This document shows positions 1-64,000 of a stretch of 64,000 bases of DNA, in pieces; within the stretch, counting starts at the first letter, position 1, and every line of letters starts with the position of its first letter. The translations under genes and the position numbers were made by a program. The notes beneath the pieces were generated by a model. The model had not been told where the DNA came from, did not search any database, and saw only the letters and a program-made list of their open reading frames with translations. Source of the stretch: a virus; IMG/VR virus record IMGVR_UViG_3300009509_000001, positions 96,001 to 160,000 of that record, one strand, 5' to 3'.

Positions 1-839
1 ACCCAGTATGATGCACGGTCGTCGTACGGGATGAGCGTCACATGCGGGTTCTTTATGGAGTCTGCGTAGTGCCTGGCATTGGCTCTGTGGGATCCGACGA
101 CGTATTCAAGGCACTCGAGATTACTGAGTCCGATCGAAGCGTTTATGTCGTTCATGTGGAACTTGAATCCGGCCTCCGCTATATCCTGCGCGCACCTGAA
201 AGACTTTGAAGACTTCCTGGAAAGCCCGTACCAGCGCAACAGCTCGGCACGCTCGTGCTGATCCGGGGGAACGACCAATATGCCGCCATCGCCGCTGGTA
301 AGATGTTTGATGGCCTGCAGGCTGAAGCATACATAATCACCGCCGGAGTCGGCGACGTGTCTCCCGTCGTACATGGTGCCGATGGCATGAGCCGCATCCT
401 CTATGATCGGAATGCCGAATTTACGCAATGCCTCGTAGTCGCATGGAACCCCGGCCCAGTCCACGCATACGATTGCTTTGGTCTTGTCGGTGATAAGCCG
501 CTCGACGGATTCAGGGTCTATGAGCCCTGTAGTCGCGTCGACGTCCGCCCACACGATGTCGGCACCGGAGTTTCGTATGGGTGTGTTCGTCGCCGAGCAT
601 GTCATCGGTGTCGTTATAACCTCATCCCCGGGGCCGGCGTCCACCATATGAAGGGCGAGAGTTATCGCCGACGTCGCCGAATTCACCGTAAGCGGTCGGC
701 GCTCACTGTTGAAATAAGCCCGTAGCTTCTCCTCGAACAGGTCCACCACCGGACCCTGGCCTATATATCCGCTATTCAGAACTTCGGTGACGGCGCGTGG
801 TGCCTCGTCGGACATAAACACCTTGAACAATGGAATCAT
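1..839 (-). CDS. DegT/DnrJ/EryC1/StrS family PLP-dependent sugar aminotransferase (3' truncated by window edge)
   Basis: Not in the ORF track because it has no stop in the window. Manual translation from ATG 839: MIPLFKVFMS..SGYIGQGP..NSATSAITLAL..PGDEVITTPMTCSATN..IIEDAAHAIG..FSLQAIKHLTSGDGG..GFKFHMNDINA. SD AAGGAG at 846-851. Confidence 0.93.
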   Translation of the reverse strand, partial: MIPLFKVFMSDEAPRAVTEVLNSGYIGQGPVVDLFEEKLRAYFNSERRPLTVNSATSAITLALHMVDAGPGDEVITTPMTCSATNTPIRNSGADIVWADVDATTGLIDPESVERLITDKTKAIVCVDWAGVPCDYEALRKFGIPIIEDAAHAIGTMYDGRHVADSGGDYVCFSLQAIKHLTSGDGGILVVPPDQHERAELLRWYGLSRKSSKSFRCAQDIAEAGFKFHMNDINASIGLSNLECLEYVVGSHRANARHYADSIKNPHVTLIPYDDRASYW

Positions 840-864
840 GTGCGTCTCCTTTGCGTTACGATCT

Positions 865-893
865 AAAGTAGCGGAACTTGCCGCCGGTGTCAA
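865..893 (-). promoter_or_regulatory. sigma70-type promoter TTGACA-N17-TACTTT for the aminotransferase
   Basis: Perfect -35, 17-nt spacer, -10 TAnnnT, upstream of SD and ATG 839. Confidence 0.8.
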
Positions 894-901
894 GCAAAAC
901 C

Positions 902-929
902 AAAAAGGCCCCGGCTAAATACCGAGGCC
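902..929 (-). terminator. Intrinsic terminator
   Basis: Minus strand GGCCTCGG-TATTTAG-CCGGGGCC followed by TTTTT. Confidence 0.8.
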
Positions 930-946
930 CGGATGGGATAGGGATA
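902..946 (-). ncRNA. Candidate ~45-nt small RNA (promoter 952-980 to terminator 902-929)
   Basis: Promoter directly followed by a short C-rich leader (AUCCCUAUCCCAUCC) and a terminator, with no coding capacity. Inferred only. Confidence 0.35.
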
Positions 947-951
947 CCGTT

Positions 952-980
952 ACAGTACGTCGGTTTGCCGGGAAAGTCAA
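952..980 (-). promoter_or_regulatory. sigma70-type promoter TTGACT-N17-TACTGT
   Basis: -35 at 975-980, -10 at 952-957, 17-nt spacer. Confidence 0.65.
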
Positions 981-1039
981 GCGAAATCGTTTGGTGAGTG
1001 ATTTTCATGTTGCCTGTGAATTGTAGGAGCCCGGGCACG

Positions 1040-1074
1040 AAAAAGCCCCCATGAACTAAATGATCAGGGGGGCT
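1040..1074 (-). terminator. Intrinsic terminator
   Basis: Minus strand AGCCCCCCTGATC-ATTTAG-TTCATGGGGGC followed by TTTTT. Confidence 0.75.
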
Positions 1075-1098
1075 CGGTGTTTTACCGGGGTGAGAACT
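1040..1098 (-). ncRNA. Candidate ~60-nt small RNA (promoter 1105-1133 to terminator 1040-1074)
   Basis: Promoter-terminator unit with an extra CGGT-AAAAC-ACCG hairpin. Inferred only. Confidence 0.35.
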
Positions 1099-1104
1099 TG
1101 GCAT

Positions 1105-1133
1105 AGTATACGAAGGAACTCCGCCGCTTTCAA
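1105..1133 (-). promoter_or_regulatory. sigma70-type promoter TTGAAA-N17-TATACT
   Basis: -35 at 1128-1133, -10 at 1105-1110. Confidence 0.75.
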
Positions 1134-1144
1134 GCCCCTATACG

Positions 1145-1170
1145 AAAAAAGGCCCCGGATTACCGGGACC
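1145..1170 (-). terminator. Intrinsic terminator ending the KTA gene cluster
   Basis: GGTCCCGG-TAAT-CCGGGGCC followed by TTTTTT, 33 nt after the stop at 1203. Confidence 0.85.
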
Positions 1171-1202
1171 TTCTGCACACCAATCGCTACTAGGAGGGAA
1201 AT

Positions 1203-3119
1203 CTATTCGTACGTCGTGACGTCGGGGGCGGCCGGCGGCAGGCCCTGCTGCTTGCGGCGCTCGTTGAGTTTACGCTGCATGGCCTGCATCTTCTGGATGC
1301 TCAGCTGCTCTTCCCGTCGGTTCTCTTCGATGGCGCCGCTTACGTCCGTGTACAGGCCGGGTATGTCACTCGGCCCGAACTTCGGGTTGCTAATGGCGCC
1401 GACGAACGCCGGGTTGTTCACGAAGTCGCCCTGGAACCGCTCGCCGAGCATGCCGCCCACGCCCTTGCGGATACGCTCCGGGTCGCCGGCCGCATCGCGC
1501 TTGATCTTGGCGATGTCCCACAAAGCCTTGTTGATCTGTTCGCGGGAGAGCTGCTCGCGGAACTCCGGCTTTATCGGCAACAGGTCCAGGTTGCGCATGG
1601 TCTTCTCGAGACTCGGGTGATCGCCGTACGAGCCGGCCTTGCCCTTGCTGAGATCCAGGGACGGTGCCGGTGTCTTGTGCTTGGCATAGGCCAGGGCCGC
1701 GGCCGCTCCGCCCAGGCCGAGGCTTGCAAGCCCCCAGCCCAACCGGTTCTCGGGACTGTTCATGGCCTTGATCGCCGAGTAGGCGCTGCCGGCACCGGCC
1801 AGACCCGCGCCGATCTCGTACTTGTAATCCTTGGCGTTCTCCCACATGGCCTTGCCGGCCTTCTTCCAGTCGAAGGCGCTGGTCTTGCGCAGGTCCTTCA
1901 CGTTCTGGTCGGCCATGGCCTTGCGCTTCTTCAGGCTCTTGAGCAGCATGCGGTCGGACTCAGCCGTGTCGGGCTTGCCGGCGAACCGCTTGTTCATGGC
2001 ATGAAGCAGGTACGGCAGTGCCGCGCCGCCCAGGCCGCCAAGCGTGCTCCACAGCAGCTTGTTCTTGTCGGCCGTCAGCCAGCCGAGGCTCGATCCCAGC
2101 GTGCCGCCCACCAGGCCGGCAACCACCGGGTTGAAATTGTATTTGTCGCTCTTGGCCTGCTCGTCGCGCACCAGCTTGGCGTCCTCGAAAGCGGCCAGCT
2201 TGTCGTTGATGTCCATCTGTGCGGCAAGGGCCGCATCGGTCTGGGCACTCCTGCCGCTCTTGTCGGCTTTGCCCACCATCATCTTGTCGGCGACGTACGC
2301 CGATCCCATCGGTACGGCGCCGGCCACTGCGGTCTTGGCCGCCCGTGCCATCGGACGCTGCCGGCCCGCATAGGCCCTGGGCGCCGATCCGAGCGGTCCC
2401 TCGACGCGTTTGCCGACGGCGCTCATGGCGCTTCGTGGCGTAAGCGGGATCTCACGGCCGAGCGTCGGATGGTCCTTGATGTATTTCTTGGCCTTCTTGC
2501 CGCCGAGCAGGTACATGAGGGCGGCGCTGCTGACGCCTGCGGTGGCGCCCATCTGTGCCGTCTCCTTCTGCATGTTGATGCCGAACAGTGGATCGTCCGG
2601 GTAGTCGACCTTGCCGACCGTGGCCTTCTTGTCGCCGTAATGGGCCTGCGCCCCGACGTGCGGCTCTTTGCCGCCGAGTATCAGCTCGACGTTCCCGCCG
2701 ACGGTCTCGCCGCTCGGTTCGATCTTAACCGGGTTGTACTCTCCGACGGTGCGGGCCACGTCGCCGACCTTGCGCTTGACGCTCTCGGGTAGAACGGTGC
2801 TCAACCCTTCCTTGACGCCCTTGATGCCCCTGAGCGTGTCGACCAGTGGCGGCAACGCCGTGTCGATCACCTTGCCGGTGAAATCCTTGTCGCGTCCCGC
2901 CGCTTCGTCGATCTTCGCCTGCTCTTCCGGCGTGCGCTGGCTGCGGCCGTACATCGACAGCATGACCGCCGGTGTGCCCAGCCGCAGGGCTGTGCTGCCC
3001 ATGGCCTTGGGCGCCGCCTTCATGCGGAGAACCGCCGCCTTGCGCTTCCAGGGGTTGGTGAAGAGGGTGCCTTTGCCGGCCGCCGTCTTCTGTATCGGTT
3101 TGTCGAGCAGACGTCCCAT
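1203..3119 (-). CDS. 638-aa K/A/G-rich protein with several glycine-zipper hydrophobic hairpins and KTA motifs; putative virion/membrane-inserting protein
   Basis: N-terminus MGRLLDKPIQKTAA; hydrophobic GxxxG segments (AGLVGGTLGSSLG..LGGLGGAALPYLL; GAGLAGAG..GLASLGLGGAAAAL). Confidence 0.8.
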   Translation of the reverse strand: MGRLLDKPIQKTAAGKGTLFTNPWKRKAAVLRMKAAPKAMGSTALRLGTPAVMLSMYGRSQRTPEEQAKIDEAAGRDKDFTGKVIDTALPPLVDTLRGIKGVKEGLSTVLPESVKRKVGDVARTVGEYNPVKIEPSGETVGGNVELILGGKEPHVGAQAHYGDKKATVGKVDYPDDPLFGINMQKETAQMGATAGVSSAALMYLLGGKKAKKYIKDHPTLGREIPLTPRSAMSAVGKRVEGPLGSAPRAYAGRQRPMARAAKTAVAGAVPMGSAYVADKMMVGKADKSGRSAQTDAALAAQMDINDKLAAFEDAKLVRDEQAKSDKYNFNPVVAGLVGGTLGSSLGWLTADKNKLLWSTLGGLGGAALPYLLHAMNKRFAGKPDTAESDRMLLKSLKKRKAMADQNVKDLRKTSAFDWKKAGKAMWENAKDYKYEIGAGLAGAGSAYSAIKAMNSPENRLGWGLASLGLGGAAAALAYAKHKTPAPSLDLSKGKAGSYGDHPSLEKTMRNLDLLPIKPEFREQLSREQINKALWDIAKIKRDAAGDPERIRKGVGGMLGERFQGDFVNNPAFVGAISNPKFGPSDIPGLYTDVSGAIEENRREEQLSIQKMQAMQRKLNERRKQQGLPPAAPDVTTYE

Positions 3120-3122
3120 GGG

Positions 3123-3875
3123 TTATGCCTTCTTCTTCTCGCGTTCCTTGATGTACTTGGCGAGCAATGCCGCCAGTCCGGCACCGGTCAATGCACCGCC
3201 GGCCGCGCCGATGAGGCCGCTGCCCATGCGGTTGCCCAGCGCGTATCCGCCGATGCCGCCGGCCAGGGCGCCGGCCGCTCCTGCCTGGAGCTCCTGATTG
3301 TTCTTGATCTCTTCGAGCAGTTCCTGCCATACGCTGGTGCGCGGGGCCGCCGTGCTGTGGGTCGTGTCCTTGGGCGGGTTGTAGTCGCTTACCATCCCGG
3401 TGGGACTCAGCTTCTCGCCGACCTTCTTGCCGACCGCTGCGGTGCCCAGCGTGCTTCCGGCCAGAATGGCCTTTCCTTTCTTGGTCTTGGCCAGTTCGCT
3501 TACTTCCGGACTCTTGGTGGCTTTGCCGTAGACACTGCCGGCCTTGGTGGCCTTGGGGACCGTGCCGCCGCTCGGAGCCGTAATAGTGGAACCGGCCTGC
3601 CCCGCCTGGCGGCCATAGTTGAAGTCGCTGACGATCTCGCCGGGACGGCGGGCCGCACCCTTCAGTGCGTCGACCGGCTTCTTCGTCTTGTCGAGGAGGC
3701 CGCCGACCAGATTCCTGATCGGGGTCCGCTTCGGCGGCATGGTCGCATCCATCAATTCGCCGAGCGAAGGCTTCTTCGCCTGCTTGTGTAGCTGTGCGGT
3801 CTTGGCCATCGGTTCATTGAAGCCGAAGGCCGTACGGAGTTCGCTCATCCGCTGGGGTGATACTGCATGTGTCAT
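3123..3875 (-). CDS. 250-aa KTA-motif protein with C-terminal glycine-zipper hairpin
   Basis: SD AGGAG; MAKTAQLHKQA; C-terminal AGAAGALAGGIGGYALG..GAAGGALTGAGLAALL. Confidence 0.8.
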   Translation of the reverse strand: MTHAVSPQRMSELRTAFGFNEPMAKTAQLHKQAKKPSLGELMDATMPPKRTPIRNLVGGLLDKTKKPVDALKGAARRPGEIVSDFNYGRQAGQAGSTITAPSGGTVPKATKAGSVYGKATKSPEVSELAKTKKGKAILAGSTLGTAAVGKKVGEKLSPTGMVSDYNPPKDTTHSTAAPRTSVWQELLEEIKNNQELQAGAAGALAGGIGGYALGNRMGSGLIGAAGGALTGAGLAALLAKYIKEREKKKA

Positions 3876-3891
3876 AGTGTGCTCCTGTATA

Positions 3892-5868
3892 CTATTTAGG
3901 TGTCATGGCGTTCATCTCGTCGTACCAGCTCTGGTTGGAAGCCGCCTGTCGGGCCTTCTCGGCCTGGTTGCGCAGCCTTGCGGCCCGCACGATCTCCTGG
4001 ATGCGTTCACCGAGGCTGGTGTCGGCACTCATGCTCTCGGCCCACTTGTTGCCGGCGGTCAGCTCGCCAAGCGTGTTGACGCTCTCGACGCCGCCGCGGA
4101 GTACGTTGCCGAACACCGGCACGCCCTCGCTGAAGTTTCGAACGAACCCGGTCGCACCGCCCCTCTTGCTGGTCTGCCGAAGGATGTCGCCGATCTCCGA
4201 CGGTTTGAGGGCCTCGGCCTCGAGCTTCGCACGGGCCATAAGGTCCTTGTACTCGGCATACACAGCGTCTCGTTCGTACCCGCTCATTTCATCAAAGTTC
4301 TTGCCTTCCGCGCCCACCATGCGCTTGGCGTGATGGGTGAGCAGATGGTGCGCCCTCCCGACGTCGCGCTTGGACTTCAGGGCTGCCACCGCCTTGTAGA
4401 AATCGTTCAGCTGCACCCGCTGCTCGAGCGGGCTTCCCTTGGTCGCCAGCGCATGGCCATAGGACAGTCCGATGCGCGCCGGGTTGTAGACCTGCATGGT
4501 CGTGCCAAGCGTGCCGAGTCCCATGACCTTCAATGCGTCGTTGCGCTTCTGGTTCCACTCGTCGTCCGTCATCTCGCCGGCCTGGTACTTCTTGAAATCG
4601 TCTTCCAGCATCGCTGCGGCTTCGGGTATGGCCTCCGCCATCTGCCGGGCGTTCTGCAGCTCGACCGGCGCCTTCTGCTCCAGATTGGATACGGCGGCAT
4701 TGAGCATCTTGTCGCCCTGACGGCCACGGTCGCCCTGCGTGACAAGGTTGGCAAAGTCCTCGAGCTCGATGGTCTTCTCGCCGGTCTTGGGATCGGTGGC
4801 CAGCATCTGGTAGGATTCCACGATGTTGTCGGCGATCTCAATGGGTATAAGGAGCTTGCCGGCCAGTTTCTCGGCACCGGGGCGCATCGCCGTGGGGCCG
4901 AAGCGTGCGGCCAGGTTGACGGGCAGCCCCAGCTGTCCGGCGATGATACCGGCCCGGTTCTCGGGATCGCTGGTCATCTGCGACCATAGATTGCTGACCT
5001 TCTCCACCGGCCCGCCGGCGCTTCCGCTTATGGGAATGCCCTCGGGAGTCGTCGTATAGGTTCCGTAGTCCTTCCAGCCGTGAGTGCCTTCCTTGCCCTC
5101 GACGATGTCGGCCATGGCATTGGTGATCCGGTTCGGGTGCATCGGGCTTATCTCGCCACTGCCGACCATACTGAAAATGGATCGCTCCGCCCGCTGGATG
5201 TCCTGGGGCGTCGGGATCTTGCCGGTCTTGTACTTGTGGACCACGGCGTAGTCGGTGAGCAGCTGGCGGCGCAGTTCGGGCGGCAGGCTGACGGTGGCAC
5301 CGCTGCCGACCGTGCCCTTGGCTTCGTAGGGCGCCACCTTCATGATGTCGCGCAAGGCCCCGCTCACTTCCTGAACGTCCTCGGGCTTCATCGTTTCGAA
5401 CTTGAGGTTCTCGTAGAGCGGCGCGTCCTCCTGCTGGAGCTGCTTGACGTCGGCCTGGTACTGGGCCTCGTCCTGCTTCTGAATGATGTCGCCCCGCTTG
5501 ACCCGCCGCTGCGGCTTGCCGGTACGGGGATCGATCGGAGTCGGCGGGGCCGCAACCTGTGGCTGCTGTGGCGTCGGCGGCTGTCCTGGCGTCGGCGGCG
5601 GCTGCGGCGTCGGCGGCGGTTTCGGGGAAGCCGCGCTTGTCGGCGGCTGTTTGCCGAAGCCCTGGCTCAGCGTGTTCTTGAACCGGTCGACCATCTTCGG
5701 GTCGTCCCATGCCTGGTAGCCCAGACCGGCTGCGGCGCCGAGCAGTGTGCCAGCACCGCTTACGCGGCCACGCAACGCCCATTCACCGAGGGTACCGGCT
5801 CCTGCGCCGATGCCGCCGGCGATCAACGCCTTTACCAGGTCGTCGCCTTTAAGTCGTGGTTTCGCCAA
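3892..5868 (-). CDS. ~658-aa protein with N-terminal glycine-zipper hairpin and Pro/Gln linker
   Basis: Start re-assigned to TTG 5868, which follows GGGAGG by 5 nt; the track start at 5982 would overlap the previous gene by over 130 nt. Confidence 0.8.
   Translation of the reverse strand: MAKPRLKGDDLVKALIAGGIGAGAGTLGEWALRGRVSGAGTLLGAAAGLGYQAWDDPKMVDRFKNTLSQGFGKQPPTSAASPKPPPTPQPPPTPGQPPTPQQPQVAAPPTPIDPRTGKPQRRVKRGDIIQKQDEAQYQADVKQLQQEDAPLYENLKFETMKPEDVQEVSGALRDIMKVAPYEAKGTVGSGATVSLPPELRRQLLTDYAVVHKYKTGKIPTPQDIQRAERSIFSMVGSGEISPMHPNRITNAMADIVEGKEGTHGWKDYGTYTTTPEGIPISGSAGGPVEKVSNLWSQMTSDPENRAGIIAGQLGLPVNLAARFGPTAMRPGAEKLAGKLLIPIEIADNIVESYQMLATDPKTGEKTIELEDFANLVTQGDRGRQGDKMLNAAVSNLEQKAPVELQNARQMAEAIPEAAAMLEDDFKKYQAGEMTDDEWNQKRNDALKVMGLGTLGTTMQVYNPARIGLSYGHALATKGSPLEQRVQLNDFYKAVAALKSKRDVGRAHHLLTHHAKRMVGAEGKNFDEMSGYERDAVYAEYKDLMARAKLEAEALKPSEIGDILRQTSKRGGATGFVRNFSEGVPVFGNVLRGGVESVNTLGELTAGNKWAESMSADTSLGERIQEIVRAARLRNQAEKARQAASNQSWYDEMNAMTPK
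5561..5622 (-). repeat. Imperfect in-frame tandem repeat encoding PPTPQ/PPTPG units
   Basis: KPPPTPQPPPTPGQPPTPQQPQ; repeated GGCGTCGGCGGC on the plus strand. Confidence 0.8.
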
Positions 5869-6898
5869 CTGTTCCTCCCTTGCCGATGTTCCATTCACGG
5901 CCGTAGGTGCTGCCGAGGCCCGCACCGGCCAATGCACCGCCGCCACCGCCGAGCAGTATGCCCAGCATGTAATCGGCCGCATCGGGGTTGGTTTTCATAA
6001 GTTTGGTGATGAGCATGCCCAAGCCGGCTCCGAGGGGTACGCCGGCCGCAGCGCCGACAAGGCCCTTGCTGCCGCGGTCAACCTTCTCGTTCAAAGCCTT
6101 CAGATGTTCGCCGACTTCGCCAACGCTCTTCTTGGTGGAACCCAGGTCCTCGCGGATCTGCTGGGTGCCTTCCTGGATGTCGCCCTTGACCCACGCCTCC
6201 TTGCGCATCATCTCGATCGTGTGGTCGATCAGCTCGAACATATTTCCAGGAACTCCTGGATTTGCGGTCTTCTCGATGCTGGCGTTCGGGGTCTTGCCAC
6301 GCTTGGCGAACGGCGTGGTGCCGACGCCCTGGTCGGCGTCCATGACCTGGAAGCTGTGGGGGTTCGATCCCTCGGTCTTCGAGTTACGGATCTTCTCGGC
6401 GAGCTGGCCGCGTGCATGCTTGCGGCAGGCGGCGGCCTTGATGACCCCGGCGACCTTGTGCATGACCCGCTGCTTGACGCCGGGCTCGTACTCGGCGTTC
6501 TTGATCAGATGCTCGGCGAGTAAACCGGTGCCGGCGGTCTTCTTCAGACTCGGGTACTTGGCGTGGACCTTGGCCCGGACCTGTGCCTTCTCTTCGTCGG
6601 TGCCGTGCATGCCCACCAGGCGAAGGGCGGAGCGTGCATGCTCGATGTCGTGTATCGGGTAGTTGCCGCTCTTCTTCTTTTCCTTGGCGTTCTCAGCCTT
6701 TCCGGGGATGGCGAAATTCTTCGTGGCGATGTGGCTGCGCTGCTTGGCCTTGAGGGTCGCTGACTTCTTGTGGCCCTTCTTCTTCTGCTTGTTGGCGGTG
6801 GCGTAGAAGATCTGTTCGCCCTTCTTGTCGCCGTACTGCTTCTTCATCTGGGCCATGACCTCTTCGCCCTTGCCGTCGTAGTATTTGGATAGTGGCAT
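5849..6898 (-). CDS. 349-aa KTA-motif protein with a DUF6582-like module and C-terminal glycine zipper
   Basis: FAIPG..YPIHDIEHARSALRLV..VRAKVHAKYPSL resembles DUF6582 (from recall, needs HMM check). Motifs KKSA, KKTA, IKNA, EKTA, RKEA. Confidence 0.8.
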   Translation of the reverse strand: MPLSKYYDGKGEEVMAQMKKQYGDKKGEQIFYATANKQKKKGHKKSATLKAKQRSHIATKNFAIPGKAENAKEKKKSGNYPIHDIEHARSALRLVGMHGTDEEKAQVRAKVHAKYPSLKKTAGTGLLAEHLIKNAEYEPGVKQRVMHKVAGVIKAAACRKHARGQLAEKIRNSKTEGSNPHSFQVMDADQGVGTTPFAKRGKTPNASIEKTANPGVPGNMFELIDHTIEMMRKEAWVKGDIQEGTQQIREDLGSTKKSVGEVGEHLKALNEKVDRGSKGLVGAAAGVPLGAGLGMLITKLMKTNPDAADYMLGILLGGGGGALAGAGLGSTYGREWNIGKGGTVGETTT

Positions 6899-6909
6899 GT
6901 GTGCCCTCC

Positions 6910-7233
6910 TTAACGGGGTATGCGCCGTTGCACCAGCTCCTGCCGGGGCTTGAAGTCACGGTCCACGTAACCGCCCCGATTGTAGCTGGCTTTGCTGACG
7001 TTCATCGGCTGCTTGCTGGCCACGTTGGCTGGGTCGATCGGTGCACCCTTGATCTCGCGGCTTCCGGTCGGGCTCTGGCCACGCTTCATCCGTGCCAGGT
7101 TCTGTTGACGGAGCTTCTCGGCTGCCGCCTTCTTCGCTTGGGCCGCCCGCTGCATCTCCATCATCTGTTGCCGGGCGGCGGCGTTGCGATCGAAAGCCGT
7201 CTTGCGGATCAACGCGTCTTTGAGATGTCCCAT
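6910..7233 (-). CDS. 107-aa basic protein with MGHLKDALIRKTA leader
   Basis: SD AGGAGG; leader shared with neighbouring genes. Confidence 0.8.
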   Translation of the reverse strand: MGHLKDALIRKTAFDRNAAARQQMMEMQRAAQAKKAAAEKLRQQNLARMKRGQSPTGSREIKGAPIDPANVASKQPMNVSKASYNRGGYVDRDFKPRQELVQRRIPR

Positions 7234-7242
7234 GGTCGCCTC

Positions 7243-8517
7243 CTACTTCTTAGTGGCGTCGTACTTGTGCTGGGCCACGATGGCCTTGCGGGCACCAGGG
7301 CTCACGCGGCCTTTGAAGTTGACGTTCGGGTACTTCTTCTTGGCGGCCTTCAGGCCCATGTTCTCGGCCTTGGTCTCAGCCTGCTCGACCTTCAGGTTCT
7401 TGCGGCCGGCCGCGGCGTCCGTCTGTTCACCGACGGCGACTGCGGCCTGCTTCGTGAGCAGGGCTGCCACCAGGTCGTTGACGACTTCATGCTTGACGCT
7501 TGCGGCCTTGCTGAGGTCTGCCCGCTCGTTGGCACGGGGCCTGGCCGGCGGGAACGTGCTCGGTGTCAATGACGGGGCGCCCAGTCCCGGCTTGGGCGGA
7601 TACTTCTTGCGGATCATCTCGTAAATCTTGCGCTTTTTGCTCTCCGGGCTTTCCTGCACGGCGCTTGGCTGAGTGGCGCCCGGCATTCCCAGCGGGGCGA
7701 TGGGCTTGGGCATCGTCTGTACGCCGGCGGCGACTCCGCCTGCGTTGCCGCCCTGCCGCACGGATTCTAAAATGCCTTTGCCGATTCTGCTGAGATTTCC
7801 GGATCTGGCAGTTTTACGGATAAGTGCTTCAGTTAACAGTCCCATTGGTGTGTCTCCTTGTTGTTCTGCGGTCTTCGGCAGCTGGCGGCCTTCGCTCATC
7901 TGCTGTGCAAGTATCTTCCAGTCTTCGGGCGTCATGGTTTCGCGCCGTGCCATCCAGCGGCCGAGGGCGCTGCCCATACCGGTACCGAGTGCGGCACCGC
8001 CCAGTCCACCGGCCACTCCGCCGATTGCGGCGGCGGTACCCTTGGCGTCGTCACTGGCCTTGTTGAACAGGGCGAGCATGATCGCCGCACCCATGCCGGC
8101 GCCGGTGGCTCCGCCGACCAGACCGCCGCTTGCGCCGCCCAGTCCCTGGAGTGCAGCGGACTCGAGCCGGCTGCTGCCACGGGCGGGTCGGGCCAAACCA
8201 TGAGCGGCACCACCCACGAACGGGATGGTCTGGATCAAATCTGTCTTGTCGTCGAAGGCGGCGGCTTTCATGATCACCGGGCCACCCTTCTCGTTGGCGG
8301 CGTCAAGCGCTGCCTGAGCCTGGGACTTCAGCTTCTCGGCCTCAAGTTCCTTGGAATGCGTGTCGACGTACCACTGGGCAGTGCGCCGCACATGCTCCGG
8401 CGTATTCGGATCGTCGAGTACGGCCTGGGCCTTTTCGATCTCGGCGGCCTTGTCGACCTTGAACATATCCATGAGTCCGGCAGTCTTGCGGACGAGGGCA
8501 TTTGCGAGTAGCGGCAT
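7243..8517 (-). CDS. 424-aa KTA-motif glycine-zipper protein with internal in-frame start at 7845
   Basis: Start re-assigned to ATG 8517 (SD AGGAG; MPLLANALVRKTA). A second SD AAGGAG and ATG at 7845 give MGLLTEALIRKTA. Confidence 0.8.
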   Translation of the reverse strand: MPLLANALVRKTAGLMDMFKVDKAAEIEKAQAVLDDPNTPEHVRRTAQWYVDTHSKELEAEKLKSQAQAALDAANEKGGPVIMKAAAFDDKTDLIQTIPFVGGAAHGLARPARGSSRLESAALQGLGGASGGLVGGATGAGMGAAIMLALFNKASDDAKGTAAAIGGVAGGLGGAALGTGMGSALGRWMARRETMTPEDWKILAQQMSEGRQLPKTAEQQGDTPMGLLTEALIRKTARSGNLSRIGKGILESVRQGGNAGGVAAGVQTMPKPIAPLGMPGATQPSAVQESPESKKRKIYEMIRKKYPPKPGLGAPSLTPSTFPPARPRANERADLSKAASVKHEVVNDLVAALLTKQAAVAVGEQTDAAAGRKNLKVEQAETKAENMGLKAAKKKYPNVNFKGRVSPGARKAIVAQHKYDATKK

Positions 8518-8559
8518 ATCTGGATCTCCTGTATGATTCGGTGTTAGTCGCTTCCTGTT

Positions 8560-8588
8560 AATATACTCCACCGGTTTCGCGCACGCAA
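8560..8588 (-). promoter_or_regulatory. sigma70-type promoter TTGCGT-N17-TATATT
   Basis: In the 8518-8740 intergenic gap, about 45 nt upstream of ATG 8517. Confidence 0.6.
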
Positions 8589-8634
8589 GCAACGACCCCG
8601 GTCTGCGGATGGCACGGCACACGCCTCGTCGGGC

Positions 8635-8653
8635 AGGCCCCCTTACGGGGCCT
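8635..8653. other. GC-rich hairpin without U-tract
   Basis: AGGCCCC-CTTAC-GGGGCCT between the 941-aa gene and the next promoter. Confidence 0.4.
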
Positions 8654-8740
8654 CGATGGTTTGCATGCGCTTACACGTTGTCCGTGTGCAATCCGTTGCC
8701 CCGGAGGGGCACCTGTTCGTTCCGGAAAATGTCCTGGATT

Positions 8741-11566
8741 TCATTTGCCGACCGCCCGCTTCACCATGGTCTTGATCTTGCCGGTGTTTTTCGTGACGCC
8801 CTTGGCCTTGTCGTCGTATATGGCGGTGCAATACATGTCCTTGACGCAGGTGATGGGCAGTACCTGGCCAATGTGGGCCATGCACCACTTGTCGATGTGG
8901 TAGCGGGCCTTCCCGTCGTCGCCGCTTGCCCGGGCAGTCAGGATCTTTACCTTCTTGCCGTCGGCGAGCCATGCCTTTACCCGGTCGACCATGGGCTTGA
9001 TCGGTGCGCCGATGTGGCCACGGCCCTTCCATTCGGTATATCGGGCCAGCGTGCCGTCAAGGTCCACGCCGATCCATTCCTTTGCCGGGTCGTATTTGAG
9101 GGCTTTCTTGTGCAGGTCGTATCGTTGTGCGGCCGCCCGCAGCTCTTCCTGCGGTATGCCGACGTTGTGTTCATTGAGCTTGGGCCGTACGGCGTCGGCC
9201 GGTACCCGGAACATACCGCACAGCTCGCGCAGCTTGGCCTCCAGCTGGTCGGCGTCCATCGCCGCGGTCTTCCGCAGCCGTCGACTCAATGCCAGTAAAG
9301 CGGGTGCCGCCAGTGCACCGGTCGCTCCGCCGGCCAAGGCGCCGATAAGCTTGTCGTCGGCGAGCCATGCGCCGGCCGCTCCGCCCAGGCCCAGCCCGGC
9401 CAATGCCGCAGTGCCGTAGCCGCCCGGTGCCTTGGCCTTCGGCTGTTGCGGCTGCGGTTGTGGCCGTGGCGTCTGTGTGACCTGCGGTTCGACGCCTGTT
9501 TCGGGTTCGCCGTTATCGCGCATGAGCAATGCCGTGCCGCCGGCGGTGGCCGCAGTCGCCGCAGTGGCGATCGCCGCCTTCTTGCCGGTCGACATCTTGC
9601 CGGTCGCCGGCGGGTCGGTGATTCTTGCCGTGGGCTTGGCCGGCGGTGGATCGGTGATGCGTGCCGTGGACTTGGCGAAAGGCTCCGGTGCCGGCAGGGG
9701 CTCGAACCACGACCTGTTGTGCGTCGGGTCCGCGTTCCAGTCGTCGCCGTAGCCCATGACCGTTCTTGAATTTACGTTGCGCCCCTTTCCGGTCGCTTCC
9801 TGAAACTTCAGCGCCGTATCCATGTATTCGCCGGCGGCCCGCGAAAGCTTGTCGGAGTCTACGTTGCCCCTGAGCGACGGGTCTTTGCGCAGGCGATCCT
9901 TTATCGCCATGCTGACGTCGTACGGCCCGCGGCCGGACGTGTACGTGTGTCCCGGGTGGACGCGATCGATCAGCTTTTGATGGAGCCGCTGGGCGCGCGG
10001 ACCCTCCAAGTACCGCATCGCGTCCATGTACGGCATTTCGCCGGCCTTCTCGTACATGCGCTTCAGCACGCCGAAAGCGCGGGTCGCGTCCGACTCGAAC
10101 TTGAACGCCGGCGTCTTGGCCGCAGCGGTCTTCGGCAGCAGGTTGCCGACCACCACGAGCCGGTCGCGAAGGCTCGGATTCGCCATGAGCCTGAAATGGG
10201 CGTCCGCCTGCTTCTTCAGCTGCTTGGCCTTGGCGCTGGTGGTCGCCGCCACCGGACCGCCGGCCGGCAACAGCTTCTTGATGCGCAGCGCCAGGAGCTT
10301 GCGGCCGTTGATGGTGGGCTGGCCGTTCTCGTCGGTTCCTATACTTTCAACCTTCACAGGCTTGTTCTTGAATCTGCCTACGAGAACGGTGTCGCCCATC
10401 TCTATGTCGAGCACGATCTTCGCGATCTTGCGCAGCCGCGGGTCGGCCAACCGCTGCTTCAGCCGGATCTCCCGGTCGATCGCCCTGATGTCCATGTGGT
10501 AAGTTTTTATCTCAGCCTGCTTCGCCAGGGGCTTGAGCTCTCCCTTGGTCGGGCCGTCGCTCATGGCCCATTCCTTGAATTCGGCCCACGGCAGTTCGAC
10601 CACGGCGCCGTCGCGGTCCCAGCCGTCCTCGTAGTTCTGCCGGTAGGCTTGCACCGCCTGCTGCTTCGTGACGTAGCCGATCATGCACTTGTGCTCGTCG
10701 AACTTGCCGTCGGCGTCCAGCTGGTTGATCACGTACACGCTCTCGGCGTCCCATATGGTCTCGTCGTGGGGTATGCCCGGATTGATGAAGACGTCGAGAT
10801 GATCCTTGTCGTAGCCCCTGCTGCCGCGGATGTAGCCGTAGTCGTCCCACATGGTCTGGCTCCATTCGTTACCGTCGTCGTCCACTCCGCTCCTGACGGA
10901 CTTGAACGGGTTCTCGATGCTGATGTCCAGGCCGTCGATGGTTACGTGCGCCTTCTTGTAGTTCTCGGCCTTGATCTGGGCCTCGGTCGGCTGTAGCTCC
11001 ATGTCCTGGCCCTTGGCCACCCCATGCTCGACCTCCGCGGCGGTCTTGGCCAGGCGCGGTATGAGCAGCGTACTGTAGCGGTCGGCCGGGTTGCTCCACC
11101 GGATGGCGCTGATCGGAAACTTCTGGCCGCTCACGAAATTGGCGAGCCGTGCGTACTTGGCGGGGTCCACGTCCTTCTTCAGGTAGGCGACGGTGACGTG
11201 CGGCCGGTAGGTCTTGTGCGTTTCGCCCGGCATCCTGACGCCGGCGCGCACCGCCTTGTTCAATGCATGCAGGTCCGGACTGTCGACGTCGAACTTCAGC
11301 ACCTTGTAGTCGCCCTGGTCGAAGTGACTGAGCCCGCCGACGGTACCCTGCCCCTGCAGGATTTCCTTGATCGCCTCCTTCGTGGAGCGCGGGTCGTCTT
11401 CTTCATGCCCGTAGGCAAGCGTGACGTGTGGATGCTTCTCGAGGCCGAACCCGTCCTCGTCGTACAAATCCTCCTTGGCGATGGCGCGCTGGATCATAGC
11501 GATCCGAAGCGCCACGCTCCTGGGCATGTCGATGCCCATCCAACCGTATGATTTTTCTTTAGCCAT
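8741..11566 (-). CDS. 941-aa multidomain protein: 2H phosphoesterase (T4 57B/Acb1-like) + inorganic pyrophosphatase (InPase) + small beta domain + glycine-zipper hairpin + HAD phosphatase
   Basis: HxT motifs PHVTLAYG (H47) and PHVTVAYL (H123); NYKKAH..IENP..DYGYI..DKDHLDVF..DEHKCM (InPase); IEMGDTVLVGRFKNKPVKVESIGTDENGQPTING; WIGVDLDGT..ILTAR..IYDDKA (HAD motifs). Confidence 0.9.
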   Translation of the reverse strand: MAKEKSYGWMGIDMPRSVALRIAMIQRAIAKEDLYDEDGFGLEKHPHVTLAYGHEEDDPRSTKEAIKEILQGQGTVGGLSHFDQGDYKVLKFDVDSPDLHALNKAVRAGVRMPGETHKTYRPHVTVAYLKKDVDPAKYARLANFVSGQKFPISAIRWSNPADRYSTLLIPRLAKTAAEVEHGVAKGQDMELQPTEAQIKAENYKKAHVTIDGLDISIENPFKSVRSGVDDDGNEWSQTMWDDYGYIRGSRGYDKDHLDVFINPGIPHDETIWDAESVYVINQLDADGKFDEHKCMIGYVTKQQAVQAYRQNYEDGWDRDGAVVELPWAEFKEWAMSDGPTKGELKPLAKQAEIKTYHMDIRAIDREIRLKQRLADPRLRKIAKIVLDIEMGDTVLVGRFKNKPVKVESIGTDENGQPTINGRKLLALRIKKLLPAGGPVAATTSAKAKQLKKQADAHFRLMANPSLRDRLVVVGNLLPKTAAAKTPAFKFESDATRAFGVLKRMYEKAGEMPYMDAMRYLEGPRAQRLHQKLIDRVHPGHTYTSGRGPYDVSMAIKDRLRKDPSLRGNVDSDKLSRAAGEYMDTALKFQEATGKGRNVNSRTVMGYGDDWNADPTHNRSWFEPLPAPEPFAKSTARITDPPPAKPTARITDPPATGKMSTGKKAAIATAATAATAGGTALLMRDNGEPETGVEPQVTQTPRPQPQPQQPKAKAPGGYGTAALAGLGLGGAAGAWLADDKLIGALAGGATGALAAPALLALSRRLRKTAAMDADQLEAKLRELCGMFRVPADAVRPKLNEHNVGIPQEELRAAAQRYDLHKKALKYDPAKEWIGVDLDGTLARYTEWKGRGHIGAPIKPMVDRVKAWLADGKKVKILTARASGDDGKARYHIDKWCMAHIGQVLPITCVKDMYCTAIYDDKAKGVTKNTGKIKTMVKRAVGK
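9604..9677 (-). repeat. Tandem ~36-nt in-frame duplication (KSTARITDPPPA / KPTARITDPPAT)
   Basis: Visible in both DNA and protein. Confidence 0.8.
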
Positions 11567-11572
11567 GGGTAT

Positions 11573-11601
11573 AATATAGCCCGGTCATAGCTAAAAGAAA
11601 A
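11573..11601 (-). promoter_or_regulatory. Candidate promoter (TTTTCT-N17-TATATT) for a leaderless mRNA of the 941-aa gene
   Basis: The -10 ends 6 nt before ATG 11566, and that ATG has no SD. Confidence 0.45.
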
Positions 11602-11627
11602 GGCAGGGTCCTTAAAGGAACCTGCCT
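11593..11627 (-). terminator. Intrinsic terminator
   Basis: AGGCAGGTTCCT-TTA-AGGACCCTGCCT followed by TTTCTTTT. Confidence 0.85.
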
Positions 11628-11648
11628 GGATAATCGGATGATGATGTT
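11593..11648 (-). ncRNA. Candidate ~55-nt small RNA or attenuated leader
   Basis: Promoter 11655-11683 fires directly into terminator 11593-11627; leader AACAUCAUCAUCCGAUUAUCC. Confidence 0.4.
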
Positions 11649-11654
11649 ACCGGT

Positions 11655-11683
11655 AATATACACCGGCCATCATCACCCTGCAA
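11655..11683 (-). promoter_or_regulatory. sigma70-type promoter TTGCAG-N17-TATATT
   Basis: -35 at 11678-11683, -10 at 11655-11660, inside an imperfect palindrome GATGATG..CCGGT..ACCGG..CATCATC. Confidence 0.7.
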
Positions 11684-11728
11684 CCCACATCTTGTGGTTT
11701 GCGTGCGTTTTTTCTCAATATCTTGTGG
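11682..11728. promoter_or_regulatory. Tandem NrdR-box-like operators, 31 bp apart
   Basis: CCACAAGATGTGGGTT (11682-11697) and CCACAAGATATTGAGA (11713-11728) on the minus strand match the NrdR consensus acaCwAtATaTwGtg; box 1 overlaps the -35. Confidence 0.7.
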
Positions 11729-11729
11729 T

Positions 11730-12113
11730 TTATCCGGCGAACAGATGCCGCAGACGGCTCACGAGGCCCGTGAAGTCGAAGTGCGGCCAGTTCTGATGGT
11801 TGACGATCCGCTGCATGAATTCGCCGCGCTGCTCGTCCATGAGCCTGCAGGCGATCTCGTACTTCTTGCGGCGCAATACGAACGTGCATCCGTAGATGTC
11901 CGAGTCGAAATGCTCCTCGTCGGTCTCCTCGCACAGGGCCACGCGGACCCGGTAGTGGCAGTTGACGATGTCGGTGCTCAGCCGCAGGGTGGCGACGAGT
12001 TCGCAGAACTGGTAGTCCTCGTCCTCTTCGTCCCGTTCGCACGGCGGGTTGAACTCGATGACTCCGAGCGCTCCGAACATCTGCGCCCTGGGCGCGTCGA
12101 TCAATACGTTCAT
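11730..12113 (-). CDS. Hypothetical protein (127 aa)
   Basis: SD AAGGA; ATGA overlap with upstream gene. Confidence 0.7.
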   Translation of the reverse strand: MNVLIDAPRAQMFGALGVIEFNPPCERDEEDEDYQFCELVATLRLSTDIVNCHYRVRVALCEETDEEHFDSDIYGCTFVLRRKKYEIACRLMDEQRGEFMQRIVNHQNWPHFDFTGLVSRLRHLFAG

Positions 12114-12679
12114 GATATTTCCTTGATTAGCTTTTCATACATCTTGACCACCGCCTTCGAGTGTTCGACGTTGGCCTTCCATTGGTCGCACAGGCGCTGC
12201 ATGCGTCGCCTGTGCAGGTCCAGTATCAGCTCGGGCACGAGGCTCGACACGTAAAGCGTCGGCTTCTCGACCATCCACTCGGGTGCCGGCTCGGTGAGCC
12301 AGTACTCCTGCAGGATGGGGCAGCGCCACGAACTGACGTTGCCCGCCTGCACGTAGCCCGGTTCCATGTCGATGAGCCGGTACTGGATGCGCACGCTTGG
12401 CCGGTCGTGCCGGTTGCTGTAGCCGCTGCAGAAGACCTTGACCGCCACGCCGAGCGCGCGGTCGGGCTTCTTCACATGCTCGAACATGCCGTGGTCGTCG
12501 GCCACCTGGTCGTCCAGGGACTCGACCTCGAGCGCACGGCACAGGAGCCTTGCGGTCTTGGCGCTCGGCTCCATGTGCCCGTTCTCGATGCGGCTGATGT
12601 GCTGGTACGACACGTCGGCACGCTTGGCCAGTGCGGCCTGGGTGAGGCCACGGGCCTTCCGCAGTTCGCGCAGGTTCAT
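12110..12679 (-). CDS. XRE/Cro-C1 HTH domain protein (189 aa)
   Basis: MNLRELRKARGLTQAALAKRADVSYQHISRIENG; start re-assigned to 12679. Confidence 0.88.
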   Translation of the reverse strand: MNLRELRKARGLTQAALAKRADVSYQHISRIENGHMEPSAKTARLLCRALEVESLDDQVADDHGMFEHVKKPDRALGVAVKVFCSGYSNRHDRPSVRIQYRLIDMEPGYVQAGNVSSWRCPILQEYWLTEPAPEWMVEKPTLYVSSLVPELILDLHRRRMQRLCDQWKANVEHSKAVVKMYEKLIKEIS

Positions 12680-13350
12680 CAGTACGCCTTCCCGCCGTGG
12701 CGGTGCGACCGCGTGGCGTTGTAGCGTACCTTGGCGATCATGGCGCCGACCACGTCCATCTTGTTGCCGGCACTGAAGTCCAGGATGCGGATCATGGTGT
12801 CGGCCAGCTCCTCCTCGATGCCGCTGAACTCCTGAATGTGGTCGCTCGGCTTGTTGCCCTTGCGATCCCACTCCATGGCCTCGGCGAGCTCGCTCACCAT
12901 AAGCATGAAGTTCGTGGCATTGTTGTTCGGGTTCTCCCACCAGCCGTTCGCGCGGTTGACGGCGTGCAGCTGCTGCTGGAACTTACGGAGATCCGGCAGG
13001 TCCAGGAAGTCGCTTTCGTCCTTGACGTCCCAGGGGAACGGATAGGTCTCCATGACTTCCCAGTGAAGGGCCGCAAGCCCCGTGCCGAACGACCTTACCG
13101 AATTCATCAGAAGGCAGAAGGTGCCGGTGTTCGCGTACTTGTCGTGCACGTTGATGCCGTTGATGGTCGTCTTCTCGGGATCGATGCCACGGGACTTCTG
13201 GTACTCGAACAGGTTCTGCGGCAACGCGATGAACGGCTGCTTGCCGCGCTCGCGCTTGTACAGCTCGGCGAGCGCCGAGTCGAGCGCGTGCAGAAAGCTC
13301 CTGGTGTCGTCCAGGCTCATGCCCGGAATGGCATTAAGCAGAGTGCTCAT
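12679..13350 (-). CDS. MazG-like nucleotide pyrophosphohydrolase (C-terminal) with N-terminal extension (223 aa)
   Basis: GWW..LMVSELAEAME..RK..EEELADTMIRILD..KVRYNATR..HGGKAY; start 13350 after CTGGAGAAC. Confidence 0.85.
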   Translation of the reverse strand: MSTLLNAIPGMSLDDTRSFLHALDSALAELYKRERGKQPFIALPQNLFEYQKSRGIDPEKTTINGINVHDKYANTGTFCLLMNSVRSFGTGLAALHWEVMETYPFPWDVKDESDFLDLPDLRKFQQQLHAVNRANGWWENPNNNATNFMLMVSELAEAMEWDRKGNKPSDHIQEFSGIEEELADTMIRILDFSAGNKMDVVGAMIAKVRYNATRSHRHGGKAY

Positions 13351-13961
13351 GATTGGTTCTCCAGTTGATGCATGGCCAGCCGCAGGCCGACCCAATGCTG
13401 TTTCAATGTGTGTGGCATGACCTCGCCCCAGAGCCAGGGGTCGTAGTCCGTCCAGTTGGCGCCCAGGAACTGCTCGCCGTTGGTGGCGAGCCAGTGGCTG
13501 AACTCGTCCTTGTTGGCCGAGGCGGCTTTGGCCTCGCGCACCAGGTCGAGATCCACGTGCTCGTCGTACTCCAGCAGATCCTTGACGTTCTCGTCGATGC
13601 GGCGCTCGCACTCGTTCGTGTCCCAGTCCATCCAGCGACGGCCGCTGCCGTCGGGACTTGCCTGACACTTCTCGTGCAGATAGCTGATGCCGCACTTGGC
13701 CCAGCCGTCGAGCCGCATGTTGTCATACACGCCGTAGATGGCTTCGCCGCAGTCGCCGCGCACGATCAGGCTGTTGCCGACCGCCATGAAGATCATGAGG
13801 TAGCTGCTGCTCGTGGGCCGGCCCCAGATCAGGTAGTCGATCTGGTTGCCGTTGTCGACCTGGCCGGCGTGGCGCTTGGCCAGGTGGTCCTTGAAGTCGT
13901 TGGCGATCATCTGAACGCCGCGGTCTTCGTGGTGATGGGGGAACAACGCTTTAAGATCCAC
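13347..13961 (-). CDS. Hypothetical protein (204 aa)
   Basis: GTG start after AAGGAGG; coupled to neighbours. Confidence 0.75.
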   Translation of the reverse strand: MDLKALFPHHHEDRGVQMIANDFKDHLAKRHAGQVDNGNQIDYLIWGRPTSSSYLMIFMAVGNSLIVRGDCGEAIYGVYDNMRLDGWAKCGISYLHEKCQASPDGSGRRWMDWDTNECERRIDENVKDLLEYDEHVDLDLVREAKAASANKDEFSHWLATNGEQFLGANWTDYDPWLWGEVMPHTLKQHWVGLRLAMHQLENQS

Positions 13962-14676
13962 GTTCGGCCTCCTTCGACGGGAAGGTCAGTGCGTGCGACT
14001 CCATGGCGTCCTTCACCTCGTACTTCTTGCCGATGAAGGTGCTTCCGTGGTCGTCGTCGAACCAGCCCTCGAACTCGCGACTGCTCACGCGTTCGATCGT
14101 GGCCTTGCGGCCGTTGAACACGTACTCGGTCTTCGGACCCTTCTTCGGCTGTGCCGGGAAGATGTGGGCCAGACAGTGTTCGTCGATCTTGGTCACGGGC
14201 TCCGGGTTGTACATGGTCGGATGCTCTTCAGTGAACTTCCGGGCCTTGGCGCGCTGCCGGATGAGGCTGCGGCCCGTGGCGTAGAAGTTGGCGTTGAGTA
14301 TGGCCTCCATCCGGTCGATCTCGATCGCCATCTGGTTGAAGAGGTGCTTGTCCTTCTCGGTCTCGCACTTGGCCGCCAGGTCGTCGATCTCAAGCTGCAC
14401 GAGGGCGCCGATCTCGTGCATGAGCGTCGCCAGATACATGATGGCGTCGGTCTTGGATTCGTTCTCGATCGAGTCCGATGCCCAGTCGAAGGCGTTGCAC
14501 GGGCACTCGGCCGTGCAGTCGGCGGGGCAGTCCAATGCCTCCTGGTCGTCGCGCAGCTTGAGAATGCGGGTCTTGAACTCCGCGGCTTCCTTGCCGCCCT
14601 CGTCTTCGTCCGGGAACCAGGTCCCGATGTCTTCGAGTATGTTGTACAGGGTCTCGATGGTCTCTGCTCTATTCAT
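13951..14676 (-). CDS. Hypothetical protein (241 aa)
   Basis: ATG 14676 after GGAGG. Confidence 0.75.
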   Translation of the reverse strand: MNRAETIETLYNILEDIGTWFPDEDEGGKEAAEFKTRILKLRDDQEALDCPADCTAECPCNAFDWASDSIENESKTDAIMYLATLMHEIGALVQLEIDDLAAKCETEKDKHLFNQMAIEIDRMEAILNANFYATGRSLIRQRAKARKFTEEHPTMYNPEPVTKIDEHCLAHIFPAQPKKGPKTEYVFNGRKATIERVSSREFEGWFDDDHGSTFIGKKYEVKDAMESHALTFPSKEAERGS

Positions 14677-14980
14677 CGATGGTTCCTCCATTTCGTTTGA
14701 TTACGTCAATGAGACCTTCCTCGGTTTCGACCGACAGGCGGCCGTGATTCTCGGAGATCTCCTTGAATATGTTCTGAAGCGCGGTCAACATGTCGGCCTC
14801 GGCGTCGGGCCGATCGACCGGGCGGTGGCCCGCGCGCCGCATCATTCTGACCCAGCGCTCGCGCAGCTCCTCGCAGTATTGGGCGGTGTCCACGCGTTCG
14901 CAGCAGCCGCCGTTCAGCATCAGGTAGGTGTTGCCGTCGCAACGCTCCTCGATGCGGTATCCTTTTTCTTCGTCAGCCAT
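14669..14980 (-). CDS. Hypothetical protein (103 aa)
   Basis: SD GGAGAAC. Confidence 0.7.
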   Translation of the reverse strand: MADEEKGYRIEERCDGNTYLMLNGGCCERVDTAQYCEELRERWVRMMRRAGHRPVDRPDAEADMLTALQNIFKEISENHGRLSVETEEGLIDVIKRNGGTIDE

Positions 14981-14992
14981 TGGTGTTCTCCA

Positions 14993-15217
14993 TTAGTTCA
15001 TTATTGCTTCGAACAGGCTCTTGGCCCAGTCCGCTACTTGGGATGCGGCTGCCACCAGGACGAGCAGCACCCCCACGCAGCAGCAACAGCCTGCTCCGCC
15101 GTCATCGCTGCCGCTGTCGTTGACATGTGAGCCTTTGACGTTGACGCGTCCAGGCTTTCTGTAGCCGTCAAGCTGCCGTGGGAATCGCCGGGTGTGTGGT
15201 TTACGGTCGTGTCCCAT
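14993..15217 (-). CDS. Small protein with C-terminal hydrophobic helix (74 aa)
   Basis: Fills operon gap; GCCCCVGVLLVLVAAA. Confidence 0.55.
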   Translation of the reverse strand: MGHDRKPHTRRFPRQLDGYRKPGRVNVKGSHVNDSGSDDGGAGCCCCVGVLLVLVAAASQVADWAKSLFEAIMN

Positions 15218-15218
15218 G

Positions 15219-15518
15219 TCACTGCGGCTCCAGTTCGGACGCGGCGATCACGTCCTCGACGGTTATGAGTTGATCGTCTTCAACCGGGTCCCGCTCCGGG
15301 AATCTCCAGTAGGAGATGGGTCCCGGGAACCACGGATCCGTGCCATAGTAGAATCGAAAGCCCTTGACCGGGTCGACGCCGTTGATGTAGACGCCTGCCC
15401 AACGGTCTTTCGAATCCTTCGCCACCATGGCCTCGCAATGCCCCTTCGGGCCTGCGCGGAGCATCCGCACCAGATGGCTCATGGCCTTGTCATAGCGCTC
15501 CTGTTGTTCCTTGTTCAT
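15219..15518 (-). CDS. Hypothetical protein (99 aa)
   Basis: Start re-assigned to ATG 15518 (ATGA overlap). Confidence 0.65.
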   Translation of the reverse strand: MNKEQQERYDKAMSHLVRMLRAGPKGHCEAMVAKDSKDRWAGVYINGVDPVKGFRFYYGTDPWFPGPISYWRFPERDPVEDDQLITVEDVIAASELEPQ

Positions 15519-15844
15519 TGTTCGAGCTCCAGGAACGCGTTTACGGTTTCGATCCAGCACTGCCTGCAGTCGGCGTCCATGTCGCACGCGCGCTTCAGGC
15601 CGAACTTGGTGTGGGACCACGGCTTCAGGTCCTCCGGCGGGCAGTCGCCGATCGGCGCGTGTGCGTCGGCCAGGCGGTCGACCACCTCGGGAAGTTCGTG
15701 CACGATCACCCGGAATCTGTCCATGTTCATTTTGCTCAGCTCTTTAACGTGGGTCTGCGCCCACAGCTGGCCGTCCTGATCCATGAACACCGGGAAGTCG
15801 TCGTACAGCCGATCCTCTTCGATGTGCCATATGCTGAATTTCAT
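15515..15844 (-). CDS. Hypothetical protein (109 aa)
   Basis: ATGA-coupled operon gene. Confidence 0.7.
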   Translation of the reverse strand: MKFSIWHIEEDRLYDDFPVFMDQDGQLWAQTHVKELSKMNMDRFRVIVHELPEVVDRLADAHAPIGDCPPEDLKPWSHTKFGLKRACDMDADCRQCWIETVNAFLELEQ

Positions 15845-16095
15845 AACGTGAAGATTATCTCCTCGATGTCTTTGCGCAGGGCCATGGTGTAGCCACGGTC
15901 GATGGCTTCCTTGGCCTTTGCGCTCTTGAACGGTTTCTTCTTGTCGGCCAGCCGCTCCGCGAGCATGTGCACGTCCGCGGTTGTCTGGGTGCTCTCGACT
16001 ACGATGTCGTATCCGTCGAGCTCCCGGTTTATCAGGAACAGGATGTTCCTGGGGAGCCCCTGGACTTCGACGTGACTTACGATTACGGTCTGCAT
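15841..16095 (-). CDS. Hypothetical protein (84 aa)
   Basis: Start re-assigned to 16095, right after the previous stop. Confidence 0.65.
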   Translation of the reverse strand: MQTVIVSHVEVQGLPRNILFLINRELDGYDIVVESTQTTADVHMLAERLADKKKPFKSAKAKEAIDRGYTMALRKDIEEIIFTL

Positions 16096-16097
16096 AC

Positions 16098-16322
16098 TCA
16101 GTCTCCGAACGCTTCGGGGTTCTTGCGGCGCCACCAGCCCTCGACCTTGATCAGGCAGGGCAGGCCCGGCAGTTGTCCGACGGGTGGATCGGGCATGGCC
16201 CCCTTCATGATGTAGGGGGTCACGCTCTTCGGAATCCATATCTGGACCTTGGTGGACTCGATCTCCATCAGCCGCGCCTTTTCGCTTTCGCGGATAAGGA
16301 AACAGTCGATGTGATCATCCAT
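16098..16322 (-). CDS. Hypothetical protein (74 aa)
   Basis: Operon-packed ORF. Confidence 0.6.
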   Translation of the reverse strand: MDDHIDCFLIRESEKARLMEIESTKVQIWIPKSVTPYIMKGAMPDPPVGQLPGLPCLIKVEGWWRRKNPEAFGD

Positions 16323-16875
16323 TGGACGGCCTCGGCACTATGACGGGCTCGCCGTCCTCGATGGGCGGGATGTCCGCGAACGGATCGGGCTCGTCCTTGC
16401 GGGAAGCCTTACGCGCGGCATCGACGAGACCCGCCAGGAAGTCCCCGCCCATCTGGCGCGGGTAGATCATGGAGAAGCACTCGTGCACCAGCTGCTCGTC
16501 GATGAGCAGGTCCATGGCCATGAACTGGTGAACCAGTATGAGCCGGAGTGCCTGCTCGGGCAACGTGTTCGTGGCACTGTCCCGGTCGACGGCGTACGGC
16601 TGGTCACCGTGCTTCAACGCAATCTCGGTGTGGATCACGAACGTCTGCTCGGCCCATTCGAGGAGCTGCGGGTTTTCGTGGGTCACGTCGTGGGTCACGG
16701 CCACCTGCCGCTCACTACGCACCTCCACCCGGAGGTTAGCCTTTATGAGCTCCGTGTGGGCGTTCAGCCGCCCGAGCATCGCCGTCGACATTTCCATGTT
16801 CTTCTCCATGGCTTCGACGGCAGCGTCTTTCGCCACTTTCGTGATGTCGGGCTTCGTTTCTTTGTGCTTGGTCAC
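16315..16875 (-). CDS. Hypothetical protein (186 aa)
   Basis: GTG after AAGGAGAAC. Confidence 0.75.
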   Translation of the reverse strand: MTKHKETKPDITKVAKDAAVEAMEKNMEMSTAMLGRLNAHTELIKANLRVEVRSERQVAVTHDVTHENPQLLEWAEQTFVIHTEIALKHGDQPYAVDRDSATNTLPEQALRLILVHQFMAMDLLIDEQLVHECFSMIYPRQMGGDFLAGLVDAARKASRKDEPDPFADIPPIEDGEPVIVPRPSNG

Positions 16876-17195
16876 TTTACGTTCTCCTTCACGCGATTGC
16901 GCCAGCCGGAGCAGCGCATGGTTTTGAATTCATCGCCCATGGCGATGTCGTGTACGGCCACGACGTCGGCGGCGACGTTCAGTCGCTTCGAGTCCTGGTC
17001 GTGATCAGTGTTCTCCAGATAGGCGATGATGTCTTCCAGCTGCTCGGCCTTGGCGTCATACACCAGGAACGGCACGAGCATGTTCACGTCGACCCCGGTA
17101 TCCTTGAACAGAGCCAGAACCAGGTTGATGCATTTCATCAAAACCTGCTGGTGTTCAAGGCCCGCGGCGACTTTTCCTGCCAGTTCAATATCCAT
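16872..17195 (-). CDS. Hypothetical protein (107 aa)
   Basis: ATG directly after upstream stop. Confidence 0.65.
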   Translation of the reverse strand: MDIELAGKVAAGLEHQQVLMKCINLVLALFKDTGVDVNMLVPFLVYDAKAEQLEDIIAYLENTDHDQDSKRLNVAADVVAVHDIAMGDEFKTMRCSGWRNRVKENVK

Positions 17196-17196
17196 G

Positions 17197-17625
17197 TTAC
17201 TTGTCCACTGTTGCGCCGACGACCCGACAGACGTCACTCCACCTGAAGCCGCACTCGGTGCAGCGCATGTGGACGTGAAGCCGGTAATCCGTGTCGTCGT
17301 CGTAGGTTACTATTCCGATCGTGCTGTTCTTGCCGATCTTGGCGACCGCCGAGCAGCACGGGCAGTGTTTGGGGTCCTCGCTGCGGCGGTTGGCCACGAG
17401 CGTTTCCAGGTCTTCGCCCAGGTTCTCGTACATGTGTACGTAGCCCAGGTGTTCCATGATCGGCTCGCCGTCCTCGAACAGGGTAACCTGCTCGCCGGCG
17501 GCGCGCGTCGCCCAGTCCGTGACTGATTGGCGCTTGTACTCCCGGTAGATCGAACGGGCGGTTTCGCCATCAGTGTCGTCGAAGACGGTACCGATGTTAC
17601 CAACGATGACTTGATATTTACTCAT
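17197..17625 (-). CDS. Hypothetical protein with C-terminal Zn-ribbon (142 aa)
   Basis: CPCC..CTEC; SD GAGG. Confidence 0.7.
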   Translation of the reverse strand: MSKYQVIVGNIGTVFDDTDGETARSIYREYKRQSVTDWATRAAGEQVTLFEDGEPIMEHLGYVHMYENLGEDLETLVANRRSEDPKHCPCCSAVAKIGKNSTIGIVTYDDDTDYRLHVHMRCTECGFRWSDVCRVVGATVDK

Positions 17626-18001
17626 TGGCCACCTCCACGGGATCTATGGGCAGAAGCATGCGCAGCGGCAGCCGGCGCTTACCGAACGGCGGGATCGCGA
17701 TCTCGGCGCCGCTCACCTGTTCTTCGCCGTCGACGACGGTCCAGAAGCTTTCGACCTTTCGGGGTTTGAGATCCTTGACGTCGAATTTCTTCGGGTCGAT
17801 CTCCTCACCGGGTTTCAGGTCGTTGGCCACGTAGACCAGCGTGCCGGGACGGAACTCGCGGGATTCCACGATCTTGCCGTCGGCGTCCTTCACGTTGTGT
17901 GCCAAAGCCCCGCCGATCTCGGCGACCGGAATGGGTTGCGAGGTTTTGTTCACCTTCGACTCGAATCCCGAGCCGAATGCCGATGGGTCACATCCGCTCA
18001 T
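17618..18001 (-). CDS. Hypothetical protein (127 aa)
   Basis: Start re-assigned to 18001 (ATGA overlap). Confidence 0.65.
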   Translation of the reverse strand: MSGCDPSAFGSGFESKVNKTSQPIPVAEIGGALAHNVKDADGKIVESREFRPGTLVYVANDLKPGEEIDPKKFDVKDLKPRKVESFWTVVDGEEQVSGAEIAIPPFGKRRLPLRMLLPIDPVEVANE

Positions 18002-18387
18002 GGTAACAGCTGCTCCTTCGCCACGCCGGTGAGTGCCGACGCCAGCATGTATGTGTCCTTGAACGCGTTGAAGTCGCCGAGGTCCGTGTTCGGCACCTCG
18101 TTCAACGCACGCTGGATGGTCTCGAACAGCTTGCGCGGCAACACGACCACGTCGTTGTCGAAGCTGACGGTGTCCGGTGCGATCCAGTGCTTGACCTCGA
18201 CGTCGAGCGCCGGCCTGCTGTCCAGGACCTCGACGCCCTCGTCCTCCATCGTGCACATCAGCTGGTCGCCGATGGCCTCGCTGCAGAGTTCGTGCTCGAT
18301 GTCCGCGTCCATCGGTTCATCGTCGTCGTAACGATTCTGTTTGTCGATGTCGATGGCGATCAATGCCTTGTAGTATTTGACGTTCAT
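17998..18387 (-). CDS. Acidic hypothetical protein (129 aa)
   Basis: ATG 18387 after AAAGGAAC. Confidence 0.7.
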   Translation of the reverse strand: MNVKYYKALIAIDIDKQNRYDDDEPMDADIEHELCSEAIGDQLMCTMEDEGVEVLDSRPALDVEVKHWIAPDTVSFDNDVVVLPRKLFETIQRALNEVPNTDLGDFNAFKDTYMLASALTGVAKEQLLP

Positions 18388-18923
18388 GATTGTTCCTTTA
18401 ACGTTGACACTCCGTAAGAGAAGTGGTTGAGTCTGTTTATGACGTAGCCGCGCTTGACCATGGCCTCTTTGAACTTGTTCATCAGGTGGTAGTTCTCGTA
18501 GGCCACGTTCAGCATCGGAGCGAAATCGCCGCCGTCGCACATGATGATCATGACCATGTCGTCGGTCGGCATGCACGTGGCGGGCCAGCCGGCCCATTCA
18601 TCCTTGAACCACTGCACGGTGTGGAACGCCTTGCAGCCGCCGCAGTACGGTTTCTCGCCGTAGGCTTCGATCGCTGCGTCGAGCGCGGCCATCGCCGCCG
18701 TGGTGGCTTCGGGCGTGGCGAGCGCCGTGTTCAGCGACTCGAGCTCGTCGATCTTGAAGTACAGATCGCCGTTGATCTCGGGCTCCGGCACGATGGTCTG
18801 ATTGGAATGGACGGTGAACGGTACGGTGTCGCCGTAGGGTTCCCCGTCGTAGTCCTTCAGCACGATGCGGTCGGAGCGCACGAGCTCCTCGCCCGCGTAG
18901 GTGAGTAGCAGGTAGTTTTCCAT
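18384..18923 (-). CDS. Hypothetical protein (179 aa)
   Basis: SD CTGGAGAAC. Confidence 0.75.
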   Translation of the reverse strand: MENYLLLTYAGEELVRSDRIVLKDYDGEPYGDTVPFTVHSNQTIVPEPEINGDLYFKIDELESLNTALATPEATTAAMAALDAAIEAYGEKPYCGGCKAFHTVQWFKDEWAGWPATCMPTDDMVMIIMCDGGDFAPMLNVAYENYHLMNKFKEAMVKRGYVINRLNHFSYGVSTLKEQS

Positions 18924-18935
18924 GTTGTTCTCCAG

Positions 18936-19478
18936 TTATGGTTTCGGGAAGAATTTGCGGCACTTGGCGTTCATCTCGACCTGACGGCCCTCGGCGTATT
19001 CCCAGAAGCGTCTGGAATCCTCGCTGCCGTTCGGTCGGTAGATGTCGTCGTGCCGCCCTTTGTAGCCTTCCATGCAGTATGCGCGTGCCAGCGGCCCGTT
19101 GCCGCACTGAATCACGCAGTGCCTGCAGTTCTCGCAGCGCTTGGGCAGCGTGTAGCCGCACTCGTGCCGCCAGTCGACGCCGTCGGCCTTAGCGTCGTCC
19201 GAGCGGACGGGCCGCCAGCCGGCCGGCATCGAATCGTCTTTGACCAGCACGACGAAGCCCGGATGCTTCGGCTTTCCGTCGAGGGTGTTCTCCTCGACGT
19301 AGGCGTTCAGCGCATCGCAGTGCTTCTGTGCCGTCGGCAACCGCATCCAGCTGAGCGGGCTGTCGCTGACGAACGAAAGGTTGTAGTCCTTTACGGTGCC
19401 GTCGTTCCACCGCTTTATCAGCGTGAGGAGGTGGTACTCCTTCAGGCCGGGCCTGTTGAGCGCTATTCGGTACCGCAT
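18936..19478 (-). CDS. Hypothetical Cys-containing protein (180 aa)
   Basis: CENCRHC..C..C; operon-packed. Confidence 0.7.
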   Translation of the reverse strand: MRYRIALNRPGLKEYHLLTLIKRWNDGTVKDYNLSFVSDSPLSWMRLPTAQKHCDALNAYVEENTLDGKPKHPGFVVLVKDDSMPAGWRPVRSDDAKADGVDWRHECGYTLPKRCENCRHCVIQCGNGPLARAYCMEGYKGRHDDIYRPNGSEDSRRFWEYAEGRQVEMNAKCRKFFPKP

Positions 19479-19693
19479 GATTCATACCGGTTGGTGTTGC
19501 TGTTCGCCAGCAGCCACAGGAAGAACAGGCCGATGGGCCAGAGCACGGACATGATTATCAGGGTGACGGTCATGCCGAGCGTCCAGTGCTGGTTGAGGCC
19601 CCGTACTTTGCGGGCCAGGTTGACTTCTTGAATGAACACGGCCATAACGATGATGGCCGCGATCACGTACAGTAGCGTGTATAGATAGTTCAT
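19463..19693 (-). CDS. Small two-TM membrane protein (76 aa)
   Basis: Two hydrophobic stretches. Confidence 0.65.
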   Translation of the reverse strand: MNYLYTLLYVIAAIIVMAVFIQEVNLARKVRGLNQHWTLGMTVTLIIMSVLWPIGLFFLWLLANSNTNRYESCGTE

Positions 19694-20010
19694 ATTGAAA
19701 TGTGCCTGAATGAGTGTTCAACGGACTTCGTGATCATATCCAGAATCTGCACGGTGAGGTGCACGACCTGATCGTCATTCATTCCGTATAGTTTCTTCAT
19801 CGCCTCGTTCACGGAGTTGTTGGCTCCGAGAATCTTGTCGAACGCCGCTTCCAGCTTGGGAAGCTTCGCACGACTGATGATGATGTAGGTTTTCTTGTCG
19901 ACGCCGCCGAGTTCCGAGAAGAAGCTGTGGATTTCCCCGAACTCAGGGCTCACCCGCGCCAATACGCGCATCTTCTCGCCGATCTCGCGGCGCGTCATTT
20001 TTCGATCCAT
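19690..20010 (-). CDS. Hypothetical protein (106 aa)
   Basis: SD CTGGAGAAC. Confidence 0.7.
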   Translation of the reverse strand: MDRKMTRREIGEKMRVLARVSPEFGEIHSFFSELGGVDKKTYIIISRAKLPKLEAAFDKILGANNSVNEAMKKLYGMNDDQVVHLTVQILDMITKSVEHSFRHISI

Positions 20011-20281
20011 CTTGGTTCTCCAGTTTAACTATTATCAGTGGCTGGGCGCTACGCCAGTATACGTCGCACATAAGGCTGCTGAGCGCCTTGTAGTACGGGT
20101 CTTCCAGGACGCGCTGCATGCGTGTGCGCCATTCCCGTTCATAAAGGGGATGCCATTGTGGCGGCATCCCCTTCATAGCCTCGTCGATCATGTATTGCTG
20201 CCAACATTGGAGCTCGGTGACTACCGCCTGTTCCTTCTCCGTGAGGTAGCCGGGAACTACTTCTCCAACTTCACCAAGCAT
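19943..20281 (-). CDS. Hypothetical protein (~112 aa, start uncertain)
   Basis: Fills the gap between the MTase and the 20010 gene; overlaps both. Confidence 0.5.
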   Translation of the reverse strand: MLGEVGEVVPGYLTEKEQAVVTELQCWQQYMIDEAMKGMPPQWHPLYEREWRTRMQRVLEDPYYKALSSLMCDVYWRSAQPLIIVKLENQDGSKNDAPRDRREDARIGAGEP

Positions 20282-21342
20282 GTCGCAATCGAGGTCCCGC
20301 TGCTGCGGAACGCTCCCTGATCGATCTCTATCACCGTCGCCTCTTTCTCCTGCAGCCAATTTCTGAATTCCTTCTGTAGTTTGTTGTTGCCGGTTTTCCA
20401 GCCGATGCTCATGACGCTGACCAGGACTCCTCCGTCGGCCAGTAAGTCGTACATGTGCTGCACGTGCCGGATGTCCTGGTTGTTCGTGAACGGCGGGTTC
20501 GCCAGTATGACGTCGAACATGTAGCCCGGATCGAACTCCATGAAGTCGTCGCCCACCAGCGTGTAGCCCTCGTTGAGCAGATACTCGCGGTTCTCGGGAT
20601 CGAGCTCGCAGCAGCGCACCTGGCTCTTGGGTATCCCCTCGACCAGAGCGCCGCGGCCGGCACTGGGCTCGAGAACCACGGCGTCCGTGATCGGACCGGC
20701 GAGGTCCCTGACGATCTTGACGACTTCCGGCGGCGTGTAGAACTGCTGGAACTTCTTCTTGTCGTCGATTACTTCGCCGGCCATGAGCCTGGACTTGATG
20801 TCCTGTGCGTCCTTGCCCTTGAAGGCGAACCCGTTCTTCGAGTACTTGCCGCCGGCCCGGATCATAAGATCCTTCAGCTCGTCGTAGCACTTCTTGCTGA
20901 ACCTGACGTCTTGTGGCAGCTCAAGCCGGGCGCCTTTGGACGGCATGCGGCTCAACGCGTGATTGACGTCGGTGATCTCGTGGATCACGGGCTTATCCTT
21001 CTCGGGCTTGAACGTACGGGGGCCGCTGCCTTTTTCAAGGCACTCGTCGTAATCCGTCCAGCCGTTGTTGACGCAGTCTTCGCGGTGATCGCGAGCCCAG
21101 GAGTTCCACAAATCCAGGAGTTCCTGGAAATGACGGATCTTCAAGCTCTCGAAATCAACGCCCTTGCATCGCATGGCCTGTAGGCGTATCTGTGCGAGAC
21201 TCAGGACCTTCGGCGGGTAGAGACTGCTGTCGCTCTGCATGCAGAGCATGGCGTTGTTTACCCGTCCGCTGGTAGCCCCGGTCTCGTACTCACCGGCGTC
21301 CAGATCATCGTCGATGGCTTCGAGGAGATCCGCGCTGTTCAT
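20257..21342 (-). CDS. Orphan DNA N6-adenine methyltransferase (class I SAM-dependent)
   Basis: QQFYTP, VLEPSAGRG (motif I), GDDF, VILANPPF (motif IV). Confidence 0.88.
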   Translation of the reverse strand: MNSADLLEAIDDDLDAGEYETGATSGRVNNAMLCMQSDSSLYPPKVLSLAQIRLQAMRCKGVDFESLKIRHFQELLDLWNSWARDHREDCVNNGWTDYDECLEKGSGPRTFKPEKDKPVIHEITDVNHALSRMPSKGARLELPQDVRFSKKCYDELKDLMIRAGGKYSKNGFAFKGKDAQDIKSRLMAGEVIDDKKKFQQFYTPPEVVKIVRDLAGPITDAVVLEPSAGRGALVEGIPKSQVRCCELDPENREYLLNEGYTLVGDDFMEFDPGYMFDVILANPPFTNNQDIRHVQHMYDLLADGGVLVSVMSIGWKTGNNKLQKEFRNWLQEKEATVIEIDQGAFRSSGTSIATCLVKLEK

Positions 21343-21776
21343 TAATCGTCCTCCGTGGGAAAGCGTCCGAGCATGATGACGTTGCTCTTCTTCTCGATCC
21401 CTACCAGGACGTGCCGCTTCAGCATGTCGTCGCCGAACACGTCGTACATCATCAGGGCGATCATGTCGCGCGGCAGTATGTACGTGAGCTCGGCAAGCAG
21501 CATGCAGGCCATCGTCGGAAGGAACTGGCCTCCCTCGTCGTTGTATTCTTCGCGAATGGAGCCATAGGCGCCGATGGCCTCGAGCTCCTCGATGTAGGTG
21601 CTGCCCGCGCCGCTAAAGAACTGCTGGATCTTGTCCTTTCGCTCTTCGGGACTCAGGGCGGGGTCGAGCCCCGTCTGGTAGCGGTTGAAGGCGGCCAGGG
21701 CCTGAAGGGCCACGGCATGCGCTTTCCGCCGGCGTCCGATTTCCTTCTCAGTCGGAGGTTGTAGTTCTTCACTCAT
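21342..21776 (-). CDS. Hypothetical protein (144 aa)
   Basis: Operon-packed. Confidence 0.7.
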   Translation of the reverse strand: MSEELQPPTEKEIGRRRKAHAVALQALAAFNRYQTGLDPALSPEERKDKIQQFFSGAGSTYIEELEAIGAYGSIREEYNDEGGQFLPTMACMLLAELTYILPRDMIALMMYDVFGDDMLKRHVLVGIEKKSNVIMLGRFPTEDD

Positions 21777-22017
21777 TTTTCCATGTAACCTTGTATTTGT
21801 CTTTCAATTTGTCGAGCGTCTTGTACAGACGGTCGATGTCGGATTTAGGGGCCTCGTCAACGGACACCAGCGTGAGTCCGATGTGCACGTACAGCTTGCA
21901 CCGTCCGTCCTTGAATTCACGCAGCAGCAGTCCGACGACGCCGGGCTGCAGATCGCGCACCGCCACCTTCTCCTTCGAGACCAGGCGCACGTGATCGACG
22001 TATTCAGTCTTTGGCAT
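21769..22017 (-). CDS. Hypothetical protein (82 aa)
   Basis: ATG 22017 after CTGGAGAAC. Confidence 0.7.
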   Translation of the reverse strand: MPKTEYVDHVRLVSKEKVAVRDLQPGVVGLLLREFKDGRCKLYVHIGLTLVSVDEAPKSDIDRLYKTLDKLKDKYKVTWKNE

Positions 22018-22207
22018 GATTGTTCTCCAGATTGTATGGGAAGCTTTCGGCTTCCATTGCCTCCTTGACGCACGGCTCGCACACCTTGTGCGAGTCGTCG
22101 TCAGGAATGAATACGCCGCCGCAGTGCCCGCAAACGGCACGGCGGCGACGCAGGTCGGCCAGTTCAGCCTTGGTCAGCTTCATGACCACTGTCTTTTCCG
22201 GTTTCAT
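22004..22207 (-). CDS. Small CxxC..CxxC zinc-finger protein (67 aa)
   Basis: CGHC..CEPC. Confidence 0.6.
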   Translation of the reverse strand: MKPEKTVVMKLTKAELADLRRRRAVCGHCGGVFIPDDDSHKVCEPCVKEAMEAESFPYNLENNHAKD

Positions 22208-24173
22208 TACTCAGGTCCATACCCATTTCTTCCGCGTACTTGATGACGGTGCACGCCTGCCTCTCCCAGCAGCTGTGGTCGAGGTCGTGTTTACTCAGTT
22301 CTTCGGCGCGAAGCTTCAGCCGCTCGAGCTCGCGGATCACGTGGTCGTACTCGCGCTTGGCGGTGGTGACCTCGGGATAGTCTTCGATCAGGGATTCGGC
22401 TTCCGCATCAAGCTGGAGGAGGGCGGCCAGTTCGGCCTTGCGTCCCTGCTCGAACAGCGCATGTTCCTTGGCGTCGACCTTCGAGGCGAACACACGCAGC
22501 TTGTCAATCTGCGTGAGTTCGGTAGCCTGCTCCTCCTCCTCCTCCTCGGCGGGAACTTCGAAGCCCAGCTCCTCCTGCACGTCTTCGGCCGGCTTCTTGC
22601 TCTTGTACTGGATCTGGTCGAGTTTGCGGCCGTGATCCTGACTGTAGGCGTCGAGCGCGAACACGTCGGCGAGCGTCGTCTCCTTGGACTTGTCCAGGTC
22701 CTCGCGGATAGCGGGGATAAGCACGTCCTTGGCGAACTCGATGCCGGGAGTCTTCGCAATCACCGAACGGCTGCCCTGGTTCTTGAACGTGTGGATCGCG
22801 TCCAGGAAGAGGCAGGCGAAGGTGCCCGACGACTCGGAGAAGTAGGTCACCCTTCCGATGTCGGCGAGAAGCTTCTCAGCCGCCTCCTTCTGCACGTCGT
22901 TCCCCTCCGAGTAGCACTTGCCGATGGCGGCCAGCACCGTGGAGCCATTGAGCTTGAACCGGCGGTAGCTGACGATCTCGCCCGAGCGATTGTGCTTGGT
23001 GAGATATTCCTTGTACCGGGCGTAGCTCATGTAACACAGGAAGCTGTATAAGCTTACCGGCATGTCCGAGATCAGCTCGGTGGGCTCGAGCTGTTCAGCT
23101 TCCGGCGCGACGGGCGGCTTCGGCATGGCCGATGGCTGGACGGTCTCCGGCGGCACCGGCTGCATGACCGGCATGGCCATGTTCGTGCTGGGCGACCACC
23201 AGTCATTGAATCCGACGAGAGCCTTCTCGTAGGTGAGCGCTCCCACGGCGAACAGCGCGTCGAGCGCCGTCAGATGCGTGGAACGAGCCGTGTCCGGGTA
23301 CCAGGCCAGCGGCGGCTTGGTGACGTTCCTGGTTGTGCCAGGCACCTTGCGGCGGCAGTTGAGCTTGACGTCCCACCATGCATCCGTGTCCTTGGTGGCC
23401 AGGAGATGCGTGTCGTGGACCCGATCGATGCGGACCGTTCCGTCGTCGAGGGTCACGACCTTGATCTTGGTGACCGCGTACCAGTAAAGTATGGCGCGCG
23501 GCGTCTTGCTCGTCACCTTCTTCGGGTTGATGGTGTGCATGAGGCTTACCGCCTTGATCACGCCCTCGTCCCGGTAGTTGGTGTTGGTGTAGGCGCGCAT
23601 GTCCAGCATCACGGCGCCGATGGCCGCACGCCACTCCGGCGTGTCCACCATGTTGTGGATGTACATGTCGTACAGCGTGTGCAGATTGCCGCGAGCGCCG
23701 TAGTTGATCAGGAACGTGGCCGTGAACTGGCCGCGGTCCTCCTTGGCGTAGCCCCTGTCCTTGCGGGTCTTGACGATGTGGTGCGGAAGCGACGGCAGCG
23801 AGCCGGGCACGAACAACGGCGGAAGCTCCAGCGGGGTGACGGAATCCTCGTTGTTCCAATGGGCGTGAACCTGCCGGAGGGCTTCGACGAGGTTCACCAT
23901 TCCGCAAGCCTGCAGGGTGTCGCCGCTGAGCTGGTTGATGAACTGGTTGAAGACGTTCCCGTTCGTGAGCTCCCAGCGCCAGAACAACGCGACGTTCTTG
24001 TGGACGCTGTTCATGGCCAGGCGGCGCGTGAGCGGCGTATCGGCCGTGAGAAAGCTGATGCAGCTGGTGAAGTAGCGATAGACGTTTCGCTCCGTCTTGG
24101 TCTTTGCCGGGCGAGCCTTCATAAGACTCATGAGATCCTGGTACTTTGCGGTTGCGGTTGCGTTCATGTTCAT
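22164..24173 (-). CDS. Large hypothetical protein (669 aa) with C-terminal coiled-coil
   Basis: SD GAGG; long ORF; no recognisable catalytic motif. Confidence 0.8.
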   Translation of the reverse strand: MNMNATATAKYQDLMSLMKARPAKTKTERNVYRYFTSCISFLTADTPLTRRLAMNSVHKNVALFWRWELTNGNVFNQFINQLSGDTLQACGMVNLVEALRQVHAHWNNEDSVTPLELPPLFVPGSLPSLPHHIVKTRKDRGYAKEDRGQFTATFLINYGARGNLHTLYDMYIHNMVDTPEWRAAIGAVMLDMRAYTNTNYRDEGVIKAVSLMHTINPKKVTSKTPRAILYWYAVTKIKVVTLDDGTVRIDRVHDTHLLATKDTDAWWDVKLNCRRKVPGTTRNVTKPPLAWYPDTARSTHLTALDALFAVGALTYEKALVGFNDWWSPSTNMAMPVMQPVPPETVQPSAMPKPPVAPEAEQLEPTELISDMPVSLYSFLCYMSYARYKEYLTKHNRSGEIVSYRRFKLNGSTVLAAIGKCYSEGNDVQKEAAEKLLADIGRVTYFSESSGTFACLFLDAIHTFKNQGSRSVIAKTPGIEFAKDVLIPAIREDLDKSKETTLADVFALDAYSQDHGRKLDQIQYKSKKPAEDVQEELGFEVPAEEEEEEQATELTQIDKLRVFASKVDAKEHALFEQGRKAELAALLQLDAEAESLIEDYPEVTTAKREYDHVIRELERLKLRAEELSKHDLDHSCWERQACTVIKYAEEMGMDLSNETGKDSGHEADQG

Positions 24174-24175
24174 TC

Positions 24176-25369
24176 TTATTCCTCTGTGGTAGATTGGTTT
24201 ACAGTGTTAAGGTAACGTGCGAACTCCTGCTCGTCCATCATTTCCGCTGGAGAAAGCTGGAGTCCGAATACTTGGCATTTCAGGTAATTGCCGGCCAACA
24301 CGGCGTTGACGCGGCCGGCCAGCATGCGCCCGTCCGGGCTCACGCAACGATAGCGGAAACCCGGCTCGCTGCGAAGATGCGGGATCGTCGCCTGCCAGAG
24401 CCTGGCCCTCCAGTCCTCTGGGTGCTGATCAACGAGACCACGGACCGCCCGCATGATCGCCTTCTGGTACACGATGTGCGCTGCGCAGCTGTTGGCCCGC
24501 AGCTCCTCGGCGCTCTGCGACCAGTTCTGTTCGAGGCCGACCAGCCACAGGTTCTTGAGCCCCTCGAGAACCTCGCCGATCAGGTCGAAGTCTTCCTGGG
24601 TGAACCCGTCCTTGTCGCCCTTCTCCGAAAAGAACTCGCGCATCATGGCGGTGACGCCGGCGACCGTGAATATCATGTCGCTTTTGCCGCTCACGATATT
24701 CTTGTCGATGTCGGTGCGCCCGCGGAACACGAAGTGCGTGCCGATCAGGTGAGCGACCCCTGCGTTGAAGTCGTTCGCCTTGTCGAAGAACAGGTTGATC
24801 GACTTGCTGGGCTTGCTGGCGTTGCCGTTGACGTCGGCGAACACCTGCTGCATCTGCTCGGCGCCGAACACCGGAAGGACCATGGCCGTGACCGTGACGT
24901 AGTCGAGGTCGCGACCGTTGTACTCCTTGCGCTCGTTGCGCTTGAGCTGGCTCAGGAACTGCATGGCGTAGCGGATGCCCTCGACCCGGTGCTGGCCGTC
25001 AATGATGACGACGGTCGTCCCGGCCTCGAGCGTCTCCTCGCTGGCCGTGGAGTAGAAGTCGAAGTACCCGTTGTCCCTGCGCCAACCGTCGGCGCCTCGT
25101 GGCGGCTCGAGCATGATGAGCAGCGGCGGGATGATGAAGTCCTTCTTCTCCCTGATACGGTCGAGCAGGTACTCGCCGAACTTGCGGGCTCTGGCCTTGT
25201 TGAGGCTTCGCTGCACACGCTCGCCTTCGTACTCGGTGCGGGAGTTCCGCGTGGAGCACAGGCGCATGAAGTCCTGGGCGGCCAGGCTGATCACCGCACC
25301 CATCTTGGTGCCGGTGGCGGTGGTCATGAACTTCTTGACTACGACGTCACTCGATGTCGTGTAGATCAT
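24176..25369 (-). CDS. dndB: DndB-like DGQHR-domain protein (ParB/Srx superfamily)
   Basis: IIDGQHR; QQVFADVNGNASKPSKSINLFFD matches the DndB QQxFADxN..P..S....D pattern; IFTVAGV. Confidence 0.8.
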   Translation of the reverse strand: MIYTTSSDVVVKKFMTTATGTKMGAVISLAAQDFMRLCSTRNSRTEYEGERVQRSLNKARARKFGEYLLDRIREKKDFIIPPLLIMLEPPRGADGWRRDNGYFDFYSTASEETLEAGTTVVIIDGQHRVEGIRYAMQFLSQLKRNERKEYNGRDLDYVTVTAMVLPVFGAEQMQQVFADVNGNASKPSKSINLFFDKANDFNAGVAHLIGTHFVFRGRTDIDKNIVSGKSDMIFTVAGVTAMMREFFSEKGDKDGFTQEDFDLIGEVLEGLKNLWLVGLEQNWSQSAEELRANSCAAHIVYQKAIMRAVRGLVDQHPEDWRARLWQATIPHLRSEPGFRYRCVSPDGRMLAGRVNAVLAGNYLKCQVFGLQLSPAEMMDEQEFARYLNTVNQSTTEE

Positions 25370-25447
25370 ACTGGTACCTTTCTGAATGTTGGTTTGATGT
25401 TGTGCGTACTCTCGATCAGGCTGAAAAGCGCTTTGAAATTGCGGTTC

Positions 25448-25640
25448 GGTTCTTCAGGATCACCAACTTCATCGCCGTCGGCGTGAGGATGGGGATCCTG
25501 AAGAACCAGAGGAGAATGCCCGTTTGCATGCGGGCTGCAGGCGTGGCGCCTGCGAACTCCCTGATCAGGGGTACTGGATCGCAGCGCCCGAACGGCGCCG
25601 GGTGTGGATGGCGGACTCAGTTTGCCGGCGAAGCGCCGGC
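25448..25640 (-). promoter_or_regulatory. Structured intergenic leader upstream of the dndB-like gene
   Basis: 14-bp perfect stem (25448-61/25494-507), GCCCG/CGGGC stem, two GGCG-N3-CGCC palindromes (25537-53, 25624-40), CCCTGATCAGGG palindrome. Confidence 0.5.
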
Positions 25641-25656
25641 TACCGCTACCCCAGGT

Positions 25657-26559
25657 TTACAGCTCGATTACGCTGATAAACGAGCGGCGGCAGTTGACGC
25701 GTTCACCCTGTTCCTGGGAATTTTCCGGGTTCAGGGCGGCGGTCTTGCCTTCGGTAATCAGAAATTCGGCCCATTCGTCGTACAGCTCGACGAGCTCTCC
25801 TTCGAAGTGACCTTTGCGTTTGTGACTGACGGCGTAACGTTTGCCGACGACCAGGTCGTGACTCTGCACCGTGGTTGGTTCCTTTTTGGGTTGGCGGCCG
25901 CCCGGCAGGTCTTCCGGCCGTTCGAACAGCTCGGACTGCGGCGGCTCCTTGGGGGTTATCGTCATCTCATACGGCCGGCAGAACGCCGAGGCGTACTCGG
26001 GGTGCATCTCGTACCAGCCGGTCGGCGGGAACTCGGCCAGAAACGGGTCCTTGCCCATGCTGACGAGTTGCGCCTGCATCTCGTTGCAGCCGTCGAGCAA
26101 CGCCTGTTCGAATATCATCTTCTTGGCGGGCGACAATACGTCTAGCGCGTGCGTGACTTCCGGGTATTCATGGAAGATCAGGGCACCTGCCTCGATGTAC
26201 TCCTTCATGCTGTGGTTGAGTTCGTACTCGTGCGGGAACACTCTGATCTGCTCGCCCATGAATATGATTGCACGCGCCTCGCTCCAGTCGGGGCACAGCT
26301 GCCCCCAGAAGTCGAGGAACGCGTTGTTCGCCGGACTGTAGCCTGTGTTCACCTGGACCTTGTGCTTGCGCATGAGTTCCCGGTACTCGGCGCCGCCCAG
26401 GCGACCGTCGGGGTCGGTAGACTCGACGTGATTGAGCAGCTTCTTCACCGCCAGGTCGGCGTCACTGTGCCGGCCGTCGAGCCACGGCTCACTCCAGTGG
26501 AAGCTCAGCTTCGGCGGACTCGGCCGCGTCGGCGGCTTTCTTCTCAGCATTATCCACAT
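25657..26559 (-). CDS. Hypothetical protein (300 aa)
   Basis: Start re-assigned to 26559 (TGATG overlap). Confidence 0.75.
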   Translation of the reverse strand: MWIMLRRKPPTRPSPPKLSFHWSEPWLDGRHSDADLAVKKLLNHVESTDPDGRLGGAEYRELMRKHKVQVNTGYSPANNAFLDFWGQLCPDWSEARAIIFMGEQIRVFPHEYELNHSMKEYIEAGALIFHEYPEVTHALDVLSPAKKMIFEQALLDGCNEMQAQLVSMGKDPFLAEFPPTGWYEMHPEYASAFCRPYEMTITPKEPPQSELFERPEDLPGGRQPKKEPTTVQSHDLVVGKRYAVSHKRKGHFEGELVELYDEWAEFLITEGKTAALNPENSQEQGERVNCRRSFISVIEL

Positions 26560-26843
26560 CAGCGATACCTCATCGGTTTGAACGTTCCTGGGGCATGGTT
26601 GCTGAAGATCTCGCGAATCCGATGCTCCCCGTTGTTTGTCTCTATGGCCTTGCACATTTCCATGCACTCGCCGTAGTCGTCATAGATCCAGGCGCCGCGG
26701 TTGATCACGGCCACCCGGTGCGGGTTCATGTACTCGAAGAACTCACGCTTGGTCGAGATCTCCCGGAGGTTCTCGATCTGTGCCTCCGTGAGTTCGATTC
26801 CGTCCATGACGGGCGGACCCATGTGGCTTACTACCCAGCTCAC
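26559..26843 (-). CDS. Hypothetical protein (start uncertain)
   Basis: Operon-packed. Confidence 0.6.
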   Translation of the reverse strand: MSWVVSHMGPPVMDGIELTEAQIENLREISTKREFFEYMNPHRVAVINRGAWIYDDYGECMEMCKAIETNNGEHRIREIFSNHAPGTFKPMRYR

Positions 26844-26845
26844 CG

Positions 26846-27097
26846 CTAGAGATCCTCAAGCTGTTCGGTCAGCTCGATTCCGTAGATGCCGACCGCACAG
26901 CCGAGGGCCGCCTGCAGCTTCTGGGAACGCTCTTCATCCTCGGGGTTGTCCGACGCGGCCAGGTCCTTTATCTCCTGGATGCGTTTGTCGGTGACGGCGC
27001 TGAGCTCCGCTACGACCTCGTTGCACATGGCCGTGACGTCTTCGCCAGCCTCTGCGAGCATGCCCTTGAGCATGATTTTCTGCATTTTCTGATCCAT
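26846..27097 (-). CDS. Hypothetical helical protein (83 aa)
   Basis: SD GGAG. Confidence 0.7.
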   Translation of the reverse strand: MDQKMQKIMLKGMLAEAGEDVTAMCNEVVAELSAVTDKRIQEIKDLAASDNPEDEERSQKLQAALGCAVGIYGIELTEQLEDL

Positions 27098-27099
27098 GT

Positions 27100-27786
27100 T
27101 TACTTCTCCAACAGGTGTTGCAGTTCCGGGTGTATCGGAACGCGGGTTTCAATGTGTTTGTGGTTGAACCAGGACAGGATGTGGAATCCCCAGTCCGTAG
27201 TGTGCAGGGGTTTGAACGATTCGCCGAAGTCGTTCTTCTTGTGCACGACGTTCGAGTAGTCATCCACGCGCATGTCGCTCTTGAGCTCATCCTCCAGGTA
27301 GATGTTCATCCACCGTGAAGTCCAGGTCGTCATGAGCATGAACAGCGTGTTGGGGTTCTCCTCGATCAGCTTGCGCACGGGCTCGCAGTAGTCCATGAAC
27401 ACGATCTCGCCGTAGTTCTCGCCGACACCGCCGAAGTCCACCAGCACGAGGTCGTGCTTGAGTCCCTTCATCTCGGCGGGGCGCGTGTACTTCTTGACGT
27501 GGATGGGCGTCGTGATGCCCTCGAGCATACGGGCCATCCCGATGAACTGGCTCTTTCCATCGTCGTCCGCCAGCCAGGCCACGGTGATCTCCCGGGGCAG
27601 CTCGTAGGTGTGTTCCAACGTCGTCTGCTTGGCCAGCTGCTTCTGGGCGGTGAGATAAGCTTTGTCCTTCATCTTGACGAACTGCTCGTCGCTGAGACGC
27701 GCCCGCATGTCCTTGAGATCCGATATGCTCAACGTGTGGGGGTCGAGCTTCATGACCTCTTCGATCGGCATTTCCTTGATATTCAT
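27100..27786 (-). CDS. Protein with CheY/receiver-like domain (228 aa)
   Basis: ITVAWLADDD (acidic pocket), HDLVLVDFGG (Asp site), TLFMLMT (beta4 Thr). Confidence 0.6.
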   Translation of the reverse strand: MNIKEMPIEEVMKLDPHTLSISDLKDMRARLSDEQFVKMKDKAYLTAQKQLAKQTTLEHTYELPREITVAWLADDDGKSQFIGMARMLEGITTPIHVKKYTRPAEMKGLKHDLVLVDFGGVGENYGEIVFMDYCEPVRKLIEENPNTLFMLMTTWTSRWMNIYLEDELKSDMRVDDYSNVVHKKNDFGESFKPLHTTDWGFHILSWFNHKHIETRVPIHPELQHLLEK

Positions 27787-28208
27787 AGCATTTCCTCGAT
27801 TTCTGCGATCAGTCTGAGCCGCTCATCCTCGTCCTCTTCGGCGAGCATTGCGGCGATTTCGGATTCATGATCCTTGAGCAGCTGCAGGATGATGCGGCCG
27901 AGACCGCACGGCCAGAACTCGCTGCCGAAGTCGGCGTGGACCACGATCCGCCGATAATGCGGCGTGGCCTCTTCGCGCTCCGGGTAAGTCCTAGTTCCGT
28001 CGCATCCATTGCGGTAAGCCCGCAGCAGCGGCGTGACACTCAGCACATCGTCTTCAGGCTCTCCGGCAAGTTCGCCCGGAGTCAGAATCTCAAATCCGGC
28101 GAAGCTCGCCATCGTCAGGTTCTCCTGCCTGGTCTCGATGCGTAGCGGTATCCGCACGTCGACGTGAGTGCGGATGACCTTTGGTTCAATGCGCTTGCGT
28201 TTACTCAT
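27783..28208 (-). CDS. Hypothetical protein (141 aa)
   Basis: ATGA-coupled. Confidence 0.7.
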   Translation of the reverse strand: MSKRKRIEPKVIRTHVDVRIPLRIETRQENLTMASFAGFEILTPGELAGEPEDDVLSVTPLLRAYRNGCDGTRTYPEREEATPHYRRIVVHADFGSEFWPCGLGRIILQLLKDHESEIAAMLAEEDEDERLRLIAEIEEML

Positions 28209-28396
28209 GGTCGATCCCTCGGGTCTTTCGGAACGAGCCGGTCGAGAAGCTCGGTCTTCTCTTTAAGTTCCTTCTGCAGCTTCTCGTTCTGTCTCTCCAG
28301 GCGCTTGGCCCTGGCCGCCATGTTTCTGGTGCAGGGATTGCACACGGGCCATGCCCGCGAGCCCCGCATCTCCCTGTGGCATTCAGTGCAATTCAT
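28205..28396 (-). CDS. Small zinc-finger/coiled-coil protein (63 aa)
   Basis: CTEC..CNPC followed by heptads. Confidence 0.6.
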   Translation of the reverse strand: MNCTECHREMRGSRAWPVCNPCTRNMAARAKRLERQNEKLQKELKEKTELLDRLVPKDPRDRP

Positions 28397-28646
28397 CGAC
28401 GCACTCCTCCGGGACCGGTATGTCCTCGCTGCTGGGCACGGCGTGGCCGGGATGCCAGGTCTGCTGCGTGAAGTAGCCGTTTCCGTGGTTGACGCGATAA
28501 CGAACCGTCCGGGTTACGCGCTGAGCGATGCGCTTGACCCCAGGCACCTCGACGCCTTCGGCACGGAGCTGCTCGTGGAGTTTGTATGTTTCCGCGAAGT
28601 TGATTACCGGGTTCAGGCCGGCCAGAACTTGTTCGGCATAATTCAT
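28383..28646 (-). CDS. Hypothetical protein (87 aa)
   Basis: ATG 28646 after AAGGAG. Confidence 0.7.
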   Translation of the reverse strand: MNYAEQVLAGLNPVINFAETYKLHEQLRAEGVEVPGVKRIAQRVTRTVRYRVNHGNGYFTQQTWHPGHAVPSSEDIPVPEECVDELH

Positions 28647-29368
28647 AGTTTTGATCTCCTTGTTATGAGTCGGTAAAGGTTGAATCGATCTTCGCACACT
28701 GGGTTGCCGGGGCCGCCCCACTGCACGAGCGCGCACTCATGCGTGCGCCATCGGTAGTCACTGAACCAGTAGGCGTACCACGACATGTCACGATCACGCA
28801 ACACGGCGGTGGACGGGTCGGCCAGGTACTCCTTGTAGGCTTGAAGGTCGAAGTTCCTGTAGTAGCTTGGGAGCGACGACGGGTAGGGCTCGAACTCGGC
28901 CTTGAATCCCTCCTTCTCATGAAACCTGCGCGTATCCTTCGGCACGCGGCGCATGACCTCGGCGGGAAACCAGTAGGACCCGTTCGGCCATTGCGTCTCA
29001 TTCGGATGGCGCTTGATCAGGTGCCAATACCTGGGGCTGTAGCTCTCCTCCACATGGCCGTTTGCGGCGAACCACGCAAGGCTTGCGTGGATGCCGCCTG
29101 CGATGCTTCCCCTCGGATCGGTGCGCACTCTGCTGAGCACGTAGACGAACGGAGATTTGTAGTCGCGGGCGTGCCTGGCCTTGGCCGCCAGGTAGAGACC
29201 TGGGTAAGGCCCCGCCATCGGCACGAGGTCGGCAAAACCGCGTTTGTAGAGGTTGATCAGCACGAGGTGCATCAACCACCCGCAGTATGTTTTGTGAGCC
29301 TCTATGGCTTCGGCGTCGCCGAAGATCTCATCCATGTCCTCCCGTACATCGTTTACAGTCATCATCAT
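28643..29368 (-). CDS. Hypothetical aromatic-rich protein (241 aa)
   Basis: SD CTGGAGA. Confidence 0.75.
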   Translation of the reverse strand: MMMTVNDVREDMDEIFGDAEAIEAHKTYCGWLMHLVLINLYKRGFADLVPMAGPYPGLYLAAKARHARDYKSPFVYVLSRVRTDPRGSIAGGIHASLAWFAANGHVEESYSPRYWHLIKRHPNETQWPNGSYWFPAEVMRRVPKDTRRFHEKEGFKAEFEPYPSSLPSYYRNFDLQAYKEYLADPSTAVLRDRDMSWYAYWFSDYRWRTHECALVQWGGPGNPVCEDRFNLYRLITRRSKL

Positions 29369-29630
29369 CTTGTGTCTCCAGACTGGCCATGAGCGCCTCT
29401 ATCTGTTCGGGATTGTCCATCACTCGTTCGATCTTCAACTGCATGTCGGCGTACAACGACGTCAACACAGTCGCACGGGTCGCTGCTTCCAGCAGCCCGG
29501 CGTCACCCAACGCAAGATCGGCAAGCGCATCCGCGCGAGTGGCCAGGGCCTCACAGGTCGTGGCGGTACTCACGCGGTGCGCTTCGATAATGGAGTCAAT
29601 CTCCTGACAAATGTCTTCAGCTCTGCTCAA
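29328..29630 (-). CDS. Hypothetical helical protein (~100 aa, start uncertain)
   Basis: TTG start assumed near the end of the upstream gene. Confidence 0.55.
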   Translation of the reverse strand: MSRAEDICQEIDSIIEAHRVSTATTCEALATRADALADLALGDAGLLEAATRATVLTSLYADMQLKIERVMDNPEQIEALMASLETQDDDDCKRCTGGHG

Positions 29631-30027
29631 GTATGTCTTTCTTGGTTTGTTCGACGAGCTCTTCGAGAGTGATGTCACCCTCTACGATCTCCTCGATGAT
29701 TTCAGGCGGCGAGAACAAGGCGTTCCGGATGCGGATCGCCGTTGGATAAGCATGGCTCGATCCAAACTTTCCCGCCAGGTTGTACAAGGCGACGTCGTCC
29801 ATATCCTCGATGGCGTCGCCGATGGCTTCGGCCGGAGCGTTGGCCGGAAGCCCGACCAGCTCGGCGAGGTTCACGCCCTCGTCGGGCAACAGGTCGCCGC
29901 CCGCTGCCTGTTCGCGGAAGTCCTCCTCCTCGCGATCACCCATCAGGGTGTAGTCTACGAGGTTGCGGACGTCTTCCATGGTGGCCAGTATGCCGTGGAG
30001 TCCACGGACTTTCGGTGGTTCTGTCAT
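29617..30027 (-). CDS. Acidic hypothetical protein (136 aa)
   Basis: ATGA overlap with the nuclease stop. Confidence 0.7.
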   Translation of the reverse strand: MTEPPKVRGLHGILATMEDVRNLVDYTLMGDREEEDFREQAAGGDLLPDEGVNLAELVGLPANAPAEAIGDAIEDMDDVALYNLAGKFGSSHAYPTAIRIRNALFSPPEIIEEIVEGDITLEELVEQTKKDILEQS

Positions 30028-31082
30028 ATCGCTTCCTTTAGGCTTGCGCCGCACTGGCGCAGGAATTCACGGGTATACCCTTTCGGGTCGCTTGTATCCA
30101 GGAGGCCCTTCATGAACTCATGGGCATCCGGATAGTCCTTCTTCGGCACTGCGATCGGCAATGCGTCGTTAAGGCTCGCGGCTGCGAACTCGGTGAGATC
30201 GCGCGCGTCTTCGATGTCCTCGGCTGCCTTCGGAACGAGGATCACGCCCTCGAACTCCGACGGGTCGAGATTGCCGAGCACCTCAGGATCATAATGGACG
30301 ACCGGCGGGAGAAGGTGGTTCTCGGCGATGGTGTCCTTGATGTCCTGAACCTCGGTAACGTCGAAGTACTTCCTGGTCTCGAGCTTCCAATGCGCGAGCG
30401 TCGCATGCTCGTGGACGAGGAACACGCCGTGCTCCGCATCACACTCGCTGACGCGCCAGACCCACGGCGAGCCGCAGGACGCGATCTTGACGCCGCGCTT
30501 GGTCATCGTTTCGTCGTGCACGTGAACGTGGCCGACGAGAACAAGCTTCTTGACGTTCTCGGGCACCTGCTCCTTGGTCATGTCGTAGGCGCCTTCGAAT
30601 CCGATGAGATGGCGGAAGCCCGTGTGCAGACACAACACGTCGCATTCCGGCACCTGGGCCAGACGTTCGTGCAGCTTTGCTACCGGGCAATAGTCGATAC
30701 CGTAATAGGTCATGCCGTCGATCTCGACTTTGCGCTGGCCAAGAGGCAGTGCGCCCAGCGAGCTGAGCAGCCGATGCTCGTCGTAGTAGCGGTCGGACAG
30801 ATGCGGGTTCTTGTTCACCCGGTCGTGATTTCCTTCAATGTAGTACACCAGCGTGTTCTGCTGATGCATCTTGTTGATGAAGTTGAAAATACGATAGATG
30901 GATTCGCCGCACGGGCTGTTGCTGTCGAACACGTCTCCGCCAAGTATGACGGCCCGGACACTGTTGCGCACCGCGATCTCCTCGATCTGATCGACGGCGA
31001 TGAACGCATCGTCTTTCAGAAGATTCTTCCGGTACACGCTGGCCGGCTTGACGTGCAAGTCCGACGTCCATAATACACTCAT
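30024..31082 (-). CDS. SbcD/Mre11-like metallophosphoesterase DNA nuclease
   Basis: SDLH, GDVFD, GNHD, HTG, GHVH, GSP motifs. Confidence 0.9.
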   Translation of the reverse strand: MSVLWTSDLHVKPASVYRKNLLKDDAFIAVDQIEEIAVRNSVRAVILGGDVFDSNSPCGESIYRIFNFINKMHQQNTLVYYIEGNHDRVNKNPHLSDRYYDEHRLLSSLGALPLGQRKVEIDGMTYYGIDYCPVAKLHERLAQVPECDVLCLHTGFRHLIGFEGAYDMTKEQVPENVKKLVLVGHVHVHDETMTKRGVKIASCGSPWVWRVSECDAEHGVFLVHEHATLAHWKLETRKYFDVTEVQDIKDTIAENHLLPPVVHYDPEVLGNLDPSEFEGVILVPKAAEDIEDARDLTEFAAASLNDALPIAVPKKDYPDAHEFMKGLLDTSDPKGYTREFLRQCGASLKEAI

Positions 31083-31101
31083 ATCAGTTCTCCTTTTGGT
31101 T

Positions 31102-31129
31102 AATGTATGGATGCCGCCGCCTGCGTCAA
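31102..31129 (-). promoter_or_regulatory. sigma70-type promoter TTGACG-N16-TACATT
   Basis: Upstream of SD AAGGAG and ATG 31082; spacer contains GGCGGCGGCA. Confidence 0.6.
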
Positions 31130-31164
31130 GCGGCGGCTGTTCTTGGACCCTAGTTACCTTAATA

Positions 31165-31758
31165 TCAGTAGTCCAGTCCCTTGCGTTTGAGCATGTCGAC
31201 GTAACGCGACAGTAGCCGCTGGAAGCGAAGAAGGTTCGGCGTCGAGTAGTCCTTCAGGTACTCGCCGTATTGCCCTTCGTCGGCCGATCGTGTCGGGCAT
31301 GAGAATTCAGGCACCTCGCCGCCGCGGTTGTGTATGACACCGCTGACGTCGAACAGCCATTCCATGGCCATGCCGTAGGGATCGGTGGTAAGATCGAACT
31401 CACGGACGGTTTCCTTGAGCTCGTTCATGACACCGGCCGTAAGGTTGCGCTGGCGCTTCAGGTCCGCGTACTTGCCGGCCGACCAATCCTTGCGGAAGTG
31501 GTGGTAGGCAGCGATCCAGTCGATGGCCCGTACATACCTGACGCCGGGACGGTCGGGCATATCGGGACGATCATACGCCGCCTGATACAACGGCAGGCCG
31601 ATGCCCCAGTAGGCACCGCCATGGTCGTATCCCTGAGCGTTGATCTTGACCAACTGGATATGGACCTTGGTACCGGCCGGTGGCGGCTCATGCCGCTCGA
31701 CCCGACCCATTGGGGCGCCGCGGCCGGTGTTCTCCAGATTAGGCAGGTATTTATTCAT
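31165..31758 (-). CDS. Hypothetical protein (197 aa)
   Basis: GYDHGGAYWG motif; operon-packed. Confidence 0.75.
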   Translation of the reverse strand: MNKYLPNLENTGRGAPMGRVERHEPPPAGTKVHIQLVKINAQGYDHGGAYWGIGLPLYQAAYDRPDMPDRPGVRYVRAIDWIAAYHHFRKDWSAGKYADLKRQRNLTAGVMNELKETVREFDLTTDPYGMAMEWLFDVSGVIHNRGGEVPEFSCPTRSADEGQYGEYLKDYSTPNLLRFQRLLSRYVDMLKRKGLDY

Positions 31759-32113
31759 CGGACGCGCTTTCCTTCAGTTCTTCGAGGATCCTGTTCATGG
31801 CCTCGAAGTCCGTGTAGTCCGGCCCGTCCTCGAGCCCAGCGCAAATCTGGTCGATGACGTCGCCGGAGTTGTCCAGTTCGAGTTCCAGAAGCTGCTCGAG
31901 CTGACGGGTGGCTTCCCAGGCCGATAACTTGTTGTGGACGAGATGCCGCGCAAGCTCCATCTCCTCGGTGAGTTCCACGATGTCCTCAAGCTTGAGCTGT
32001 GAGTACAGACCGTCCTTATTCCGATCGAAGTGCGCGCGCACCTCGTCGGCTGTTTCGTGCTTGCGGTCGAGCCACCGGCACGTGCTGCATACTACGATGA
32101 AGTTCTTTGGCAC
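31751..32113 (-). CDS. Hypothetical protein with CxxC..H..H Zn-finger-like N-terminus (120 aa)
   Basis: GTG after AAAGGAGG. Confidence 0.7.
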   Translation of the reverse strand: MPKNFIVVCSTCRWLDRKHETADEVRAHFDRNKDGLYSQLKLEDIVELTEEMELARHLVHNKLSAWEATRQLEQLLELELDNSGDVIDQICAGLEDGPDYTDFEAMNRILEELKESASDE

Positions 32114-32397
32114 TTATCGGCCTCCTTTTTCATGTGATTGAGTACGGCTTCCTTGAACGCGTAGACGTCGGAAAGCGCGCGTTCCAGCACGCTCTCGACC
32201 TGCACGATCGAAAGCTCTCCGTTTTCGCCGCGGCCGCCCTCGTCGAGCTCCTGGATGAGGAAGACGAGCAGATTGTCCTCCACCATCCGGGAGAGTTCCT
32301 TGAGCGTGTCGGGCATGTCTTCGATGGTTTCACCGGCATAATGATCCGGCCATGCCTGAAGTATGGCCAGACCGAGTTCCTTGGCGTCCAGGATCAC
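32092..32397 (-). CDS. Hypothetical protein (101 aa)
   Basis: GTG 32397 after AAGGAG. Confidence 0.7.
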   Translation of the reverse strand: MILDAKELGLAILQAWPDHYAGETIEDMPDTLKELSRMVEDNLLVFLIQELDEGGRGENGELSIVQVESVLERALSDVYAFKEAVLNHMKKEADKCQRTSS

Positions 32398-32651
32398 GTG
32401 GGCTTCTCCTTGTTGATCACGACGTCGCAGTTCTCGCAACCGGCGGGCATCTTCGGGATCAGCTTGTTGGCGAAGCGCCGGCAGACCTCGTTGGCGTTGG
32501 TGTCGTCGGCGGCCTCCTCGATGTTCGCGTAGTCCGTCGACGCGCTGTTGAGCCCGCCGGACCAGCAGCCGAGACCGTTCACGATGTCGTCGAAATACTT
32601 GTTCTCGACGGTTACGTGAACGGTGGTTTCTCTGGTAACTGAGGTTATCAC
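32394..32651 (-). CDS. Hypothetical protein (85 aa)
   Basis: GTGA-coupled. Confidence 0.65.
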   Translation of the reverse strand: MITSVTRETTVHVTVENKYFDDIVNGLGCWSGGLNSASTDYANIEEAADDTNANEVCRRFANKLIPKMPAGCENCDVVINKEKPT

Positions 32652-33190
32652 TGTTCACCCTCCTCGTATTCGATGTAGGGGTTGTCGTTGTTTTCGTCGT
32701 GCAGCACCGACAGGTCGATCCGAATGGTGTTCGGCGCGTCGATCCCGTCGGTCCACACATGCACCTTGAGCATGCCGTCGTTGACCTCCACGGCCACGTG
32801 GTCGAAGGCGCCGTTGTTGCCGCCGCCGTCCACCAGCATTCCAATCGTGTCGTTGACGACGCGCAGGCGCACCTTGTGCGTCTTGTGGGTTTCGGTGTCC
32901 ATCAGATCGATGAACACGGCGGCCTGCGCCGCCTGCTTCTTCTCTACCTCCTGCCAGTCCTCGTACAGGATGATGCCGTTGGAGAACGCGTGGGCCGCGC
33001 TCACCATATCGGGATACTCGTGGAAGAGTTTGAGAAGGTTCTGGACGTCTGACTTGACGACCAGGTTGACGAGCAGGCTGTTGAAGTTGGTGCCGCCGCG
33101 CACGGCGTAGGACACCTCGTCGGCCAGCTGCTTCTGTTTCTCCGGGGGAATGGCCTCCCAGTGCATTTTCAGCAGTTCGGCATATGCCAT
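32648..33190 (-). CDS. Hypothetical protein (180 aa)
   Basis: Start re-assigned to 33190 (TGATG). Confidence 0.7.
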   Translation of the reverse strand: MAYAELLKMHWEAIPPEKQKQLADEVSYAVRGGTNFNSLLVNLVVKSDVQNLLKLFHEYPDMVSAAHAFSNGIILYEDWQEVEKKQAAQAAVFIDLMDTETHKTHKVRLRVVNDTIGMLVDGGGNNGAFDHVAVEVNDGMLKVHVWTDGIDAPNTIRIDLSVLHDENNDNPYIEYEEGEQ

Positions 33191-33633
33191 CAGATGCTCT
33201 CCTCGTTGTGTTCTTCGACGAAGTCCCTGTCCGGGAAGTTGCCGAGGCCGGTCAACTGGAACAGATCCTGCCAGGTTCCGCCGCATTCGTTGCAGCGGAC
33301 GTCCTGCCAGGCGTTGGGTCCGTCGGCCTGGAGCGGACCGTCGGTCTCGAGCGATCTCTCTTCGGCGCCGCAGTACGGGCAATGCTTGCCGCCGCGAAGC
33401 ACGTAGAACTGCTCGGCATCGAACTCGACGGTGGGCGCATTGTGACCGCACTCCTCGCAGGTGGACCGCCCGTCAGGCACGCGGTCGATGTCCTGCGGGA
33501 ACGTGCCTTCGTCGTCGGTGCCGTCGTCATTCCAGCGCAAAACGCACTTGGTGTCCATGAGAAACGGCCCGGTCGACGCGCACTTCGGGCACTTCATGCC
33601 GGCAAGGCAGTTGGTGTTAATCCGTTTTTTCAT
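33190..33633 (-). CDS. Double zinc-ribbon protein (147 aa)
   Basis: CPKC..CEEC..CPYC..CNEC. Confidence 0.75.
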   Translation of the reverse strand: MKKRINTNCLAGMKCPKCASTGPFLMDTKCVLRWNDDGTDDEGTFPQDIDRVPDGRSTCEECGHNAPTVEFDAEQFYVLRGGKHCPYCGAEERSLETDGPLQADGPNAWQDVRCNECGGTWQDLFQLTGLGNFPDRDFVEEHNEESI

Positions 33634-34348
33634 CGTCATCCTCTATTTGGTAGTTGAATGTGTTGGGGCATCCCATGCACCGGGCGAACCCGTAGTGTGC
33701 ATCGGGATGACTGCACCGGCTGCCGCAATCCGGGCATGTGATCGCGTCGTCGGTTCCGAAAAGGAACACGTCGTTCGGACCAATCTCCTCGAGGATGTTG
33801 GTCTCGTACGTACACTGCTTCCACATGCTTCCGCTGACGTTCCTGGGTTCGTCGAACTTCAGGGTGACGATCGGAACCACGACGTGCACCTTTCTTTCGA
33901 AGTCGAAATGAAGTTCCCATCCGACATGCGCGGGCGTGCCGGTGATGAACCACAGTTGCTCCGAGTAGTTGTTCGACGGCAGCGACCGGAGCCGCATGTC
34001 CTTGACACGTTCCATGAACGACGACCGTTTGAGCATGACACTCCGTCGGGTCGTGTACACTTTGTCCAGCTCTTCCGGCGACGCGGTGCTGATCCATTGT
34101 CTGAACTCGTCGTCCTCGTCGCCGTACTTACGAATGAAGTCCGACCAGGCGTCGCACCCGTAGGAGTAACGGCCCAGGTCCTTCTTCTGCGGCACGCCTT
34201 CCATGGCGTTCAGCGCCCAGTCGTAGATCGGCGTCATCCAGCTCTGCTTCGGCAGTTCGCCACAGAGCTGGCGGGCCAGCAGAATGCGGGTCGGGTTGTC
34301 GCCGAATTCCAGGACCTCCTGAATTCTCTGCACTTCTTTTCTGGTCAT
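33617..34348 (-). CDS. Hypothetical protein with C-terminal Zn-ribbon (243 aa)
   Basis: CPDC..CMGC; SD CTGGAG. Confidence 0.75.
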   Translation of the reverse strand: MTRKEVQRIQEVLEFGDNPTRILLARQLCGELPKQSWMTPIYDWALNAMEGVPQKKDLGRYSYGCDAWSDFIRKYGDEDDEFRQWISTASPEELDKVYTTRRSVMLKRSSFMERVKDMRLRSLPSNNYSEQLWFITGTPAHVGWELHFDFERKVHVVVPIVTLKFDEPRNVSGSMWKQCTYETNILEEIGPNDVFLFGTDDAITCPDCGSRCSHPDAHYGFARCMGCPNTFNYQIEDDDEKTD

Positions 34349-34791
34349 GTCGACTCCAGTTCTATGAGTTCACGCATGTCGTACCAGCCGATGAGGGAGC
34401 AGCCGCGGAACGACTCCGGCGTTATCCACCGGTCGTCCTCCTCCAGGTCGTGGAGAAGCCGGCTGACGTCGCCGATGGCGCCGAAGTGTACGCTGGAGTT
34501 CCATGAAATGTCCAGGTACATCTCGTGCGGCGGCGTGCTCATGAACGCCTTGTAGCGCTCCTTCGGCCCGGCGCCCGGAAGCCACAGCTGCAGCTCCCGG
34601 CCCTCGGACTTCTCCGGATCCATGTGGTCGACGCAGTCGCCGTGCCACATGCCGCCGAACACCACGAGGTCGTCGCCGTACAGATCGGCCCACGCGCCTC
34701 CGTTCTTTCCGCAGAAGTTGCAGATGTCGTACACGCAGCGGGTGTGCTTGCGCTTTTTCCTGTCGATTCCAAGCAGATCAAGGACTGACAC
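34345..34791 (-). CDS. Hypothetical protein (148 aa)
   Basis: GTG after AAGGAG; CNFC..HGDC. Confidence 0.7.
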   Translation of the reverse strand: MSVLDLLGIDRKKRKHTRCVYDICNFCGKNGGAWADLYGDDLVVFGGMWHGDCVDHMDPEKSEGRELQLWLPGAGPKERYKAFMSTPPHEMYLDISWNSSVHFGAIGDVSRLLHDLEEDDRWITPESFRGCSLIGWYDMRELIELEST

Positions 34792-35143
34792 TGGCTGGCT
34801 CCTTCCCGAATATCACGTCGCCGAACGTGGCGAAGTTTCCGCCAGCCGCTTTGTGCATACGCAGTTTCATGGCCAGCTGCCAGCCCTTGTCCGTCAGCCG
34901 GACGACCGGGTTGATGCCGCTGCCGATGTTCTCAAGCAATGCTTCGTTCTCCATGTCTTCGATGCAGTCGAGATCCGTGTGGTCCGGCTGGCTGACGCCG
35001 TGGCGCAGCCGTGTCGGGTATTTCGGATCGGTGCGAAGCCGGCAGGTTTCGAGCCGGCCCTTGTTGTCGGTGGCGCAGCACTCGCAGTACAGGAACGTAC
35101 TCCAGTGGTCCTTGCCCCACAGTCGCATTTCAATGTTGCTCAT
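34778..35143 (-). CDS. Hypothetical protein (121 aa)
   Basis: WGKDHWSTFLY..HTDLDCIEDM; SD AAGGA. Confidence 0.7.
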   Translation of the reverse strand: MSNIEMRLWGKDHWSTFLYCECCATDNKGRLETCRLRTDPKYPTRLRHGVSQPDHTDLDCIEDMENEALLENIGSGINPVVRLTDKGWQLAMKLRMHKAAGGNFATFGDVIFGKEPASVSP

Positions 35144-35495
35144 CGTCTAGTTCCTTCTGTTCACGTTGGTTGAGCACCCAGGCCGTGTAGCCCAGGTGCG
35201 TGTCATTGTTCGCGACCTCTGCCTTCCAGTCCTCCCGCGGGAAGTCCGACTCGGAGCCCCAGGGATCAATCCCCTGGTGCGGGTCGGGTTCGTCCTCGAG
35301 GATGAAGATGGACTCCAGTAGATCGATTCGGGCCTGGTAGGTGTCTGGCTCGTCCGTCGTTCTGTACTTATCCTCTTCCTTCTTGCACTCCTGGTAATCG
35401 TCGACGGCGTACTCGAACGCCCCCTGTATCGCGAGCACCAGGTCCTGGCCGGACACGTCGTCCGTAGTCTCGAAGTATACGGTATGGGTCTTCAT
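35130..35495 (-). CDS. Acidic hypothetical protein (121 aa)
   Basis: SD GGAGAAC; DWKAEVANNDTHLGY..W. Confidence 0.7.
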   Translation of the reverse strand: MKTHTVYFETTDDVSGQDLVLAIQGAFEYAVDDYQECKKEEDKYRTTDEPDTYQARIDLLESIFILEDEPDPHQGIDPWGSESDFPREDWKAEVANNDTHLGYTAWVLNQREQKELDDEQH

Positions 35496-36136
35496 TCGGG
35501 GTTCTCCATGGTTTCACGGATCTCCGTGCTGATGATGGTGGCGCCGGGCGTCTGAGACCGCATGCCGTAATCCATGTCCCAGACGACCTCGTCGACCGGG
35601 ACCTCGTCGCCGTCGTACTCGATCTCGACGCGAACCTTCAGGTACACGATCTTCGTCTTCTTGGCCGGGTCCGGCGCACGGTTGGTCACCTGCTTGCGAA
35701 CCTGGTCGCCGATTTCCCAGCGGATGCCCTTGCCGACGATCTGCGCGTACGCCTTGCGGAGAGTCGCAATGTCGTCGTAACCGGTCTTGACGTTGGCGAT
35801 GACGCGGGTCTCGACCCAGTTGCGTTCGGCCACGTCGCCGATGCAGGCTAGGCGTGCAACGCTGCTGGCGGCTATGTTCGTGTTGATGAACTTCTCTTCG
35901 ATGACTTCCCACTCGTAGGCTTGCCGAAGCTTGATGCATTCGTAGACCCAGGAGTCGCGCCGTCCGATGCCGCGGGCGAAGCGCTTGATGGCGTTCTCGC
36001 CGTACTTGGCGTCCTCGCGGATCTGCTGGGCCGTCTCGCCGACGTCCCACATGACCCGCAGCAGGTTGTTGGTCACCATCCGCAGGGCGATGCGGGTATG
36101 CTCGATGGCGTCGTCGAGCGTGTCGAATTTGATCAT
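35492..36136 (-). CDS. DUF1016_N-like helical DNA-binding protein, paralog of 52080-52856 (214 aa)
   Basis: MWDVGETA..YGE..FA..SWVYEC..AY.W..SSVARLACI, shared with the paralog. Confidence 0.75.
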   Translation of the reverse strand: MIKFDTLDDAIEHTRIALRMVTNNLLRVMWDVGETAQQIREDAKYGENAIKRFARGIGRRDSWVYECIKLRQAYEWEVIEEKFINTNIAASSVARLACIGDVAERNWVETRVIANVKTGYDDIATLRKAYAQIVGKGIRWEIGDQVRKQVTNRAPDPAKKTKIVYLKVRVEIEYDGDEVPVDEVVWDMDYGMRSQTPGATIISTEIRETMENPE

Positions 36137-36504
36137 GGTTCGATCTCCTCTATTATGAATGCCGCAAGCGGCTGATCGTCGTTGTCGGAGTCCTGCAGCT
36201 CGACCATGTTGTCGTTGACCTCCACGGCCTTGACGCAACTGGCCACCCGTATGAGCGGGCTGTCCAGATACTCCTTGTAGAGTCCCAGGAAATCCGTTTC
36301 GTTGTCAACCGGGAATTCCTGGTCCTCGCTCATTTTCATCTTGTCGTTCCAGACCCAAAGCCCCTGCTCGTCCTTGACGGCGTCGATGTACCACAGGGTC
36401 GCGCGGTACTTGGGGACTACGGCCTTCATCTTCTCCTCGAGCAGCCGTTTGTAATGCAGCTCGTTCGCGGACTGACGTCTGGCCTTCTCTTCGTCATGAT
36501 TCAT
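36133..36504 (-). CDS. Hypothetical protein (123 aa)
   Basis: SD CTGGAGAAC. Confidence 0.7.
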   Translation of the reverse strand: MNHDEEKARRQSANELHYKRLLEEKMKAVVPKYRATLWYIDAVKDEQGLWVWNDKMKMSEDQEFPVDNETDFLGLYKEYLDSPLIRVASCVKAVEVNDNMVELQDSDNDDQPLAAFIIEEIEP

Positions 36505-36568
36505 GGTGGTTCTCCAGAAAAGAGGCTACGCACGGCCCGTGGACTGACCGCGCGTAACCAGGGTGGTA

Positions 36569-36982
36569 CTAACTCTCTATCGGCCGGTCCTTCGTCTCGC
36601 TGACGCACAAGGTTCCACACTCCTTGCATTTGTAAGCGGCCTCGTTGTTGATGCCGAGATCGTCGTCGTCGAGATTCTCAACGTGCTCGAACAGGTTGGC
36701 CTTGTGCCGAGCCAGATCGCCGTCCATCTCCTCGAGGTTCTCGCAGTCCGGGTTCGGGCAGGTGATCCACCGCTCGTACTTGGTCTCAAGCTCCTCGGTC
36801 TCCTCGATGACTTCGACGTCGGTGTAGGCGGACTGAACGTCGATAACCTTCCTGCTGGTGAAGTCGATGTCGCCGACCATGCCGAGCGCCTTCTGATGGA
36901 TAAGCTCCAGATCATTGGCTTCGACTTCGACGACGGCTTCGCGGACCTCGGTACGCTGGAACGTGACTTTTGCCTTAATCAT
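36569..36982 (-). CDS. Hypothetical protein with Zn-ribbon (137 aa)
   Basis: CPNPDC..CKEC. Confidence 0.7.
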   Translation of the reverse strand: MIKAKVTFQRTEVREAVVEVEANDLELIHQKALGMVGDIDFTSRKVIDVQSAYTDVEVIEETEELETKYERWITCPNPDCENLEEMDGDLARHKANLFEHVENLDDDDLGINNEAAYKCKECGTLCVSETKDRPIES

Positions 36983-37400
36983 CGCCGCGCACCTCACGGA
37001 GCGTCATCTCGATGTTGGCCGTGGACTTGATCTCCTGATCACGCGCCTCGTCCCTGGTCCGTCGTACGGCCTGGTGCTCGAACGCCATGCTGCGGACGAC
37101 GTTCTCGTACTGTTCGCCGGTGATCCGGCGGTAGTCCAGCTCCGTGGTGAGTTCGCTCATGACGATGCGCTCGCCATGCTCGACCACGTCGAACGGGTGG
37201 GTGTTTAGCTCCCAGACGTGGCACTCGGCCACGGGAGGTTCGACACTGGTGTCCAGCCGCTCGACGTTCACCACGCGGTCGCGCCGCGCGAAGTACATCG
37301 GGCCTGCCTTGGTCTTCTCCTCGAGCTCGTTGACGATGTCGTAGAGCTCGTCGCTGAGATCACTCAGCCGTTCATAGGTCGTCTTGGGATGCTTAGGCAT
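36975..37400 (-). CDS. Hypothetical protein (141 aa)
   Basis: Operon-packed. Confidence 0.7.
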   Translation of the reverse strand: MPKHPKTTYERLSDLSDELYDIVNELEEKTKAGPMYFARRDRVVNVERLDTSVEPPVAECHVWELNTHPFDVVEHGERIVMSELTTELDYRRITGEQYENVVRSMAFEHQAVRRTRDEARDQEIKSTANIEMTLREVRGDD

Positions 37401-37611
37401 CTTCGTAGTCCTCCTCGTAGTCGTCGTTTATCTGTATGCGGGCCTCGAGACAGATCTCTCCGTCGAGTGCCGCAACGCACACGTCCTTCAGCGGGACGTC
37501 GTTCTTCTTGGCGATCTCCTTCACCCTGTCCACGAATGCGGGGAACGGTAGGAGGTTGTCGACCACATCGAGGGTCTCGTAGTCGTAGTCTTCAGGGTCT
37601 TTTTTACCCAT
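37393..37611 (-). CDS. Hypothetical protein (72 aa)
   Basis: ATG 37611 after CTGGAGAAC. Confidence 0.65.
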   Translation of the reverse strand: MGKKDPEDYDYETLDVVDNLLPFPAFVDRVKEIAKKNDVPLKDVCVAALDGEICLEARIQINDDYEEDYEDA

Positions 37612-37933
37612 CGTGGTTCTCCAGTTCTGGGACTTCGAATCCGGCTGCGAACAGGTCCTGGTCAATGACCGCCTGCAGCTTGTCGAATATCCGTTGATGT
37701 TCGTGAGGGTCAAAACGCTTGATCCTCGTGTAGTCGCCGTGCCCGGTCGGGCACAGCTCGTTGAGCGCGCGGTCCACCAGGAACCTGACGGTCTGCGGCT
37801 CGTAGTTGCAGAAGCGGTCGAGCTCACCCGAGTCGAACGCCTCCACGACGACGCTGCAGGTGCTCCACAGCACTTCCTTGCGCAGGAAGTCCCACGCCTC
37901 CTGGGTCAGCGGGTCGTTGAGTTTGAATTTCAC
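37604..37933 (-). CDS. Hypothetical protein (109 aa)
   Basis: GTG after AAGGA. Confidence 0.7.
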   Translation of the reverse strand: MKFKLNDPLTQEAWDFLRKEVLWSTCSVVVEAFDSGELDRFCNYEPQTVRFLVDRALNELCPTGHGDYTRIKRFDPHEHQRIFDKLQAVIDQDLFAAGFEVPELENHDG

Positions 37934-38322
37934 CGTTTCTTCCTTTTCGGGGTTTTGATGTCAGTGAAGTCTTCGAGACCTCCCAGACAGGTTATCGTCA
38001 GGCAGTGGTCCGGTGAGATGTCGAGACACTCCTTGACGTGGTTGTGCATGTCGTCGCCGTCGAAGTCGGTCAGATCGCCGCGGCTCTGGAAGAACTTGCG
38101 GTACACGTCGGGCGGATGCCCGTCGACGAAGTGCGTGTCGGTGTGGACTTCCACCATGAAGATCTTGACGTAGGGTTTGAACTTCTCGATCTTCTCGAAC
38201 AGCAGGCAGTGCTCGCAGCTGACCCAGGTGTCGTCCTCCTTCAGCCCGTGTTCGCCGATGGCGTCGGTCCGAAGGATGTGGGGTCCGTCGGAGCCGCAGC
38301 GGGGGCAGACGAAGTCAGGCAT
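37930..38322 (-). CDS. Hypothetical protein with Zn-ribbon (130 aa)
   Basis: CPRC..CEHC. Confidence 0.7.
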   Translation of the reverse strand: MPDFVCPRCGSDGPHILRTDAIGEHGLKEDDTWVSCEHCLLFEKIEKFKPYVKIFMVEVHTDTHFVDGHPPDVYRKFFQSRGDLTDFDGDDMHNHVKECLDISPDHCLTITCLGGLEDFTDIKTPKRKKR

Positions 38323-38560
38323 TGGCAGCCTGCTTCTTTGCCAGCAGTTCGTCGCGGCGCTGTTCGCAGAGCTTGATCAGCTCGTCGTGTTTGTTGTTGC
38401 CCTTGACGCCGAAGCGCTTCTTGGCCTGGGAGTAGGCGGATTGGCCTCTTCCCTTGAGCCCGACCTTCTCCATTTTGAGCCGGGATTTCAGCTGGCAGAC
38501 CGTGAAGTACTCGGCCTGGTCGGGATCGGTCATGTCGATACAGATGGCTTCTTCGCTCAT
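38315..38560 (-). CDS. Basic hypothetical protein (81 aa)
   Basis: ATG 38560 after AAGGAG. Confidence 0.7.
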   Translation of the reverse strand: MSEEAICIDMTDPDQAEYFTVCQLKSRLKMEKVGLKGRGQSAYSQAKKRFGVKGNNKHDELIKLCEQRRDELLAKKQAANA

Positions 38561-39135
38561 CGGTTCTTCTCCTTTGCGTTGACGACCTCCATGAGGTCGG
38601 TGTTCAGTTTGACGGCGGTCCCGAGCGCCTCGCGGATCTTCGCGGCGGCGGCCTGGGCGTCGTATTCCTTGTTGCGCGCGGCGCCGAGATCCTCGGCCCA
38701 CACGGCTTCGAGTTCCTGGAACAGCGTGTCGACGTCCCTGTCGGCGTGTTCCTCGAATTCCTCCTCCACGGCGCCGCAGTACGATTCCAGCACCGCCTGG
38801 TGATGGGCGTCGATGACGACGAAGACCTGGTCGAGCCGTTCGCAGACGGTCTTGGTGACCCGGCGTGCGCCGATGATGGCGTCGTGCCGGATTCCGAGAA
38901 CCTTCTCGATGGCGTTGAGCTTCTGGGGGATGAACGCATGCTGGTCGTGGATTATGACGAGGTGCTGCAGCTGGTCGCGGATGGCCTGTTCGCGCTCCGC
39001 CGGCGGGAGCCTGGTGTCCTCCACGAGACTAAGGATATTCTTCGCGTGTTGGTAGCGCCCGGCCTTCAGCTTCATCAGATCGTAATGCTGCTTTCTGACG
39101 GTCACCGTTTCTTTGGGGTTTGGTTTTTTCGGCAT
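38557..39135 (-). CDS. Hypothetical coiled-coil protein (192 aa)
   Basis: SD CTGGAGAAC. Confidence 0.75.
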   Translation of the reverse strand: MPKKPNPKETVTVRKQHYDLMKLKAGRYQHAKNILSLVEDTRLPPAEREQAIRDQLQHLVIIHDQHAFIPQKLNAIEKVLGIRHDAIIGARRVTKTVCERLDQVFVVIDAHHQAVLESYCGAVEEEFEEHADRDVDTLFQELEAVWAEDLGAARNKEYDAQAAAAKIREALGTAVKLNTDLMEVVNAKEKNR

Positions 39136-39256
39136 GTGCCTGTTCTCCAGTTTGGCCCGGATTTCGACGCACAGGCCCGATTCCCGGGCCGTACAACGCG
39201 ATTCCGGGGATTTGCGGGTTTGTGTATGGGTGGGGGATTTCGGCGCTTAAAACGCC

Positions 39257-39919
39257 TTAAAACGAGTTTCGGAGTTCCGGGCGCCTTTCGGCCGCCTCGT
39301 CGTACTTGCGTAGCACGTATTCCGACGCGTCGTTCATCATGGCGGTCATCTTCTTGGTGCCGTTGCTGCGGCCGATGTCCGCCAGGAAGCTGCGTTTGCA
39401 CGCCAGGACCGGAACGCGGATGGACTCGTGGTATCCGGGCTCCAGCTGCGAAAGCATGCCCTGCACGTAGAGCAGGATCATGGTGATCCGCACGTGCCGG
39501 GCCTTTGTAGGTATCTTCTCATCCAGTCTCTTCTCGAACTGCGCCCACTGCCAGCTCACGTTGTCTATGAAGCGGCTGCGCTTGTACGGGTCCTGCACGA
39601 ACCCGACGTCCCTGACGATCTCCATCATGGGCGCCAGCAGGCCGAGGCCGTTGACGTGGCGCATGTAGTCGTTGACCACGAACTTCGGGTGGAACGGGTC
39701 CCACCGGACGTCAAGGCGTTCCCACATCATGGTCTGCAGGCGGATGGCGAAGTCCACGACACCATAGCGGTACCGCTTGACCATGTCCTCCCCGCTCCTG
39801 ACGTTGATGCGGTTGGCCGCGTCCTTTGCGGCAAGCTTCTGACCGGTGTAGGCCAGGGTGAACAGCTCATCAGAGCGCATGTTCAGAAGATCAGCGGGGG
39901 TAATCCCGGGTTTTTGCAT
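39257..39919 (-). CDS. Hypothetical protein (~220 aa)
   Basis: ATG 39919 after AGGA. Confidence 0.7.
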   Translation of the reverse strand: MQKPGITPADLLNMRSDELFTLAYTGQKLAAKDAANRINVRSGEDMVKRYRYGVVDFAIRLQTMMWERLDVRWDPFHPKFVVNDYMRHVNGLGLLAPMMEIVRDVGFVQDPYKRSRFIDNVSWQWAQFEKRLDEKIPTKARHVRITMILLYVQGMLSQLEPGYHESIRVPVLACKRSFLADIGRSNGTKKMTAMMNDASEYVLRKYDEAAERRPELRNSF

Positions 39920-40318
39920 AGTCCGATTATCCTGTACGTAGGCAGACATACGACCTGCCGTTAAACATCATCAAGGTTCATGCCCCGGCATATCCGGTAC
40001 CGGAGCGGATCATCATGCTCATACAGTGCGATGTACCGCGGACGATGTCAAACAAGGCGTTTGAAAAACGACGAAGTTTGATGCGTCCGACGGGACTTAT
40101 CACAGTCTCCTGCAATGGCAGGATCAGAGCGGCTGAAAGCTGCTCATCATGCCATTAAGGAGTATACTCTACGAACGGAGTGAGTAGATAGGTAATAGCG
40201 AGCGAGCGCCCGCGACGCGCATTATGCGAGCGAGCACCTGCGCACGCGTAAGCGCGCTCGCGGCCTCACCATGAAATTGAAAAACCGCGCCCCGGCGGAC
40301 CGGAACGCGGCGAGTTTG

Positions 40319-40624
40319 TCACTTCCACGACGGTATCAACGGCAGCGCCAGGAGACATATCGGGTACGATAATATGAATCCAAGCGGGTTCTGCCACAGG
40401 AGCACGACGGCGATGACCCCGAAGACGAGATCGAATCCGTCGGCGTTCTGCATCGTGAGCTTCTTGCATCCGAACATGAAAGTGTGCGCATACACGAAGG
40501 CGATGGTCAACAGACAGAGGATCGGTTGACCCCTGTAAAGTGCCGTGAAGTGGAAAAGACCGAGCATGACGACGGCGAACAATCGCAGTTCGTCTAACGC
40601 ACGGCCCTTGTTTGAAGTAAGCAT
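40319..40624 (-). CDS. Small multi-TM membrane protein (~101 aa)
   Basis: Three to four hydrophobic segments. Confidence 0.55.
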   Translation of the reverse strand: MLTSNKGRALDELRLFAVVMLGLFHFTALYRGQPILCLLTIAFVYAHTFMFGCKKLTMQNADGFDLVFGVIAVVLLWQNPLGFILSYPICLLALPLIPSWK

Positions 40625-40659
40625 GAGACTGCCCTTTACATTGGACAGCAGCAAAGCTC

Positions 40660-40845
40660 TTACTGTTCTTCAGTTCGGGCTCTGTCCAGTACGCGGTCGT
40701 CCGGTCGGATGTCCAGGGGCGTCGGCAGCGGACGGGAATGGGACTTCAGCGTGTGAGTGCCGAACTCCTTCTTCTTGTTGTTCGCGGTCGACTCCGTGTG
40801 ATCCAGCCGTTGGCGGCGAAGGAAATATCTGCTGTTCTGGGACAT
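40660..40845 (-). CDS. Possible small protein (61 aa)
   Basis: ORF in a poorly resolved region; the overlapping 40670-41008 ORF is an alternative. Confidence 0.3.
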   Translation of the reverse strand: MSQNSRYFLRRQRLDHTESTANNKKKEFGTHTLKSHSRPLPTPLDIRPDDRVLDRARTEEQ

Positions 40846-41029
40846 GTTTGCTCAGGCTTTTTACAGCTTCGGCCTTGTGGCCTCGGCTCATTACTCTTCT
40901 GTACGAAACGGGAGTGCCCGCATGCTCCTTCCGGGGCAGCGAGTCCTTAGCAATAAGATACACCCTGAGCGGGGTTCTCGCAAGCGGTCCGGCCGGATCG
41001 TACTGCATACCGGCACTCCCAATGCTTTT

Positions 41030-41800
41030 CTAGTCGGAGCGTCTGGACTTGGACGAGTAGCCACTTTTGATTCCCTGATTCTTCATGAGCTTCAGGGCCT
41101 CGGCGGCCTTTCCCCCCTTCGGCTGCACACCGTGCAGTAGCAGACAGAAACTGTGGTTGCCGGCCATCGCATGATCGTCGTCATGGTCAATGGGCCAACC
41201 GAGTTCCTCCGCTTCGTCGGGGTGATAGACGACGCGCGCTTCATGCAGCTCGTGCTTGTCTATCAGTACGTCGTACATACCGCCTCTCGACGGCGTCAGT
41301 CGCATGTTCTCCGGCAGATCATTACGGAACTGAACATAATACGACAGCGCTTTGGTGTACCCGTAGAAAAGAACGTCGGGGTACAGCGCTGCCACATCCA
41401 TCCACGCCTGAAAGTACTCAGCGGAGAGATAATCCCCTCCCGTGGTATGGATTCGTACGTATCGGGCCTCCGCCGGAATGCTCCGGTCGATGAGGTTCCC
41501 GAGTGCTTCTCGGTCGTGGAGTCCGGTCTCCTTGATCAGGTCGAAGTTCGCCTGGCTGCGTTTCAGCAGGTTCGGGCTTCTGACTTCGCTGCTGGCGCCG
41601 AAGCACCTGAACTCAGTCTTTGGCCCGTCGACGATGTGCATTCGACCGTCAACTATGTCGACTCGGGATCTGCACTGTTTGGCCCACCGGCAGGCGTGAC
41701 CCGCCGGCATGCTGAACGTGTACAGATGGTTCCACCGGCTCAGCTTTGAATTGCCGCGGCCGCTACCGAATAGCAGTTTTGCCGACATTTCAGACGGCAC
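41030..41800 (-). CDS. GP88-like phage protein (256 aa)
   Basis: FSMPAGHAC..C..CFG..VRIH..GD..Y..AW..VA..P..FYGYTK. Confidence 0.75.
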   Translation of the reverse strand: MPSEMSAKLLFGSGRGNSKLSRWNHLYTFSMPAGHACRWAKQCRSRVDIVDGRMHIVDGPKTEFRCFGASSEVRSPNLLKRSQANFDLIKETGLHDREALGNLIDRSIPAEARYVRIHTTGGDYLSAEYFQAWMDVAALYPDVLFYGYTKALSYYVQFRNDLPENMRLTPSRGGMYDVLIDKHELHEARVVYHPDEAEELGWPIDHDDDHAMAGNHSFCLLLHGVQPKGGKAAEALKLMKNQGIKSGYSSKSRRSD

Positions 41801-41845
41801 TCCCTGGTGGGTTCATGTTTTCGGTGTCCTCCTGTTGTTTAGGGG

Positions 41846-42076
41846 TTATATGGTTGTCGGGATGTCCCAGCTCGCCACCAGATCGTCGGGGCTGTCTGCG
41901 CCCAACTGCACCAGGTCAAGCTCTGATACCCACTCACTGACCGCGCAGTCTTCCTGCTGGTAGTCCAGTGCGTCTCGTAGGGTTTCGTAATCGAACGGTG
42001 GGCAGACGGTCAGGATCTGACCGCTCTCGAGCTCCAGTTCGATAACGACTCCGTGGATGTCGTCGTCCATACCCAT
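41846..42076 (-). CDS. Acidic hypothetical protein (76 aa)
   Basis: TAATG-coupled. Confidence 0.6.
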   Translation of the reverse strand: MGMDDDIHGVVIELELESGQILTVCPPFDYETLRDALDYQQEDCAVSEWVSELDLVQLGADSPDDLVASWDIPTTI

Positions 42077-42498
42077 TAGGGATTGAACTTTTCGAAGTCG
42101 GCCATCGCCTTGACGGCGTCTTCGCTGTCCTTGAAATGCAGGTCGTCGACAATGCTCGTGACCTTGGTGAGGAGCGCGAGCTCCGCATCCGACATGCGTT
42201 TGGCGTTGGCGGCCTCGATGCTCTTTACGAGCGCGAAGTTCTTCTTCACCGGCGGCGTTTCGTTGAGAACGTTCAGCTCGAAGTGAGCGTAGTAGTTCTC
42301 GCCTTTGGATTCTTTTTCACACAGAGCCACGAACTTCGTGGGGTTCTCGCGAGCCCACTTGTACCCGATGGTCTTCGTGTCCTCCCTGGAATCTTCCGGG
42401 TCGGGAAGGTTGTTCTTGATGACTTCGAGCTTCGTCTTGCTCATTTCTTCGAGGCGTACCTGTACGCGTTTGATCTGTGACTGGGATACTTTCGCCAT
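42076..42498 (-). CDS. Hypothetical protein (140 aa)
   Basis: SD AAAGGA. Confidence 0.75.
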   Translation of the reverse strand: MAKVSQSQIKRVQVRLEEMSKTKLEVIKNNLPDPEDSREDTKTIGYKWARENPTKFVALCEKESKGENYYAHFELNVLNETPPVKKNFALVKSIEAANAKRMSDAELALLTKVTSIVDDLHFKDSEDAVKAMADFEKFNP

Positions 42499-42524
42499 TG
42501 GCTTTTTCCTTTGTGTTTGATGGT

Positions 42525-42749
42525 TCAGTTGATGCAGACCGCGTTGGGCGTGGTGCCCGGCGGCAGCTTCGACAGGGCGGTGAAGCCGTCGGGTCCGAGG
42601 ACGCCGACGGCCGGCGAGTATACGACCTCGCCGAACCCGTTACCTTCGTCGTCTTCGGCCTGAATGACCTGCAGGTTTGGGGCGGCCGGATGACTTGCCA
42701 GGGCCTCCTGCAGTTCCTTGAGGTACCGATGGGCGAGCTTTTTCGCCAT
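42525..42749 (-). CDS. Hypothetical protein (74 aa)
   Basis: SD AAGGAGAAC; DDEGNGF motif. Confidence 0.7.
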   Translation of the reverse strand: MAKKLAHRYLKELQEALASHPAAPNLQVIQAEDDEGNGFGEVVYSPAVGVLGPDGFTALSKLPPGTTPNAVCIN

Positions 42750-43080
42750 AGTCTTCGTTCTCCTTTTTCTTCTTGGCCTCCTCGAGCTCCACGACTTCCT
42801 CCAGGTTCCGTATGAGCTTGTTCAGCCGGTTCGCGTAATGCTTGTCACCGCTGGTGACGAGCGGGTTCATGCTGACGCCGTCGACGATTCGCTTGAGCGC
42901 ATCGATCGCGTTGGCGATGGCGACCTTGTCGTCGCTCCGCAGATCGCGAAGTTCCTCGAGCCACTGGAGGAACCGCTCGGAGCCTTTTATGACTTCGGGC
43001 GGTTCCTTACCGGTGAGCTCCCGGAGCTCCGCCTGGATCGCTTCGATCGTTTCCGACAGAGTTTCGGGGAGTTTGTCCAT
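42640..43080 (-). CDS. Hypothetical helical protein (~146 aa)
   Basis: TAATG-coupled start at 43080; 3' end overlaps the next gene. Confidence 0.6.
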   Translation of the reverse strand: MDKLPETLSETIEAIQAELRELTGKEPPEVIKGSERFLQWLEELRDLRSDDKVAIANAIDALKRIVDGVSMNPLVTSGDKHYANRLNKLIRNLEEVVELEEAKKKKENEDYGEKARPSVPQGTAGGPGKSSGRPKPAGHSGRRRRR

Positions 43081-43880
43081 TAGAAGAGCATTGCCTCCTG
43101 GGGACGGGCGGCCATGCAGTTCTCCATGATGAACTGGCTGGCCTTGCTCACGATGTCGATGTGGCGGGGCGCCTGACATTTCTGAGCGACGTGGGTGAAA
43201 TCCCCATACAGCTTGAACGCCGTGTTCTTGGGGAAGTCGTCGTACGAGAAGACCGGGTTCTTCCACTCGTCGTAGATGTCGCGCATCCTGGCGGCCGGGA
43301 TGATGCCGGCGGCATCGGCCTCCATGATGATGTACCGCGCCATGTCGTCGCTGCAGTCCGTGGCGCGCATGTCTTCGATGAACTTCACCTGGTTGGCGCA
43401 GTCCTCGATGAACGCCTTCATGGCGACTTCGGTAGCCCAGGTGCGGACGTCGAACAGCGCCGTGTGCTTGTGGCCCGCGAGTTCCTGGCCGCTCATGCAG
43501 CCATTGGTGCAGACCATGAGCTCGGTGCCGGCGTTGATCTTGGCCTTGGCGCTCATGTCGTTGGCGTGCCGCAGGAAGAGCTCGTACTGAGCGTCGACAC
43601 CGCCGGGCATCGCCGGAAGCATGTCGCCCTTGACCTTGAACCCGCCGACGAGCAGGTGCTCGTTGCCGTTGAGCGCGAAGGATGCGTCGACGATCTCCAG
43701 ACCGGTTTCGAGGATCGCGTCGTGGATCGTGCCGACGAATTCGGCGTGAGCGATCGGTTTCCACTGGTGGTTCTTCGCCGTGTCGTTCTTTACGACGTCC
43801 TCGCGGCTCGGAACGGTGATGCAGGCTTTGGTGTTCATGACCTGGTCGAAGGTCATCTTGTTTTCGCCCATAATACGCAT
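43080..43880 (-). CDS. DUF932-family protein (266 aa)
   Basis: WKPIAH..LRHANDMS..AG..VCTNG..KHT..LYGDFT. Confidence 0.75.
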   Translation of the reverse strand: MRIMGENKMTFDQVMNTKACITVPSREDVVKNDTAKNHQWKPIAHAEFVGTIHDAILETGLEIVDASFALNGNEHLLVGGFKVKGDMLPAMPGGVDAQYELFLRHANDMSAKAKINAGTELMVCTNGCMSGQELAGHKHTALFDVRTWATEVAMKAFIEDCANQVKFIEDMRATDCSDDMARYIIMEADAAGIIPAARMRDIYDEWKNPVFSYDDFPKNTAFKLYGDFTHVAQKCQAPRHIDIVSKASQFIMENCMAARPQEAMLF

Positions 43881-43920
43881 GATGGGTTACTCCTTTTGTT
43901 GTTGGATTTTGGTGACTGAC

Positions 43921-43949
43921 TTGAAAATTCGGCGGCACTGCCCTATAAT
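43921..43949 (+). promoter_or_regulatory. sigma70-type promoter TTGAAA-N17-TATAAT
   Basis: Perfect -10; palindrome ATTCTC-N5-GAGAAT (43948-43964) over the start site; SD AAGGAGG downstream. Confidence 0.8.
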
Positions 43950-43983
43950 TCTCTGTATGAGAATATAATAAGGAGGCGCCCCC

Positions 43984-44247
43984 TTGAATAAGAATGACCC
44001 CGAACTAGGGAGACGGGCCTGCCTACGCTGCAACGAATGGTTCGACAGTGAATGGCCAGGCAACCGCATCTGCAAGAAATGCAGCAAGAAGAACGCGAAG
44101 TTGTCCACCGGTCTTCCCGTGTTCGACATCGACAACAGCGGCTACCCCTTGCCGCCAGACCCCGCCGCCGAGGACTTGCCACGCTTCGAGGAGCGAGGAA
44201 CGTCCAGCAGCATACAGAGCAAATCTTCCCACGCCGTCGAGTCATGA
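43984..44247 (+). CDS. Small zinc-finger protein (87 aa)
   Basis: TTG start after AAGGAGG; RACLRCNEWFDSEWPGNRICKKC. Confidence 0.75.
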   Translation: MNKNDPELGRRACLRCNEWFDSEWPGNRICKKCSKKNAKLSTGLPVFDIDNSGYPLPPDPAAEDLPRFEERGTSSSIQSKSSHAVES

Positions 44248-44609
44248 GCGCGGAGACGATCGTACAAGCGGTCCGCCACCTTCATCCAGTTGGTGCAGGC
44301 GGCCTGACCGTTTGCGGGGACTTTCAGTTTCACGGGCTTTCTGGGCTCGCGGAAGCGGAACTCGTAGCGCTTGCGCCGCACCGAGGTGCGGAGATCGCCC
44401 TTCTTGTCGGAAAAGACCTTCTTGTCGAAGCTGGGCTCGACCGTCAGTTGCATGAACATGGCGGCGTCGTCCTCCTTCGGTTTGACCTTCTCGAGCAGGA
44501 ATGCGACCGGACCCGCGTCGGTCCGTTGGAACAAAACGTAGTGGACGGTGGGCACAACGGGCAGTTGTCCGTCCAGGTTCTCCAGTTGCGTTTTGAGGCT
44601 TTGGTGCAT
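44142..44609 (-). CDS. Hypothetical protein (155 aa)
   Basis: SD AAGGAG; convergent with and overlapping the Zn-finger gene. Confidence 0.65.
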   Translation of the reverse strand: MHQSLKTQLENLDGQLPVVPTVHYVLFQRTDAGPVAFLLEKVKPKEDDAAMFMQLTVEPSFDKKVFSDKKGDLRTSVRRKRYEFRFREPRKPVKLKVPANGQAACTNWMKVADRLYDRLRAHDSTAWEDLLCMLLDVPRSSKRGKSSAAGSGGKG

Positions 44610-44654
44610 GGGGGTACTCCTTGATTTTATGCTGAGTTCAGCTAGGTTATTACT

Positions 44655-45095
44655 ATGAAGTGTTATACCATCAACAGGACCGGAAAGCTCCTAAAGACGA
44701 TCGATACGAAGCAGTTGCGGCCGATACTGGAGTCATCGCTTCGTAAGAAGTCGTTGATAGCGTCGGCGCATCCGAAGTTCACGCCCTTCACGCCGTTCAG
44801 TCTGAATGAGCTGAAGGGCGAGCCGGACATGTTTTCGTATGGAACGATGGAGTTGACGAGCAGGGTCAATCCGTTCTCGCGGAACTTGCCGAAGACGGCT
44901 TTCCTGCTGATGTATGAACACGGTAAGTTTTACCCCGATCCGTCGAACGGGGACATGTCGACATCCATCTGGATGTCTACTACGCACACGGTGGTGATGG
45001 CGCTGCCCGGCAAACTCGCATTGCGGGAAATGGCGAACGACACCATCTTTGGTGTGGACAAGAACGGGAAGTTGACGAAGTATCTCGTCAATTAG
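44655..45095 (+). CDS. Hypothetical protein (146 aa), possibly leaderless
   Basis: No SD; TAGGTT lies 6 nt upstream of the ATG; lower GC than neighbours. Confidence 0.65.
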   Translation: MKCYTINRTGKLLKTIDTKQLRPILESSLRKKSLIASAHPKFTPFTPFSLNELKGEPDMFSYGTMELTSRVNPFSRNLPKTAFLLMYEHGKFYPDPSNGDMSTSIWMSTTHTVVMALPGKLALREMANDTIFGVDKNGKLTKYLVN

Positions 45096-45700
45096 AAGAG
45101 GAAGGGTTCCGTCTGTACCTGGCCGTTGGCCTGAGCCAGCAGCCGAACGAGCGTTCCGTGCTGTGCCGCCAGGTAGGCGGCGATCGCGTCGGCCGCATGT
45201 TCGAACCAACCTTCGTAGCCGGACAGGGACTTTACACTCTTGGACCTGGGCACCATAGTCAGGAGTTCCGGGAATTTCTTCAGACAGGTATGCTGCATTT
45301 CGATCTTCGAAGCCTTTCGGTCTCCGCACATCGCCAGCTTGCCTTCATCCTCGGTCGTCCATTCCGCCGGCAGCTGCAGGCCGTCGACCGCAAGGGCCAC
45401 GATCGCAGTTCCGAGCGCCATTCCAACGAGCGAATTCGCACCCTGTCCACCGCCACCCGGTATCTCCGCCACTACAGCGGAAACGTCGTTGTCGGCGATA
45501 ACCTGATAGAGCTCCCTGGACACCTTCTGGATGCGGTCGATCTTGTCGTCCGACGCGCGAAGGTGCTTTTTCCTCTTCTTTGTAGTGGCCTTGTTCTGGA
45601 TCGTTCCGATGGACACGAAGACCTGTCCGTCGGTGTATGGCTCGATCACAGCCCAGCCAATGTTTGCGAAGGCGACGTCAAGCGCCAGCAATTTCTTCAT
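45092..45700 (-). CDS. ruvC: RuvC-like Holliday junction resolvase
   Basis: LALDVAFANIGWAV, VVAE, ASK..M, EHAADAIA. Confidence 0.88.
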   Translation of the reverse strand: MKKLLALDVAFANIGWAVIEPYTDGQVFVSIGTIQNKATTKKRKKHLRASDDKIDRIQKVSRELYQVIADNDVSAVVAEIPGGGGQGANSLVGMALGTAIVALAVDGLQLPAEWTTEDEGKLAMCGDRKASKIEMQHTCLKKFPELLTMVPRSKSVKSLSGYEGWFEHAADAIAAYLAAQHGTLVRLLAQANGQVQTEPFLF

Positions 45701-45720
45701 GAGTCCTCCTGGTTATGCGA

Positions 45721-45749
45721 ACCATACACCGGGTCCGCGGGTTTGTAAA
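45721..45749 (-). promoter_or_regulatory. sigma70-type promoter TTTACA-N17-TATGGT for ruvC
   Basis: Upstream of SD AGGAGG and ATG 45700. Confidence 0.6.
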
Positions 45750-48700
45750 GCAATGTGGGGAAATAGGTACGACTAAACAGAGCCCTGGGTCAACGTGACA
45801 TTCATGTCACGATGACATCGCGTTGTGGCAGGCGCGCTTCGTGACGTTCATGTAACGGAGCGCGCCGCCGGCGGGAATGGGATGTAATTGGATCGATGTC
45901 GGCGCGGCGCCGACGAAGACTCGTACCTTCATGCGACTCAAAAACAATCCCCGATATGTTTTCGGGGACAGGGCAGCCAGGGCGGCTGGTCTCCAGCTCA
46001 CTGGCTGCCTTGAAGCCTCCTGTATCCCGAGGGACGTGGAGCCCATAGGCGTGGCGCCTATGTCGTCTCGCATGCACACGCGTAGCGCTAGAGTCAGTAG
46101 GCGCAAGCCTTCGACTCGGTTGATGGGTGTATTCCATTCATCCAGGCGGCGCGGCGCCGCCACGTACCGCTACATTCGGATGCTTGAATAGCCAGCCGGC
46201 GTCCTCCTGAGGGCGCAGACCGGGGGATGGACGCCGGCTGGGTTGCTGGCCGGCGTGATCATCTAGGCGATACAGGCGGTGCGCCTGCTAATGCCATCCG
46301 TTAAATTACCCGCTAAGAGTGAGGAGGGAATGCAACTGGAGTTATTGCCAGGCCGGGGGCATGGTGGTAAGTCCAGTTGGAAAGTGCGACAATGCGTGTC
46401 CGTAGGACTTGTCGTGCTTCCGACGAGCGATCGCGGGGCGCCGCAGGTGACGTACCAGCTGTAAGCTGGTGCGTTGCCCGTACTCTCCTCGTGTTATGAA
46501 AATGCCGGCGCATCGCCGGCGATCACCGGGTAGGAAAAATCAGAGTCACTAACCACAGTCAGTCCGCAAGCGCTGCGCGGACTGGCTGACTTCAAGCGAA
46601 GCGCAGCAAGTGCGCAAAGCCCACTGGGTTTTGCGCAGGCGTCTTCGTGGAATGCTGATGTCCTTTCGGACCATGGGCGATGCGCCCACTGCCACTGACT
46701 CTGGAAAACCACGCTTACACTTTTGCAAGCACAGCTCGAGCGGAGGGGAGGAGTGTTTTTGGATTTATCCGGCGAAGCCTGGTTGAATCCAAAAACTCGG
46801 GGGAGCGATGCTCGAGCTGTGTGAGTTGGTATACGGACCGACTCGCGACGTTGGCGGCGAATCGCCGCCCATGACCGTGGTTCGAACACTTAAACAAGGA
46901 AACGTAGCAGGCACCTGGGCTCTGCTACGTATCCGGCCGGTGGAGGGATGAACCCTTTCCGGGCTGACGGCGTTGCACCGTCCAACACTGTTCGTTACTA
47001 GGAGGAGGAGTCGAATTACTGCCCGAATTCGGCTCCGGAGGAATGGCGGTAGTGGTGCGGGCAGTCAAAGCCGCGTAGGGCCAGACTGGGCGAATGCCGT
47101 GCACCGTACCTATTGGCGGCGAATCGCCACCGCTCACTAACGACAATCAACTCTCATACACACGTGTCCGACTGCCCATCGTGGCAATCCGCTGCCGGCG
47201 CAGCGCCGGCCAGGCCAGTTGATCCTGTGTCATAACCGGTTCGGCGATTAAATCCTTGCCGGTTCTACGACGCCGCCGTCGGGTTGGGCGTCGGGGTTTG
47301 GTTGCGGTTTGGGCCGATCCACGTCGCTTGCCATTGAATGCAATGCTCGGGCGCGTGTCGTGCCTGGTTGACGCTGCACTTATACTGGTGAAGCTTGCTT
47401 CACCTGTAAGCTGGGCGTTCGTGCCCATGCTTGATCCAGACGATGCGCCTGAATGGACTGCAGCGTAGCGCGCTCTACACTAGCGAAATCCGGAACGCCT
47501 TCCGGATGAGTTACGGTATAGTCGCAATGAGGTACCCGGGCTCGCTTGCGAGCGGAAGTGGTACCTGAGCAGCGACTGAGGAATCATGCGAACATGTTCC
47601 CTGCCGGCGTTGCACCGGCGCCTTCTGTAGAACTTGTACTAACTGCTGCTGCAGGACAATCGGAGTGCAGCAGCAGTACGCCGGCGGTAAACCGGTACTG
47701 ATGGTACAGGCGGTGCGCCTGCGACTACTACAAGTATCGATACTAAATCAACGCGGGCGACCCTTAATCGGCGTACGCAGTGGAAGCCGACCTGGGGTCG
47801 CCCGCGGTCCGCCTTCGGCTTTCGCCTGACGGGCCTGCGGCGCAACGCCGCGATGGACTATCGAAATCGTGACACTGATCAGGATGTCGCCGAGGTAGAA
47901 GAGCATCGGCGACATCCGGACTCTTAACGTTGCAAACGTTAAGTACAACGAACGGATGACGCTCCGTCGACTGCAGGCGAAGCGCCTGCGAACACTGTCA
48001 CTGAAAGAGGCACAAAAACTCAGGAGGAGGAACTGAACGTCCCGACGGGCGGGGGGTTCCTCCTCGCTTAGCCTGCATGGTCCTGACGGACCGGTTGCCT
48101 GTGGGCGAAGCGCCCGCGAAGACTGCCTCTGGTGCGTGCACGGCACAAAAAGGTGCACCCGGGATGACGATCTCACGTATCTGCGTGATCAGGAATCCCG
48201 GGTGCGCTATACGAGTGCGGACACACGTATCAGCTGTAGGCGCAACACCTACTTCCGCTGCCGGCATAAATTACACTACTGGTGCTCGATGAAAGCGAGC
48301 GCGCGTGGACCTCTTTGACGCAGGCACGCAGGGCCAGTCGTCGAAGAGGGGAACTCTACAGGATCGTGCGGTCCCGCAGGTTTGGCGGCGATTCGCCGCC
48401 ACTTGCTGTAATCGATTGCTATGACCCAGACAGGCGTTCAGCCTGTCGCGGAGTCCTGACTGGCTTAGACTTCAGTCTTGGCCATCAGGATGGACCTTGA
48501 GGAATGCATATCGCCATAAGCGACCCCGGCGTGACGCCGGGTAATTCCAATCGTATACGAATCTGACCGCTCACTTTCAGCTCTCCCCAGATGACTCCGA
48601 GGCGAAGACATGGATGTGATCTGGGGAGATTGCCCCGAATGCATGCCATATCGTTCGTTGCAGGCGATGCGCCTGCGATGACCGGTCGTGTACACGGACC

Positions 48701-49600
48701 TCGATCGATGGAACGGAAGATCGAGGTGCTCCTCGTGCCGGTGGATTGTCGGTGGAAGCCGACAATGCTCAACCTGATGGCACGCGGTTTCGCACGTCAT
48801 GGCGCTTCGCCATGGGATGCTGTACATCTCACACAAACCCAGGGATCCCGTCGCGTTTACGAAGAAAGGGATCCCGGGCCATGACCTGGTAGGTTTCCTA
48901 CCAGGTCGATGGGCATGAATGCCCGAGGACTTTGAGGTTACAGGCGAAACGCCTGCGAGGACTGTGAGACGCGTTTCACTATCGCAGATCCGGCGGTGCC
49001 CGCCGGAGCAGCGCGGTGCACGGGGACCCTGGGAGCTGTGAAGCGCTACCTGGGTCCCCGTGCAGCCTCCTAGCCTGGAGGCCGGTTGGGACATTGGCGG
49101 CGAATCGCCGCCTTGTGCTGAAACACTTACGAAAATCGGGCCACGCCCGACGGCGGGGATGAGGCTGCCCGGGCATAAGCTTGCGTTGCCGGGCAGCCTC
49201 ATCTCTCTGACATCCGCTTGAAATTGGGCGGTAGCAGGCGAGGCGCCTGCGTGTACTGTTTCTGCAGAAACGTCGATCGCATTATAATCACGAGACGCAC
49301 GTGAGTGGGCGTGCGATCTCGTGATACGGTGGCTGCCGTCGGTCTCCTGTGAAGCGGGTGACCGACGGCAGCCATCTCCTGGAAAGCTACGTGACGTTGT
49401 CACGCTCGGCGCAGCGCCGAGTCGAGCCGATCGACCGGATGGAAAGGGCACTTGATAAATGGACAAATCTGACCGCACCGAGATGGTACCGGGTGGCCTT
49501 GACGGCGAGTCGCCGCCGCTAACTGCCCTGGGGCGATGCGCCCCTTTCGCGGTGATTACGCCGACCGGGGTTACCTGCCGGCGCACTGTCCGCTGCTACC
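45750..49600. repeat. ~3.85 kb non-coding region with dispersed palindromic repeats and long stems
   Basis: About 20 GGCG-N3-C(G/A)CC palindromes, 5 copies of TTGGCGGCGAWTCGCCGCC-like sites, and 11-15 bp perfect stems; ORFs here lack SDs and protein-like composition. Confidence 0.75.
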
Positions 49601-50212
49601 CTAGACGGGTAGTTCGGCGTCTAATTGCTTGAGGAACAGATCACGGACGACCCGCGCCTTGTTCTCAGGGATGTACGGGCTTTCATTGCCTTCGGGCGGG
49701 ACGCCGTACAGCTCGGCCAGTTCGTCGAGCTTGTACCGGTTGAGGCCGCGCATGGACTTCACCCGCTCCTGCAGATGCAGTATGCTGGTCGACTCCGACA
49801 GGCGGTCGTTCCAGTACCGGATCGTCTTGTGAAGGACGGCCGGGTCGACGAACGTGGCGTTGGTCGGCAGCAACTTCTGGTCGAGCAGCTTGTCGCGTAC
49901 GAACGTGAACGCCTGGTGGGCCACCAGACAGGTTATGCCGTGCGTCTCCATTATGGACTGCAGGGTCTCCGCGGCCATGTGGGGTTCGACGGCCAGCGAC
50001 GAGTAGACCGTGGCGGGAATGCCGTGGTACTGCTCGGTCTCCGACAGGTTGGCCCCGGCGACGAACACGCTGATGTCCGGTCCGTCGATGGGTTTGATGG
50101 CGATCATACCGACCTTTGCGTCGGGCTTGATGCCGTCGGTGGCCAGTGCTATTGCGGCGCTCGCTTCCGGGCGTACCCAGAATGGTCGAAGCGCGTCTCT
50201 AAGTGTAGTCAT
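49601..50212 (-). CDS. DnaQ/DEDD exonuclease-fold protein lacking catalytic acids (203 aa)
   Basis: IALATDG (ExoI D and E replaced by A), LVAHQAF, YKLDELAELYGV; start re-assigned to 50212. Confidence 0.6.
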   Translation of the reverse strand: MTTLRDALRPFWVRPEASAAIALATDGIKPDAKVGMIAIKPIDGPDISVFVAGANLSETEQYHGIPATVYSSLAVEPHMAAETLQSIMETHGITCLVAHQAFTFVRDKLLDQKLLPTNATFVDPAVLHKTIRYWNDRLSESTSILHLQERVKSMRGLNRYKLDELAELYGVPPEGNESPYIPENKARVVRDLFLKQLDAELPV

Positions 50213-50931
50213 TGCCTTACCTCGATGAAGTCGTCGCCGGCCAGAGCGTCCAGTGGAAGCCATTGGGCCGGCGGCAGTGTGTCTTTGTCGAACATGACCA
50301 GGCCGAGGCCGCAAACCATGTCGAACGGATACAGCCAGTGGTCGCCGTCGGCTATCGCGAACGCATTGCCCAGATTGCTGAAGTTGTCCTCCAGCGGCAA
50401 CGCGCGGCTATAGCCGTCAAGCGCCATAAGCTGCTTGGTCACCTCGCCGCGCATCCGCACGGTGAGATTCTCGGTGCTCTGCGCCCTTATGTAGAAGGCC
50501 GGATAGATCAGACTGTCCACCTCGACGGCGGTTTCGCAGCCCTGGCACAGCGTCTCGATCACGGCGTGGTCGCGCTTGTCGCCGGCCCGGATCGCATCCT
50601 TGCCGCGCTTCAGGCTTTTGATCAGGCCGGCCTTCGAGCCGTTCTCGCCGGGGCGCAGGCGCGTGGGCTCCACGAACATTCCGCGGCGCTTGCCGTTTCG
50701 TATCCGATAGAGCCCGTTTGCCGCGAAGCAGATCTTCTGATCGCCGATGCCGGACCGGATGACCGTTCCGGGCATCACCTGCACCTGATCCTTGGTTGCC
50801 ACCAGCAATCTGAGCATGCGCATGTTGACGTGGCCGGTATCCTCCCCGGTCACGTACCAATGAACGAGCGCGTGCCCGTCCCATTGTCGAAGCGTCCGTC
50901 TGGCTTGTTCAAGCCGAGCGGATCTAGTCAT
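50209..50931 (-). CDS. Hypothetical protein (240 aa)
   Basis: SD GAGGAG. Confidence 0.75.
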   Translation of the reverse strand: MTRSARLEQARRTLRQWDGHALVHWYVTGEDTGHVNMRMLRLLVATKDQVQVMPGTVIRSGIGDQKICFAANGLYRIRNGKRRGMFVEPTRLRPGENGSKAGLIKSLKRGKDAIRAGDKRDHAVIETLCQGCETAVEVDSLIYPAFYIRAQSTENLTVRMRGEVTKQLMALDGYSRALPLEDNFSNLGNAFAIADGDHWLYPFDMVCGLGLVMFDKDTLPPAQWLPLDALAGDDFIEVRQ

Positions 50932-51433
50932 TCGACTCCTCGGGAACGGCGGGCGGTTCCTGGTTGACGAACTCGGTAGTCACGTGGTTGTATGCCTGGA
51001 GGTGAGCACGTACTTCGGCGGCCAGGCCGGGCGGCAGAGAACTCAGCAGCATCAATGCGCCGATGTCCTTCTTCATTTCGCTGAGATCCAGCGGTCGATC
51101 GTCGTCCTGTACGCGCTCGGCCAGGATGTACCGCCAGATGACGCCGAGGCTCATGGTCCGGTGGAACTCGGCCACGAGCGACGGGTCCACCTCGCTCGTA
51201 TGCTCCTCGAACGACCGGGTGATCTGCTCGATCGTCTCGGCTTCGGCGCCGGTGACGATCTCGTTGATCATCCCGCTGAGGGCGGTTGCCAGCTTGTGCA
51301 ACTCCGGAATCCTGGTCGGATGCCGTTCACCCATCTGTTCAAGGATCAGGCGCACCACCGGTTTGAACCAGTTGAGCACGTCCCGGCGTGGCGCATAGAT
51401 GCCGCCGCCTTCCTTACGTTGGTATTGTATCAC
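50924..51433 (-). CDS. Hypothetical helical protein (169 aa)
   Basis: GTG after AAGGAG. Confidence 0.75.
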   Translation of the reverse strand: MIQYQRKEGGGIYAPRRDVLNWFKPVVRLILEQMGERHPTRIPELHKLATALSGMINEIVTGAEAETIEQITRSFEEHTSEVDPSLVAEFHRTMSLGVIWRYILAERVQDDDRPLDLSEMKKDIGALMLLSSLPPGLAAEVRAHLQAYNHVTTEFVNQEPPAVPEESND

Positions 51434-52080
51434 GGATTTCTCCTTCTATATATTTCACGGTTCTGTGTCTTCAGCGACGAGGGTGTGTCGATTTCCAGGA
51501 GCGCAAGGTTGCGTCCTTTCTGCGTACCCATCTTCGCCCAGGTATGCATGGTCACGCTGTCCGCCGGCTTGGGCCTGCTGTCACGCGGGCACCCGAGCAT
51601 CTTCGGAAAGTACGTAGCGTAACGCAGGCTTAAAATAACGTCGAGAACATGTCCGGCGGCCGGGCCGTTTATGGCCAGGACCTTGCAGACGTATCGCAAC
51701 GGTATTCCGGGTTTGCTCGGATCGAGCTTGTCCATTCCGACCACGCGCACGCACATCCAGATGTGCTGCGAGCCGTCCCACAGGGGCGGCAGATCGCCAT
51801 GCCGGAAAGCGGCGTCGTGCTCCACAAGGAACAGCGCCAGGCAGCGGCGGGCGATCGCGTTGAACTCCATGCCGTCCATCGGTATGATGGATTCGGCACG
51901 GGTTCTTACGTTTGCGCGGACCGGGTAACGGCGGCGGGCACACAGCTTCTCTAGGAGATCGACGCGGAGTGGCTCCGACATCGTCCGTCCAAGATACTCG
52001 TGGAACATGTGCTCGACCGCCTTCACCTTCTCGAGATGTTTGGACAGGCTGAATCCTTTCGGCGGCTCCAGCCAGATCAC
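51430..52080 (-). CDS. Hypothetical basic protein (216 aa)
   Basis: GTG after AAGGAAG. Confidence 0.75.
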   Translation of the reverse strand: MIWLEPPKGFSLSKHLEKVKAVEHMFHEYLGRTMSEPLRVDLLEKLCARRRYPVRANVRTRAESIIPMDGMEFNAIARRCLALFLVEHDAAFRHGDLPPLWDGSQHIWMCVRVVGMDKLDPSKPGIPLRYVCKVLAINGPAAGHVLDVILSLRYATYFPKMLGCPRDSRPKPADSVTMHTWAKMGTQKGRNLALLEIDTPSSLKTQNREIYRRRNP

Positions 52081-52856
52081 TACTCTTCCTTGAACTGGTC
52101 GGGCGCCATCTTCTTGATGGTGTCCACGATGTTCTCAAGGTACACGATCTGCTTCTGCAGCTTGACGCCGCAGCTGACGATGCGATCCTGGCTCAGCTCG
52201 TACAGCGTGTCGTCGCTGATGTCGCCGAGCTGGTCATACGCCGTGAGCGTGTCCTCCATCATGAGCATCTGTTCCTCGGAATGCCGCTGGAGCTTGCCGA
52301 AGTGCGTGCGGATGATGGCGGCCGCCACGTTGCTGGGGTCGCTGGCGTCCAGATTCTGACTGGCCTTCTGTTCCTCCATCGACGGTTCTTCGCCGTCGCT
52401 GAGATCAGACTGGTTCGTGTTGTCGTTCATCCGGTCTTCGTACGCCTTCTTGGCCTTGGCGATCTCTTCATATCCGATCTCGCCGCTGACCAGTTTGTCC
52501 TCCACGTAGGCCCGGGCGCCATCGTCCTGGATGCAGGCGAGGCGCGCAACGCTGCTGGCGGGGATGCCGGCGTTCAGGAAGCGTTCCTGGATGACTTCCC
52601 AGGGGTACGCCTTCTTCATCTTCACGCACTCGTAGACCCAGCTGCTCGTGCGTTTGATGCCCTTGGCGAACTCTTCCACGTTGGATTCGCCGTACGCTTT
52701 CTTCTCCATGATCTGCTCGGCGGTTTCGCCGACCTCCCACATGAGACGCGTAAGGCTGTGCATGGCCATGATGAAGCCCTGATTGAAGTAGGTTATGGCC
52801 TCGTCGATGGACTTCCACCTGGGTTCTTCGTTGACGACTGTGATTTCTTCACTCAT
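52080..52856 (-). CDS. DUF1016_N-like helical DNA-binding protein (258 aa)
   Basis: MWEVGETA..YGESNVEEFA..SWVYECVKM..AYPW; paralog of 35492-36136. Confidence 0.75.
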   Translation of the reverse strand: MSEEITVVNEEPRWKSIDEAITYFNQGFIMAMHSLTRLMWEVGETAEQIMEKKAYGESNVEEFAKGIKRTSSWVYECVKMKKAYPWEVIQERFLNAGIPASSVARLACIQDDGARAYVEDKLVSGEIGYEEIAKAKKAYEDRMNDNTNQSDLSDGEEPSMEEQKASQNLDASDPSNVAAAIIRTHFGKLQRHSEEQMLMMEDTLTAYDQLGDISDDTLYELSQDRIVSCGVKLQKQIVYLENIVDTIKKMAPDQFKEE

Positions 52857-53355
52857 CTCGATATTCCTCTACGAAATGTTCGATACGTATTATCTGCACG
52901 TGATTGACGCCGGCGCGCTTGGCCGGGATCAATATGCAGGGTTTCATTCTGTCCGGCGGAACCGTCAGGTTGTGGATCACCCACAGGCCGCTGCTGCGGA
53001 CCGGGATGACCCAGACTGCCTCCCCATACAGAACCATGTACTCGACGAATTTCTTCCAGAAGGGCTCGTCGAAAACCTTCTCGGCCAGCAGGTTGGCCTG
53101 CTTGACCGACGTCATCCCGCCGAGGACCAGCCCACGCGGGAGGAGCGGGCCGATGCCCGGGTCCTCCCTGACGTGCCGCATCAGGTCCTCGCCGTTGCAC
53201 ATCGTCCACACCCATTTGACTCGCTTGGATTCGTATCCGAACGCGGGTGCGAGCATGCGCAGGGCTTTGGCTATGAAGGCCCGTCGAACCGGCTCCTTCA
53301 CGCCCTCCTTCTGACGCTTGATGAAGTCCTCAGGACTGATCGGCTGATCCGTCAT
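52849..53355 (-). CDS. Hypothetical protein (168 aa)
   Basis: SD GAGGAGG. Confidence 0.75.
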   Translation of the reverse strand: MTDQPISPEDFIKRQKEGVKEPVRRAFIAKALRMLAPAFGYESKRVKWVWTMCNGEDLMRHVREDPGIGPLLPRGLVLGGMTSVKQANLLAEKVFDEPFWKKFVEYMVLYGEAVWVIPVRSSGLWVIHNLTVPPDRMKPCILIPAKRAGVNHVQIIRIEHFVEEYRDE

Positions 53356-54637
53356 TAGCGGCCTCCTCGTTTGCGGCTTCGTTCTCCTCCTCGGAAATCG
53401 ACTGGATGCCCGTAAGGTCGGTTCCGGCCTTTACCGCCCAGTCCATTATCGGCTTCTTGTCGGTTCCGTCGACCTGCGTCCACTCGACCTGATCGAACCG
53501 AAGGTTCTTGGTTATTCGCATGGCGCGTTTCAGGGCCTCGAACGTCTTCTTGTTCTCCGGCGTCCGAAGAATGTCGTAGACCTCCTGGGCCGTCGCCTTG
53601 TCGAAGCCGAGCTCCTTACAGCGGTAGTAGCCCTTGTTGCTCGAGTGCTCCTCCAGGTTAATGACCTCCTTCACGCCCGCCTTGTTCTCGAGCTTGTCGG
53701 ATGTCAGACAGTCACAGTCCGCCTTCGCCCAGTCGAAGAAGTAGTTGTGCACGTTCATGCCCATGGCTTCGTCGAAGCGTTGGTGGAAGTGGATGGTCGC
53801 CGCGCAACGCCGGCCGAGTATGCCGAGGTTGTTCTTGACCGTTTTGAAGTCCACATCTGCGTACGGGTTCAAGGCACCCTCGATCGGCGATTTGACGACC
53901 CTGCTTCGAGTCAGCACCGTGCTGTGGAAGCGCGGGGCTTCGCCGCCGAGCGTCGACTTTGCCTGGCCACCGCCGCCACCATAGCCTTCCTGCTGTTTGT
54001 TCTTCTCATGCTGGACGAAGAAGAGCAGCATCGGCCAGAAGCTCAGCTCCTCGACCATCTTCGCAAAGTACGGCGACAAGGCGTGGGCCTCGGCGCTGTA
54101 GCTCTTGGAATAATGGCCTTCCTTGCTGATCTTGTCACTGGTGGCCTCGCTGAGGACGCCGCGAAGCGAATCCCAGCAGATGCCGTACGGAAGGTGGCGT
54201 TGGACCGCCGTCTTCTTGTAGAAGTCCAGGGCATAAGTGATCATGTCCTGACCCTGCTCGAGCGACGTGGCGTTGTACTGCTGCATCGCGTTCAGATACT
54301 TGCCGATGATGCCCTCCATGAGGGTATCGCTGACTTTGCGCTCGGTCTCGACGAGGAGTCCGAGTCCGCCATACGACATTATGTTTCGAAGGAGCCAGAA
54401 GCATATGCTGCTTTTGAAGCTCTGCGTGGGGCCGCTGAAGCCATAGAACCGCCCGAACGGCAGGTTCTCCACGCAGAACATGTATTGCAGCGCGAGGCTC
54501 GGCAGAGGAACGCCAAATTGCCGGACCCAATGGTCCTTGGCCATGTAGCAATTCTCTCTGCCGAACTTCTTCTGAGCCCCAGCGAGCTGTATCGCCATGA
54601 AGTCGGCGGCACTTATAGGCTCTTTGGGTTCAGCCAT
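53330..54637 (-). CDS. uvsX: RecA/UvsX-like recombinase
   Basis: Walker A GPTQSFKS, LLVETE, Walker B CWDSL, TLGGEAPRFHS. Confidence 0.88.
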   Translation of the reverse strand: MAEPKEPISAADFMAIQLAGAQKKFGRENCYMAKDHWVRQFGVPLPSLALQYMFCVENLPFGRFYGFSGPTQSFKSSICFWLLRNIMSYGGLGLLVETERKVSDTLMEGIIGKYLNAMQQYNATSLEQGQDMITYALDFYKKTAVQRHLPYGICWDSLRGVLSEATSDKISKEGHYSKSYSAEAHALSPYFAKMVEELSFWPMLLFFVQHEKNKQQEGYGGGGGQAKSTLGGEAPRFHSTVLTRSRVVKSPIEGALNPYADVDFKTVKNNLGILGRRCAATIHFHQRFDEAMGMNVHNYFFDWAKADCDCLTSDKLENKAGVKEVINLEEHSSNKGYYRCKELGFDKATAQEVYDILRTPENKKTFEALKRAMRITKNLRFDQVEWTQVDGTDKKPIMDWAVKAGTDLTGIQSISEEENEAANEEAANDGSADQS

Positions 54638-54640
54638 TCA

Positions 54641-56281
54641 CTATTCTCCCTGTTGCTGGGTTTCTTCCATGTTTCCCTGCGCCGCCTGGAGCTGTGCCGC
54701 CAGAGCGTCGAGGTCGGGCATGCCGTCAGCCTGTGCGGCCGGTGCGGTCGTAGCCGGTGCGGTCGTGGTCACCGGCATTGCCGCCGCCTGCTGCTGCTGT
54801 GGCGCCTGGGAGGCGTTCGGCGGAGCGAGCGGAGCGTCGGACACTACCGGGGCCTGTGCCGGCTGCTGAGCCGGCTGCTGCGGCTGGGTCGGCGTGGTGA
54901 CGGGTGCGGACACCGGTACCGCGAGCGGAGCGGCGTTCTGCTGCGTCGATGCCGTCGGAGCGCCCGCTGGTGGCGGAGCCGGCATCGGTGCCTGCGTCTG
55001 CTGCGCCGGGGTCTGGGCCGGTGCGCTACCCATCGTGGCCAGTGCGGCCTGGATAGCAGCCTCGGGCAAACCCGCGGCGCGCAATGCTGCAACGCGCGGG
55101 TCGTCCGGGGCCTTGGGCGCATAGGGAATTCCGGCAGCGGCGGCCGCAGCCTTTATCGCCTCTTCCGGCAGGCCGGTTGCGCGCATTGCCGTAATCCGGG
55201 GATCCTCGGCGGCAAGGCCGGGAATCTGATCACCGGGAGCGGCCTGAGCCGCCTGAACGACGTGAGCCGTCGGCTGATACGACGGTGTCTGGGCCTGAGC
55301 CTGCACATTGATCGGAGCACAGCCCACGTACTTGGCGTAGGTCGGATGCTCCTGGAATGCCCAGGTCACGACGTCCGCGCCGCAGGCGAGCATGAGCTTC
55401 TGGAACAGATCCGCCAGCGTCGGCCGGAAGATGATGCTGTCCCAGCTGCAGAACGTGCCCTGATCATAGATGTGCTGGAAGACCGTCGCCGGATCGAGCG
55501 GAACGCTGACGTCCCGTTCGAACTTGTAGCGCGTGATCTTCATTCCCTGATCATTGGCAGAGGTGTAGTCGCTGATGCGGAGGCTGAAACCGTTCGGTCC
55601 GATCAGATCACCGAGAACGCTGTTCTCGACGCTGAGCGGCTGACTGGCGTCCAGCGGCGTGGTCATCCCTTCGACCAGGTTGTTCATGGCGGACTGCGAC
55701 ACGCGGAGAATCGTCTTGTGTTGGGCTTCCGGCTGCTTGCTCACGAAGTTGATCGGCTGCTCGCCGCGAATGAGAGTGGCCACACCGCGCATGAACAGCG
55801 TCGTGGCCGGAGGCCGAAGCTTCGGCCGCTTGTCGTTCGGGCCGCCGCCTTCCTTCTTCGTCAAAACCCAGTCGTGGATCCGCTGATAGACGGCGATCGC
55901 CTGGGAGTCGCCGCTCTGGGCGAGAGCCACGCCGTCGGTCTCCTGCAGATCGCGAAGGCGCTGGATGAGCACGTCGACCGGGCCGGCCACGTTCTCGATC
56001 GGATCGGTGACTTCGGTGATGCCGCTGATCTTCTCGGGACCGAAGTTGTTGATCGCCTGATACGGCGCGATCATCTGGCCGATGAGCTTGGCTCCCTGGT
56101 TGTCGTCCTTGAAGATCAGCTGGGGTTCAGGCTGCCCGTTCGCAAAGTGCGGGTAAAGCCTGATCACCGTGGGTTTGGCGAGCGCCACGTATTCGTTGCG
56201 CCAGCCGGCGTCGAACGCCCCGGGTGTCAGATAGAACAGTTTCTCCGAGCCGGAGCTCGAGGATCGATGAGTGTCACGCAT
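54641..56281 (-). CDS. Probable single-stranded DNA-binding protein with long A/P/Q-rich tail
   Basis: Position between polymerase and RecA; globular N-terminus followed by a low-complexity tail. Function inferred from context only. Confidence 0.5.
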   Translation of the reverse strand: MRDTHRSSSSGSEKLFYLTPGAFDAGWRNEYVALAKPTVIRLYPHFANGQPEPQLIFKDDNQGAKLIGQMIAPYQAINNFGPEKISGITEVTDPIENVAGPVDVLIQRLRDLQETDGVALAQSGDSQAIAVYQRIHDWVLTKKEGGGPNDKRPKLRPPATTLFMRGVATLIRGEQPINFVSKQPEAQHKTILRVSQSAMNNLVEGMTTPLDASQPLSVENSVLGDLIGPNGFSLRISDYTSANDQGMKITRYKFERDVSVPLDPATVFQHIYDQGTFCSWDSIIFRPTLADLFQKLMLACGADVVTWAFQEHPTYAKYVGCAPINVQAQAQTPSYQPTAHVVQAAQAAPGDQIPGLAAEDPRITAMRATGLPEEAIKAAAAAAGIPYAPKAPDDPRVAALRAAGLPEAAIQAALATMGSAPAQTPAQQTQAPMPAPPPAGAPTASTQQNAAPLAVPVSAPVTTPTQPQQPAQQPAQAPVVSDAPLAPPNASQAPQQQQAAAMPVTTTAPATTAPAAQADGMPDLDALAAQLQAAQGNMEETQQQGE

Positions 56282-56299
56282 GTGCTTTCCTCTTTTTGT

Positions 56300-58909
56300 T
56301 TAGGCGGCAGCCTCTTCAGGCCGCCACACTGTTAAGTTGCCGAAGTCGTCATACACGGGTTCCGCGTCTTTGTCCCAGCGTTCCATGAGACAACCTTCAG
56401 CTTCGATTCTTACGTCGGGAAGAATTTCCCGCATGGCTTCGACCATCAGCGCACTGATGATCGCGACGTCGTCGGCCGCCGTTTCAGCGGGCAATTCCAG
56501 CAACAGTTCGTCATGAATGAAATTGACGATCCGGTGCCTGTAGCGCGGGTCGCGCCACACCTTCCACAAAGCGCGCTTGGCCCCGATCGCAGCCAGTGAC
56601 TGGAACGGGAAGTTGCACGCGCTGTTGAAAGTGCATTTGCGACGCAGAACACCCATGATGTTCCGCGCCTTGCTGAGCCGCAGGTTCGGGTCGTTGAGGC
56701 GCTTCCGGTCGTAGTCGTTCACGACGTCGCTTTCCGGCGACATGTGATGGACCATTTCAGGGAACGCTTCGAACCACTTGGTCCGCAGCTCTTCACACTC
56801 TTCAAGGGTGATCTCGATGTTGCCGTAACCGCGCTGAGTGCGCAGGAACGTTTTGGCGCTCATGCCGCCGGGGAAGCCGAAGTTGGCCGCCTTGGCGTTT
56901 TTACGCTGCTTGGTCGGGACGTCCTTGAGGATCTCCACTACCCGGTCACGGGATTCAGTGGTGCCGTCGTAGTCGTTCTCCTCTGTGAGGAGACCCATCG
57001 TCTTGGCGGCGAACCATGAGTGGAGGTCGATTTTGGCGTTGATAAGTTCGAGCATCCGACTGAAGCCGTACATGCGGTAGCAGTGCTGCGCAAGGCTGCA
57101 TAGCTCCAGCTGGCTGTAGTCGATGGATGCGTAGATACATCCTGGCGCCGGTATGTACATGTCGCGAAGACCGCCGGAACCAGGAACGTTCTGGACGTTC
57201 GGCTTACTACTGGACGTCCTGCCCGTTCTTACGTAGTTTTCGTACCGTGTGTGCACCCGGCCGTCGGGCCATATGTGCGCCGGGTTCAGATACGTTGAAA
57301 TGAGTTTCTCGTTGTGCTTGTACTCGATGAAGAGCTCGATGAGCTTGTCCTCTATCTTGTACTTCTTGAAGATCCACATGTCCTTTTTGGACACCTGTAT
57401 CTTCACCTTCTTCGGGTCCTTGTCTTTGCCTCCGTCGGTTCGCGGGAATGTGACCCCGTTTTTCATTTCGATGGACTTCAGGCGGTCCTGCATGAAGGCT
57501 TCGCTCTTCAGGCAGTCACTCCAGTCGTTCCCGAGATTCGCGTAGCGCAATGCCTTGATCTGCATGTGCGTCGCGAATGTGGCAAGGTCGAACTCGCCCT
57601 CGATCAGAGGGTTCGATCCGGCCTTGGTCATGAACAGCTCGCGGATGACGAACGCGAGCGGCCACACGCTGAGCGTTTTGGCGGTAGCGAAGTCGTCGAG
57701 CCCAAGACCCTCCTTGGTCGTCTTGGATCTGCGGCCGTCGGACACTACGTACTGACTCGCCAGGTACCCACGGGCGATCTCGTTGAGACGCTTGCGCCAC
57801 TTACCGGCCTTGAACGGATTGATCCGGGCCTTCGCCGCGGGTTCGCAGAGAGCGGCCAGCTGCATGTTGTTCGCATGCTCCTCGGCCGCCGTCACTTTGT
57901 CGCGTTTCAGTTTTCCGGGCATGTCGTGCGCCATTTCTTCGATGGTGTGCCTGACCATGTCCTCGACCGTGAAGTACGGACACTCCTCCCGCTCGATGTT
58001 GGTGATCGCCCGGTTTACCGCCGTCCTGAATTCGTCCAGCGGCATGTAGGATGCCATCATGGACTGGACGAGCAGGTACTCCATCTTCGGCGCCGTCATC
58101 AACGGCAGGTCTCGTTCGATGCCGATGTAGTCGATCGCCGCCCGGATGACGTCCGAGGACGTTCCGCTCAGCAACGGGCAGTACCCCTGCATCTCGAGCT
58201 CCGCCAGGTCGCGGTGGAGCTTCGTGGTGTGGGATGCCAGCAGCGCATCGAAGATGCCACGATCCACGAGCATGCCGTTCCGGCTGATGCCGTCGAGGAC
58301 GATCGATCCCATGATCTGACTGTCGGCCTCGGTGGGCATCGGTGGTATCCGGTCGCCAAGAAGCCAGGTGGCCATGACGTCGTACGAGCCGTAGATCAGC
58401 TGGTTGAACGTCGGGTCCTTGGCCCTGGTGAAGTTGAGCCTGAGCTCGTCGTCCTTGGGCAGGTCCACGTTCAGAACGTTCCGGGCCATGCCCTTGAGGC
58501 TCGCCGGCTGACGGACGTATCCGCGCTCCGAGATGTCCCAGAGCTTGTACCTGTCCATCATGTCGATGATCCGCCGCTCGTCCACGAGGTCGTAAAGCTC
58601 GTCCATTCCCAGCACGCCGAGATCGTACGCCGCATTGACGAACACGATCTGCGATTCGGGATTGTACTTCAGCAGCTTCTCCATGTAGACCGGAATGTCC
58701 TGCCAGGTCACGAGATCGACGCGATCGCCGGCCGTCACCTGGAGCATCACGACGGCAGGGAACTCCTGCGCCACGAAAAGCTCGGTCTCGGTGTCGATCG
58801 ACAGCAGCGAGCCGATCACGGGGTCCTGGTCGGGCTCCCATGCGTTAAGCCAGAAGGTACGGTCACTCATGGTGACCACCTTATGGTTTATGCGTTTATC
58901 ATACGCCAT
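56300..58909 (-). CDS. polA: Family A DNA polymerase with 3'-5' exonuclease (869 aa)
   Basis: SIDTET, NAAYD, YGSYD; TGRTSSSKPNVQN, SIDYSQLEL, AKAANFG, IHDEL; start re-assigned to 58909. Confidence 0.95.
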   Translation of the reverse strand: MAYDKRINHKVVTMSDRTFWLNAWEPDQDPVIGSLLSIDTETELFVAQEFPAVVMLQVTAGDRVDLVTWQDIPVYMEKLLKYNPESQIVFVNAAYDLGVLGMDELYDLVDERRIIDMMDRYKLWDISERGYVRQPASLKGMARNVLNVDLPKDDELRLNFTRAKDPTFNQLIYGSYDVMATWLLGDRIPPMPTEADSQIMGSIVLDGISRNGMLVDRGIFDALLASHTTKLHRDLAELEMQGYCPLLSGTSSDVIRAAIDYIGIERDLPLMTAPKMEYLLVQSMMASYMPLDEFRTAVNRAITNIEREECPYFTVEDMVRHTIEEMAHDMPGKLKRDKVTAAEEHANNMQLAALCEPAAKARINPFKAGKWRKRLNEIARGYLASQYVVSDGRRSKTTKEGLGLDDFATAKTLSVWPLAFVIRELFMTKAGSNPLIEGEFDLATFATHMQIKALRYANLGNDWSDCLKSEAFMQDRLKSIEMKNGVTFPRTDGGKDKDPKKVKIQVSKKDMWIFKKYKIEDKLIELFIEYKHNEKLISTYLNPAHIWPDGRVHTRYENYVRTGRTSSSKPNVQNVPGSGGLRDMYIPAPGCIYASIDYSQLELCSLAQHCYRMYGFSRMLELINAKIDLHSWFAAKTMGLLTEENDYDGTTESRDRVVEILKDVPTKQRKNAKAANFGFPGGMSAKTFLRTQRGYGNIEITLEECEELRTKWFEAFPEMVHHMSPESDVVNDYDRKRLNDPNLRLSKARNIMGVLRRKCTFNSACNFPFQSLAAIGAKRALWKVWRDPRYRHRIVNFIHDELLLELPAETAADDVAIISALMVEAMREILPDVRIEAEGCLMERWDKDAEPVYDDFGNLTVWRPEEAAA

Positions 58910-59955
58910 ATTTCCTCTCTGGTGTATTCGGCCGGGTCGCCGTCGGGAAGCGTAAGCATGTGCGCTCCGCCCTCGAAAGCTCCGGCCATATTCCAACGTT
59001 CTGTGTAGGTTCGTGCGGCCTCCACCGCCTCCTCGTCGTCCTGGTCTGGTATCCACACGACGCGCTTGTCGCTGGCCATGGCATACAGGCGGTTCGCCTG
59101 TCGGCCGCTCGGCTTCTTGCCGAACATGGCCACGCCGCTGTCGCCGATGCGGACGGCATCGAATATGCCCTCGACCAGCACGATGGTGTCCGTGTGAATC
59201 GCACGGTCCATGTTGTACAGGACGAGGCTCTTCTTCGCGCCGGCGGGGATGTAGTACTTCGGCTTCCGTCGCCCGTCTTGGAAGAACTCCGGTATTTCTC
59301 CGTTGACCGGATACCGGGCCTGCCAGAAGGCGTATTTTCCGTCGAAGTACACGGGCATGATTACCGCCGGCACATCGTAGAAGTCGATCTTACCGTAGCG
59401 GAAATCCCAGTGCTTGGCAAGCTCGTTAAGATCATAACCTCTACCGGTCAGGTAATTTGTGATAATCGGATCACCACCGGGAACGTTGACGTAGAACGTA
59501 CTCGGGAAGACGACCGGCTTCACTTCAAGCGGCCCGTTGCTACAGGTCGAGTGGGTGACGACGTCCGGCTTCCATTTACCTTCGACGCTCTGGCAGAACT
59601 TCTTCCAGTACTCGTGATTGTTCATGCAATGCTCGTTGTAGCAATGGACGAGTCCCTTGCTGACGGGTATGTGCAGACCATTCACGTCGATGCGGCTCCC
59701 CCATGCATGGCAGACCCACAGTCGGTGGCGCTTGACGTCCTTGTCGTCACAGAACGGGCAGTTGATCGTGTAGTACTCACCACCCTCGTCCACCATGTCG
59801 GAACTTATCCGCATGTCGCTCAATCGGCCGCCGGTGGCCACGTCGACTACCGGCATTCTGCTGACGATCATCGGAGAGTCCTCGTTGACGATGACGACGT
59901 CTTCATACGCGGCGACCAGCGCCTTGTACAGTGGTTCATTCAACACGTTAATCAT
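58888..59955 (-). CDS. DNA primase (Zn-binding + TOPRIM)
   Basis: CPFC..HCYNEHC; LVEGIFDA; PDQD; DPAE. Confidence 0.85.
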   Translation of the reverse strand: MINVLNEPLYKALVAAYEDVVIVNEDSPMIVSRMPVVDVATGGRLSDMRISSDMVDEGGEYYTINCPFCDDKDVKRHRLWVCHAWGSRIDVNGLHIPVSKGLVHCYNEHCMNNHEYWKKFCQSVEGKWKPDVVTHSTCSNGPLEVKPVVFPSTFYVNVPGGDPIITNYLTGRGYDLNELAKHWDFRYGKIDFYDVPAVIMPVYFDGKYAFWQARYPVNGEIPEFFQDGRRKPKYYIPAGAKKSLVLYNMDRAIHTDTIVLVEGIFDAVRIGDSGVAMFGKKPSGRQANRLYAMASDKRVVWIPDQDDEEAVEAARTYTERWNMAGAFEGGAHMLTLPDGDPAEYTREEIWRMINA

Positions 59956-61411
59956 TCACTCCATAGTTGTCGTTCATTTGTTGTGACCGGTCCGGCGGAG
60001 CCTGTATGGGCTCCTGGGTGGCTCCGTACCCGGCGCTCAGATTCTCGACGAAGGCGCCGTTGCCGGGATCATGGAACTTCTCGGTCACGTCGTTGAACCG
60101 CATGTACGCGCCGTCCAGCTGTATGAGCCGGTCGTCGGTCTTGTTTCGGCGGTCCTTGCCCGGGATGAACCAGCATACCTGAAGCTGCCGATCCATGGTT
60201 CCGAGCACGCAGCACGAGTCGCATTTGTTCGGGAAAGACCTGAACTCGTGGGCATCGTGCTTGCTGGGTTTGTGGGTGGGGCCGCGCGTCTGCGCCTGGG
60301 TGTTGGTTTGGTGGAAAATCAGGAACGTGCAGTCGTTGCCCTCGTTCTCCTTGTACTGGTTCAGCTCGCTCATGAACTTCTCGCAGGTGCGCCGATACGC
60401 GCTGTCCGCCGAAGTCATATGTTCGTATCGCTGAACCATTTCACCGAGCCAGTCGACCATGACCAGGTCCGGATACCATCCGGTTTCCCGACGCTCCTCG
60501 TCCAGATGATCGGTAAGCTCCCGGACTCCACCGGTGCCTGCATCCTCGCCGACCATGTCGAGAACCACGAGGTACTCCTGGTACTGGTCGGCGGACTTGT
60601 TGATCTTGTCCATTATCACCGGGTCGATGTCGTCGTAGTCTATGTGACGCAGATGGTTCATCGATATTCCGGCAAGGTTCGCGAATATCCGCTGGGCGAC
60701 GTCCTCTTCAAGCGCCTGTTCGTACAGGGCTATGGCGACCTTTCGCCCCTCGCGGATCTGACGGGTTGCGACCATGACCATGTTGGTGGTTTTTCCGCCA
60801 CCGGTCGGGCCGAGGAACCCGTGAATCTCCTTCTTGTACCAGCTTCCGCCGGCGGCATCCCAGTAGTCGATCCCCCATTTGTACCGTGGCCGCACGCGCA
60901 GAACCTTTCGGCGGTTCTCCGCCCTCAGCGGGCGCTTGCGCACGCCCTGTTTGGGTATGACGCCCTCCAGGGTGTTCGACATGGATGCCAGGCTCTCGGC
61001 GAGCTTGTCGGCCTCCATGAGGTTCGAACCCATACCGGGCAGCTTGGTAAGAATGGCTTTGTGGAACGCTTCCTTCAGGAGCTTATGGGTGTGCGCCCGT
61101 GAAACGATGTTCAGGTTGGTGCCAAGGTGGTGTGCCACCTCGGCGACCTGCTTCGCAACCAGGATCTTCACCAGGGGGTCGCTCATCTCTATGTGAACTC
61201 TGGCCGAGTTGAACAGAATGAGCGGATTGGGGACCTCGTTCAAGGTCTTGTAGCTGTCGCGCAGGCAGTTCCACAGTACGCGGTATCCTGGTTCGGTCAT
61301 CGGGTTGAAGAGTTCGAGATCTACGCTCTTCTCAACCGTGTGACGCAACAGGTCCTCGTTGTAGTACAGCCCCACAAGCAGCAGCATGGGCTGTGAAAAC
61401 ACTGACATCAT
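59948..61411 (-). CDS. DnaB-like replicative helicase
   Basis: GPTGGGKT, ALYE, LVMVDWL, FHQTN. Confidence 0.85.
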   Translation of the reverse strand: MMSVFSQPMLLLVGLYYNEDLLRHTVEKSVDLELFNPMTEPGYRVLWNCLRDSYKTLNEVPNPLILFNSARVHIEMSDPLVKILVAKQVAEVAHHLGTNLNIVSRAHTHKLLKEAFHKAILTKLPGMGSNLMEADKLAESLASMSNTLEGVIPKQGVRKRPLRAENRRKVLRVRPRYKWGIDYWDAAGGSWYKKEIHGFLGPTGGGKTTNMVMVATRQIREGRKVAIALYEQALEEDVAQRIFANLAGISMNHLRHIDYDDIDPVIMDKINKSADQYQEYLVVLDMVGEDAGTGGVRELTDHLDEERRETGWYPDLVMVDWLGEMVQRYEHMTSADSAYRRTCEKFMSELNQYKENEGNDCTFLIFHQTNTQAQTRGPTHKPSKHDAHEFRSFPNKCDSCCVLGTMDRQLQVCWFIPGKDRRNKTDDRLIQLDGAYMRFNDVTEKFHDPGNGAFVENLSAGYGATQEPIQAPPDRSQQMNDNYGVND

Positions 61412-61423
61412 CTTTCCTTATAA

Positions 61424-61894
61424 TTATCCTGAGTGTGCCTCAGGCAGGTATGGATTGAACAGCGCCTCCCGATAGGCATCCGATTCCCAGCGGGCAGCAA
61501 CGTCGTTCAGGCCGTACGCCTTGGCATAGCGCACTCTGGCCGTAGCCGTCATGCCGGCAGCTTCGTTCTCTAAAGCTGCCCGCACACTCCCTTCAAGCTG
61601 ACTCAGCGAGACGAAAGCGACGGCGTCGGACTCGACTTTTACATTAGCCTCCTCCTTCATGAAATTCAACATGTCTTCAAGAAATACATCCCATTTGTCG
61701 GACAGGATGCAGTTTGCCGTCGCCCAGCTTGTCGCCGGCGCTTTTACGTTGCAGGCGAATGCCCGCAGGTAGACGGCCGGGTGGTAGCCGAGCCGGTCGC
61801 ACTTGTCGAGGATCTTCTGCCTCGTTGTGTACGTCCAGCTCGGCGTAATCCCGAACACGGCAGTCGCGCTCTGTTCTAATTGTGTATGGTCCAT
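61424..61894 (-). CDS. Hypothetical protein (156 aa)
   Basis: SD AGGAG. Confidence 0.7.
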   Translation of the reverse strand: MDHTQLEQSATAVFGITPSWTYTTRQKILDKCDRLGYHPAVYLRAFACNVKAPATSWATANCILSDKWDVFLEDMLNFMKEEANVKVESDAVAFVSLSQLEGSVRAALENEAAGMTATARVRYAKAYGLNDVAARWESDAYREALFNPYLPEAHSG

Positions 61895-63597
61895 CCGTGG
61901 CTCCTATAGACGGCCAGTCGTTTTTGTGTTCTGCTGTTGGCCCAGTCGTTGAACTCGTCGCGAAAGTCGATGAGTATGCCGCGCTGCTTGCCGGTTTCCG
62001 GCGAGAGCCTAGACAAACGACCGGGTATCTGGGTGCTGTTGACGAAGCTTGTGGCTCCGTCGGCTCGGATGAGCACGGACAGCTGCTGGAAGTCGACGCC
62101 CTCCTTCCACGTTCCGGTGGCGATGACGCGCTTCAGCTCGGCGGTCTCGAACTGCTTCTCAATCTCCTCCTTTTCCTTTGAGGACAGCAGCAGGCTGGAT
62201 TTGGCGACGCGCTTTCCGCCCGGGAGCTGGATGTACTCGTCCTGGCGGATGAGCACGTAGTCGCCTTCGCGCAGATCTTCGAGCTCGAGCTCGGCCAGTT
62301 CGTCGTAGGATGCCAGGCGCTTGCGGTAATTCACCGCGCGGCCGGCCGCCTTGGCGTTTTCCGTGAAGTCCTTCTCGGTGTAACGCGTTCCAACCCAGCC
62401 GTACACCGGAAGCGTCGGGTCTTCGGCCCGCTCCTCCGGCGTTATCAGCTTATAGGCGTGCGGCTCCGTTTGCCGCCACGTAACGGCGATCCGGGCCTGC
62501 TGCTCGTCGAGTCGGCGCCACTCGTGCGCATGGTACTCGAGTCGTATCTTTCCGAAGTGGACGACCGTGTACTCGGGCATCAGCGCGTGCAGCCTCACGG
62601 CGTGCTCGAGCGTATCGACCATGATCAGGCACTGTTCTTCCGCCGGAACCTTCGCGGAAACACGGCGGATCACGTCATTGCGCCGCTCGTGCTGCCAGTA
62701 GGACACCCGCTTGTTTCTGGTGGTGTCCTTGTACTCACGGATGGTTCCGCCGACCTTGACCATGTAGACGTCGATCGGTACGACGTTGCCGAGCTTTACG
62801 GCTTCATCGTATTCGAACTCCACAAGGAACTTGCCGAACAACGCCTCCATGCACATCTCGCTTTTGTCACCTCGCACCGGGCTGGCCGTGAAGCCGAACA
62901 TCCGGCACTTGTTGAAGTATGCGAGCGTCTTCGCCACGTCGTTGTCACCGACCCCATGAACTTCGTCGAAGAACAGCAGGTCGATAGTCGTCGGGTTCAG
63001 TTTGTGCATGCTCTTGGTGGTCGACACGGTTACCCGGCGGCCACGGACGTCATGCCCGCCGCCGACGATTCCGACCTGATCTTCGCCAAGCGCCTCCACC
63101 AGATTCCGGTAGAGCGTGTTGACGACGGAGACCCGCGGACTCGTGACCAGTACCCGCGTGTTCGGGTACATCTTGCAGCATTGTTTGATGATGAACGATT
63201 TGCCGAAGGCGGTGGCCGCCTTGATGATGCCGCAGTCCTGGTAGGCGATCTGCAATATGCACTTGTCCTGCCCAGGCCGCAGCTTGTCGAGGTTCGTGAA
63301 GTCCGGCGCCGGTTTGACGCGGGCCAGATCCCGATGGTCGGCGATTTCCCAGGTGTGGCCACGCGCCCGGAGAAACTCCAGGACGCGGGCCAACAGACCG
63401 GCAGGAAAACAACCGACGGTAGGGGTGTTATCGGGGACGCTGTACAATCGACGCTGATGAAAGGTCGTGCGTGGTTCGTCGTCCGGAATGTACCCGTGCC
63501 TGTGATCCACTCGAGTGAACGTGAGTTCGTCGTTCAACGACGGCATCCACGGCTCGAGCGAACACAGGTTGTAGGTCTTGCCGATCTTTACGTGCAT
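61876..63597 (-). CDS. SF2 DEAD/DEAH helicase (UvsW-like) with ~120-aa insertion
   Basis: ATAFGKS, DEVH, TAS, EGVDF, QIPGRLSR. Confidence 0.9.
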   Translation of the reverse strand: MHVKIGKTYNLCSLEPWMPSLNDELTFTRVDHRHGYIPDDEPRTTFHQRRLYSVPDNTPTVGCFPAGLLARVLEFLRARGHTWEIADHRDLARVKPAPDFTNLDKLRPGQDKCILQIAYQDCGIIKAATAFGKSFIIKQCCKMYPNTRVLVTSPRVSVVNTLYRNLVEALGEDQVGIVGGGHDVRGRRVTVSTTKSMHKLNPTTIDLLFFDEVHGVGDNDVAKTLAYFNKCRMFGFTASPVRGDKSEMCMEALFGKFLVEFEYDEAVKLGNVVPIDVYMVKVGGTIREYKDTTRNKRVSYWQHERRNDVIRRVSAKVPAEEQCLIMVDTLEHAVRLHALMPEYTVVHFGKIRLEYHAHEWRRLDEQQARIAVTWRQTEPHAYKLITPEERAEDPTLPVYGWVGTRYTEKDFTENAKAAGRAVNYRKRLASYDELAELELEDLREGDYVLIRQDEYIQLPGGKRVAKSSLLLSSKEKEEIEKQFETAELKRVIATGTWKEGVDFQQLSVLIRADGATSFVNSTQIPGRLSRLSPETGKQRGILIDFRDEFNDWANSRTQKRLAVYRSHGWTIHN

Positions 63598-64000
63598 TAC
63601 TTCCAGAAGCCCTTGGTCTTGATGTTGAGCACCGACTTCATGGGTTCGAGTTCGCCGCGAACGCCATCGAGGACGGCTTCGGCGGCATCGGCGCGCTTGT
63701 TCGCATCGACCAGCTTCGCCTGGATTTCGGCCAGCTCGGACGGATCGGCCTTGCGACCCATCTGCTTGCGAACCTGCTTGGCGATGTTCTTCAGGATCTT
63801 GGCCATCTCCACACTGTTCGCGTGAGTCAGGTCCTTGACGCCTTTGACCAGATCCGGCAACAGAACGTCCAGAGCTTCCTGAACATCGTAGTCATCGGCC
63901 TGGGGCTTCGGGGCGGGCTCTCCACTTCCGGGGCTCTGGGAGCTTCCGGGCTCCTCTGCGCTTTCTTCAGGGGTATCGGCCCCGACTTCAGCTGCTTGTG
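63597..64000 (-). CDS. C-terminal part of a hypothetical protein (5' truncated by window edge)
   Basis: Frame is open from 63998 to the stop at 63597; TAATG-coupled to the helicase. Confidence 0.7.
   Translation of the reverse strand, partial: QAAEVGADTPEESAEEPGSSQSPGSGEPAPKPQADDYDVQEALDVLLPDLVKGVKDLTHANSVEMAKILKNIAKQVRKQMGRKADPSELAEIQAKLVDANKRADAAEAVLDGVRGELEPMKSVLNIKTKGFWK

Follow-up and report, generated by a model that had tools for sequence, protein, structure and literature searches.

Why would a phage join several phosphoester-cleaving enzymes in one polypeptide and set the same short lysine–alanine motif between them? The question is raised by an uninterrupted reading frame of 941 codons, here called P0001, on the minus strand of a 64,000-nucleotide window (positions 96,001 to 160,000) of the IMG/VR virus record IMGVR_UViG_3300009509_000001. 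The record measures 194,576 bp, has direct terminal repeats and represents an uncultured marine-sediment phage of ~195 kb. The P0001 gene is present in marine-sediment metagenome runs; no RNA run is listed among the sequencing runs that contain it. The phage is a large myovirus of a clade that carries RNA polymerase in the virion. In particles of the cultured Salmonella phage Arash, which belongs to this clade, no proteins are more abundant than the subunits of RNA polymerase (PMC10585845).

P0001 was originally predicted to be a multi-enzyme polyprotein with Lys-x-Ala sites between its enzymes. Domain-by-domain profile searches (Pfam, for the 2H and InPase domains) and structure prediction (for the 2H and HAD domains) bore this out and found the 2H, InPase, beta and HAD domains where they had been placed. 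Three enzymes with intact catalytic residues lie in one chain, separated by the tags. The four recognizable modules are a 2H phosphoesterase, an InPase, a small beta domain and a C-terminal capless mini-HAD; an orphan region and glycine-zipper helices complete the protein. The start at M1 is backed by an N-terminal KSYGW motif that is kept in homologues. The features of the locus, with the evidence for each in brackets, are as follows.

11567..11729, minus strand: conserved upstream region with palindromic boxes, sigma70-like promoter and hairpin (sequence, relatives)
8741..11566, minus strand: P0001 reading frame, 941 codons, polyvalent protein (uninterrupted frame in the window)
11057..11563, minus strand: 2H phosphoesterase domain, residues 2-170 (Pfam, model, structural matches)
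11039..11053, minus strand: tag LAKTA (K174), after the 2H domain (K invariant in a 7-sequence alignment)
10547..10999, minus strand: InPase domain, residues 190-340 (Pfam PF18823)
10514..10528, minus strand: tag LAKQA (K349), after the InPase (motif scan, homologues)
10421..10435, minus strand: tag LRKIA (K380), before the beta domain (K380 and A382 invariant)
10271..10417, minus strand: small conserved beta domain, residues 384-432, GRFKNK...NGQPTINGRK (homologue conservation)
10205..10219, minus strand: tag LKKQA (K452), following the Ala/Ser/Thr tail of the beta domain (motif scan, homologues)
10124..10138, minus strand: tag LPKTA (K479) (motif scan)
9647..10123, minus strand: orphan region, residues 482-640 (BLAST returns only itself)
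9281..9589, minus strand: Pro/Gln-rich linker and Ala/Gly-rich hydrophobic helices of glycine-zipper type (hydropathy peaks, sequence)
9263..9277, minus strand: tag LRKTA (K766) (motif scan)
9101..9115, minus strand: tag LHKKA (K820), before the HAD (in the HAD model, within the N-terminal flank of low pLDDT)
8771..9091, minus strand: capless mini-HAD phosphatase domain, residues 826-932 (family, motifs, model)
8753..8767, minus strand: tag MVKRA (K936), five residues from the C-terminus (motif scan, homologues)
1203..8622, minus strand: downstream cluster of glycine-zipper proteins (sequence, leaders)

In the 2H domain, residues 43-152 match Pfam 2_5_RNA_ligase2 (E 2.4e-12), and the two HxT motifs noticed earlier, H47-T49 and H123-T125, are both invariant in the family. 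Its AlphaFold2 model has a pLDDT of 93.8, and every Foldseek and VIA match of the model is a 2H enzyme. The family counts 3,557 representatives, many within proteins of 2,000-5,000 residues. The domain had been called Acb1-like, and this label holds only in part, by sequence profile and not by structure. Compared with the PDB, the family profile finds the Acb1-type enzyme PDE-9 (9q2g, 1.5e-8) before LigT (3.5e-5), and 28 of 30 family members match Acb1 at E < 0.01. Acb1 and PDE-9 (PDB 7T26, 9Q2G; PMC9117128; bioRxiv 10.1101/2025.08.21.671373) head the PDB hits of the family profile, and P0001 shares with them the 2H fold, the two HxT motifs and a similar histidine spacing (H47/H123 versus H50/H123 in PDE-9). 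In structure comparison the nearest enzymes are instead of the LigT type; the domain is LigT-sized (~170 residues) and aligns better in three dimensions to LigT. Foldseek E-values and TM-scores are unable to separate 2H subfamilies. Identity to LigT/ThpR (PDB 5LDM, 1IUH, 5H7E) is 13-17%, and both curated cut-offs were missed: with Pfam Acb1 (PF23474), whose threshold is 27 bits, the whole protein reached 20.2 and the isolated domain 25.2, and the LigT/ThpR equivalog TIGR02258 scored 27.3 against 65.7 bits. Unlike Acb1 and PDE-9, the P0001 2H domain is one part of a 941-residue chain, and its activity is a prediction. PDE-9 of Burkholderia phage BCSR5 degrades 3'3'-cGAMP via GpA>p.

The InPase was confirmed by a match over nearly all of PF18823: residues 195-334 cover positions 1-134 of the 135-position profile, at an E of 4.5e-49 and with 166 bits where 26.8 are required. 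E218, R225, Y243, D253, D255, D258, D290, E291 and K293 are conserved in an alignment of 42 sequences; the predicted catalytic acidic residues, among them the metal ligands E218, D253, D255, D258, D290 and E291, are intact.

The C-terminal domain matches no Pfam family. Its assignment as a HAD, made from a DLDGT motif, proved correct: motifs I-IV (DLDGT 835-839, T877, K909 and D918-D919) are all present and invariant in a 30-sequence family alignment. The model has a pLDDT of 87, and its Foldseek matches are capless HADs at a probability of 0.99-1.0, the nearest folds being phage AfhF, BT_0820, the T4 Pnkp phosphatase and GmhB. With capless HADs such as the T4 Pnkp phosphatase, GmhB and HY126 AfhF (5UJ0, 3L8H, 9IQW) it shares a minimal Rossmann-like core, the four motifs (DxDxT, T, K, DD) and the lack of a cap domain, in a match that is weak by E-value (Foldseek E 6e-3 to 8e-2). 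Unlike these named enzymes, it comes from a large unnamed family of ~110-residue proteins; its 525 homologues stand alone for the most part.

The beta domain is 80-93% identical among homologues and occurs on 80 viral contigs, both alone and within large proteins. It has no Pfam or PDB match: an assignment to L24/KOW was dropped at an E of about 1.4, and all PDB profile hits were at chance level. For the orphan region, no PHROG match was found and an Atlas look-up (residues 480-640) gave no usable hit. The glycine-zipper linker, also proposed earlier, is visible as hydropathy peaks before the HAD, with helices at residues 662-682 and 715-761.

Megablast of the whole gene against 50,697 phage records gave no match, and tblastn returned matches to single domains only, mostly the InPase. 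In other proteins the 2H, InPase, beta and mini-HAD domains recombine in nearly every order. The 2H domain is recurrently paired with the mini-HAD, and HAD-fused phage 2H enzymes have already been noted (Doherty 2025, bioRxiv 10.1101/2025.08.21.671373). InPase and 2H domains are elsewhere fused to portal or minor head proteins, as in a portal-2H-HAD fusion (P0048), or occur in proteins whose annotation is minor or internal head protein. Iyer 2017 listed 2H and InPase as phage-only polyvalent domains and predicted that polyvalent proteins are packaged, injected and act on nucleotide signals, with pyrophosphate clearing as an alternative InPase role (PMC5512222). Like those proteins, P0001 holds at least two unrelated effector domains (2H, InPase, beta domain and HAD) in one phage polypeptide, and it very probably belongs to the phage-type polyvalent class. 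P0001 adds a new example to the injected polyvalent proteins proposed earlier. The architecture had not been recognized before; in our searches the exact four-module set was indeed found only in the source phage, whereas the class and the 2H-HAD fusions were known. P0001 further differs from the proteins of Iyer and colleagues in that no Pfam family covers two of its modules, the mini-HAD and the beta domain, that Pfam, PHROGs and NCBIfam found no peptidase domain in it (an embedded peptidase is typical of the class, not universal), and that a head-protein tag separates its modules.

The Lys-x-Ala sites named in the original prediction (K174, K349, K452, K479 and K766) are real, and the wider motif [LIVMFY]-x-K-x-A additionally covers K380, K820 and K936. 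All eight copies lie between modules and none in a folded core. Shuffled sequences gave an expectation of 2.5 copies against the eight observed (p = 0.004); Ala/Lys-rich linkers could inflate the observed count somewhat through composition alone. For strict K[TQ]A with an upstream hydrophobic residue, six copies compare with 0.53 expected. In 13 close homologues a tag follows the 2H domain by 2-10 residues, and in two homologues (P0005 and P0006) tags also come directly after the HAD domain. The module-border tags are kept in close homologues despite differing domain orders and are absent from distant polyvalent proteins.

The same motif marks the phage head. Across the genome, two regions alone show tag enrichment, by 2.4-2.7-fold: the head module (45-69 kb) and the gene cluster of P0001 at 97-107.6 kb; tags are at background elsewhere. 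The major capsid protein carries a tag at residue 26. Its counterparts in five relatives (50-83% identity) have the tag where the alignment places that residue, and so does the protein of Arash (25% identity), whose genome has no homologue of P0001. Head proteins encoded upstream of the capsid gene have 5-10 tags per relative and tail proteins 0-1; the tag also marks the portal, scaffold-like proteins and the RNA polymerase gene. The P0001 gene lies ~40 kb from the head module, next to the downstream cluster, in which the reading frames at 7243-8622, 6910-7233, 3123-3875 and 1203-3119 begin with a leader whose last residues are the tag. Relatives L085 and L086 have homologous leaders. The reading frame at 3892-5982 lacks a leader and contains a single internal tag, and P0001 itself has no leader of its neighbours' kind. 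These findings, together with the homologues, support a reading of the Lys-x-Ala sites as processing- or targeting-like tags.

This arrangement resembles the internal proteins of T4, whose capsid-targeting sequence gp21 cuts, and the ejection proteins of phiKZ and SPN3US, which the prohead protease cuts; there, a short motif is common to capsid propeptide, scaffold-like proteins and cargo (PMC5694885, PMC10052503) and N-terminal leaders of ~10-14 residues end in it. The motif here is [LIVMFY]-x-K-x-A, not L/I-x-E or A-x-E; in P0001 the tags lie inside the chain and partition it between enzymes, and cleavage is predicted from sequence. No library (Pfam, PHROGs, PDB, NCBIfam) pointed to a prohead protease. 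The candidate is the reading frame at genome positions 49268-50710, whose sole match is phrog_2774, a PHROG family of unknown function (E 5e-5). PHROGs, Pfam and NCBIfam searches with the neighbours and head proteins came back nearly empty, and we found no report of the tag code in the literature. Because the tags border modules and mark both the head module and the capsid N-terminus, packaging and cutting by a head protease gain support, and P0001 is probably packaged and cut at its tags. That P0001 is at once a polyvalent protein, packaged and processed, whatever its substrate, we consider an even call.

On this model, P0001 would be made as one chain and enter the prohead with the neighbouring leader-bearing glycine-zipper proteins, and a head-maturation protease would cut it at the eight tags. 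Cutting would release the 2H (~19 kDa), InPase (~20 kDa) and mini-HAD (~13 kDa) enzymes, a basic piece of 72 residues with the beta domain, a hydrophobic one of 287 residues and, as spacers, three short peptides; all of these would reach the cell along with the DNA. At the level of sequence and models, the catalytic residues of all three enzymes are preserved. The 2H enzyme could then act on a nucleotide that is cyclic or bears a 2',3'-cyclic phosphate and open its phosphodiester, the Pnkp/GmhB-like HAD could take off the terminal phosphate left by it, and the InPase could remove pyrophosphate or a nucleotide polyphosphate.

The upstream region places palindromic boxes over a sigma70-like promoter, followed by a short transcribed stretch and a terminator-like hairpin with a T-run; a second -10-like box lies after these, 6 nt before the P0001 ATG. 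This layout, with an adjacent HTH regulator gene, is kept in L085 and L086, and the promoter and operator-like palindromes would suit regulated or early expression of P0001. Rfam gave nothing here beyond one chance miRNA hit. A TATATTAC-like box in this region may resemble a phiKZ early promoter; it occurs only four times on the same strand genome-wide, and we therefore rejected it as a general promoter here. A MazG-like gene lies two genes upstream of P0001, likewise in L085.

Such regulation would also fit a P0001 that is no virion cargo at all, made after infection, anchored in a membrane by its hydrophobic glycine-zipper helices and active as one chain or cut by another protease, its Lys-x-Ala sites being flexible linkers that resemble the head tag. 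The upstream layout, the missing leader, a gene position outside the head module and the hydrophobic helices favour this alternative; the conservation of module-border tags across homologues of differing domain order, the same tag on capsid, portal and scaffold-like proteins, the tag-ending leaders of neighbouring genes and the fusion of InPase and 2H to portal and minor head proteins elsewhere make it unlikely.

If P0001 is delivered with the DNA, its substrate has to be chosen among several. A cyclic-oligonucleotide immune signal is the likeliest, because the cGAMP-degrading PDE-9 is the nearest characterized relative by sequence profile; we hold an immune-signal substrate only tentatively. 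The same delivery might serve an RNA target, with the 2H and HAD enzymes either healing 2',3'-cyclic-phosphate ends or attacking host RNA in the manner of a Usb1-like RNase. Host anticodon nucleases or other metal-independent nucleases would leave such ends, the 2H enzyme would open them and the Pnkp-like HAD would dephosphorylate them. Unlike what a LigT-type role would lead one to expect, however, the complete 194.6-kb record has no match to RNA ligase (PF09414) or RtcB (PF01139), and no CCA-adding enzyme was found in the phage genome. With the ThpR cut-off far missed and the sequence profile favouring Acb1-type PDE-9, an RNA target seems rather doubtful. A substrate outside signalling altogether is conceivable in a clade that packages RNA polymerase and tags its polymerase gene: the InPase would clear pyrophosphate for the injected polymerase, as in the alternative role given by Iyer 2017, and the HAD and 2H enzymes would trim nucleotides. 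Early transcription and replication would then run faster, and the MazG-like gene fits this housekeeping. Yet host cells already have abundant pyrophosphatase, and the 2H domain and its recurrent pairing with the mini-HAD are left unexplained, so that we judge this quite improbable.

The recurrent pairing of the 2H clade with the mini-HAD suggests that a phosphodiester substrate is degraded in two steps. Such a pair may serve as a novel tool of the anti-CBASS or anti-CRISPR-type-III kind, or act on RNA ends instead. Both the mini-HAD and the beta domain represent viral families that are widespread, lack a Pfam model and are worth study. In its boldest and still speculative form, our reading is that the tag is an undescribed code for cleavage or targeting by the head protease in the whole RNA-polymerase-packaging clade that includes Arash, through which P0001 may deliver an Acb1-like phosphodiesterase and a matching 3'-phosphatase that jointly destroy cyclic-oligonucleotide alarm signals. 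Such a code would load enzyme cargo cut to size without an embedded peptidase, and the signals would be destroyed as soon as infection begins. Should the tag be a cleavage code, which could be tested in the culturable phage Arash, polyvalent proteins would have a processing route that needs no built-in peptidase, and sequence alone would reveal which enzymes are packaged by a clade of large phages about which little is known.

The window is part of a complete 194,576-bp IMG/VR virus record that has direct terminal repeats, shows a GC content of ~60% and carries almost all of its genes on the minus strand. One open reading frame holding the domains and tags was found, as originally predicted. 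The deposited gene call for the same frame (P0002) begins at M10. Because the KSYGW sequence N-terminal to M10 is kept in homologues, M1 is the likelier start. The gene is present as DNA in marine-sediment metagenomes, and no RNA run was among the sequencing runs listed for it. The features discussed here are:

8741-11566, minus strand: P0001, a single 941-codon open reading frame
8771-9091, minus strand: C-terminal mini-HAD of P0001, a family without a matching Pfam model
10271-10417, minus strand: small beta domain (GRFKNK...NGQPTINGRK), residues 384-432, ~50 residues
11567-11729, minus strand: conserved upstream layout shared by three loci, the others being on the related viral contigs L086 (2440-2612) and L085 (9770-10000)
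7243-8622, minus strand: 459-residue open reading frame downstream of P0001, with the leader present twice

The inorganic pyrophosphatase (InPase) and HAD assignments both held. InPase matches residues 195-334 (Pfam, E 4.5e-49), and Glu-218, Arg-225, Tyr-243, Asp-253, Asp-255, Asp-258, Asp-290, Glu-291 and Lys-293 are conserved across 42 sequences; at the sequence level the acidic and basic constellation of P0001 is intact. For the C-terminal domain there is no Pfam match. Its family has more than 525 members, mostly stand-alone at ~110 residues, in which the HAD motifs DxDxT, T, K and DD (Asp-835/Asp-837/Thr-839, Thr-877, Lys-909 and Asp-918/Asp-919 in P0001) are invariant across a 30-sequence alignment. 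The AlphaFold2 model of the P0001 domain (pLDDT 87) gave weak but consistent matches to capless HADs, including phage HY126 AfhF, BT_0820, the T4 Pnkp 3'-phosphatase, GmhB and 1XPJ. One family member is chromosomal, in Paraburkholderia nemoris.

The beta domain has no match in Pfam or the PDB and is 80-93% identical among homologues, against only 50-63% for the enzyme domains. It occurs on 80 viral contigs, alone in ~60-residue proteins or within proteins of up to ~1,600 residues; the family is widespread, virus-only and without a Pfam model. Elsewhere it is fused to CTP_transf_like, Zeta-toxin-type kinase and PolyA_pol enzymes (Atlas structure look-up), and large multi-enzyme proteins that carry it also contain 2H, InPase or HAD. 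Residues 482-640 of P0001 found no relatives by BLAST or Atlas look-up, and hydrophobic Ala/Gly-rich helices lie at residues 662-682 and 715-761. Within the proline-rich linker of P0001, residues 631-654 (~9605-9676, minus strand) hold two tandem copies of K[S/P]TARITDPP.

The class of phage polyvalent proteins goes back to Iyer et al. (2017), who counted 2H and InPase among its phage-specific domains and proposed degradation of defence nucleotides or clearing of pyrophosphate (PMC5512222). P0001 very probably belongs to this class. The 2H, InPase, beta and mini-HAD modules recombine in many orders across the database, and only P0001 combines all four. The architecture, not recognised originally, is therefore unique as a set within that database, but the 2H/InPase class is known, as are 2H-HAD fusions: a study of 75 phage 2H enzymes found 13 with additional domains in the same chain, HAD included (Doherty et al., 2025, bioRxiv 10.1101/2025.08.21.671373).

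The multi-enzyme chain of the original prediction stands. The interpretation placed on it is partly supported, as is the Acb1-type identity of its 2H domain. Pfam 2_5_RNA_ligase2 matches residues 43-152 (E 2.4e-12); LigT_PEase and Acb1 score under their respective cut-offs, and the NCBIfam ThpR equivalog cut-off is missed by far. Phmmer retrieved 3,557 relatives from 1.84 billion representatives, many within proteins of 2,000-5,000 residues and many stand-alone at ~180 residues. Against the PDB, a profile of 30 members matched 9Q2G/9Q2Y best (1.5e-8), then FBB1 Acb1 (7T26, 4e-6), both ahead of archaeal LigT (3.5e-5). The 9Q2G structure is that of the Burkholderia phage BCSR5 enzyme 2H PDE-9, which shares a structural group with T4 Acb1 and breaks down 3'3'-cGAMP via a GpA>p intermediate (bioRxiv 10.1101/2025.08.21.671373). 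However, hhalign of that 30-member profile gave near-equal probabilities for T4 Acb1 (82%) and E. coli ThpR (81%), and the top Foldseek match was the penguinpox enzyme. Given these conflicting results, the domain forms a 2H clade of its own, to which computation can assign a subfamily, and with it a substrate, only provisionally. Action of the P0001 enzymes on an immune-signal substrate is accordingly a tentative reading, short of probable. A role at RNA ends instead is somewhat less likely still: the complete phage genome yielded no RNA ligase, RtcB or CCA-adding enzyme, in agreement with Iyer et al., who did not encounter RNA ligases alongside polyvalent-type 2H domains (PMC5512222).

In the shared upstream layout, a sigma70-like promoter is overlapped by a single palindromic box or a pair of them (AACCACAAGAT[A/G]TGG), followed by ~55-60 nt with a conserved ATCATC[A/T]TCC and terminating in a GC hairpin and T-run. 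A second -10-like box lies just 6-7 nt ahead of the ATG (6 nt for P0001), and no Shine-Dalgarno sequence precedes that start codon in the window; the region matches no Rfam family. This layout hints at regulated, possibly leaderless expression, and the element might act as a small RNA or an attenuator together with an operator, the mRNA being leaderless. Just upstream of P0001 lie a MazG-like pyrophosphatase domain (12685-12993, minus strand) and an HTH regulator (12110-12690, minus strand); L085 also has a MazG gene upstream of its P0001 homologue.

The KTA/KQA sites noted between modules are real and are cases of a wider motif, [LIVMFY]-x-K-x-A, hereafter the tag. All eight in P0001 (Lys-174, Lys-349, Lys-380, Lys-452, Lys-479, Lys-766, Lys-820 and Lys-936) are intermodular or sit at the end of a domain, with Lys-174, Lys-820 and Lys-936 in low-confidence flanks of the 2H and HAD models. 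In close homologues a tag follows the 2H domain by 2-10 residues, and tags bracket InPase, beta domain and HAD irrespective of domain order; distant polyvalent proteins of other phages lack them. Four genes downstream of P0001 bear N-terminal leaders ending in a tag, of types MGHLKDALIRKTA and MGRLLDKPIQKTA, with homologous leaders in L085 and L086. In the 459-residue frame, leaders begin at residue 36 (MPLLANALVRKTAG), probably the true start, and at residue 259 (MGLLTEALIRKTAR); the frame resembles a pair of modules, each with its own leader, joined in a single chain.

Across most regions of the phage genome tags occur at background (observed/expected 0.85-1.12), but the head module (45-69 kb) shows a 2.7-fold enrichment and the cluster containing P0001 (97-107.6 kb) a 2.4-fold one. 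Protease-like, scaffold-like and portal proteins are the most tag-rich, with eight each. The major capsid protein (PHROG match) has one, at residue 26, and the aligned position is also tagged in five relatives (50-83% identical) and in Salmonella phage Arash (25% identical). Head proteins encoded upstream of the capsid gene bear 5-10 tags in every relative, against 0-1 for tail proteins. Outside the window, a 344-residue frame (G000:C1:186019-187053, plus strand), distant from the head module and oppositely oriented, is the genome's strongest outlier, with seven tags against 0.65 expected; it might encode a further head cargo or scaffold-like protein.

A parallel is seen in the T4 capsid-targeting sequence and gp21, and in the ejection proteins and prohead protease of phiKZ/SPN3US, although the motif differs (PMC5694885, PMC10052503); we found no description of [LIVMFY]-x-K-x-A in the literature consulted. 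P0001 itself has no N-terminal leader and its gene lies ~40 kb from the head module, both of which raise doubts about it as head cargo. On balance, P0001 is somewhat more probably packaged and cut at its tags than not. New relative to the literature consulted are a putative tag code in place of an embedded peptidase, and the beta-domain and mini-HAD families, both unnamed.

In Arash (OQ632216.1, 141696-160592), gp220, gp222, gp223 and gp225 of the head module carry 6-9 tags each and the capsid protein one, at residue 27. RNA polymerase is the most abundant Arash virion protein in a report without cleavage analysis (PMC10585845). Being cultured and having tag-bearing head proteins, Arash is a practical model in which to probe the putative tag code.

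Follow-up and report, generated by a model that had tools for sequence, protein, structure and literature searches.

NrdR is a repressor whose operators were dissected in a 2026 mutational study, according to which a site consists of two 16-bp boxes with highly conserved positions C4, A6, A8, T9, T11 and G13 (PMC13584703). The two boxes are separated by a linker of 15-16 bp and free sequence, one extra helical turn (24-27 or 26-27 bp) being tolerated, and the stretch between C4 and G13 within each box has an AT content of at least about 63% (PMC13584703). NrdR proteins, including those of E. coli and S. coelicolor, bind heterologous boxes (PMC13584703), and their binding to DNA requires dATP plus ATP (PMC9110341). 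In published descriptions, NrdR is a repressor specific to ribonucleotide reductase (RNR) genes.

Trans-acting small RNAs (sRNAs) of the RybB and OmrA type combine a 5' seed with a Rho-independent terminator and its poly-U tail, and Ishikawa et al. reportedly described the Hfq-binding module of sRNAs in 2012. In phage lambda, the late promoter pR' gives rise to the short 6S RNA, which ends at the terminator tR' and is subject to Q antitermination. The lambda cI gene, transcribed from PRM, is an example of a leaderless mRNA.

The cassette described here joins a putative host metabolic repressor site to a predicted short terminated RNA and to what appears to be a leaderless mRNA encoding a multi-enzyme protein that is probably injected. 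The window of 64,000 nt in which it lies is taken from an IMG/VR phage record (bases 96001-160000); this record is complete, measures 194,576 bp and has direct terminal repeats and a GC content of 59%. The sequencing runs that contain the phage are from marine and other sediments. Judging from the sequence evidence, we consider it somewhat probable that NrdR of the host controls the synthesis of a discrete small RNA of ~56 nt from a promoter, P1, and that the polyprotein encoded downstream is expressed separately from a second promoter, P2.

Anatomy and genome setting of the cassette

Table 1. Features of the cassette and of the flanking genes, in window coordinates and in order of minus-strand reading; promoters, operator boxes and RNA elements are predictions.
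Feature	Position	Strand	Description
HTH_3 regulator gene	12110-12940	-	two genes upstream of the polyprotein gene
Upstream ORF, 127 aa	11730-12113	-	TAA stop codon at 11732-11730
NrdR-type box 1 (distal)	11728-11713	-	CCACAAGATATTGAGA; core positions 6/6; AT fraction 0.875
Linker	11712-11698	-	A-rich; 15 bp, canonical length 15-16 bp
NrdR-type box 2 (promoter-proximal)	11697-11682	-	CCACAAGATGTGGGTT; core positions 6/6; AT fraction 0.625
P1	11683-11655	-	-35 TTGCAG (11683-11678), N17, -10 TATATT (11660-11655)
Inverted repeat over P1 -10	11677-11636	-	GGTGATGATGG + CCGGT pairs with ACCGG + CATCATCATCC
Predicted RNA, ~56 nt	11648-11593	-	5' part, hairpin and tail; whole-RNA fold -17.1 kcal/mol
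RNA 5' part	11648-11628	-	AACAUCAUCAUCCGAUUAUCC; single-stranded, conserved
Terminator hairpin	11627-11601	-	
RNA tail	11600-11593	-	UUUCUUUU
Post-terminator motif	11592-11584	-	AGCTATGAC; directly past the U-tract; AGCYMTKAC in relatives
P2 -10-like hexamer	11578-11573	-	TATATT; 6 nt, then polyprotein ATG at 11566-11564
Polyvalent protein (polyprotein) gene	8741-11566	-	941 aa; 2H phosphoesterase, InPase and further domains

All genes around the cassette are on the minus strand. The gap between the 127-aa ORF and the polyprotein gene measures 163 bp, and box 1 begins one base past the TAA that ends the upstream ORF. In the minus-strand reading, the tandem boxes, P1 and the terminator were all found where the preliminary description had placed them (Table 1). 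That description had also remarked that no nrd gene is adjacent. This holds for the entire phage, as no gene for an RNR large subunit, an ATP-cone or an NrdR-family protein was found anywhere in its 194,576-bp genome, and any NrdR acting at the operator would therefore be host-derived.

NrdR is missing from about 23% of bacteria (PMC13584703), which counts against the reading that we prefer. A search of genome contigs with an alignment of the 2H domain returned no relatives and hence no pointer to a host. Two features of the phage itself weigh in the same direction: one of its genes is for an RNA polymerase beta subunit of bacterial type (G000:60373-61410), and it contains a weak match to sigma region 4, possibly from a sigma factor. 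The Sigma70_r2 and T7-type RNA polymerase families were searched for in the phage as well and are absent. Among the listed sequencing runs there was no RNA run containing the cassette locus, a further point against our reading. Megablast with a 5-kb stretch found nothing in the phage collection, and no relatives of the 127-aa upstream protein were found in viral contigs.

The predicted NrdR operator and its conservation

The boxes were judged by the published core-position rule (PMC13584703). In the published register, C4, A6, A8, T9, T11 and G13 are present in both window boxes (12/12 positions). Together with the 15-bp linker and agreement with the AT rule for C4-G13, of which box 2 is at the lower limit, this bears out the earlier claim of a match to the NrdR consensus. 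The left 12 nt of the two boxes are identical, and this 12-mer, AAACCACAAGAT, was found only in box 1 and box 2. When both strands of the 194,576 bp were scanned, a single 12/12 pair with a linker of 15-16 bp was detected; first-order Markov shuffles yielded none (0/100), and the analytic expectation is ~0.008 per genome. A second pair at 16203-16248, with 11/12 positions and a 14-bp linker, was rejected as being at chance level (0.88 expected for linkers of 15-16 bp). By every testable sequence criterion, the boxes of the cassette are NrdR-type.

The operator spans about -81 to -35 of P1, so that it lies upstream of the -35 element and abuts it, and the final 2 nt of box 2 are the first 2 nt of this hexamer; its position counts against the preferred reading. 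The -10 and the start site are not covered. The overlap of box 2 with the -35 recurs in each of the lineages that we compared (10/10) and amounts to 1-3 nt. Occlusion of RNA polymerase at P1 by bound NrdR would be plausible. NrdR operators control RNR operons, and what follows downstream here is a short RNA and the 2H/InPase polyprotein. Since the box pair passes all the sequence tests and has no RNR gene under its control, we propose that it works like an NrdR operator that stands outside the known regulon.

Relatives of the cassette were found with polyprotein homologues from a protein database and from metagenome contigs as the anchor, and the DNA upstream of these homologues was examined. 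This gave nine further lineages (L138, L139, L140, L141, L142, L161, L162, L163 and L164), whose 2H domains are 52-66% identical to that of the window; blastn of L138 and L139 against the window gave no match. Two other records are identical copies of the phage and are uninformative for conservation. A check of box conservation, a point raised by the preliminary description, found the 12/12 pair kept in all nine relatives: each has exactly one such pair, with a linker of 15-16 bp and at the homologous place, in a total of 52.9 kb. No such pair was found in 18 control loci (128 kb), whose InPase or 2H homologues are more distant. Beyond the boxes, the layout as a whole is shared by the relatives (9/9) and comprises the box pair, the overlapped -35, the conserved RNA 5' end, the terminator and P2.

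Across the 20 boxes of the ten lineages, positions 3, 4, 6, 8, 9, 11 and 13 are invariant, while positions 7, 10, 12 and 16 vary and in doing so match the pattern of the NrdR logo. The AT fraction between C4 and G13 is at least 0.625 in every box (20/20). The 30 nt that precede box 1 have a mean pairwise identity of 26% and the P1 spacer one of 31%; the linker reaches 44%, as against 100% at the core positions. This pattern of box positions, set among diverged flanks, argues that selection maintains the boxes as NrdR-type. In close variants from other studies, the changes relative to the window are at 11703 and 11704, both in the linker, and one base is inserted just 5' of the terminator stem; their boxes, promoter, RNA 5' end and stem are unchanged. 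A scan of viral contigs with the post-terminator motif returned chance matches only, in AT-rich contigs, and a metagenome scan with the terminator-P2-ATG pattern returned no matches.

Promoter P1, the predicted short RNA and the polyprotein gene

P1 is a predicted promoter of the sigma-70 type, from which transcription would start near 11648. The window P1 scores 8/12, and its weak -35, which matches TTGACA at 3/6, counts against the preferred reading and is the reason why a strict promoter scan does not list it. The homologous P1 of the relatives scores 7-11/12, with 10-11/12 in six relatives and 7-8/12 in L140 and L161. Across the ten lineages, the -35 hexamer is TTGACA, TTGACT, TTGAAA, TTGCAA or TTGCAG, and the spacer measures 16-17 nt. 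A promoter scan of L142 (3.1 kb) called only P1 and P2, with the cassette terminator between them. The inverted repeat over the P1 -10 has a z of -1.8 relative to shuffles in the window; comparable repeats are present in L141, L142, L161 and L163 and not in the other five lineages.

The RNA predicted to arise from P1 is ~56 nt long, in keeping with the ~55 nt claimed by the preliminary description. In all ten lineages, the short transcript is delimited by its own promoter and an intrinsic terminator, both predicted from sequence, and has a 5' UCAUC core and a strong hairpin/U-tract that lies 55-70 nt past the -10. The terminator hairpins of the ten lineages range from -17 to -30 kcal/mol and are followed by a T-rich tail of ~6-11 positions; the sequences of the stems vary from lineage to lineage. 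These folds are single-sequence predictions. RNAalifold on a MAFFT alignment gave a weak consensus of -1.5 kcal/mol, because hairpins of unequal length were misaligned. Rfam has no family for the RNA, nor for the ORF-free upstream stretches of the relatives. The likeness to a mini-RNA at 902-946 that had been pointed out earlier is one of style: an AUCC-rich 5' end is followed at once by a terminator.

The 5' end of the RNA is AUCAUCUUCC in six lineages, most of which extend it by a form of AAUGAUAUC, and UCAUCC(G)AUUAUC in the window, L141, L142 and L163. The 5' ends thus form two sequence groups and not one seed, which counts against the preferred reading, as does the finding that 10- and 11-mer matches to the seed are no more frequent across the phage genome than expected by chance. 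No pairing of the RNA with the start of the polyprotein mRNA was found (z from -1.3 to +1.0). One candidate target was identified post hoc in the 5' UTR at 39917-40020 of an ORFan gene, 39257-39919(-), where two blocks co-occur (rough p 0.03), their order being permuted. This gene has no homologues.

A -10-like hexamer, which we assign to P2, ends 5-7 nt ahead of the polyprotein ATG in 9/10 lineages. The gap is 38 nt in L140, in which a relic of the old polyprotein start is visible. The P2 -10 of the relatives is TATAGT, TATATT or TATTTT, and eight of the nine have a TGGACT-type -35 (TTGGCT in L161, TTGCCA in L140) at a spacer of 17-18 nt; in the window, only the -10 is evident and a TGGACT-type -35 is absent. 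A Shine-Dalgarno sequence is missing in front of the polyprotein ATG, whereas GGAG-type sites precede most of the neighbouring genes at these loci. Given the missing Shine-Dalgarno sequence and an ATG 5-7 nt past P2, the polyprotein is most simply explained as the product of its own leaderless mRNA from P2. On a transcript reading through from P1, the polyprotein AUG would be internal and without a ribosome-binding site. With P2 present in 9/10 lineages and strong terminators ahead of it, the attenuated read-through into the polyprotein that the preliminary description had envisaged is unlikely to matter for this protein.

Interpretation and comparison with known systems

In the reading that we prefer, host NrdR together with ATP and dATP would bind the boxes as a tetramer and, by analogy with bacterial nrd genes, keep P1 shut while dATP is plentiful. 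Bound at about -81 to -35, it would hinder RNA polymerase at P1. The promoter would fire once the dATP level drops in the course of phage DNA synthesis, or once the copies of the operator exceed the repressor in number, and its product would be the small RNA itself. This RNA would most likely be a trans-acting riboregulator, by analogy with sRNAs that are built as a 5' seed and a terminator/U-tail module. The polyprotein would be made from a leaderless P2 transcript. What the sequence establishes is the anatomy of the cassette, its rarity and its conservation; that NrdR binds and represses, that the RNA is produced and that it acts in trans is what we infer.

Depletion of dNTPs by host defence, which the preliminary description had suggested as the trigger, is pure inference; an ordinary drain on dATP, or titration of NrdR by phage replication, would explain the design equally well. 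More tentative than the gating of P1 is the wider proposal that one lineage of large, uncultured phages from sediments has coupled NrdR, which senses dATP/ATP in the host, to a small RNA that is conserved and acts in trans. From the sequence, we regard this as possible and somewhat doubtful.

The short RNA might alternatively be the terminated default product of a late-promoter/terminator gate like that of lambda (pR'-6S RNA-tR'). A phage antiterminator would load at P1 via conserved spacer and initial-transcript motifs, transcription would read through into a 10-kb virion-cargo operon (11566 to about 1200), and NrdR would time late transcription. This would account for the place of the cassette at the head of a long co-directional gene cluster, in which a same-strand scan reports no terminator between 11607 and 930 and a further hairpin with a T-run is found near 1170-1145. 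It would also fit the conserved initial transcribed sequence and the inverted repeat of spacer and initial transcript seen in half of the lineages. Read-through would, however, be unneeded, as P2 stands between the terminator and the operon in 9/10 lineages, and the terminators to be overcome are very strong. The Q families PF03589, PF06530 and PF06323 are absent, although the PF06323 control matched nowhere and Q proteins diverge fast. On balance, we find a gate of this kind unlikely.

We think it improbable that the operator is a repressor decoy, which would soak up host NrdR and derepress host RNR genes, P1 and its RNA being incidental. Such a role would suit a phage that lacks an RNR gene and carries a top-quality site multiplied by its own replication, and orphan arrays of NrdR boxes do occur in other viral contigs (four boxes in L067, at least six in L077). 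Yet each genome has a single pair, and a decoy would need neither the fixed -35 overlap of 1-3 nt nor the co-conserved promoter, RNA 5' end and terminator.

Comparably low in our estimate stands the idea that the boxes are read by another protein, either the phage HTH_3 regulator or another host factor, and are NrdR-like by resemblance. The HTH_3 gene lies nearby, identical left halves of 12 nt are also typical of phage operators, and a position at -81 to -35 is unusual for NrdR. Nevertheless, the positions that never change among the 20 boxes coincide exactly with the NrdR core, those that do change are the ones that vary in NrdR boxes, and the linker has the NrdR length. The HTH gene, moreover, is not a conserved neighbour, the upstream DNA being ORF-free in L138, L139 and L142.

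An ordinary operon boundary, at which the hairpin simply closes the operon upstream, the P1-like and box-like sequences being functionless, would agree with a hairpin about 100-135 nt past the upstream stop codon and a window P1 below the promoter-scan threshold, but it is disfavoured as highly improbable, as ten lineages keep boxes, P1 and terminator in order and spacing amid surroundings of random-level identity, and a box pair is expected by chance only ~0.008 times per genome.

If NrdR does control a trans-acting small RNA in these phages, this RNA would be the first NrdR-controlled riboregulator, one that appears only on dNTP drain or repressor titration, and it would give the phage a simple readout of the dNTP state of its host or of the progress of its own replication. 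The NrdR regulon would then extend to non-coding RNA and to viruses. Taken with other phage cases, NrdR would be a general clock or sensor for phages, beyond ribonucleotide reductase genes.

The closest described counterparts of the operator are those of bacterial RNR genes (E. coli nrdAB, nrdHIEF and nrdDG; S. coelicolor nrdAB and nrdRJ; PMC13584703, PMC9110341, PMC12051234). The phage site shares with them two partly palindromic 16-bp boxes and its placement at a promoter, here a predicted one, and like theirs its linker of 15-16 bp is of non-conserved sequence and its boxes are at least 63% AT between C4 and G13. Two differences stand out. The product of the phage pair is predicted to be a short non-coding RNA and not an RNR gene, and whereas the bacterial operators lie over the start site, that of the phage, known from sequence alone, abuts the -35 from upstream.

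In its predicted architecture, the RNA resembles sRNAs of the RybB and OmrA type: it would be transcribed from a promoter of its own, its conserved 5' end is unpaired from +1 onwards, and an A/U-rich stretch leads into a GC-rich hairpin, behind which comes a U-rich tail of ~6-11 positions. Unlike these sRNAs, it has a putative seed that falls into two groups, it is not in Rfam, and its existence is a prediction. The lambda pR'/tR' region is similar in its sigma-70 promoter, short terminated transcript, long late operon and conserved spacer and initial transcript. In contrast to lambda, the phage has a second promoter past the terminator and no detected Q family, and lambda pR' is not under a host metabolic repressor, as is proposed for P1. 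Like lambda cI transcribed from PRM, the polyprotein gene has its ATG 5-7 nt past a -10 hexamer and no Shine-Dalgarno sequence; this likeness belongs to P2, whose start is predicted, and not to the promoter with the NrdR-type boxes.

A literature search found no description of NrdR boxes at non-RNR phage genes or of an NrdR-controlled sRNA. Tandem CCACAAGAT-type boxes at a spacing of 31-34 bp and away from nrd genes do occur in other viral contigs, next to genes for terminase, portal, DnaN, peptidase, amidoligase and Acb2/Tad1-hairpin proteins, and some of these contigs carry arrays of four to six boxes (at least six in L077). Compared with those sites, the present one has a single pair and no array, and its immediate product would be a conserved, terminated RNA of ~56 nt. 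What appears to be new in this cassette is thus the conserved short terminated RNA as the predicted output, the restriction to one pair per genome, and the coupling to a putatively leaderless polyprotein gene.

Start of the polyprotein gene

The start of the 2H/InPase polyprotein, located directly behind the second promoter (P2), is predicted from sequence to be a conserved leaderless-mRNA design. In nine of the ten lineages (the window phage and nine relatives), the -10-like hexamer of P2 ends 5–7 nt before the polyprotein ATG, and the promoter takes the form TGGACT-N17-TATAGT/TATATT in the relatives. A Shine-Dalgarno sequence is absent at this ATG in 9/10 lineages, while GGAG-type sites are present at neighbouring genes. 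In two public assemblies, gene callers place the start nine codons downstream (MGIDM..., 932 aa; window 11540-11566, minus strand). When the homologues are aligned, the earlier ATG, at 11566 (MAKEKSYGW...), is the start that they favour.

The polyprotein of relative L140 is missing the 2H domain. Its start now lies 38 nt past P2, preceded by a GAGGA Shine-Dalgarno sequence, and the cassette of NrdR boxes, first promoter (P1) and short RNA is kept. At L140:2960-3003, the former leaderless start is left as a relic (ACAACTATAGCTAAAAGAAG; ATG to ATA).

Surroundings of P1 and phage transcription proteins

The -10 of P1 lies within an inverted repeat, which may act as a second operator or as a hairpin in read-through RNA. 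In L141, L142, L161 and L163 the spacer is similarly complementary to the initial transcript (z -1.8 to -2.8); nothing comparable was found in the other five lineages. Immediately upstream of the NrdR boxes, three relatives carry 1.3–3 kb of hairpin-rich, ORF-free DNA (L142:1-2800; L138:1270-2400; L139:640-1880) with no Rfam match and no tRNA, whereas the window phage has protein genes in this position.

Elsewhere in its genome, beyond the window, the phage has a gene for an RNA polymerase beta-like subunit of the bacterial type (G000:C1:60373-61410, minus strand; PF00562, E 2e-52, 1456-aa frame). Weak sigma region-4 matches lie at G000:15034-15126 and at window 12581-12667, the latter falling on the HTH of the regulator there.

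Further short RNAs and a candidate target

Two more promoter–short RNA–terminator cassettes, both lacking NrdR boxes, are predicted in the window. The RNA of the second would begin with AUCCCUAUCCCAUCC, which is AUCC-rich, as in the ~56-nt RNA behind P1. The 5' end of the latter is complementary, in post hoc comparisons, to GGATAATCGGA, covering the AGGA Shine-Dalgarno sequence of ORFan 39257-39919, and to TGATGATGTT and ATGATGAT farther upstream in the same 5' UTR. The order of these blocks is permuted relative to the short RNA, and the ORFan has no homologues.

Features identified in the window and in other viral contigs
Feature	Location	Strand	Description
P2 -10-like hexamer to polyprotein ATG	window 11564-11578	-	same layout in L138:2577-2615, L139, L141, L142, L161-L164
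Inverted repeat across P1 -10	window 11636-11677	-	GGTGATGATGG..CCGGT / ACCGG..CATCATCATCC
Cassette one	within window 900-1133	-	TTGAAA-N17-TATACT, then ~65 nt
Cassette two	within window 900-1133	-	TTGACT-N17-TACTGT, then ~50 nt
Candidate pairing region, ORFan 5' UTR	window 39917-40020	-	complementarity to short-RNA 5' end
Four NrdR-type boxes	L067:4809-4918		31-33 bp phasing; adjoins SPP1-type portal gene
At least six NrdR-type boxes	L077:10018-10198		31-33 bp phasing; adjoins HTH_17 protein gene

Other NrdR-type boxes

A weaker box pair at window 16203-16248 (11/12 core positions, 14-bp linker), overlapping the start of ORF 15841-16239 (minus strand), is within chance expectation. Two viral contigs unrelated to the window phage, L067 and L077, carry phased box arrays, and these also neighbour non-RNR genes.
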